Positions 1 through 64,000 of a stretch of DNA of 64,000 bases are shown piece by piece. Position 1 is the stretch's first letter, and every line of letters begins with the position of its first letter. A program made the translations under genes and the position numbers. The notes under the pieces are model-generated. The model was not told the origin of the DNA. It searched no databases and saw only the letters and a program-made list of their open reading frames with translations. The stretch is from Podarcis muralis. Taxonomy: Eukaryota. The DNA is taken from assembly GCF_964188315.1 (NCBI RefSeq), contig NC_135664.1, positions 74,958,001 to 75,022,000 of the forward strand, read 5' to 3'.

Positions 1-10990: not shown

Positions 10991-12210
10991 AATGAATAAT
11001 AATAATTTATCATTTGTACCCCGCCCATCTGGCTGGGTTTCCCCAGCCACTCTGGGCGGCTTCCAACAAAGACCAAAAATACACTAAAATGTCACACATT
11101 AAAAACTTCCCTGAACAGGGCTGCCTTCAGGTGTCTTCTGAAAGTTAGGTACCGTATTTTTCGCCCAATAGGATGCACTTTCCCCCCTCCAAAAATGAAG
11201 GGGAAATGTGTGTGCGTCCTATGGGGCGAATGCAAACTTTCGCTGAAGCTATCCCCCCAGCCCCGCAAGCTCCGGGAGCGATGGTGAGGTTGCGCAACCT
11301 CGCCTTCGCTCCCGGACCCCCAGCCCCGAGGCTAAAAACGAAGCCAGGACAGCAAGCGGGATCCATCCCGCTCACTGTCATGGCTTCTTTGCTCTTTGGG
11401 GCTGGGAGGGGAAATTTTTTTTTACCCTTTATTTCCCCCCCCCCCCAAAAAAAAAATAAGTGTGTCCTATGGGCCGGTGTGCCCTATAGGGCGAAAAATA
11501 CAGTAGTTGTTTTTCTCTTTGACATTTGGTGGGAGGGCGTTCCACAGGGTGCGTGCTGCCACCGAGAAGGCCCTATGCCTGGTTCCCTGTAGCTTTGATT
11601 CTCGCAATGAGGGAACCGCCAGAATGCCCTTGGCACTGGAACTCAGCGTCCGGGCAGTATGATGGGGGTGGAGATGCTCCTTCAGGTATACTGGACTGAG
11701 GCCATTTAGGGCTTTAAAGGTCAACACCAACACTTTGAATTGTGCTCAGAAACGTGCTGGGAGCCAATGTAGGTCTTTCAAGACCGGTGTTATGTGGTCT
11801 CAGTGGCCGCTCCCAGTCACCAGTCTAGCTGCCACAATCTGGATTAGTTGTAGTTTCTGGGTCAGATTCAAAGGCAGCCCCACGTAGAGCGCATGGCAGT
11901 AGTCCAAGTGGGAGATAACCAGAGCATGCACCACTCTGGCGAGACAGTCTGTGGGCAGGTCGGGTCTCATCCTGCGTACCAGATGGAACTGGTAAACAGC
12001 TGCCCTGGATACAGAATTGACCTGCGCCTCCATGGACAGCTGTGAGTCCAGAATGACTCCCAGGCTGCGCACCTGGTCCTTCAGGGGCACAGTTACCCCA
12101 TTCAGGACCAGAGAGTCCTCCACACCCACCCACCCCTTGTCCCCCAAGAACAGTACTTCTGTCTTGTCAGGATTCAACCTCAATCCATTAGCTGCCATCC
12201 ATCCATGAAG
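10991..12210 (-). mobile_element. 5'-truncated L2 split by a Tc1/mariner MITE
   Basis: Translates MAANGLRLNPDKTEVL...LGVILDSQLSMEAQV...LDYCHALYVGLPL. Confidence 0.88.
11152..11503. mobile_element. Tc1/mariner-type MITE with GC-rich interior
   Basis: TIR ccgtatttttcgccc / gggcgaaaaatacag; TA duplicated (11150-11151, 11504-11505). Removing it restores the L2 sequence ggTAgttg. Confidence 0.88.
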
Positions 12211-12559
12211 GGTACTGACATGTAAGGTGGGCTCAGAAAGATTCGGAATTAAATAACTTCCTGATCTTAACTGCTTGGGGCTTCAAAAACCATGGTTTTC
12301 AAACACTTGGCCATAATAGTTCCACAATACAACCGTTCTGCTTAGCCTGAGGCTGCTGAGAAAGGCAGCCTGGATGAATTCGAATGGCATCTGCCAGAAG
12401 CTGATGGAGATTTTGGGGGCATGTCAGAAATCTGGAAGTTCCAGGGTGAAAAGTAATAAAAAGCAAATGACATTTCGTCTCTTGAAACAAGGGTGTACAA
12501 CTCAATTATGTCAGCATTGATTTGGGTCAATTATGTCAGCACTGATGTGGGTCACAAGG

Positions 12560-13020
12560 GGGTTTAATAATGAACGCGCTTTACAGTCTCCTGAACGCCC
12601 TGCTGTGATTTCTGCTCCGTGGGGAGTGAACTGAAAGACCGACAGGAGCAATAATGTAACTTCACACAGTTGCAAGATGAAAATGATGAAATTAATTGCA
12701 TCTCTCATCAAAGGGTGCTTCTGACAAGGGCGCAACCGAACAGAGGCGCAGCGGTGCGGCCTGTCTCTGGCGAGCAAACTTTTAATGGCTCCCTTGGCTT
12801 CTCGTTTGATTGTTATGGAAAAAATATCCCAGCTAATGAACCCCCGACGGCGATGCCAGCTCCTCCCCATAAGCGCACCCCAGTGATCTGCCCCATAGAG
12901 ACACCTCCCGGCTTTTGGGTGCAGGTCCCGAGGGGAGAGATTCAGCGATGGGAAATTTCATGCTGAAACCAAAGCTATTAAACTGCTATTTAGAATAACC
13001 AGTTTAATGACACCGGGGAA
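12560..13020. promoter_or_regulatory. Candidate conserved non-coding element / OR cluster enhancer
   Basis: Repeat-free, CpG-retaining stretch with three TAATGA sites and an EBF-like TCCCGAGGGGA; motif inference only. Confidence 0.3.
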
Positions 13021-13429
13021 GAACTTTTAGAACTAAGATGTTCAGCAAACTCTTCTGGTTGATTTGCAAACGTTGAACGGGTTGCATGAATTGTTCGATG
13101 CAACAGCACCTGGACTATTTGGAGTCGGGGGCGTCAAGAAAGCTCACGTGGTTGGGTTTGCTGCTTCGTTTGACAGTGTCCTGACTCAGTCCTTGAGTAC
13201 AAGAAAATCCTTTATCATAGAAGCGTAAAGTTTGAAGGGAACCCGGGAGTCATCTAGTCCAACCCCCTTAAATGCAGGAATCTCAGCCATGACAGGTGGC
13301 CACTAATCTCTGCTTAAACACAGCACACAGTTAAAGTATGGCACTTTTTGAAAGCCTATATGGCTTTCAAAGGGGATTAGACTAATTCACGGATGAGAGA
13401 GCTATCAATGGCTACCATAATAATAATAA

Positions 13430-14030
13430 TTAATAATAAATTTTTATTTATACCCGCCCTTCCCGGTTCAGAAAACCGGGCTCAGGGCTGCTAACAACAA
13501 ATTTAAAATACTTAATTGATGCAACAAAAAAAACCAGCATAAAATACAGTATAAAACATTAATAACAATTCAGAATTCAAAAATCAGTTTAGGGGGGAAA
13601 TCCAGCCAATAAACATTAGATAATCACCAGGGCTAGCTGGCTAAATTAGTCCTATTTGGGCCAACGAGGAGACCAGGGGAGAATTAGCTGTGGGGTCTCA
13701 GGGTGGGTAATCTTCATAAAAAGGGGAGGGGGAGAGATGGAAGGGGAATAAAAGATCAGGCTAAGTTAAAATGGAAAGCCAGGCGGAATAGCTCCGTCTT
13801 ACAGACCCTGTGGAAGGAGGTTAAATCCTGCAGGGCCCTGGTCTCCTGGGACAGAGCATTCCACCAGGTCGGAGCCATCACTGAGAAGGCCCTGGCCCTG
13901 GTGGAGGATAATCTGACTTCCTTGGGGACCTCTAAACTATGGTTATTCATGGACCTTAAGGTCCTTTGCGGGGCAGACCAGGAGAGGCGGTCCCGTAAAT
14001 ACGAGGGCCCTATGCCACAAAGGGCTAGCC
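13430..14030 (-). mobile_element. L2 3' fragment (second subfamily)
   Basis: Close reverse-complement match to 7445-7810. Confidence 0.85.
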
Positions 14031-14062
14031 AGAATGGCTGTGCAGTTGGAGCTTGCAATCCT

Positions 14063-14200
14063 CCTAGCTCAGTTGGTAGAGCACGAGGCTCTAAATCTCA
14101 GGGTCTTGGGTTTGAGCAAACCCACACTGAGCAAAAGATTCCTGCAATGCTGGGGGTTGGACTAGATGACCCTCATGGCCCCTTCCAACTCTGTCATTCC
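14063..14200 (+). mobile_element. tRNA-Lys-like SINE with CR1-like tail
   Basis: tagctcagttggtagagcacgaggctctaaatctcagggtc head, followed by gggggttggactagatgacc. Confidence 0.72.
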
Positions 14201-14528
14201 ATGTATCTTACCAGTTTCTGGAAGCTGCAGGATGGGAGGGTGCTGTTGTGCTCAAATCCTGCTCCTTTGGGGCACCTGGTTGGTGACTAAGAGCAAGATG
14301 CTGAAATAGATGGGCTACTGGCCTGATCCAGATTGTGGAAGTCAAAGGATGTTGCCTCTAGCACAGCAAAATCACATTTATTTTATTTATTTTTAATGAA
14401 AACGTTAATTTCTGGTGCAGAATCAGCTTTGGGGGGGAAATGCAACATTCTTTCTCTATTAGGCATTGGAGGGTCACATCACAAGACATCTTATGCCTGA
14501 AAGACACACCTATGTATTTATAAGCAGC

Positions 14529-14529
<1 letters not shown>

Positions 14530-14571
<42 letters not shown>

Positions 14572-14572
14572 T
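14530..14572. repeat. (ATTG)n microsatellite
   Basis: Direct reading. Confidence 0.95.
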
Positions 14573-14909
14573 TGCAATATTTATACACTGCTTGGTTGCA
14601 ATGGAAGCCCAAAGCAGTTTACAAGAAGGACAAAAGCAGCAGAATCCCTGATTATGAAATTAAATATACAAATTATTAAATATTTCTTACTGGGCTGTTA
14701 CATTAACTTGGTTTTCAAAAAGTCTTGATTTTATTTATTTTTTAAAGCGCACCCACAGGCCTTAATTCTAAGGAGCAAAAGAGTTAATTCAATAAAACAT
14801 ACCTGATTGAACTGTATCTCCCTCTCTCCTCTTTCCACTTTTGAACGCCAATGTTTAATTTCAGTGTACTGTATATTATTATAGAAGAGCAAGCCCTGCT
14901 GAAGCAAAG

Positions 14910-15600
14910 ACAGCATGGTTTCTGCAAGGGAAAGTCCTGTCTCACAAACTTATTAAGAGTTCTTTGAAAGTGTCAAAAAGCATATAGGGAGAGGTGATCT
15001 GGTTGGCATAGTGTACTTGGATTTTGAAAAAGCTGTTGACAAAGTCCCTCACCCAAGACTCCTGAGTAATCTTAGCAGTCAAGAATAAGAGGAGAGGTCT
15101 TCTTGTGGATTAGGAATTGGTCAAGTTTCAAGAAACAAAGAGTAGGGACAAACAGATAGTTCTCCAAATGCAGAAATGCAGAAAGAGGAGTCCCCCAGCT
15201 ATTGGTATTGGCACATGTGCTTTTAAAGTTGTTCCTAAATGTTCTAGAGTGAGCAGAGAGGTGGCCACGTTCGCTGATGACGCTAAATTATATTTAGGGT
15301 TGTTAAAACAAAAAGTGATTCGAAAGAGCTCCAAAAAGACCTCTCCAGATTGAGTGACTGGGCAGTAAAATGGCAAATGCAATTCAATGTAAGCAAGTTT
15401 AAAGTGATGTTGGAGGGGGGGGGATTCTTAATTTCACATACACACTAATGGGGTCTGAACCAGAAGTGATGGACCAGGAAGAAGACCTTGAGGTCACAGT
15501 AGACAGCTCAATGAAGATGTTGATCCAGTGTGCTACAGCCGTGAAAAAGGCAAATTCTATGCTAGGGATCATTAGGGAAGGAATTGAACATAAACACTGC
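14910..15600 (+). mobile_element. CR1 reverse transcriptase fragment
   Basis: QHGFCKGKSCLTNL, IVYLDFEKAVDKVPH, FADDAKLY and KKANSMLGII motifs across frameshifts. Confidence 0.88.
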
Positions 15601-15611
15601 CATTATCATAA

Positions 15612-16013
15612 TGGTACCTTCGAGAACACTGTCCAACCATCTTGTCCTCTGTCGTCCCCTTCTCCTTGTGCCCTCCATCTCTCCCAACATCAGGGTCTTT
15701 TCCAGGGAGTCTTCTCTTCCCATGAGCTGGCCAAAGTATTGGAGCCTCAGCTTCAGGATCTGTCCTTCCAGGGCTGATTTCCTTCAGAATGGATCGGTTG
15801 GATCTTCTTGCAGTCCATGGGACTCTCAAGAGTCTCCTCCAGCACCAGAATTCAAAAGCATCCATTCTTCGGCAATCAGCCTTCTTTATGGTCCAGCTCT
15901 CACTTCCATACATCACTACTGGGGAAACCATGGCTTTAAGTATACGGACCTTTCTTGGCAAGGTGATGCCTCTGCTTTTTAAGATGCTGTCTAGGTTTGT
16001 CATCAATATGCCC
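15612..16013 (-). mobile_element. BovB internal fragment
   Basis: Translates MTNLDSILKSRGITLPRKVRILKAMVSPVVMYGSESWTIKKA. Confidence 0.9.
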
Positions 16014-17114
16014 TTCCATATTTTAGGGCCAAGTGAGTTCCAGAACTTCCCTCTTCCCCCAGCATAAGAAAAGACCACACATTTGGTACATTAAAAATGA
16101 TTTACTTACTAACTCTTAAAAGGTCAGGTTCCTGTGCTTTTACATACATCAGCCAGAAAAGTCACACAGGCAGTAAAAAATGGCTTTTCTACAAAATGAT
16201 GGCAATTCCTAAATGATTGGCATAGGAACTCAAGAGTGGTTGGAGAGAGAGATGTGAACTGGAGGAACCAGCTCAGACCTCCTCACACACTGAGCTTCTC
16301 AGATACACTGAAGGAGAACAACAACTTGATTACCTAGTTTCTCCCCAGGTGAGGGGGAAGTGGACAGAGCTAAGCCTGGCAGGACAGCTTACTCTATGGT
16401 ATTAACCCCTTCATGCATTAATTAGACTTAAGCATGTTGGTTATATGAGGCTGGTTGTCATACAAGTTAGGGGCAGTACTGCTTCTGAACACCAGTTTCT
16501 GGAAACCACAGGAGGGGACAGTGCTCATGTACTCATGTTCTGTTCCCTGATTTCCCAGAAGAGGCATCTGCCTGGCCATTGTGAGAATAGGATGCTGGAC
16601 TAGATGGGTCACTGGCCTGATGCAGCTAGAGGCTCTTCCTATGTTCTTATTTGTTTTAATTTATTTTGAACTGTTCTGAATGCTGTATCTTATATTGCTG
16701 AAGCCCTCACTGGGGCCTTCTGGAGAAGGCTGGGTAATAAATCTGATGAGGAGGATAAGGATGATGACATCTTCTGGAGAACTTCGTCTACTTTGTGATG
16801 GGTCCCGCTGACATCAATTCCACTGGGCTGTGTGCGTTTCCCCAGATTTCTCACCTCCGCTGGCAACGGGAGCCTGTTTCCCCTGGGCCACACAAACCAT
16901 GAAATACCTGCTCCAGCTCTTAGCAGCTTCACAGCTCAGGGAGCACAGGACGCGATTCCTGACCTTGTGCAGGTAAGACAAGGGCAGCGGTAGGGGGCTG
17001 CTGAGGTGAACTCCTGGCTAGGAGTCTTAGGGAAAGCTGGGATGCTGTTCTCACCTCTTAAGTGTCATTTGCAATGGGGAAGTCTTTGTGCGCACACAAC
17101 TGAAGGATCTAAGC

Positions 17115-18006
17115 CAGGGCCAGATTTAGGTTTGATGAGACCCTAAGCTACTGAAGGTACCAGGGTCCTTGATATGTCCAGCTGTCCTTTGTCAACAACA
17201 AATGGTCACTGTTTTTTTGTGTTGAATATATGCTATATGGTAATTGATGGACCTAATAGGTATCTCAAGCCAATTGCACATGCTGCCATGCAGCCAGTCC
17301 ATGCAGAACGTAGGCACCCTATATATAAAAGATAAAGGTAAAGGGACCCCTGACAGTTAAGTCCAGTTGCAAACGACTCTGGGGTTGCGGCGCTCATCTC
17401 ACTTTACTGGCCGAGGGAGCCGGCGTACAGCTTCCGGGTCATGTGGCCAGCATGACTGAAATATACTCAGAGTCGCAAAGTGATTTCATGCTCTTTATTC
17501 AGCTCATAGTGGTGAGGAGGAATGAATAAAAGTCCCCTCACCGCTTCTGGCGAACCAGAGCAGCGCACGGAAACGCCGTTTACATTCCCGCTGAAGTGGT
17601 ACCTATTTATCTACTTGCACTTTGACATGCTTTCAAACTGCTAGGTGGGCAGGAGCAGGGACTGAGCAATGGGAGATCACCCCGTCGTGGGGATTTGAAC
17701 CGCTGACCTTCTGAACGGCAAGTCCTAGGCTCTGTGGTTTAACCCACAGCGCCACGCGCGTACTTCCCTATATATAGAAATGAGCAAAGCAGTGATATTT
17801 TAGGGAGCAGGCTAGCAGGCGCGGGCCATGACTTATATCATAGGAGCCTGCACAACACAAAACACTGCTGCTGTATGTAGCTTTTATTTTATTTGTTTTT
17901 TATCTTATTTTTGGAAATGTACATACATGGTTTTTTTATTTAATTTTTTTTAAGAGAGGGGGGCCCTAGCTATAGCTTGTTTAGCTTACATGTAAATCTG
18001 GCACTG
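17115..18006. mobile_element. hAT-type MITE, family B copy 2, with a nested Sauria SINE
   Basis: Termini cagggccagattta / taaatctggcactg; perfect 8-bp TSD atctaagc (17107-17114, 18007-18014). Confidence 0.88.
17333..17760 (-). mobile_element. Sauria-type SINE nested in hAT family B
   Basis: Reverse complement of a full SINE; flanking duplication ccctatatata (17317-17327, 17766-17776); ~75 bp foreign insert at about 17460-17540. Confidence 0.88.
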
Positions 18007-18603
18007 ATCTAAGCGGATCCTTGGATGGCTTTCAAAGAGGATTAGACAAATTCAGGAAGGAGAGGGTTCCTAATGATTGCTAGCCAGGATGCCTAAGCTC
18101 TGCCTCCAGCAGTGCTTCTGAACACCAGTTGCTGGAAACCACAGGAGGGGAGAGACTGCTCTTGTGTTCGAATCCTGCTTGCTGGTTTCCCACAGGTGTC
18201 TGGTTGGCCACTGTGAGAAGAGGATGCTGGGCTCAATGGGCCATTGGCCTGATCCAGCCGTCCCTTCTGATGGGAGTTATAGTCCAGCAACACATCTTTG
18301 ATCAAGGGTTTTCTCCAGAAAAGCTGTTTGTTGTGTGTTCATCCTACTTTGGCTGCAGAAAAGCATATGCAGAGGTCAGAGTATATGCTGGTCTTTATGG
18401 AGCGTTTGTTCTGGTTTGCTTTGGCAGGGCGTTGGCACGGCAATGCTCATTCACCCTGACTTCCCTGTTGAGTGTTTATGCATCTTCCTGTTAGACACTC
18501 ATCCCCCCCCCCCTGCACTGCCCTATCGGTTTCCAAACCTCAGCTTCTTCTTGAAAGATAAGATAAACTTTATTCGCATTAGCCAATGGCCATGGCAACA
18601 TAA

Positions 18604-18957
18604 GGGACGCGGATGGCGCTGTGGGTTAAACCACAGAGCCTAGGACTTGCCGATCAGAAGGTCGGCGGTTCGAATCCCCGTGATGGGGTGAGCTTCCGTT
18701 GCTCGGTCCCTGCTCCTGCCAACCTAGCAGTTCGAAAGCATGTCAAAAGTGCATGTAGATAAATAGATACGGCTCTGGTGGGAAGGTAAACGGTGTTTCC
18801 GTGCACTGCTCTGGTTCGCCAGAAGCGGCTTAGTCATGCTGGCCACATGACCCGGAAGCTGTACGCTGGTTCCCTCGGCCAGTAAAGCAAGATGAGCGCC
18901 GCAACCCCTGAGTCGGCCGCGACTGGTCCTAATGGTCAGGGGTCCCTTTACCTTTAC
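18604..18957 (+). mobile_element. Full-length Sauria-type SINE
   Basis: tRNA-like head (ggcgctgtgggttaaacc...ggttcgaatccc) and terminal (accttt)n tail. Confidence 0.92.
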
Positions 18958-18989
18958 AGCAACATAAAACAAGCAATATATACAAATAA

Positions 18990-19445
18990 AAAGACAACAA
19001 TGGGTAAAAAGGGCAATCAAATGACCAAGATTATCGTTCAGATAGTGGCCCTTAATCTCACTGCACCCTCGATAAACCTAGCAACCTTTGCTGTTGTCTG
19101 ATCATTTTGATCTGATAAAAGAAAGAACAATGTGGCCGCAGGTGGGTGGCCTGGGATGTTAAGTAAGAGTGGGGTGATGATCTCATTCCTCAGATCTTTG
19201 TAAAGGGGACAGGAGAACATGAGCCACTGTTTCCAGACTGCCATCTCCACAGGGGCAGAGTCGTTTCTCAGTTGGAATCTTTTGGTATCTGCCCTCAAGT
19301 ACGGCAGAGGGCATCACATCCAATCTGGCCAGTGTGAAGGCATGTCTGTATTTTGGGATAGTTAATTTATTCAGATATGGTGCCAGGGAATCAAACGGGG
19401 GGGGGGGGGGAGGCATACCAAGGACAGAATTTCTTATAATTTTCT
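18990..19445 (-). mobile_element. Non-LTR retrotransposon 3' fragment with a C-terminal Cys/His knuckle (clade unassigned)
   Basis: AFTLARLDVMPSAVLEGRY...RLCPCGDGSLETVAHVLL / CPLYKDLR across a frameshift. Confidence 0.7.
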
Positions 19446-19589
19446 TTAAAGTGGATGAGTTGTGCTGGGGCAACCAAGTGCTTTAATCCACTTTAATTGC
19501 ACAAATCTAAATTCAGGGTCTGTGCTTTAATCCCTCCTGCAAAAGAGCAATTGTCTGGAGATGCCCTTGGAGCAGCCTTCGGCCATTTG

Positions 19590-19840
19590 GCACCCTCCAG
19601 ATGTTTGGGACTACAACTCCCATCATCCCTGACCACTGGTCCTGTTAGCTAGGGATGATTGGAGTTGTAGTCCAAAAACTTCTGGAGGGCCGAGTTTGCC
19701 TTTGCCTGCTGCCTCGGAGCAGGGTTTCCCAAACTTAGGTCTCCAGCTGTTTTGGGACTACAACTCCCATCAGCCCTGACTACCGCTCCTGCTAGCTGGG
19801 GATGATGGGAATTGTAGTCCAATAACAGCTGGAGACCCTG
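19590..19840. mobile_element. Two adjacent ~120-bp palindromic MITEs
   Basis: Each has arms ggactacaactcccatca / tgatgggaattgtagtcc forming a hairpin. Confidence 0.75.
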
Positions 19841-19989
19841 CTGTCTTAGAAGTACATCCTGGATCTGAACCTTTTTCCAGTCCACGTTTTCTTACCTCTG
19901 CCTCTAGTTGTGACATGGTAAATGTATTGTTCATTGCAAATAACATCTTATCTTGAACAGAAACATTATTTGACTGTTTCCTCTTTCCT

Positions 19990-20520
19990 CTTTTTTATTT
20001 TTTAATTTACGGTAGATTCAGTAAAGCAAACCAAAATATCCATAAAGAAATATTCATACCATTAAAACAGGTTGAAAGCAGCATAAGGCTTTTATCAGTA
20101 AACTTACTATTCCAAAACATATCAATTTCCCAAAAAATCTATTAGGCTGATTTATACGTATTCTTTTATAATATGCTAATTTAATTGTTGTTACTATATG
20201 CTAGGTTTTCCCCCAAATCGTTCTCATGCCCCTCATTTTTAGCCATCACAATCTTTGCAGCTGCTACAATGCTGATTACTATTTCTCGATCATTTTCTGA
20301 AGTAACATCCCGGGTTAAAGCAGTAGAAATATTTTGGCTTTTAATGGGATATGATGTCCTAACATATCAGAAATGCTAGCCTCAACAGGTTTCCAAAATA
20401 TTTGCATTTGAGAGCAGTTCCAAAAGTTGTGTACATCATTTGCTTTATGCAATTCGTCATTTATTCTTTTATAAAATTGTGTCCAGTCCAGTCCCCCATT
20501 CATTCCACGTTCCACAAAGG
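19990..20520 (-). mobile_element. L1-like 3' fragment
   Basis: T-rich tail on the left; degenerate ORF2 C-terminal residues (HNFWNC..QIFWK). Confidence 0.6.
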
Positions 20521-20959
20521 CAACAATAACAAAACGTCAGCTAAAACAGAAAAATGAAAAGTACAGACAGGCGCAATAGATGAAAACAGCTGAAAGGAGG
20601 CTTCTCCAGCATAAGAGCTTTAACCTGTCTAGGCAAATCCGTGCTGACATAAATAGATGTTAAGCTATGAAAAGGATAAGGGAGTTGGGATGACTGACTC
20701 TTCTGTGCAAGATGTCCCACAATCAAGGTGTGATTTCAGAAAAGGCCCCTCTCTCACATCCTGCCATGAGGACATGAGGAAGAGCCCCTTTTTTCCCAGC
20801 ATCTCTAAGGGAGCAAGCAGGCTGATGTGGAAGAAGATTGTAGGGTTGGAAGGGACCCAAGGGTCATCTAGTCCAACCCCCTGAAATACAGGAATCACAG
20901 CTAAAATGTCCATGACCAACCTCTGTTGAAAAATCTTCAACAAAGTAGAGTCCACCACC

Positions 20960-21460
20960 TTCTGAATGCGGCAGCTAGACTGGGGACTGGGAGCGGCTGC
21001 CGAGACCACATAACGCCAGTCCTGAAAGACCCACATTGGCTCCCGGAATGTTTCCGAGCACAATTCAAAGTGTTGATGCTGACCTTTAAAGGCCTAAATG
21101 GCCTCGGTCCAGTATACCTGAAGGAGCGTCTCCACCCCCATCGTTCAGCCCAGACACGGAGGTCCAGCGCCGAGGGCCTTCTGGTAGTTCCCTCCCTGCA
21201 AGAAGCCAAGTTACAGGGAACCAGGCAGAGGGCCTTCTCAGTGGTGGCGCCCGCCCTGTGGAACGCCCTCCCATCAGCTGACAAGGAAATAAACAACTAT
21301 ATGACATTTAGAAGACATCTGAAGGCAGCCCTGTTTAGGGAAGTTTTGTAATGTTTGATGTTTTATCGTGTTTTTAATACAGTATTCTGTTGGGAGCTGC
21401 CCAGAGTGGCTGGGGAGGCCCTGCCAGATGGGCGGGGTATGTAAGTAAAAAAAATAAATT
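20960..21460 (+). mobile_element. L2 3' fragment
   Basis: ORF 20926-21351 translates NAAARL...FRAQFKVLMLTFKGLNGLGP. Confidence 0.88.
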
Positions 21461-21494
21461 ATTATTCTCATTCTCATTCTCATTATTCCGAGAG

Positions 21495-21795
21495 AGTCCA
21501 TTCCACTCTCACGCAGCTCATATCACCCAAAGATTCTTCCTAATATTTAGTTGGAATCTTTTTTCTTGCTATTTGAATCCATTGGTTCTTCTGGAGCAGG
21601 TGGAAACAAGTTTGCTCCATCCTCCATGAGACGCCTCTTCAGATATTTGAAGATGGGTTCCATAGCACCTCTCCTCCAGGCTAAACACCCCCCCCCAACT
21701 CCCTCAGCAGTTCTGCAGACGGCTCAGTTTCCAGACCCTTGATCGTCTTGGTCGCCCTCCTCTGCACACCTCCTAGCTTTTCAATATCCTTGTCA
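21495..21795 (-). mobile_element. CR1 3' fragment
   Basis: Typical CR1 ORF2-end sequence on the reverse strand (ttcctaatatttagttggaatc, gaccaagacgatcaagggtctggaaac). Confidence 0.7.
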
Positions 21796-22882
21796 AATTG
21801 ATGGAGGAGAGGGCCCTTGGAAGGCTGCTAGACACCATGGCTATGTTCTGCCTCCACAGTCAGAGGCGGCAATGCTGCTGAATTTCAGTTGCTGGAAACC
21901 ACAAGAAGTGGGGTGTTGCTATTCTGCTTGGATCTTGCTTGTGGTTTCCCATTGGGGCATCTGGTGGACCACTGTGAAGACAGCATGCTGGACTGGGCCA
22001 TTGGCTCTTCTTAGATTCTTATGTATTTAAAAGAAGAAGAAGAATGAGGAGCAAAGGAAGGAGCCACCAGGGTATTCCTGCAGATTCAAGCTATTGCTGC
22101 CTGTCGGCCTGGTGGAGCATGTGGCGGATGTCTCCTTTGTCCCACCTGCGGGCTTTTCTGAAAGGAAGGTTTGCTGAAGTAGTGTGCAGGCTATTGAGAG
22201 AGGGCTATATCTATGCTTTGTGTAACATGACCGCCTTGTATATTTCCCCTGGGGATCACCCCCCGTTGCTATTAGTCAACAACTGCATTGTTGTATACGT
22301 GGGGAAAAGCAGGATTGTATGATCTTCATATTTGGGACTGGCAGGACATCTCTGGGAAGTGTGGGGTTGTAAGGTGGGTTGTGGGACAGCAGTGGCTGTA
22401 CTTCCACTAACTTTGGACTATGCCACACTCTCCATGTCCCTACCAAGTGTGTCTGACCAAGGGCATACCCCAAAGATCTCAGAGCCTGGGCAGCTTCATA
22501 TGGGACATTGCAGCCCTTCAGATAGTCTAGGGCTAACATGTTTGGGGGTTTATGAATCATTACCAGCACTTTGGATTGTGCCCAGAAACAGAGAGCTAGG
22601 CAATGGAGCTATTGTAACAAGGGAGTTGTATGTACAACCTTGCTTTTCTCCATTAGACGTTGGGACAGCACTAAACAGGTGACCCTCCATGTTGTAGTTT
22701 TACATCTCCTAGGACCTCCTGGTGATGGATGAATAAGAAACCCAATAAATACAAAATAATTGCGGTGATAAGAGCAAGTGCAGGAGGTGACGCTCAGTCC
22801 CTAGCTCTCTGTGAGCGAGGAACCTACGTCCTGTTGCTTCCACACTCTTTGTTTCTCCTTCTCTACACAGATTAACTTTCCC

Positions 22883-23839
22883 ATGGAGGTCAGGAATCAG
22901 ACCCAGGTGGAGGAGTTCATCTTCCTGGGCTTCTCAGGTGTCCCACATGGCCAGATTTACCTCTTTGTCGTGTTCCTAGCAATTTACTTGGTCACCGTTC
23001 TTGGAAATACCACGATAGTCACCCTGATCCAGCTGGATTCGCGCCTCCACAGCCCCATGTACTTTTTCCTCAGTCATTTATCCTGCTTGGATGTCTGCTA
23101 CTCAACTGTCACCGTCCCCAAGATCCTGACCAACTTTCTGCGCCAGAGGCACACCATTTCCTACAACCAGTGCATGGCCCAGATGTTCTTCCTGATGACC
23201 TTTGCAGGCTCCGAGTGCGCCCTGCTGGCCGTCATGGCCTACGACCGCTATGCCGCCATTTGCCAGCCTCTGCATTACAGCAGCCTGATGAGCAGCCAGG
23301 TGCGAATCCCGCTGGCCATTGCTTCTTGGATCTGGGGCTTCCTGGACTCGGCCATCCACACCACTCTGGCCACCCACTTGTCCTTCTGCGGGGCCAACCA
23401 GATAGACCACATCTTCTGCGATGTCCCGCCTCTCCTGAAGATTGCCTGCAGCGACACCTACGTGAATGAGATCACGCTCCATTTGGCCAGCATCTTCATG
23501 GGCCTGAGTCCCTTCTTGCTCATCCTCCTCTCATATGTCTACATCCTCTCCGCCATCTTGCAGATCCGCTCGAATACTGGCAGGCACAAAGCCTTCTCCA
23601 CCTGCGCTGCTCACATGATCGTTGTCACCATCTACTTTGGCATGGCCAACGTGAACTACAACCGCCCCAGCGCAGGCTACTCCTTGGAGGTTGACACCCT
23701 AATCTCCACACTCTACTGCATCATCACCCCTATGCTGAACCCCCTCATCTATAGCCTCCGCAACAAGGAGGTGAAAGAAGCCCTCAAGAAGGTTCTGGGG
23801 GGGCAGAAGAACGAATACGCTTCTACACAGAGGAAGTGA
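22883..23839 (+). CDS. Olfactory receptor (OR-1), 318 aa, intact
   Basis: Single-exon 7TM ORF with LHSPMYFFL, MAYDRYAAIC, KAFSTC and PMLNPLIYSLRN motifs and an N-terminal NQT sequon. Splice acceptor AG at 22869-22870, 12 nt upstream of the ATG. Confidence 0.96.
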   Translation: MEVRNQTQVEEFIFLGFSGVPHGQIYLFVVFLAIYLVTVLGNTTIVTLIQLDSRLHSPMYFFLSHLSCLDVCYSTVTVPKILTNFLRQRHTISYNQCMAQMFFLMTFAGSECALLAVMAYDRYAAICQPLHYSSLMSSQVRIPLAIASWIWGFLDSAIHTTLATHLSFCGANQIDHIFCDVPPLLKIACSDTYVNEITLHLASIFMGLSPFLLILLSYVYILSAILQIRSNTGRHKAFSTCAAHMIVVTIYFGMANVNYNRPSAGYSLEVDTLISTLYCIITPMLNPLIYSLRNKEVKEALKKVLGGQKNEYASTQRK

Positions 23840-24518
23840 GAGGTGGACTTTGACAAGGGCATCTCTGCTGCTCTCTGACCCCACCTTTGCCCTTTGGGAG
23901 CTCAAGGTAATCCCCCAAGACCATGGAGAAACCCACTTCATGAAATACGGATTGAATAACATAAGTTCTGAAGACTTGCTGACATGCTGATGGGTAATTT
24001 AATTTTACTTACGTCATTAAGCACTTGTTCCCCCAAATATACCACCTTTGTGCATGTCCACCACAAGTGCCTATAGTTCCCATATTCAGAGAACTGCAGG
24101 CAACTGGTGAGACCCGTCAAAACTCATTATTCCAACCAGAGACCTTAAACTGTAGATTGCTGTATTTATTTACATTGAAGGCTTCTTCATGAACGATGTT
24201 CATTCTTCATGAACACCTTGGGCCACAGCAGAGGTGACAGAGAAGCAGAAACAAACTTTGGGAGACCTAAGACCAGGAACTCAAAGGAGAAGGGCTTGTA
24301 GTGTGGCTGCCCCTGTTATGTGGAACAGCGTTTCTGTCAAGATAGGAGCCCACTATCTGCACTTTCCAGGGGGTGGGGTGGGTGGGAACAAAGACATTTT
24401 TCCTCTGGTAGCTGGATAAATGGGTCTTTACAATGAGTGTCCACTTGTTTGGATTTCAGCTCCATTTAAATGTATTTGTTGTTGTTTTTTTAAATTTTAT
24501 TTATGCTTTTCAGGTTTA

Positions 24519-24753
24519 TTTGTTGTTTAGTCTTTTAGTCATGTTCGCCTATTCGTGACCCCCTGGACCAGAGCATGCCAGGCACTCCTGTCTTTCACCG
24601 CCACCCACAGTTTGGTCAAACTCATGCTGGTAGCTTCAAGAACACTGTCCCACCATCTCGTCCTCCGTCGTCCCCTTCTCCTTGTGCCCTCCATCTTTCC
24701 CATCATCAGGGTCTTTTCCAGGGAGTCTTCTCTTCTCATGAGGTGGCCAAAGT
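24519..24753 (-). mobile_element. BovB 3' fragment
   Basis: Translates MRREDSLEKTLMMGKMEGTRRRGRRRTRWWDSVLE; (CAA)n tail. Confidence 0.9.
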
Positions 24754-25113
24754 CTTATCACGCTGACTATAATAATAAGGCCAGAAGGAGCCTGGGTTTC
24801 ACTTTTCTCCCTTTCTGTCTCTCTTTCTGTCTGGTATGGTGTTCTGTACGTAGTGTTAAGGTATAGACTTATTCTAAGTTGTTGTAAGTTTAAGTTAAGT
24901 CTGCTGCAACTGGATTTCTTATGGTCAGTGCCAATCCTGAATGTCTGGGCTTTGTGACCATGACGCTCATTTGCTTTCAGTAACAATAAAGCTCTGCTGA
25001 GTGAAATACAATTGCCTCTGGTTTATTTTTGGGGAATCCTGCAATGTGTTCACTCGGCTAGCTATACATTGGAATCTACCCTGGATCAATATTGAGTAGA
25101 ATTTTCAATGACA
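24754..25113 (+). mobile_element. 3' half of the putative solo LTR
   Basis: Colinear with 34011-34378; AATAAA at about 24985; ends TGACA. Confidence 0.55.
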
Positions 25114-25876
25114 CATCCAACATTCCATATTCCCTTTATGCATTCTTTGAATTAAAAGGTGGGGTAGGAATACGTCAAGTGTGTAAATCAACAGCTAGCC
25201 GCCGAGCAATTCCTCCGATGGGACTCCCATTGCTCCATTCCTCTTGGCTTCCATAGACCCCCTGGGGAGAGTGGCTTTCATTTCCCAACCCTCCTTGTTA
25301 ACTTGCGTGTTGCAGTTGCAATGAGAGCGTCCCTTGGGTCCCACCTGGGCATAACTCCTCTCTCCCTGCCTGGGATCCGCTAGTTGGATGCAACGTAGAG
25401 GGAGCCACCCGGCTCATCCGTGGCTCAGCTGGGAAGCAGGGATCTCCCTTCCAGAGCCCCGATGGCAGGCCCTCTCTTGCCACTCGGATGCCAGTGTGCT
25501 CTGGCCCCGTGAAGGTGGAGCAGGCAGGGGCAGGGAAAGGCTGGTGCAGAAGAAGCCTGAGGTTGAAGGGGAAGGACGACCTGGAGCTGAGCATCCTGAC
25601 GGGGGCAGGAGCAAGCGCCCAGCCTCACTGGGCTCCCAGTGGGGGGCCTTCAGGTTAGTAGCTCCCCAGGACACAGAGAGGACTGGGGATGGGGAAGCAA
25701 TTCAGTCTGGTCTGCATTTGAACGCGAATCTGCCCCATTCACACTTGCTGAAATGATACAAGAACAAGAACTCTGCTAGCCGCTGAAATTTGCACTTCTC
25801 TGAATGTTGCAGAAAAAGGTGGGTTATAAATGCAATAAATAATAAATTCATTTATGGGACAATATATATGGGGCTA

Positions 25877-26229
25877 GGGACATGGGTGGCGCTGTGGGTT
25901 AAACCACAGAGCCTAGGACTTGCCGATCAGAAGGTCGGCTGTTCGAATCCCCGCGACGGGGTGAGCTCCTGTTGCTCGGTCCCTGCTCCTGCCAACCTAG
26001 CAGTTCAAAAGCATGCCAGCACAAGTAGACAAATAGGTACCTCTCCGGCGGGAAGGTAAACGGCGTTTCCGTGCACTGCTCTGGTTCACCAGAAGCGGCT
26101 TAGTCATGCTGCCCACATGACCCGGAAGCTGTATGCCGGCTCCCTCGGCCAATAAAGTGAGATGAGCGCCGCAACCCCAGAGTCTTCCACGACTGGACCT
26201 AATGGTCAGGAGACCCTTTACCCTTTACC
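25877..26229 (+). mobile_element. Full-length Sauria-type SINE, predating the segmental duplication
   Basis: TSD atatatggggct / atatatggagct; same insertion site as the copy at 35143-35497. Confidence 0.92.
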
Positions 26230-27234
26230 TATATATGGAGCTGACACAGCAAGAGATTTTTTCCCCCACCCCACCCCCCTAAATCTTATCCAATCCACAC
26301 TTTTCAATGCACAAAGGAGTTTATAATTCTGTGCTTCACATCCCAATCCCTGAGCAGTGAGATATTTGGGCGTCCAATGTTCACTTACGGTTGACTTTCC
26401 TTGGAATGGGAGGTTACTGGAGAGACTACCATGGAGTTACCATCTCCATGCCATAACATAGTAGCTGTGGAACATATAAGACTACATGAAGCTGCCTTAT
26501 GCTGACTCAGACCTGGTCTCTGGTCTCTGAAACATTTGCTTTATCTGCAAATATAGAAGCAGAATAGAAGTGGAGGCGAACAAGCCCTCCTTCAACAGGC
26601 AGCACACCTCAAGAGATCATCTTGCTGCCCCCACCTGATTTCCAGTCTCTTCCAGCTAGAAGTGTCACAGCACCAGGGGCACAAACAGAAACTAACAGTC
26701 AGAACACTCTAACCATGACATCCCATTGGCTTCCCCACATCCTCAAAGCAGAACAAAAGGTTCATTGTGTTGCCTCTTCCAAGGCAGAAAGGGAGGCAGA
26801 CAGAGACGGGGGGGGGGGGCATGGAAACACTTACCGAGAGCCTAAACAGCCCTTTTCCAGCCAGTCCTCTGAATCGGAGACTGAAATTGGGAGTGGCCAG
26901 TCTGTTCCAGGAACTAGCTATCCCCAGAAGAGAGGAGATAAGAGGCATTCCCTGTCTCGCTGGGCATGCTGGCCTAGAAAGCCACGTCACAAAAATTTAG
27001 AAGCGGCAACTGACTGAGCAACACGGAGGTGTTGTTTTGGAGCTCCGGTGTGGGCTTGGATTTTGCAGTCATAAATCTACCGGACAGAAGTGGCTCGATG
27101 CCTGGAATGTTATCTCCTAACTAGCTAGGCAGCAAACACATCCCTCACAGCAGAGGAGGAGACATCAGCTTCCTTGTGACACTTCTCATTCCAGGTTCCT
27201 CTCCGGCTTCCTTTCCTGACCAAGGCAGGCCCTG

Positions 27235-27665
27235 AATAATAATAATAATAATAATAATTTATTATTTACAACCCGCCCATCTGGCTGTGTTTCCCCAGCC
27301 ACTCTGGGCAGCTTCCAACAAAGTATTAAAATACAGTGGTCTGTTAAACATTAAAAGCTTCCCTACAGAGGGCTGCCTTCAGATGTCTTCTAAAAGTCTG
27401 GTAGTTGTTCTTCTCTTTGATCTCTGGTGGGAGGGCGTTCCACACAGCGGGCGCCACCACCGAGAAGGCCCTCTGTCTGGTTCCCTGTAACTTGGCTTCT
27501 CGCAATGAGGGAACCACCAGAAGGCCCTCGGCGCTGGACCTCAGTGTTTGGGCAGAACGAGGGAGGTGGAGACGCTCCTTCGGGTCTACTGGACTAAGGC
27601 CATTTAGGGCTTTCAAGGTCAGAACCAACACTTTGAATTGTTCTCGGAAACGTACTGGGAGCAAA
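27235..27665 (-). mobile_element. L2 3' fragment
   Basis: ORF 27344-27664; (TTA)n tail; absent from the paralogous block near 36750. Confidence 0.88.
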
Positions 27666-28356
27666 TGTAGACTAGAGATGAGAATTCTGGGAGTGGAGAG
27701 GAAATGTCACGGCCACCAGCCAGTTGGGGATGTCTCCAACAGCATCCCTGATTCGTCAAAGCAGGGTTGTTCCTGTCCCCCCCTGAAGGGAGAGGAGTGA
27801 CGTCCGACCATCCCTGGAGGACCCTAACCCACCCACCACTGATTTGTAGCAGCTGGCCTTGACACCAGACTATTGAGTGGGGAGGTTAAAGGAGAAAAAC
27901 CATTACTTCGATGTGAATGATTTTTGGACTAGGGGGAGATGGAGGCTCATTTGCTTATTAGTTTGTCAGTGTGTCGGTTAGTTTATTATTTGTGTGTGGT
28001 CAGTGTTGTTTCCTCCTGTTTATATGGCTGGTTTTCCCCTCCCCTCCAATAAAATGTCAATATATTACATCAATATATTACATGATTCCCCCCCTTCTCC
28101 CCATACCATTTTTCTTTGCCATAAGTCACTTCGGGTGACAAGAGACTGAGAAGATTAATGAACACCAACAACACCAAATTTAATGGAACAATGGTCTGAG
28201 TGGGTAGAAGACCACTTACAATCATAGACTTACAGAACTGTAGCATTTTAATGGGTCTCCCAAAGGTCCTCTAGTCTAACCCCCTGCCATGCAGGAATTT
28301 CCTCTGTTTCCCTTTTCTGCCTGGCAGCCTTCCCCTCAAACGCCATCCTTCTTCTC

Positions 28357-30061
28357 GGTGCGGGAACATTCCCAGGGGAGCTGAAGTGGTGCGTCTGCTC
28401 TTAAAAAAAACATCATCAGATCATGTAGATCTATCCAATTACCACCCGGTTTTGAACCTTTTGTACCTGGGTAAGGTAATTGAGAGAGCGGTTGCCAAAC
28501 AGCTTAGTAGGTTTCTGGATGAAACATCGGCTTTGGATCCATTTCAGTCCGGCTTCCATCCTGGTTATGGGACCGAGACAGCTCTGGTTGCCCTAACAGA
28601 TTATCTTTGTAGACAACTGGATCGAGGCGGGTCGGGACTGCTGATTCTTTGAGATTTGTCAGCAGCCTTCGACATGGTCGACCACGAACTTTTGGACCAC
28701 TGCCTTGCCAATGTGGGGATTAAGGGCACAGTCTTACAATGGCTGCGCTCTTTCCTTTCAGGGTGGGGACAGAGGCTGGCGCTAGGGGAGGAGTTGTCGT
28801 CGCTGCACTCCTTGGTGTGTGGAGTGCCGCAGGGCGTAATCCTCTCCCCTATGCTTTTTAACATTTTTATGCACCCCCTTGTCCAGCTTGTCCAGAATTT
28901 TGGGCTGGGTTGTCATCAATATGCTGATGACATCCAGCTTTATCTGTTGATGGACGGCCATCCTGACTCAGCCCTGGACACAATGACCAGATGCTTGGAG
29001 GCTGTGGCTGGATGGCTGCGTGGGAGCCAGTTGAAGTTAAATCCTTCAAAGACAGAGGTCCTCTGGCTGGGTCGGGATGACATGGGGTTGGGGGGCCAGC
29101 TCCCATCTCTTGCGGGGGATCAGTTAGTGCCAGCGCCTTCCATCAGGAGTTTGGGTGTAACCTTCGATGCCTCCCTCTCTATGGAGGCGCAGGTTGCAGC
29201 TACAGCAAAGGCGGCATTTTTCCACCTTCACCGTGCTAAGCAGCTGGTCCCTTACCTTTCTCTCCCTGATCTGGCCACAATGATCCACGCTACGGTCACC
29301 TCCAGGGTTGATTATTGTAACTCGCTCTACGTGGGGCTGCCCTTGAGACTGATCCAGAAACTCCAGCGGGTGCAGAATGCTGCTGCGAGGCTCCTTACGG
29401 GGTCCTCGCCATGGAATCATATTCACCCGGTGCTAAACCAGCTGCACTGGCTCCCGGTCGAGTACATGGTCAGGTTTAAGGTGCTGGTTTTGACCTTTAA
29501 AGCCCTATGTGGCCTACGACCCTCGTATTTACGGGACCGCCTCTCCTGGTATGCCCTGTGGAGGACCTTACGGTCCACAAATAATACCTCAGAGATCCTG
29601 GGTCTCAAGGAAGTTAAACTGGCCTCAATCAGGGCCAAGGCCTTTTGGCTTTGGCCCCAGCCTGGTGGAACGCTCTATCACAGAAGACTAGGGCCCTGCG
29701 GGATTTGACATCCTTCCACAGGGCCTGCAGGACAAAGCTGTTCTGCCTGGCCTTCAGTCCGGGCCCAGATTGACACCCCTCTATGGGGTCCTCTAAGTCA
29801 CCTCTTTGGCCCTTTTATCGGCTCACGTGGAACCAAGATGGACAGCTGGCCCTGATGAATACTTGAGTTTCCCGACCACTTTGGTTGTAATGCGTGGGCA
29901 ATCATTAAATTTTATCCTGATTCTAATTTTTAAGATGTATTTTAATCAATTGTTTGATTGTGTTTCAATGTATTTGATATTTGATGTTAGCCGCCCTGAG
30001 CCCGGTCTTAGCTGGGGAGGGCAGGGTATAAATAAAAATTTACTTACTTTACTTACCTACT
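28357..30061 (+). mobile_element. 5'-truncated L2 LINE with a nearly intact RT domain, in the OR-2 intron
   Basis: ORFs 28386-28652 and 28656-29708 are in the same frame, separated by one TGA. Motifs DLSAAFD, GVPQG and YADD are present. Tail (ttac)n; probable TSD ttctc. Confidence 0.93.
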
Positions 30062-30089
30062 TTCTCTACAGAAAATCTCTGCATTTCCC

Positions 30090-31064
30090 ATGGCTGGCAG
30101 CAGCAACTGGACCCAGGTGACGGAGTTTGTTCTTCTGGGTTTCTCTGGGATCACGCATGGTCAGACGTACCTGTTCCTGGTGTTCTTGGTGATCTACTTG
30201 GTCACCCTGTTAGGGAACCTCACCATAGTCGGCCTGATTCTGCTGGATCCCCACCTTCATAGCCCCATGTACTTCTTCCTCAGTCATTTGTCTTGCATGG
30301 ACGTTTGCTCCTCATCCGTCACTGTCCCCAAAATTTTGGCCAACCTCCTCCACAACCACCACGCCATCTCCTACCACGCGTGCCTGGCCCAGATGTTCTT
30401 CCTGATGGCTTTCTCAGGTTCTGAGTGCTGGCTGTTGGCCGCCATGGCATACGATCGCTATGCCGCCATTTGCCAGCCTTTGCATTACTCACACCTCATG
30501 AGTCCGCGTGTGTGCGTGCAGCTAGCCACCATCGTCTGGGTCGTGGGCTTCCTGGACTCAGTGCTTCACACAGCTTTGGCCTCCAATTTACACTTCTGTG
30601 TGGCCTTCCAGATCCACCACATCTTCTGCGACCTCCCACCGCTGCTGAAAATCGCCTGCGGGGACACGCGCGTCAACGAAATTACCGTTCACATAGCCAC
30701 CATCTTTATGGGCCTGGGCCCATTCCTGGTAGTCGTCATCTCCTACGTCTACATCTTGGCTTCCATCTTGCGGATCCGCTCCAACACTGGGCGGCACAGG
30801 GCCTTCTCCACCTGCACCTCCCACATGATAGTGGTCATCCTCTACTTCGGAAATGGATTGGTGAACTACAACCGCCCCAGCGCAGGCTACTCCTTGGAGG
30901 TTGACACCCTGATCTCCACACTCTACTGCGTCATCACCCCTATGCTGAACCCTCTCATCTATAGCCTCCGCAACAAGGAGGTGAAAGAAGCCCTGAAGAA
31001 GGTTCTGGGGGGGACAGGAGAAGGAATACGCTTCTACACAGAGAAAGTGAGAGGCGGACTTTGA
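30090..31064 (+). CDS. Olfactory receptor (OR-2), 324 aa, intact, probably chimeric
   Basis: All OR motifs present. Acceptor AG at 30070-30071. The 5' part resembles OR-3; the 3' end and flank resemble OR-1. Confidence 0.95.
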   Translation: MAGSSNWTQVTEFVLLGFSGITHGQTYLFLVFLVIYLVTLLGNLTIVGLILLDPHLHSPMYFFLSHLSCMDVCSSSVTVPKILANLLHNHHAISYHACLAQMFFLMAFSGSECWLLAAMAYDRYAAICQPLHYSHLMSPRVCVQLATIVWVVGFLDSVLHTALASNLHFCVAFQIHHIFCDLPPLLKIACGDTRVNEITVHIATIFMGLGPFLVVVISYVYILASILRIRSNTGRHRAFSTCTSHMIVVILYFGNGLVNYNRPSAGYSLEVDTLISTLYCVITPMLNPLIYSLRNKEVKEALKKVLGGTGEGIRFYTEKVRGGL

Positions 31065-32450
31065 CCAGGGCATCTCTGCTCTCCTCTGACCCTGCCATTG
31101 CCCTTAGGGAGCTCAAGGTAATCCTCCAAGACCACAGAGAAACCCACTTCCTGTAGACTCCATTTCGATCAAATTTATAAACACGTTTTTATTATTTCCA
31201 TGGAGACCCCCCCAAAGTATGTTATGAAAACCTATGTTTCTGTACAAACACCACAACTAATCAGCAAAGCATGTTCCTATGAAGTGATATGCAATTTAGG
31301 ATAAACCTCAGGAACTGGTCTTTGGTATTCTGGAGAATTTGTAAATGAAATGAAGCTTCACCATTCTCCTGCAAAGATGTCTCTGTAAATTGTTCCTCCT
31401 GCCGGTCTTACTTTGTGAGTCAATTGTTCCACCAGGGCCATACGGTCTTGTACCAATCATTCAAGTTTGCACCTTTTAAGTCCTTCCAGAATGTGACTAT
31501 AACCATACCTGCAACCACAAAGAGAAATTCATTTCATGGTTTATCCAACAAGTCCTGATTCTCATTGAAATACGGATTGAGTAACACAAGTTCTGAAGAC
31601 TTGCTGACATGCTGATGGGCACTTTTGCTTACGTCATTAAGCACTTGTTCCCCCAAATATGCCACCTTTGTGCATGTCCACCACAGGTGCCTATAGTTCC
31701 CATATTCAGAGAACTGCAGGCAACTGGTGAGACCCGTCAAAACTCATTATTCCAACCAGAGACTCTAAACTGTAGATTGCTGTATTTATTTACATTGAAG
31801 GCTTCTTCATGAACGATTGGCTCTGTAGGAGCCAATATATGCTAATCTCCTTACAGGTTCTCCTGTTTTCATAGGGCTGTTTCTTTTCACAGCTTGGGCC
31901 ACAGCAGTGGTGACAGAGAAGCAGAAACAACCTTTGGGAGACCTAAGACCAGGAGCTCAAAGGAGAAGGGCTTGTAGTGTGGCTGTCCCGGTTCTGTGAA
32001 ACAGCATTTCTGTCAAGATAGGAGCCCATTATCTGCACTTTCCGGGGGGGGGGGGGGACAAAGACATTTTTGTTCTGGCAGCTGGATAAATGAGTCTTTG
32101 CAATGAGTGTCCACTTGATTGGATTTCAGCCCCGTTTTAAATGTGTTTGTTGTTTTTGTGTTTGTTTGTTTTTAAATTTTATTTATGCTTTTCAGGTTTA
32201 TACATTTCACAAATTTTACAATCATTTAAAAATCATTTTACAAACATTAAACATCCTTTTCAATTCATTATATATCATTTCCCAGTTGTTGTTTTTGTGT
32301 TTTAACTGTTTGTGTCTATGAAGACCACTGAAGACCACTGGCGCACTGGGTTCAGTAATGTCCACTTTGACTGGCAGGAGATGTCAGGCAGAGAAAGCCC
32401 CTCTCCAGTTATTGGACCTTTTTAGTTGGAGATGCTTTGCCATTTAAACC

Positions 32451-32476
32451 TGACACACACACACACACACACACAC
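32451..32476. repeat. (CA)n microsatellite
   Basis: Direct reading. Confidence 0.9.
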
Positions 32477-32640
32477 CCTTTGACATTCCCTTCCTAATGT
32501 TGCTGTGTTAAGTGTTCTAGGAGATACTAAATTAAAAAAAAATCTTTATTTTTTTAAAAAGGACTGACAAATTCTTCTTTAGCTGAAACTCTAGGGAAGT
32601 AGCTACTAAAAAGGGACATGAGTGGTGCTGTGGTCTAAAC

Positions 32641-33328
32641 CAGTGTTTCCCAACCTTTTTTGGGCAAAGGCACACTTGTTTGATGAAAAAAATCTCGAGG
32701 CACATCACCATTACAGCCCCGTGACGTCAGCGCGCAGCGTCACGCCGGGAGGGAAGGGCGCCGGGGCGCTGCTGCTGCTGCTGCCGCCGCCGCTCCCGGC
32801 AGGCATGGGCCCAGCTGAGGCGGCGGCGGCTGTTGTGGTGGTGGCGGCGATAGCGGGCGGAGGAGGGGGCGGCGGCGGGGCCGAGGTGGCCGGCGGTGGC
32901 AGGGGAGGCGGCGGCGGGTGGAGCAGGAGGGCGGCCGAGGCCGGTGAGGGAGTAGGGTTGCCCGGGGCTTGAGGAGCCGTCACCGGGAGTTGCTGCTGCT
33001 GTTGTTGCTGCTGCTGCCCGGACATGCCGGCCTCCTCCTCGTCCGCTGTCTCGCGCTCCTCCCTTTTGCGCGCGCTGCCCCGCCGCCGCCCCATTGGCCG
33101 GGTCCTGTCAGCTGATCCTGTGTTATTTCCTGTGTGTGTGTGTGTGAGGGGAGAATGGAGAGAGAAACCTCGGCACCACCACCGCGGAGCCGCCCCCGGC
33201 TCGACGCGGATCCTCGCCGACGCCGCCCCGCCTCTCGCCGCCCGACTCGCCCGCCTCCCTCCCACGGCACACCAGGCAACGTCTCGCGGCACACTAGTGT
33301 GCCGCGGAACACCGGTTGGGAAACACTG
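32641..33328 (-). mobile_element. Non-autonomous hAT element, family A copy 2, carrying a RANBP9-like captured fragment at 32755-33210
   Basis: Same TIRs and arms as 1775-2230, in the opposite orientation. Perfect 8-bp TSD gtctaaac (32633-32640, 33329-33336). Inserted in the head of a Sauria SINE. Confidence 0.93.
32752..33025 (-). pseudogene. RANBP9: Captured N-terminal coding fragment resembling RANBP9 exon 1
   Basis: ATG at 33025 reads MSGQQQQQQQQQL...ASAALLLHPPPPPLPPPATSAPPPPPPPP...GSSSSSAPAPFP. Recalled human RANBP9 reads MSGQPPPPPPQQQQQQQQL...AAAALLLHPPPPPPPATAAPPPPPPPP...GSSAAAPFP. The sequence is low complexity, so the assignment needs a search. Confidence 0.8.
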
Positions 33329-33714
33329 GTCTAAACCATGGAGCACCTTGGGCTTGCAGATCAGAAGGTGGGCAGTTTTAATCCCCGTGACGGGGTGAGC
33401 TCCCATTGCTCTGTCCCAGCTCCTGCCAACCTAGCAGTTCAAAAGCAGCCAGTGCAAGTAGATAATTAGGTACAGCTGCAGCAGGAAAGTAAACGGCGTC
33501 TGTGGACAAACACTGGCTCCCTTAGCCTGAAAGGAAGATGAGCGCCACAACCCCATAGTCGCCTTTGACTGGACTCATCCGTCCAGGGGTCCTTTACCTT
33601 TACCTAGTTGTTACTTCAACCTGCTGAGCAGAGTCTCTTGTGTACCAGGCTGACCCAGAGGTAAGAACATAAGAAAACCTGCAGGATCAAGCCCACGGCT
33701 CATCTTCTCCAGCC

Positions 33715-34378
33715 TGTAAGATTGGAGTGTGTGTGGAGAGGGATTTGCAATACATACAAAGGAAGTGGCAGTTGGACTTGGCAAGGCATTTTCCAAGGTA
33801 CCAGAAGAAGAGTTAAGGCCAATTTCTTGCATGCACAACAGATGGCCGTCCTGTCAGTTTGCATTTCTTAGTGCAGAAAGCATTGATCCTATTCTCATTA
33901 ATTCAAGAGGGTTCTGGAAGCTTCTCTGTGTGAAAGAAGCAAGCAGAAGGTTTGTGATGTTTGGCTTATTCCTTCAGAGAAGCTGAGTACAGCTGGCTTA
34001 AACTGGTTCTCTTATCACGCTGACTATAATAATAAGGCCAGAAGGAGCCTGGGTTTCACTTTTCTCCCTTCCTGTCTCTCTTTCTGTCTGGTGTGGTGTT
34101 CTGTACGTAGTGTTAAGGTATAGACTTATTCTAAGTTGTTGTAAGTTTAAGTTAAGTCTGCTGCAACTGGATTTCTTATGGTCAGTGCCAATCCTGAATG
34201 TCTGGGCTTTGTGACCATGACGCTCATTTGCCTTCAGTAGCAGTAAAGCTCTGCTGAGTGAAATACAATTGCCTCTGGTCTATTTTCTGGGAATCCTGCA
34301 ATGTGTTCAAGTTTTCACTCGGCTAACTATACATTGGAATCTACTATGGATCTATATTGAGTAGAATTTTCAATGACA
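33715..34378 (+). mobile_element. Putative solo LTR
   Basis: Begins TGTAAG and ends TGACA; flanks cagcc / catcc. Related copies at 24754-25113 (partial) and inverted at 55551-56232. Confidence 0.55.
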
Positions 34379-35142
34379 CATCCAACATTCCATATTCCCT
34401 TTATGCATTCTTTGAATTAAAAGGTGGGGTAGAAATACTTTGAGTGTGTAAATCAACAACTAGCCACTGAGCAATTCCTCCGATGGGACTCCCATTGCTC
34501 CATTCCTCTTGGCTTCCATAGACCCCCCGGGGAGAGTGGCTTTCATTTCCCAACCCTCCTTGTTAACTTGCGTGTTGCAGTTGCAATGAGAGCATCCCTT
34601 GGGTCCCACCTGGGCATAACTCCTCTCTCCCTGCCTGGGATCCGCTAGTTGGATGCAACGCAGAGGGAGCCACCCGGCTCATCCGTGGCTCAGCTGGGAA
34701 GCAGGGATCTCCCTTCCAGAGCCCCGATGGCAGGCCCTCTCTTGCCACTCGGATGCCAGTGTGCTCTGGCCCCGTGAAGGTGGAGCAGGCAGGGGCAGGG
34801 AAAGGCTGGTGCAGAAGAAGCCCGAGGTTGAAGGGGAAGGACGACCTGGAGCTGAGCATCCTGACGGGAGCAGGAGCAAGCGCCCAGCCTCACTGGGCTC
34901 CCAGTGGGGGGGCCTCCAGGTTAGTAGCTTTACCGGACAGAGGGAGGACGGGGGATAGGGAAGCAATTCAGTCTGGTCTGCATTTGAACGCGAATCTGCC
35001 CCATTCACGCTTCCTGAAATGTTAAGAGAACAAGAACTCTGCTAGCCACTGAAATTTGCACTTCTCTGAATGTTGCAGAAAAAGGTGGGTTATAAATGCA
35101 TTAAATAATAAATTCATTTATGGGACAATATATATGGGGCTA

Positions 35143-35497
35143 GGGACATGGGTGGCGCTGTGGGTTAAACCACAGAGCCTAGGACTTGCCAATCAGAAGG
35201 CCGGTGGTTTCAATCCCCGCGACGGGGTGAGCTCCCGTTGCTCAGTCCCTGCTCCTGCCAACCTAGCAGTTCGAAAGCATGTCAAAGTGCAAGTAGATAA
35301 ATAGGTACCGCTCTGGCGGGAAGGTAAATGGCGTTTCCATGCACCGCTCTGATTCTCCAGAAGCGGCTTAGTCAAGCTGGCCTCATGACCCGGAAACTGT
35401 ATGCCGGCTCCCTCGGCCAATAAAGCAAGATGAGAGCTGCAACCCCAGAGTCGGCTGCGACTGGACCTAATGGTCAGGAGACCCTTTACCCTTTACC
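35143..35497 (+). mobile_element. Full-length Sauria-type SINE, duplicate of 25877-26229
   Basis: Same flanks and TSD as the 25877 copy. Confidence 0.92.
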
Positions 35498-37479
35498 TAT
35501 ATATGGAGCTGACACAGCAAGAGATTTCTCCCCCCACCACCGCCCCTCCCCCAAATCTTATCCAATCCACACTTTTCAATGCACAAAGGAGTTTATAATT
35601 CTGGGCTTCACATCCCAATCCCTGAGCAGTGAGATATTTGGGAGTGCAATGTTCACTTATGGTTGACTTTCTTGGAATGGGAGGTTCCTGGAGAGAGAAA
35701 CTACCATGGAGTTACTGTCTCCATGCCATAACATAGTAGCTGTGGAACATATAAGACTACATGAAGCTGCCTTATGCTGACTCAGACCTGTGCTCTGGTC
35801 TCTGAAACATTTGCTTTATCTGCAAATATAGAAGCAGAATAGAAGTGGAGGCGAACAAGCCCTCTTTCTTCAGCAGACAGCACACCGCAAGAGATCATCT
35901 TGCTGCCCCCACCTGATTTCCAGTCTCTTCCAACTAGAAGTGTCACAGCAAAAGTGGCCCTGCAAAAGTCATCTTGTCCAATCTCCAGCAATGCAACAAT
36001 CTCAGCTCAAGCATCCCTGACAGAGGGCCATCCAACCAATGCTTAAAAACCTCCATGAAAGGAGAGTCCACCACCTTCTGAGAGAGCCCCTTCCACTACT
36101 GAACGGCTTTTACTGTCAAATAATTCTTCCCAATGTTTAATTGGAATCTCCTTTCTTCTACAGTGAGCCCAAAGCCCATGTGGGGGTTACAGGCTGGGAA
36201 TTGCACCGGAAGCCAAAATCACATATAGTCAAAACACGCTGCGTCCAATAAATAGTGGAATTGCCAAAGTCATTTGTTCCCTGGGAACCTCCCCCCCCTT
36301 CTTTCCACACCCTTTTTATTTATTTTTGTGATTTGGGGTCATGTGCGTAAAGCCTAATGCGCACAAGTTAAATGCCCATAAGTTGTGGGCTTACTGTAAT
36401 TTGGAGCCTCCCCTCTGGAGCAGCAGAAAACAAGTTTGCTCCACCTTCCATATTCAGATATTTGGAGAAGGCTCTCAGACCCCCCTCTCAGTCCTCTGTT
36501 CTCCAGGACACAGACACCCTGCTCTCTCCCTTGGGGTCCATTCCAACTCCCCAATTCTATGATTATGTCTTCAGCCCTAGTCAGAACACTCTAACCACCA
36601 CATCCCATTGCCTTCCCCACATCCTCAAAGCAGAACAAAAGGTTAATTGTGTTGCCTCTTCCAAGAAAGAGGAGGAGACATCAGCTTGCTTGTGGTGCTT
36701 CTCATTCCAGGTTCCTCTCCGGCTTCCTTTCCTGACCAAGGCAGGCCCTGAAGACTAGCGATGAGAATTCTGGGAGTGGAGAGGAAATGTCACGGCCACC
36801 AGCCAGTTGGGGATGTCTCCAACAGCACCCCTGATTCGTCAAAGCAGGGTTGTTCCCGTCCCCCCTTGAAGGGAGAGGAGTGACGTCCGACCATCCCTGG
36901 AGGACCCTAACCCACCCACCACTGATTTGTAGCAGCTGGCCTTGACACCAGACTATTGGGTGGGGAGGTTAAAGGAGAAAAACCGTTAGTTTGATGTGAA
37001 TGATTTTTGGACTAGGGGGAGATGGAGGTTCATTTGCTTATTTGTGGGTCAGAGTGTTACTTAGTTTATTATTTGCATGTGGTCAGTGTTGTTTGCCCCT
37101 GTTTATATGGCTGGTTTTCCCTTCCCCACCAATGTAATGTTTTGTGAAATATCAATATATTATATGATTCCCCCCCCCCACCTTCCCTCCATGGTATTAC
37201 GTATTGTATAATTTTTCTTTGCCAAAAGTCACTTGGAGACCTTCAGGTGACAAGAGACTAAGAAGTTTAATCAACAACAACACTGAATTAGACGGATCAA
37301 TGGTCTGAGTGGGTAGAAGACCATAGAATCACAGAACTGTAGCATAGTAAAGGGTCCCCCAAAGGTCCTCTAGTCTAACTCCCTGCAATTCAGGAACTTC
37401 CTCTCTTTCCTTTTTCTGCCTGGCAGCCTTTCCCTCAAACTCAATCCTTCTTTCTCTACAGATAATCTCTGCATTTCCC

Positions 37480-38439
37480 ATGGCTGGCAGCAGCAACTGG
37501 ACCCAGGTGACAGAGTTTGTTCTTCTGGGTTTCTCCGGGATCACGCATGGTCAGACATACCTGTTCCTGGTGTTCTTGGTGATCTACTTGGTCACCCTGT
37601 TGGGGAACCTCACCATAGTTGGCCTGATCCTGCTGGATTCCCACCTTCATAGCCCCATGTACTTCTTCCTCAGCCATTTGTCTTGCATGGACGTTTGCTA
37701 CTCCTCCGTCACTGTCCCCAGCATTTTGGCCAACCTCCGCCGCCGCCGCCACACCATCTCCTACCACCCATGCCTGGTGCAGATGTTCTTCCTGATGGCT
37801 TTCTCAGGTTCTGAGTGCTGGCTGTTGGCCGCCATGGCATACGATCGCTATGCCGCCATTTGCCAGCCTTTGCGTTACTCGCACCTCATGAGCCCGCGTG
37901 TGTGCGTGCAGCTAGCCACCACCATCTGGGTCTCAGGGTTCTTGGACTCAGTGGTCCACGCAGCCTTGGCCTCCAATTTACACTTCTGCGGGGCCTTCCA
38001 GATCCACCACATCTTCTGCGACCTCCCGCCGCTGCTGAAAATTGCCTGCGGGAACAAGAGCCTCAACGAAATTGTCATTCAGGTAGCCACCATCTTTGTG
38101 GGCCTGAGCCCGTTCCTGGTAGTCGTTGTCTCCTACGTCTACATCTTGGCTTCCATCTTGCGGATCCGCTCCAACACCGGGCGGCGCAAGGCCTTCTCCA
38201 CCTGCACCTCCCACATGATAGTGGTCGTCCTCTACTTCGGAAATGGACTGGTGAACTACTACCGCCCCAGCGCAGGCTACTCTCTGGAGATAGACACCCT
38301 GCTCTCCACCATGTACTGCATCATCACCCCTATGCTGAACCCCCTCATCTACAGCCTCCGAAACAAGGAGGTGAAGGGCGCCCTGAGGAAGGTTCTGGAA
38401 AGCCAGAGGAAGTTCTGCACTTCCTCTCGCAAGCCGTGA
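37480..38439 (+). CDS. Olfactory receptor (OR-3), 319 aa, intact
   Basis: All OR motifs present; acceptor AG at 37460-37461. Confidence 0.96.
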   Translation: MAGSSNWTQVTEFVLLGFSGITHGQTYLFLVFLVIYLVTLLGNLTIVGLILLDSHLHSPMYFFLSHLSCMDVCYSSVTVPSILANLRRRRHTISYHPCLVQMFFLMAFSGSECWLLAAMAYDRYAAICQPLRYSHLMSPRVCVQLATTIWVSGFLDSVVHAALASNLHFCGAFQIHHIFCDLPPLLKIACGNKSLNEIVIQVATIFVGLSPFLVVVVSYVYILASILRIRSNTGRRKAFSTCTSHMIVVVLYFGNGLVNYYRPSAGYSLEIDTLLSTMYCIITPMLNPLIYSLRNKEVKGALRKVLESQRKFCTSSRKP

Positions 38440-39139
38440 GAGCGAAGGTGAGAGGGAGGGAAGGAGAAGGTGCCAGCTGTCTTCCCGGCAAAGCCCAGTG
38501 GCCCCAAAACAGGGCATGAAAGGAGGTGCTAAATTCCCTCAGTCTGTGGTTCTCACTAGGCTACCGGCCTTCCAGACTCCTTGGTTAACTCCTTAGTGGA
38601 AGGAGACAAACAAGAGGGAGTTAGTCCAAGAAAACTTGGGTTTTATTTGAAATTGTTCTAGACAAAGATACTCAACAGGCCTTGGGGGCCAGCTAATATA
38701 AATATATAAAGCCGTTTTATTTCCCCAGAGAAACTTGGAAAATTCTCTTCATTTTAAATTCTTCATTTATTTTCCGTTGCCGCTGACATCTTTTGTTATG
38801 ACTAAAGCTTTATATTTTGTTGCTCACAGCTGTGTTTCTTTTTAATGTAAGTGACCCAGAAAATGTTGTTGTTGGGTGGCAAATAAATATTGTCAATAAA
38901 AAACAAATACACAAACAAAACCTTGTGCATTGTGCTTGGATGCTGAGTTAAGCCAGATCTTGTTCTCTGTTGTGCTGAGTTGGGTGGGTGGGAAGAGGTG
39001 GGATTGGTAGGTTCATGAGCAAGTGTAAATCTGGGACCCTTCCCCAACTGCGTGAAGAAGCTTGCCAGAATAGGAGTATCTTCAGCTGTTTCCAGAAAAT
39101 ACAAATAATGGGCATCTGCCCCAACTGAACACGGATGCT

Positions 39140-39340
39140 GTATCAGCAGCAGGGCCTTGTCAGTAGTGGCGCCTGCCCTGTGGAATGCCCTCCCATCAGA
39201 AGTCAAGGAAATAAATGACTATCTGACTTTTAGAAGACACCTGAAGGTAGCCCTGTTTAGGGTAGTTTATAATGTTTGATGTTTTATCGTGCTTTTAATA
39301 TTCTGTTGGGAGCCGCCCAGAATGGCTGGGGTATAAATAA
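39140..39340 (+). mobile_element. L2 3' fragment, duplicated at about 62845-63030
   Basis: gtggcgcctgccctgtggaatgccctcccatcag...gagccgcccaga. Confidence 0.8.
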
Positions 39341-39347
39341 TAAATTA

Positions 39348-39699
39348 CAGTGGTGCCCCGCAAGACGAATGCCTCGCAAGACGGAAAACCCGCTAGACGA
39401 AAGGGTTTTCCATTTGCGATGCGCTTCGCAAGACAAATTTCCCTATGGGCTTGCTTCGCAAGACGGAAATGTCTTGCGAGTCTCGCCATTCCCCCCCTGC
39501 TCCCCCCCTTTTTCTAAGCCGCTAAGCCGCTAATAGCCTTTTAGCAGCCAAGCCGCTAAGCCTTTAATAGCCACTAAGCCGCTAAACCGCTAATAGCGCT
39601 AATCCGCTTAGCCGCTAATGGGGTTGCTTCGCAAGACGAAAAAACCGGTAGATGAAGAGAATCGCGGAACGGATTCTTTTCGTCTTGCGAGGCACCATT
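39348..39699 (-). mobile_element. Tc1/mariner (Tigger-like) MITE with internal minisatellite
   Basis: TIR cagtggtgccccgcaagacg preceded by TA; internal (taagccgc)n; inverted relative to 63448-63770. Confidence 0.85.
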
Positions 39700-39944
39700 A
39701 TTATACAAAACAGGGGCAGCCACTCTGAAGGCACTGCTCCAAACTGCCATGAACTAAGCTTTGGATATTTCAGGGACTTCAAGGATAGCCTTTCCTGCAG
39801 AACATAGTGACCTCCTGGGACTATCAGGGATTAAGGTAGCCTCAGACAAAGTGTTCCTTGCTGGTGGGAGTTTGCCCCCACAAGCAGCTTAGCTGCTGCA
39901 ACCTGCAGCCTCCAGAGCAGTCTTGAGAGTAGCCTCACATGAAA

Positions 39945-40240
39945 CCATAGAGCAGGAAGGGACTCCAAGGGTCCTCTAGTCCAACCCCCTGCAATGCAGG
40001 AATCTCAGGAAAAGCATCCATGACAGGTGGCCACCCGACTTCTGCTTAAAAACCTCCAAGGAAGGAGAATCCACCACCTTCCAAGGGCATCCCTTCCACT
40101 GTTGAGCAGTTCTTGTTATCAGAAAGCTCTTCCTGATGTTGAGTCAGGATCTGTTACAAGATCTCCTTTCTTGTAACTTGAAGCCATGGGTTTGAGTCCT
40201 ACCCTCCAGCGCAGGAGTAAACAAACTTGCTCCATCTTCC
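39945..40240 (-). mobile_element. CR1 3' fragment; similar piece at about 35990-36130
   Basis: catagagcaggaagggac...tagtccaacccc and aaaacctccaaggaaggagaatccaccacc. Confidence 0.7.
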
Positions 40241-41629
40241 ATGGGAAAACCCTTAATGTCTGGAGCTCCTCCATGGAAGAAGACTCTCTTCCTCTCTGGT
40301 CCAGGCACAGCCCAGGATGCTGGCAGCCTCCCAAAAGCTGTGCCCTTCCCCATCTCCTGCATTGGCTACTGCTTCCACCTTCTTACTAGCCACGGTCACT
40401 AGAGTCTCTCACGAGGATGATCTCCTCCTCTTTGTCCTATCTGCCTACAACGCTGGTGGCTGGCAGGTGAGAGACAGAATTTTAATTTCCCCATAGCTCT
40501 TCCTTCCTTGCTTTCTCACCTGGCTTAACAACATCCACACAGGAGCTCCAATGGTGAAAATGAGTCTCAAAGGGAATTTCAATCTCGCCAGGAGGACACA
40601 CTTTCCATAACATGACTTGATAGCTCTGAGGTTACTGCTGGCCTCCTGCCCCCTCCCTATCAGCAATTAAGGGTGCCCCAATTAAAGGACACCATCCATT
40701 GTGCTTGGCTCTAGCATACCTGCAAAAAAATCCTACTCCCATGGGACATTTTGATTAGCTGCAGCTGCAGCCTTCCTCTCTGTGGATTCTGGGTGCACAG
40801 ATAACCCCATGGTCCACACACAAGGTAACAATTCCTCCCCTACAAGGAAAGACAGCCAGCCACCCACAAGGCAGGCAGCAGAGCAGTTTGCTCACAACGA
40901 ACATGGGCCCTGGTGTCACCATGAGATCTTCAAGGCCCTTCCTTGGTGTCACGTTTGGAGAAGAGATTTTGCCCAAGCTGCCTCCTCACAACTGGTTGTA
41001 TTCAGAACTTCTACTGGTGGGAAATTAGGGCCTTAATGTATCTTCTTCCCAGGGTAAACGGAAGTTCAAGGCCTCCATTTCACAAGGTGAGGAGGAGAAG
41101 GAATCCAGAGTTGGCCAGCCGTCAGCAGCTAACTAGTTAGCAAGAAACGGTGAGTTGCCTGGCTGTCATTTACCCACCTTCCAAATGACTGGAGTCTTCT
41201 TTGATTGAGGGCAATGCAAGGAATGTGTTAGCATGAAAGGAGAAGGGAGAGGGAAGTGGAAGAGGGACTGGAGCTCATTGCCAGAGCAGCTGCATTGCAA
41301 GCAGAAGGTCCTTGGGTCAACCTTTTGGGCATCTCCAATTTAAAGCATCTTGGGTACCAGGCAGGGGGAAAGTCCTTACCTCTGTGCCCATCCCTGAGAG
41401 ATGCTGCCAGTTGTGCAGCTCAGGCTGGACTTTGGAGCAACGGGGACCCCCAAATGACCACCCAGAGAGTGGTAGTTGGTGGGGTCACCAGCAAACAAGC
41501 CCCTCCTGGTCCCTGCAGCATCCTTCCATCTTATTTGCTCTTTTTAAATTCATAGTTAGCAGCTAAGCATATGCAAGTACTCATTAACAAAACGAGCATA
41601 ATAGAGCTTTAAGCCACTGGTGTCAAGGT

Positions 41630-42125
41630 GGTCTTTTTTTTAAAAAAAGAAAAATCTTGTTTATTGAGTTTTACATTGCAAATTTAAATTCAAACATTAA
41701 ACATCAACACCATCATTTAGGATCCCCTGAATTCTTTGACTCCCCTCCTCCCTTCCATTGTTACCATTATCAATCTTTTTTCAACTCCTTCACTTATTTT
41801 CTCTATTTTTCTTAAATAATCAATTTTACCTTAATTTTTAGTCCATTACAAGCGTTACTCAAATCCTGCCAGAGTTTTTAGTTGTTTACAGTGGTCTTTT
41901 AAATACATTGTAAATTTTCCCAATTCCTTTTTAAAGTTCTTCTCTTCCTGGTTTCTACTTTTCCCAGTTTCGCCATCTTCATCAACCATTCGCCTCTAGT
42001 CAGGACTTTCTCTTCTTTCCATCTCTGGGCTGGTAGTGTCTGTGCTGCTGTCGTCGCATATATAAATGATTGTTTCTGCTCCTTTGGTATCTCTGCACCT
42101 AAAATTCCTAGCAAAAAAGCCTGTT
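41630..42125 (-). mobile_element. L1 3' fragment
   Basis: ORF 41899-42114 (YATTAAQTLPAQRWKEEKVLTRGEWLMKM); AATAAA and poly(A) on the reverse strand. Confidence 0.85.
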
Positions 42126-42274
42126 TTCCCCCACAAACTTTATTTTAAACATTTTTTTCAGCTCATTGTGTATCATTTCCCAGAATGTGGATGTAGTCTT
42201 AGATATTAATGTATCAATATGCTAGTGTTTAATTTTAAAACTGCCTTGAGGAGGTTTTTTTAAAAAACCTAAAC

Positions 42275-42510
42275 TAAGGCCCGGGGGCTGGATCCGGCCC
42301 AATCGCCTTCTAAATCTGGCCCACGGACGGTCAGGGAATCAGCGTGTTTTTACATGAATAGAATGTGTCCTTTTATTTAAAATGCATCTATAGGTTATTT
42401 GTGGGGCATAGGAATCAGTTCATCCCCCCCCAAAAAAATATAGTCCGGCCCCCCACAAGGTCTGAGAGACAGTGGACCGGCCCCCTGCTGAAAAGGTTTG
42501 CTGACCCCTC
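42275..42510 (-). mobile_element. hAT (Charlie-like) MITE fragment
   Basis: Terminus aaaaggtttgctgacccct and multiple ggccc subterminal motifs. Confidence 0.65.
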
Positions 42511-43845
42511 CCCTAGCAGCACTCCTTTGATGTTCTCCACCCCTTTGGCAAACACAGGTTCTCTGAAGTGCTCTTCAGAATGGGGGTCCCAGTCCTGACA
42601 CCTGGCTCAGTGACCCCCAAAGTCCCTGAAAATTCCAACCTGCAGATGCCCAGCTCCTTACCTGGAACCCTGCAGACACTTTCTTCTGCTCCTCCAGTGT
42701 CTCGACCTTGAAGCTCTTCATTACGCTCCTGATTTAATCCATCTGCTCTCCTCAGCCTTGAGCCATCAGAAGAGAGAGGATGCAGACCTCAGTGGAGGCA
42801 GGTTTATGCTCAAAACAGCAAGAGCAACAGCAGACAGGGCTGCTTGAAAAGGCGAAGTAAGAATGTGTGTCTTTATCCAGGCAGGCCTGGAGCTGGTCAT
42901 CTCCCAGATTAAGTCTTCCATGTGGCCCAGAAGGATTCTGGTTCTCAATGTTCACAGTGAGTCAAAATGGTACCCAATATGTGGCTTGCCCCTAATTTCC
43001 CATGAGGCTAGCAGAGGAAAGGAAACTACTGGGAGCAGGGCTGGCTCAATGCATTTTGCTGCCAGAGGCAAACCAGAAAACGGTGTCCCTCTTGCCATTT
43101 GACCTGGCTAGAACATAGAACAGTCGCCAGGAAATAACTACCACCCACTATGGACTTAGAGACACACTCTTAATCATTTTTCATGTATTTGTCCAGTGTT
43201 GTCCAGTGCATATTGAGCAAAGGTTTGGAACCAATGACTTTCAGAGCCTGTTCTATCCCTAAAATGCTCTGATTCTAATTGGAGCAAGCGCCCCAGATCT
43301 TTGCAATTTAACGGCACAGTTTGCAGAGATTGTAATAATGAGGATTTTTACTCAGGCGGGGGGGGGGGGGAAGCCCACTTATGTCCAATGGATCTTATTC
43401 TCGGGAAACCGCAGTGGATTTGTTTGTTTGTGGGGGTTAAGAAAGCCCCTCAACCTCACCCCTCGCCTCAACTGAGCCTTCGGTCCTGAAACAAAAATCA
43501 TTGAAATTGACAATATAAAAAACACAAAACTGAACTTAACTGCACGGTTTGGTTTACGTGACCGCAGTCTGAAAGCACCTCTAAGGCTAGGATCCTAGGC
43601 ACAGTTAACATGTGAGTAAGACATGTGAGCCAAAAATAAAAAATAAAAAAACCAAAAGAGAAGAGTCTCTGAGTTACGTTTGGCATACAAAGTCAAGTCT
43701 GTTCTGAGGGTTGGGCAAACAGCAATCAACATAGTCAGGTGAGCCAGAGGTCAGGGATGCCCATGAAGCCAAGAGTCCAGACAGAGAGCAGGAAGCAGCA
43801 AAGTATGGCCAGGAACCACAGGCACTGTTTCCAGCATCTAAATCG

Positions 43846-43975
43846 GGCATAGACAAACTCCGGCCCTCCAGATGTTTGGGACTACAATTCCCATCATCCC
43901 TAGCTAACACGACCAGTGGTCAGGGATGATGGGAATTGTAATCCCAAACATCTGGAAGGTCGGAGTTTGCCAGAT
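43846..43975. mobile_element. Palindromic MITE, same family as 19590-19706
   Basis: Arms aaactccggccctccagatgtttgggactac / gtaatcccaaacatctggaaggtcggagttt. Confidence 0.78.
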
Positions 43976-44519
43976 CTAAGTGCTGCTGGAAGTTCTGCTT
44001 AAGAAGGCTGAAGCCAGCTGGTTCTCATCAGTGCCTTCTCCTCTGTGACCTGGAAGGCTAATCAGGTGCAGGTGGAGTCACTCTGCCATCTCCCCCTCCA
44101 GGTTGCTGTTCAGCAGGTGAAGCTGACTCCTGGCCCAGGACAATATCAGAGTCACCCCTCTCCCCCCCCCATCCTCAGCCCTAAGTTTTAGACTTGGAAA
44201 AGGACGCCAGGATGGTTCAAGGCAACCCAAATGCACCTCCTTTTTTCGGGTGGAGATAAGAGACGTGTGGATTTAGGGTTTTAGAAAAATGGTGCATTTG
44301 AGGAGACATTTGAAGGGGAAAAGAATGTATAGTTGCCTCGTATTATTTTTGAAATAAACTCTGGGGAATGCAAATGAGAATGGCGGGGGGGAGGGGGATC
44401 TTCTTCTGAATTGAACTTGATAGTACAGATATCTTTCTATAGCAGAGTGACCCCTGAAGCCTTTTAACTTCCCTTAACACCACATTTATCTCTCCTCAGA
44501 TCCCCCTCTTTTCTTCTTC

Positions 44520-45455
44520 ATGGACACAGAGAATCAAACCCAGGTTGGGGAGTTTATCTTCTTGGGTCTCTCCAGAGCCCCAGGCGACCAAGTTCCCCTC
44601 TTCTTGGTCTTCCTAGCTGCCTATTTGGCCATCGTCACGGGCAACCTCATGATATTAATCGTGGTCCTGATGGATTCCCGCCTTCACAGCCCCATGTACT
44701 TCTTCCTCAGTCACCTGTCTTGCTTGGACATTTGTGTTTCTTCTGTTGTCGTGCCAAAGATCCTGGTGAACTTCCTGCGCCAGAGTCACACCATCTCCTA
44801 CAACCAGTGCATGGCACAAACATTCTTTCTGATTGGCTTTGCTGGGTGTGAGCCTGCCCTGTTAGCCGTCATGGCCTATGACCGCTATGCCGCCATTTGC
44901 CAGCCATTGCACTACAGCCGTCTCATGAGGCACAGGCTGTGCATCTATCTCGCTGTGGCCTCCTGGGTCTGGGGCTTCCTGGACTCAGCGATTCACACTG
45001 CCTTGGCCTCCAGGCTTCGCTTCTGTGGAGCCAACCAGATTCCACAAATCTTTTGTGATGTGCCACCACTGTTGAAGATCGCCTGCAGTGATACGAGCAT
45101 CAATGAACTGGCCACTCACATCACCAGCATCTTTGTGGGTCTGAGCCCCTTCCTCTTCATCATCTTCTCCTATTTCTACATCCTGGCCTCCATTCTGAAG
45201 ATTCACTCCAACACTGGCAGGAAGAAAGCCTTCTCCACCTGTGCCTCACACTTGGTTGTGGTCACCCTCTGCGTCGGAAATGGATTCCTAAACTACAACC
45301 GCCCAAGCACCGGCTACTCTCTGGAGATAGACACTCTGATCTCCGCGATGTTCTGCATCGTCACCCCCATGCTGAACCCCCTCATCTACAGCCTCCGCAA
45401 TAAGGAGGTGAAGGAAGCCCTGAGGAAGGTTCTGATTTGCCGGGGGATAGTTTGA
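44520..45455 (+). CDS. Olfactory receptor (OR-4), 311 aa, intact
   Basis: All OR motifs present; acceptor AG at 44498-44499, 20 nt upstream of the ATG. Confidence 0.96.
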   Translation: MDTENQTQVGEFIFLGLSRAPGDQVPLFLVFLAAYLAIVTGNLMILIVVLMDSRLHSPMYFFLSHLSCLDICVSSVVVPKILVNFLRQSHTISYNQCMAQTFFLIGFAGCEPALLAVMAYDRYAAICQPLHYSRLMRHRLCIYLAVASWVWGFLDSAIHTALASRLRFCGANQIPQIFCDVPPLLKIACSDTSINELATHITSIFVGLSPFLFIIFSYFYILASILKIHSNTGRKKAFSTCASHLVVVTLCVGNGFLNYNRPSTGYSLEIDTLISAMFCIVTPMLNPLIYSLRNKEVKEALRKVLICRGIV

Positions 45456-57141: not shown

Positions 57142-60100
57142 TCTCCACCGTAATTAAACCGAACTTCATAACATTGTTAAGTGACTTCCTCGTATCCCCC
57201 TGGTTGAATTTCAGTGTATATCATTTTAACAGTTTGCCAGATTGCTCAATTTTCACCTGGTCCTTTTTATCCTTTTTGTACAGTTTCTTGTACTATTTAT
57301 AAAAACATTTTCTTATGCCAGCAGGGTTCTCCACAGATTTTCCTTATGTTACGATATTTGTGATAGTACTTTGCTTTTGCCTCTTTTTCAATTGCCAGGC
57401 TAAAAGTTTCCCACATTTGTTTGCCGATTCAAAGTTCCCTTGTCTCATCCTCTTTAATTTCCATTCTATTTCTTGGTTTATAATCTGTGAATATTGAACC
57501 TGAAGAGCTTTAATTTCCTTTTGTATCTGCAAATTTTTTGGATTTCCTCTGAGCTTCTTCTCTTTCTCTTTTAGTTGATCCAAAATTTTATCTTTTTGTT
57601 CATTTTGTATCTTTTTCCTAATTGAATATTGTTGGATAAGGAATCCTCTCATTACTGCTTTGCTGGCATCCCAAATAACCCTTGTTTCCGTTCCTTGGTT
57701 CATATTAAGTTCAAAATAATCCTTTAGGGTTTTTTGGTCTTTAGTTACAATCAAAGTACTTCTCAACAAATCATCATTCATTCTCCATCTGAAGGAGCCC
57801 TGTACAAACATCTTCAGTTCCACAGAAACTGCACTGTGGTCAGAGCAAGTTTTAGGGCAAATTTCAGTTTTTAGTACCTTGGGAACCAAGTCTCTAGATA
57901 ACCATAGGTAGTCGAGTCTCAAAAATGATTGGTTTGCATCTGAGAAAAAAGTGAAGTCTTTTCCAGTTGGATTTCTGACTCTCAATATGTCTGACAGATC
58001 AAATTTATCAGTTATATCAAAGAAAGTCTTGGGTAGTCTTATTCGAAATCTTTTGTCTCTGAGTCCTATCCATCAAAGTAGATGCCACTCCATTCAAATC
58101 TCCCATTAAAATTAGTTTATAGTCCAAGTATTCCAGAAGGCTTGTTTCCAAATTCTTAAAGAATTCCACTTTGCCATCATTAGGTGCATAGATTCCTAAT
58201 AACAAATATTTTTCGCCCTGTGTGGTATTTTCCACTTCTATGTGTCTTCCCTCCTCATCTTTAAAAATCAATTTTGGTTTCCATTTTTCTTTTATATAGA
58301 AAACCACTCCTCTTTTCTTAACTTTATCCGAAGAAATAAATTCTTATCCAAGTCTTTTATTTATTAGAATTTTTCTATGTAATCTTGTGATGTGTGTTTC
58401 CTGTAAACAAATTATATCCAAATTCTGTTTTTCCAGCTCATGATAAACCTGTCTCCTTTTTTCAGGAGAGTTTAAACCATTTACGTTGCAAGAATAAATT
58501 CTCAAAGCCATAATGTCGAATTAAGGGGATGCCGCTTCTGCCCCCGACACCTGTGGGCTTTGCAGTCCCAATTCCACAGCGTACTTCTGCAGAAATCTGT
58601 CCTTCTCTCCCACAGTCTTAATCCTTTGCTTTCTTCCTTCAAATCTGAAAGATAGGCCCTCTGGGAATTCCCACCTAAAAAAGATATTTTTTCCTCCTCA
58701 GGATGTTTGTCAATTCTGTGTAATTCGACCTCAAGCTCAGGAATTGCCGAAGAACTTCTTTAAAGAGCACAATAGATTCGTCCTGTATTTTTAGCCCTTT
58801 TTAATAGTGGTGTCCCAGAATAATATCTCTTTGTTCCTTGGTCTTAAATGCAGTCATAAGTTATTTTTGTGTCCTTTTTAGGCCCAAATCTATAGGCTTT
58901 TTCTATCCACGATTCAACTTCTTCCTTTTTCAAGTCCCACCATACCATGAAAAAATCCGTCAAAGATTCCCTGAGTTTCTCTTCATCCAGATGCGGGACC
59001 CCCCTCAATCTTAAGTGGGATTCCTTTTCCTTCATTTGAAGAAAAGCAATTGAATTTGCATTTGCATTTTGTAATCTTTCCAGATCTGACACTCTGACTG
59101 TCTCAAGCTGTGCCAACCTTGTATCATGTGTAGTAATCTCAGACTTAACTTCTTTCAGTTCAGCTTCAAATCTTTTGTCCAACTTTTCTATGCTTGCTAT
59201 ATTGCGATTTAAGCCGTCTCTAATATCATTCAGTATTGTCATAACCGGTTCCTCAAAGGGTGGATTCTTGTTTTGTCAGCACACAATGTAATTCAGGAAT
59301 TTCAAGGTCAGTACCACAGCTTGTTGTAGTGAGAAAGAAAAACAAGTTCCCTCCCCTAGTCCCACAGATGCCAGCCCAGCCAGACAGCAGCCCCCCTGTT
59401 CTTTAGGAACAAGCTGAGAGAGGAAAAGAAAATTTTAAAATCCCTTTCTTTTTCCTTGTAACAATTATAGACAGTCCTGAAGGGAGAGGACACTTTTAGC
59501 TACTTAAAAATATGTCAGGATAGCCGCAGGACACAATTTAGCAGAGTTAGTGGAAACGGAGATTAAATGTTTCCTCTTCCATTGTGATGTCACAATGGAG
59601 TCTAGCCTTCCTCCTGGGAGGTCCACTGCAGATTGAAGGAGGCTTTTTCCTCAGTAACAATCACACAAAGTTTATATTTTTTTTAAATAATTTCCCCCTT
59701 ATCCTCCTTAAAGGGGTGGGGGATTTTGCCTGCAAAGTTTCAAAGTTCTTTTTTCTGTTTAGGCTTCGGTCTTTGCACACCGATTCCAGTTTCTTCCAAC
59801 AAAAGGGACCGACCTCCGTTTTTAAGCCCCTTTTTTCGCTGATCAAATTTTCAACTTAAGACTTTCGCTTTACTAACAGTTCTGAATTTTAAGTCCTTTT
59901 TTTGAAGAAGAAATTGGCCGCTCACAATCGCCAATCTCAGAGCTTCGCGCAGTGAAAGAAGCAGTCTTTTCCGCTGTGCCGCATCTCCAACCCCGCTTGC
60001 TCTCGGAGCTCTTACGAGCTTACTGGGGAGCAGAGGTGTCACGAAAAGGCACCCGCCAGATCTCCAAGTCCTCAGAATGCCCAAACTGAGGGTTTTTTTG

Positions 60101-60212
60101 GGGGAACCATGACACTCTCGTGGTCTCCCCTTGCTTCAATGGGCTGGGGCTCTTTCAGCCAAAAGAGATCCCGACTGCCATTACCGGGCGACCAACCGGA
60201 TGTCTCCCATCC
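57059..60212 (-). mobile_element. L1 element with 5' end, ORF1, endonuclease and 3' tail, but lacking RT
   Basis: ORF1 fragment 58844-59242 (coiled coil, HLRLRGVP). ORF2 starts at 58511 (MALRIYSCNVNGLN..., IYAPND, GDLN, SDH motifs). A-rich tail; TSD gtgttata / gtgtttta (57051-57058, 60213-60220). The paralogous empty site is at about 49640-49665. Confidence 0.9.
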
Positions 60213-60350
60213 GTGTTTTAAAGGTATGGACCTAGAAAACATGAAAAAGAATGTTGGTGGGACAGATATCTGTTTATAACAGGATGACTACTATTGGGCT
60301 TCCTTCAACGTCACTTTTCTCTCTTCTCAGATCCTCCTCTTTCCTTCCTC

Positions 60351-61286
60351 ATGGATGCAGAGAATCAAACGCAGGTAGAAGAGTTTATCCTCTTAGGCCT
60401 CTCCAGAGCCCTGAGCAACCAAGCTCCCCTCTTCTTGGTGTTCCTAGCTGCCTATTTGGCCATCGTCACGGGCAACCTCATGATGTTAATCGTGGTCCTG
60501 ATGGATTCGCGCCTTCACAGCCCCATGTACTTTTTCCTCAGTCACCTATCTTGCTTGGACATTTGTGGTTCATCTGTCGTTGTGCCAAAGATCCTGGTGA
60601 ACCTTCTGCGCCAGAGTCACACCATCTCCTACAACCAGTGCATGGCACAAACATTCTTTCTGGTCGGGTTTTTTGGATGTGAGCCTGCCCTGTTAGCCAT
60701 CATGGCCTATGACCGCTATGCCGCCATTTGCCAGCCATTGCACTACAGCCGTCTCATGAGGAACAGGCTGTGCATCTATCTCGCTGTGGCCTCCTGGGTC
60801 TGGGGCTTCCTGGACTCAGCAATTCACGCTGTGTTGGCCTCCAAGCTTCGCTTCTGTGGAGCCAACCAGATTCCGCAAATCTTTTGCGATGTGCCCCCGC
60901 TGTTGAAAATCGCCTGCAGTGATACGAGCATCAATGAATTGGCCACTCACATCACCAGCATCTTTGTGGGCCTGGCTCCCTTCCTCTTCATCATCTTCTC
61001 CTATTTCTACATCTTGGCCTCCATTCTGAAGATTCACTCCAACACTGGCAGGAAGAAAGCCTTCTCTACCTGTGCTTCACACTTGGTTGTGGTCATTCTC
61101 TGTTTAGGAAACGCATTCCTAAACTACAACCGCCCAAGCGCCGGCTACTCTCTGGAGATAGACACACTGATCTCAGCGATGTACTGCATCGTCACCCCTA
61201 TGCTGAACCCCCTCGTCTACAGCCTCCGCAACAAGGAGGTGAAGGAAGCGCTGAGGAAGGTTCTGAACTGCTGGAAGACGGTTTGA
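60351..61286 (+). CDS. Olfactory receptor (OR-6), 311 aa, intact
   Basis: All OR motifs present; acceptor AG at 60329-60330; close paralog of OR-4 and OR-5. Confidence 0.96.
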   Translation: MDAENQTQVEEFILLGLSRALSNQAPLFLVFLAAYLAIVTGNLMMLIVVLMDSRLHSPMYFFLSHLSCLDICGSSVVVPKILVNLLRQSHTISYNQCMAQTFFLVGFFGCEPALLAIMAYDRYAAICQPLHYSRLMRNRLCIYLAVASWVWGFLDSAIHAVLASKLRFCGANQIPQIFCDVPPLLKIACSDTSINELATHITSIFVGLAPFLFIIFSYFYILASILKIHSNTGRKKAFSTCASHLVVVILCLGNAFLNYNRPSAGYSLEIDTLISAMYCIVTPMLNPLVYSLRNKEVKEALRKVLNCWKTV

Positions 61287-61309
61287 ATCTCATTTCTGCT
61301 GCTCTATAC

Positions 61310-61495
61310 CACAGTGTCTTCTAAAAGTCTGGTAGCTATTTTCTCTGACATCTGGTGGGAGGGCATTCCACAGGGCGGGTGCCAATACCGAGAAGGTCCT
61401 CTGCCTGGTTCCCTGTAACTTGGCTTCTCGCAGAGAGGGAACCGCCAGAAGGCCCTCGGTGCTGGACCTCAGTGTCTTGGTGGAACGATGGAGGT
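61310..61495 (-). mobile_element. L2 fragment just 3' of OR-6; shorter paralog after OR-5 at about 50770-50860
   Basis: tcttctaaaagtctggtag...ccacagggcgggtgcc...gctggacctcagtgtc. Confidence 0.82.
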
Positions 61496-61509
61496 GGAGT
61501 GCTCCTCCT

Positions 61510-63230
61510 GATTATATGGCTGGTTTCTCCTCCCCTCCAATAGAATTTTAAGTGAAATATCAATATATAACATGACTCCCCCCTTCTCCACGTGGCTTTA
61601 TGTATTGTATAATTTTCTTTTGCCATAAGTCACTTGGAGACATTTGGGTGACAAGAGACTAAGAAGTTTAATCAACAACAACAACACTGAATTAAATGGA
61701 TCAATGGTCTGAATGGGTAGAAGACTGCTTACGATCATAGAATCACAGACCTGCTACTCCTCCGTCACTGTCCCCAGAATTTTGGCCAACCTCCTCCGCT
61801 GCCGCCACCACACCATCTCCTAGCACCCGTGCCTGGCCCAGATGTTCTTCCTGATGGCTTTCTCAGGTTCTGAGTGCTGGCTGTTGGCCGCCATGGCATA
61901 CGATCGCTATGCCGCCATTTGCCAGCCTTTGCATTCCTCATACCTCATGAGCACGGGTGTGTGTGTGCAACTAGCCACCATCATCTGGGACTTGGGTTTC
62001 CTGGACTCAGTGGTCCACATAGCCTTGGCCTCCAATTTACACTTCTGCGGGGCCTTCCAGATCCACCACATCTTCTGCAACCTCTCACCACTGCTGAAAA
62101 TTGCCTGCTGGAACAAGCGCATCAGCAAAATTACCGTTCACATAGCCACCATCTTTATGGGCCTGGGCGCATTCCTGGTAGTCGTCATCTCCTACGTCTA
62201 CATCTTGGCTTCCATCTCGCCAATCTGCTCCAACAAGCGGGCAGCGCAAGGCTTTCTCCCACATGATAGTGGTCGTGGAAGTGGATTGGTGAACTACAAC
62301 CACCCCAGCACAGGCTACTTCTTGGAGGTTGACACCTTGATCTCCACCATGTGGCCTTTGGGGCCAGCTAATATAAATATATAAAGCCATTTTATTTCCC
62401 CAGAGAAACTTGGAAAATACTCTTCATTTTAAAATCTTCATTTATTTTCCGTTGCCGCTGACATCTTTTGTTATGACTAAAGCTTTATATTTTGTTGCTC
62501 ACAGCTGTGTTTCTTTTTAATGTAAGTGATCCAGAAAATGTTGTTGTTGGGTGGCAAATAAATATTGTCAATAAAAAACAAATACACAAATACACAAACA
62601 AAACCACCAGTGCTTGTGCATTGTGCTTGGATGCTGAGTTAAGCCAAATCTTGTACTCTGTTGTGGTGAGTTTGGTGGGTAGGAAGAGCAGGGATTGGTA
62701 GGTTCGTGAGCAAGTGTAAATCTGTGGGACCCTTCCCCAACTGTGTGAAGAAGCTTGCCAGAAGAAGAGTATCTTCAGCTGTTTCCAGATAATGCAAATA
62801 ATGGGCATCTGCCCTAACTGAACACAGATGCTGTACCAGCAGCAGGGCCTTGTCAGTAGTGGCGCCCGCCCTGTAGAACGCCCTCCCATCAGAGGTCAAG
62901 GAAATAAATGGCTATCTTTTAGAAGACACCTGAAGGTAGCCCTGTTTAGGGTAGTTCATAATGTTTGGTGTTTTATCGTGCTTTTAATATTCTGTTGGGA
63001 GCCGCCCAGAATGGCTGGGGTATAAATATGTAAGTGTGCTGTTGGGTGGCATATAAATATTGTCAATAAAAAACAAATACACAAACAAAACCTTGTGCAT
63101 TGTGCTTGGATGCTGAGTTAAGCCAAATCTTGTACTCTGTTGCGGAGAGTTGGGTGGGTGGGAAGAGGTGGGATTGGTAGGTTCATGAGTATGTATAAAT
63201 CTGTCGGACCCTTCCCCAGCTGTGAGGGGA
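61510..63230 (+). repeat. Displaced duplicate of the OR-3 region (37100-39335) with internal deletions
   Basis: 61510-61750 matches 37100-37335 and 62353-63030 matches 38678-39335. 63040-63220 repeats 62545-62730. Confidence 0.85.
61751..62352 (+). pseudogene. Olfactory receptor pseudogene (OR-3-like), deleted at both ends
   Basis: Starts at the TM2 end (CYSSVTVP) with no ATG or TM1. In-frame TAG at 61821-61823, small deletions in TM6, and loss of TM7 after LISTM. Confidence 0.93.
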
Positions 63231-63447
63231 ACCAGAGCTTACAGGGTTAAACAGCTCAGTTCCATCATCCTGCCTATGAGGGGTGGAGAGATCCACATCC
63301 GGGATCTGTTTCTTTGTTCTGTCTGTACTTTCATTTTTGTCTGGGACGGAGGATGTCTTTCTCTCTGGAAACTGGCTGAATTTATTGCTGCTGTAAATAA
63401 AGCTTTTAGCATATAAGGAAGCTGAGTGGAATCTTGATTTATGCATA

Positions 63448-63770
63448 CAGTGGTGCCTCGCAAAACGAAATTAATCCGTTCCGCGAGTCTCTTCGTCTTG
63501 CAGTTTTTTCATCTTGTGAAGCACGGCTTTTAGCGGCTTAGCGGCTATTAGCGGCTTAGCGGCTATTAACGGCTTAGCGGCTTAGCGGCTATTAACGGCT
63601 TAGCGGCTTTAAGAAAAAGGAAACAAACTCGCAAGAACTCGCAAGACGTTTCGTCTTGCGAAGCAAGCCCATAGGGAAATTCGTCTTGCGGAATGACTCA
63701 AAAAACGGAAAACCCTTTCGTCTAGCAAGTTTTTCGTCTTGCGAGGCATTCGTCTTGCGGGGCACCACTG
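63448..63770 (+). mobile_element. Tc1/mariner (Tigger-like) MITE with internal minisatellite
   Basis: TIRs cagtggtgcctcgc / gcggggcaccactg; TA on both sides; internal (gcttagcg / gctatta)n. Confidence 0.88.
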
Positions 63771-64000
63771 TACTATGCACACACAGAGGGCAGAAGGCCA
63801 ATTCACTGTGTTTTACTCTGCTGTGCTCAGAGTTCCAAAGAGCAGAGATACACGACGGAAGCCTGCAGGACCTTCACCCTGAGCAATATTTACAGGTTAT
63901 GGACTAGTCACGCTCCAAAGGCAAGGGAGCTTTCTGCGAAGCCTGCGCTGTGCCTGTGTCCTTAAAGAGCTGCAGAGAAATCCAGCTGGAGCTTCTTCTA

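What the first reader, a model, noticed from the sequence alone, without database searches (positions are those of the whole stretch)
32641..33328. hAT transposon carrying a captured RANBP9 5' end (Pack-type element in a lizard)
Seen: a 688-bp element with hAT TIRs (cagtgtttcccaa) and a perfect 8-bp TSD. Its 456-bp interior (32755-33210) has CpG-island character, a CCAAT box and, on the minus strand, an ATG at 33025 in a gccggcATG context reading MSGQ(Q)nL...AALLLHPPPPPLPPPATSAPPPPPPPP...GSSSSSAPAPFP. Known: the human RANBP9 (RanBPM, CTLH complex scaffold) N-terminus, recalled as MSGQPPPPPPQQQQQQQQL...AAAALLLHPPPPPPPATAAPPPPPPPP...GSSAAAPFP, has the same ordered blocks. Gene capture by TIR transposons is well known in plants (Pack-MULEs) and much less documented in vertebrates. 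Inference: a mobile element transduplicated the RANBP9 promoter/5' UTR and exon-1 fragment and dropped it into an OR cluster.
Basis: partly seen in the sequence, partly recalled or inferred. Interest (0 to 1): 0.95.

Follow-up and report, generated by a model that had tools for sequence, protein, structure and literature searches.

The report
Amplified lizard hAT transposon carrying RANBP9 fragment
This is one copy of a young, non-autonomous hAT "cut-and-paste" transposon in a lacertid lizard; its middle is stitched from two stolen host pieces, the start of the RANBP9 gene and part of another gene-promoter island, and the loaded element seems to have spread to hundreds of sites.

Summary
Positions 32641-33328 are a 688-bp element with perfect 15-bp inverted ends and a perfect 8-bp target duplication. 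It sits inside a tRNA-type SINE that rejoins cleanly when the element is removed. A second family member (1775-2230) shares the roughly 115-bp arms but has an unrelated interior.

The minus-strand ORF is truly RANBP9-derived. It is colinear from Met1 to APAPFP with native RANBP9 exon 1 of another squamate, and that exon matches human RANBP9 (PDB 7nsc_A, E=1e-41).

The interpretation needs two corrections:
- The "promoter/5'UTR" part (33050-33214, with the CCAAT box) is not shown to be RANBP9. It matches an orthologous CpG island found in two other lizard contigs that have no RANBP9 exon beside it. The cargo is therefore a two-source chimera.
- This copy is not a private capture. It is a 3'-shortened member of a family of roughly 10^2-10^3 loaded copies. 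Support comes from read depth and from at least 10 Podarcis muralis gene models holding cargo pieces, four of them ending in the translated TIR with different flanks.

The scan had already noted 12 RANBP9-loaded copies elsewhere in this genome, all unchecked.

It is a Pack-hAT: a known kind, unusual in vertebrates for its copy number.

The parts
32633..32640 (.). Left copy of the 8-bp target site duplication GTCTAAAC
   Evidence: The empty-site reconstruction is spanned by 5 other SINE copies.
32641..32655 (+). Left terminal inverted repeat CAGTGTTTCCCAACC
   Evidence: It is perfectly complementary to 33314-33328.
32641..32754 (+). Left arm shared with family copy B (2111-2230, 87.5% identity). 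It holds GGCACAC/GGCACAT subterminal motifs and a GTGACGTCA-containing palindrome. The last 12 codons and the stop of the ORF are encoded here.
32749..33033 (-). RANBP9 exon-1 fragment: about 8 nt (possibly about 20 nt) of 5'UTR, the ATG (33025-33027) and codons 1-92. It ends inside exon 1 after APAPFP. A 6-nt overlap TCCCTC (32749-32754) is shared with the arm.
   Evidence: blastn to native exon 1 in L002: 73% over 309 bp, E=6e-52. Protein identity 61% over 98 aa, colinear; HMMER E=6e-16 against 5.8e9 proteins. The L002 product matches PDB 7nsc_A RANBP9 at E=1e-41. Alignment A3.
32711..33027 (-). Chimeric ORF of 104 codons: 92 low-complexity RANBP9 N-terminal residues followed by 12 arm-encoded residues and a stop. 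No SPRY, LisH, CTLH or CRA domain.
   Evidence: No Pfam hit.
33034..33049 (-). Junction zone between the two host fragments. Its origin is ambiguous; it may be RANBP9 5'UTR.
   Evidence: Alignment A4.
33050..33214 (-). Second host fragment ('locus X'): an internal piece of a CpG island conserved in other lizards. It carries the CCAAT box (33093-33097) and a GCGCGCAAAA motif. A 4-nt overlap (33211-33214) is shared with the right arm.
   Evidence: P0124 and P0125. L003 is 86% identical over 168 bp and L004 76% over 195 bp. L003 and L004 are homologous to each other over 454 bp, extending beyond the captured piece.
33086..33168 (.). An 83-bp stretch that is missing in a common family variant. It is present in this copy and in L003/L004.
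   Evidence: Joint 33085>33169 seen in all four runs.
33211..33328 (+). Right arm shared with copy B (1775-1899, 88.8% identity), with three GGCACAC motifs including a palindrome.
33314..33328 (-). Right terminal inverted repeat
33329..33336 (.). Right copy of the TSD GTCTAAAC
1775..2230 (-). Second family member (copy B). It has its own 8-bp TSD AACTAGAG, the same arms, and an unrelated 221-bp GC-rich interior.

Best explanation
A 688-bp non-autonomous hAT element (a 'Pack-hAT') inserted into a SINE between two olfactory receptor genes.

**Structure.** Two arms of about 115 bp carry the 15-bp TIRs and GGCACAC subterminal repeats. These are presumably the sites bound by a hAT transposase supplied in trans. 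Between the arms lies a 454-bp chimeric cargo made of two pieces of host genomic DNA joined head to tail:
- about 165 bp from the core of a CpG-island locus of unknown gene identity (X);
- about 285 bp from the 5' end of RANBP9 exon 1 (a few nt of 5'UTR plus 92 codons).

**Likely origin (inferred).** Short overlaps at the outer junctions (AGGA and TCCCTC) fit capture by template switching during double-strand-break or gap repair of an excised or broken element. The chimera was then mobilised many times. The family contains longer versions (to the end of exon 1 and into intron 1) and many internal-deletion derivatives. The window copy is a 3'-shortened derivative of that family that inserted here.

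**Age and function.** The copy differs from the family majority at about 1% of sites and keeps full CpG content, so it is young. Its 104-codon ORF encodes only the disordered N-terminus of RANBP9 plus arm-derived residues, so a RANBP9-like protein function is not expected. Any effect would come from carrying a CpG-island promoter fragment; that is inferred, not shown.
For: **The insertion is real.**
- TIRs and TSD; empty-site reconstruction.
- Arms shared with copy B, interiors unrelated.
- 9 of the window's 14 GGCACAC sites lie in the four arms.

**RANBP9 origin of the coding part.**

**Origin of the upstream part from locus X.**

**Genomic rather than cDNA origin, and longer variants.**
- P. 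muralis models P0005, P0054 and P0055 read through HYKG into intron-like sequence.
- P0006, P0045, P0046 and P0066 end ...HYKG-WETL plus one different residue each. GWETL is the translated TIR, so these mark four insertion sites.
- P0046, P0054, P0055 and P0066 start with arm-encoded GGERRGGGGEDPRR, which maps to 33242-33201.
- One contig joins the arm at 32743 to sequence encoding ALNEQEKEL.

**Copy number.**
- In run X3, single-copy flank contigs have depth about 10-13. The non-repetitive cargo bins sum to 4.4-5.5 thousand, and the arms to 130-550 thousand.
- Libraries of only 2-19 Mb of contigs still hold about 65% of the cargo words, and runs of six organism labels hold it.
- 12 first-stage notes in 733 windows (unchecked).

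**Youth.**
- Private differences from the family majority at 32682, 32705, 32897, 32901 and 33220.
- CpG observed/expected 0.85-1.2.
Against: - The native RANBP9 and X loci of this same genome could not be read. Parent-copy identity, capture date and exact breakpoints are therefore inferred from other species.
- Depth sums of Logan contigs are not copy numbers, and GC-rich repeats may inflate them.
- No autonomous hAT with these ends was found, nor could one be searched for.
- X could still be a distal part of the RANBP9 locus, lying more than about 1 kb from exon 1.
- A 23-nt exact match links the right arm (33237-33259) to a site 300 bp upstream of RANBP9 in L002, in inverted orientation. 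It is unexplained and hints at a more complicated history.
- RNA reads over the cargo cannot be assigned between the native genes and the copies.
Confidence: 0.8

Rival explanations
1. Single contiguous capture. On this view the whole 454-bp interior, including the CCAAT region, is the native RANBP9 promoter, 5'UTR and start of exon 1 in this species.
For: The two parts are adjacent and both are CpG-rich. Their copy depths are similar. The only native RANBP9 upstream sequence available (L002) comes from a species too distant to align non-coding DNA.
Against: L003 and L004 carry the upstream piece inside a larger conserved CpG island, with no RANBP9 exon 1 for 0.8-1.2 kb downstream. They diverge from the element exactly where RANBP9 homology starts. 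No GT donor sits at the divergence point, so a spliced leader exon is unlikely.
Confidence: 0.12
2. Transposition-independent gap filling at this site. On this view an ordinary family member sat here and acquired RANBP9 and X filler locally, so this copy would be the founder.
For: Tan et al. 2021 (PMC8277862) find this the usual route for single-copy animal Pack-TIRs.
Against: The same cargo is multi-copy in this genome and in P. muralis. The cargo is held by runs of six organism labels. This copy carries private mutations relative to the family majority and has a shortened cargo.
Confidence: 0.04
3. Chance resemblance of low-complexity Pro/Gln/Ala/Ser coding sequence to RANBP9.
For: Composition-corrected pairwise BLASTP gives only E=0.02. 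The peptide alone finds no RANBP9 chain in the PDB.
Against: The alignment is colinear over 98 aa, including non-repeat blocks, and over 309 nt (E=6e-52). Family variants continue into the unmistakable [35 protein letters not shown] segment.
Confidence: 0.01
4. A co-opted regulatory element. On this view the dispersed X-promoter/RANBP9-ATG unit is an active promoter that affects neighbouring genes, here running antisense to the + strand OR genes.
For: CpG content is fully retained. RNA reads and RNA contigs cover the cargo. One P. muralis Kunitz-domain gene model includes 22 cargo residues as an exon.
Against: CpG retention is equally explained by youth. The RNA reads over the RANBP9 part mostly carry a variant (32938 G) that is absent from the family DNA contigs, so they probably come from the native gene. 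There is no locus-specific expression evidence.
Confidence: 0.1

Closest known systems
Animal Pack-TIR / Pack-hAT elements (Tan et al. 2021, Nat Commun, PMC8277862)
   Same: A TIR transposon with TSDs whose interior is replaced by host sequence. hAT is the commonest carrier (208 of 370). Breakpoints show microhomology, and multi-copy cases favour GC-rich captures. One frog case amplified a 5'UTR piece.
   Different: Only 4 of their 370 were multi-copy, with a handful of copies each, and no lizard case is mentioned in the main text. Here the loaded element appears to have reached hundreds of copies, is a two-source chimera, and has spawned many deletion derivatives.
HelibatN3 carrying the NUBPL promoter, 5'UTR, exon 1 and partial intron 1 in Myotis bats (Pritham and Feschotte 2007, as cited in Thomas et al. 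2014, PMC4224331)
   Same: A vertebrate DNA transposon that captured a gene's 5' end and amplified it to about 10^3 copies. There is a 5'-end capture bias, and promoter-bearing captures reach higher copy numbers.
   Different: Helitrons are rolling-circle elements without TIRs or TSDs, and they capture by read-through. This one is a cut-and-paste hAT with 8-bp TSDs.
Rice Pack-MULEs and plant Pack-TYPE elements (Jiang et al. 2004; PMC8903248)
   Same: Non-autonomous TIR elements that carry GC-rich gene fragments, often from more than one gene, and amplify them.
   Different: A different superfamily (Mutator, 9-10 bp TSD, long TIRs) and a different kingdom. Plant elements number in the thousands with many distinct captures. 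For this lizard family, only unchecked first-stage notes suggest many distinct captures.
Maize Ac/Ds: heterogeneous Ds derivatives (PMC3260210)
   Same: A hAT family in which non-autonomous members keep short TIRs and subterminal repeats but vary greatly inside, through deletion and filler DNA.
   Different: Ds interiors are mostly Ac deletions. Here the interior is host promoter and exon DNA, and no autonomous partner has been identified.

Membership tests
hAT superfamily (non-autonomous member) | 8-bp target site duplication | tested here: met
   GTCTAAAC flanks copy A and AACTAGAG flanks copy B. The empty site is verified against other SINE copies.
hAT superfamily (non-autonomous member) | Short TIRs (about 10-25 bp) starting with the YARNG motif | tested here: met
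   15-bp perfect TIR starting CAGTG. The motif rule comes from general knowledge of hAT elements.
hAT superfamily (non-autonomous member) | Target preference nTnnnnAn | tested here: inconclusive
   Copy A fits (T at position 2, A at position 7). Copy B fits only at position 7. Two sites are too few to judge.
hAT superfamily (non-autonomous member) | An autonomous relative with the same ends that encodes a hAT transposase (DDE/RNase-H fold with a hAT dimerisation domain) | not testable with these tools
   No transposase ORF lies in the window, and the rest of the genome cannot be searched.
Pack-TIR (Pack-hAT) | Interior derived from non-transposon host sequence with an identifiable parent gene | tested here: met
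   RANBP9 exon 1 and CpG island X. The parents were identified in other species, not in this genome.
Pack-TIR (Pack-hAT) | No transposase coding capacity | tested here: met
   The only ORFs are low-complexity or GC-rich, with no Pfam hit.
Pack-TIR (Pack-hAT) | The loaded element has itself transposed (several copies with different TSDs) | tested here: inconclusive
   Indirect support only: four P. muralis models end in the translated TIR followed by different flank residues, plus depth, tiny libraries holding the cargo and 12 unchecked notes. No second loaded copy was read at DNA level with its TSD.
RANBP9 gene or functional paralogue | SPRY, LisH, CTLH and CRA domains downstream of the N-terminal region | tested here: not met
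   The ORF leaves RANBP9 after codon 92 and stops 12 codons later inside the arm. No domain hit.

The most novel reading that the evidence does not exclude
This lacertid hAT family may be a vertebrate counterpart of rice Pack-MULEs. On this reading it has repeatedly captured CpG-island 5' ends of many different genes (RANBP9, X, the unrelated cargo of copy B, and the PPAT, SIX5, SPR and CRPPA cargoes in first-stage notes). It builds multi-gene chimeras and amplifies some of them to hundreds of copies. It thereby seeds promoter-like islands and new exons across the genome and contaminates gene annotation (at least 10 P. muralis models).
Probability: 0.4. Interest if true: 0.75.

Novelty: new member of a known kind. 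Interest (0 to 1): 0.5.

Why it matters
Gene-fragment capture by cut-and-paste transposons is well documented in plants. In the one systematic animal survey it is almost always single-copy (Tan et al. 2021).

This case is a chimeric, promoter-bearing Pack-hAT that is young, present in several related lizard species and apparently amplified to hundreds of copies. It would be the strongest vertebrate example of transposition-dependent Pack-TIR amplification. It also offers a natural system for studying how template switching builds such elements, because many junction variants coexist.

There is a practical consequence too. These copies already generate spurious "RANBP9/RANBP10-like" and chimeric gene models in a lizard proteome.

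Tried and rejected
- **PDB search with the cargo peptide alone** found no RANBP9 chain. The link was made through the squamate orthologue instead.
- **Composition-adjusted BLASTP** is weak (E=0.02). I relied on HMMER, nucleotide alignment and the family variants.
- **Native lacertid RANBP9 or X locus.** Three protein word-searches returned no assembled native exon 1 from lacertids. The likely reason is that Logan contigs break at this repeat; the pieces are only 80-140 nt.
- **P. muralis proteins** P0003 and P0004 are not on record with DNA.
- **Exact look-up of five window ORFs** found none in the collection.
- **P0003** was first taken as native P. muralis RANBP9. After it is more likely another loaded copy, so I no longer use it as the parent.
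- **Rfam** shows nothing in the element or in L003, L004 or L001. Gene X remains unidentified.
- **Arm folding** is no better than shuffled sequence (z=-0.18).
- **Spliced-cDNA origin** of the X-RANBP9 junction is rejected. There is no GT donor at the divergence point, and family variants contain intron 1.
- **Literature searches** found no description of this lizard family.

Full report
**1. Anatomy**

The stretch 32641-33328 is bounded by a perfect 15-bp inverted repeat (CAGTGTTTCCCAACC) and a perfect 8-bp direct repeat GTCTAAAC. The TIR pattern occurs five times in the window, against 0.31 expected. Two further occurrences bound a second element at 1775-2230, which has its own 8-bp duplication AACTAGAG.

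Removing the element and one copy of the duplication rebuilds a continuous tRNA-derived SINE. Five other SINE copies in the window align straight across that junction. So this is a real insertion with a real TSD.

The two elements share arms of about 115 bp at 87.5-88.8% identity, but their interiors are unrelated: 454 bp in one and 221 bp in the other, both GC-rich. The arms carry a repeated GGCACAC motif; 9 of the 14 occurrences in the 64-kb window lie in these four arms. An 8-bp TSD, a CAGTG-type short TIR, subterminal repeats and no transposase ORF together describe a non-autonomous hAT element.

The neighbours are olfactory receptor genes.

**2. Is the coding part RANBP9? Yes.**

The minus-strand ORF from the ATG at 33025-33027 (104 codons) found a 153-aa Logan protein, P0001 (E=6e-16 against 5.8e9 sequences; 61% identity over 98 aa).
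- P0001 continues into ...[64 protein letters not shown].
- P0001 matches human RANBP9 in PDB 7nsc_A at E=1e-41, including the AALLLHPPPP, ATxAPPPP and SSAxAPFPH blocks.
- Its contig L002 shows a normal exon 1 ending in AAAG|GTGAGG.
- At DNA level the cargo aligns to that exon at 73% over 309 bp (E=6e-52).
- The protein alignment is colinear from Met1 to APAPFP.

After APAPFP the native genes read HGGD/HCGD..., whereas the element runs into the arm (PGVTLRADVTGL, then stop). The six bases TCCCTC at the join are common to both partners.

**3. The upstream part is a different locus.**

A library-wide HMMER search with the in-frame translation of the whole element found two proteins, P0124 and P0125. 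They match only the translation of 33050-33215. Their contigs L003 and L004 come from two other sequencing runs.
- They match the element at 86% over 168 bp and 76% over 195 bp.
- They have no RANBP9 exon 1 in the 1.17 kb and 0.8 kb that follow.
- Alignment A4 shows all three sequences running together through the CCAAT box to ...GGAGGAGCGCGAG. There the element switches to the RANBP9 leader (..GGCCGGCATG) while L003 and L004 stay with each other.
- L003 and L004 are homologous over 454 bp, extending about 190 bp upstream and 60 bp downstream of the captured piece.
- Each is a roughly 600-bp CpG island set in AT-rich, CpG-poor DNA.

They therefore look like orthologous native islands of an unidentified gene X. 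Rfam finds nothing there. The cargo is thus a two-source chimera, with a 4-nt overlap (33211-33214) at the arm/X join. I put about 0.8 on X being separate from the RANBP9 promoter. The residual doubt is that the same-species loci could not be read.

**4. It is one member of an amplified, heterogeneous family.**

Searching with a P. muralis fragment returned at least 9 different short P. muralis UniProt models with RANBP9 exon-1 sequence:
- Four end ...[13 protein letters not shown] plus one variable residue. GWETL is the translation of the TIR GGTTGGGAAACACTG, so these mark four insertion sites of a variant in which the end of exon 1 abuts the TIR.
- Four begin with GGERRGGGGEDPRR, which tblastn maps to the right arm and the first bases of X (33242-33201), joined directly to EKELKRRL...
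- Three read past HYKG into intron-like sequence.
- Two are frame-shifted internal deletions.

A tenth model, a Kunitz-domain protein, contains 22 cargo residues as an exon.

Laying contigs and reads on the locus gave the following:
- Single-copy flank contigs have depth about 10-13 in X3 and about 94 in X1. The non-repetitive cargo bins sum to 4.4-5.5 thousand (X3) and 72-136 thousand (X1). The arms sum to 130-550 thousand (X3).
- An 83-bp deletion variant (33086-33168) appears in all four runs.
- One contig joins the arm at 32743 to sequence encoding ALNEQEKEL, which is a longer cargo.

These depth sums are not copy numbers. They agree in order of magnitude with two arm copies per 64 kb here, and with 12 first-stage notes of RANBP9-loaded copies in 733 windows (unchecked). 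Both point to roughly 10^4 arms and 10^2-10^3 loaded copies.

Cargo 31-mers are held by runs of six organism labels, and even by libraries of 2-19 Mb of contigs.

The window copy differs from the family majority at 32682, 32705, 32897, 32901 and 33220, which is about 1%. It keeps CpG observed/expected at 0.85-1.2. Both point to a recent insertion.

**5. RNA**

In a stranded-looking RNA run, reads over the RANBP9 part are strongly one-sided (first mate on +). Of these, 26 of 32 carry G at 32938, a base absent from the family DNA contigs. Most of them therefore probably come from the native RANBP9 mRNA.

Over the X part the two strands are balanced. This fits two different parents. It gives no evidence that this copy is transcribed from its own promoter.

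**6. Mechanism**

Shown:
- the insertion itself;
- the shared arms;
- the two host-derived pieces;
- short overlaps at the junctions;
- the existence of longer and shorter variants.

Inferred:
[quoted passage not shown] 2021;
- trans-mobilisation by an unseen hAT transposase;
- generation of derivatives by abortive gap repair.

The ORF lacks every RANBP9 domain, so protein function is unlikely.

**7. Comparison and novelty**

This is a Pack-TIR of the hAT superfamily, a kind already described in animals. That survey reported 370 cases, 208 of them hAT, but only four multi-copy with a few copies each.

The nearest vertebrate analogue in outcome is HelibatN3, which amplified the NUBPL promoter, exon 1 and partial intron 1 to about a thousand copies. 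That element uses a rolling-circle mechanism.

I found no paper describing this lizard family. I therefore file it as a new member of a known kind, notable for copy number, chimerism and youth. The species is probably Podarcis or a close lacertid, judging from the near-identical P. muralis fragments. That is an inference.

**8. Unexplained**

- A 23-nt exact match links the right arm (33237-33259, also present in copy B) to a site about 300 bp upstream of RANBP9 in L002, inverted relative to the coding sequence.
- Contig L001 has a cargo piece (ATG-15 to codon about 50) abutting another first-exon-like CpG island, with no TIR in 1.6 kb.

Noticed in passing
window 1775-2230: A second member of the same hAT family (TSD AACTAGAG, opposite orientation). 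It has an unrelated 221-bp GC-rich, CpG-rich interior without an ATG-led ORF, and it is inserted in another repeat whose ORF reads LDYCNALYVGLPLK... The source of its cargo was not identified.
   Followed up: partly
window 33237-33259 and 1852-1874; L002:1219-1241: A 23-nt exact match between the inner right arm of both family copies and a site about 300 bp upstream of the native RANBP9 ATG in a distant squamate, inverted relative to the coding sequence. It may be chance in GC-rich DNA, or it may mean that the inner arm is itself an older RANBP9-region capture.
   Followed up: partly
L001:1-1751 (Logan ERR14042001): A cargo piece (15 nt before the ATG to about codon 50, 92% identical to window 33040-32866) is fused to another GC-rich first-exon-like sequence with a GTGAGT donor, followed by ordinary AT-rich DNA. 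There is no hAT end in 1.6 kb. It could be a rearranged copy, a third captured gene, or an insertion into a promoter.
   Followed up: partly
P0004 (Podarcis muralis Kunitz-domain gene model, UniProt): The model contains EAGMSGQQQQQQQQQLPATAPQ between two Kunitz domains. This is a piece of the transposon cargo used as an exon in the annotation. At least 9 further short P. muralis models are cargo fragments, one of them named RANBP10.
   Followed up: partly
window 33086-33168: An 83-bp deletion variant that removes the CCAAT box is common among family DNA contigs. It is the majority form among RNA reads across that spot (44 joint reads against a depth of 4-16).
   Followed up: no
window 32938: RNA reads show G in 26 of 32 cases where all family DNA contigs show A. 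The reads probably come from native RANBP9 mRNA, although A-to-I editing of a + strand transcript is not excluded.
   Followed up: no
L004:12-24: The contig that carries the native-looking X island in another species also starts with the end of a family element (TTGGGAAACACTG). So the hAT family is present in that more distant species too.
   Followed up: no
window 32612-32640 plus 33337-33600; also 25876, 35142, 17573, 18602, 55088: At least six copies of one tRNA-derived SINE lie in the 64-kb window. The element's host SINE is 79-84% identical to the others.
   Followed up: partly
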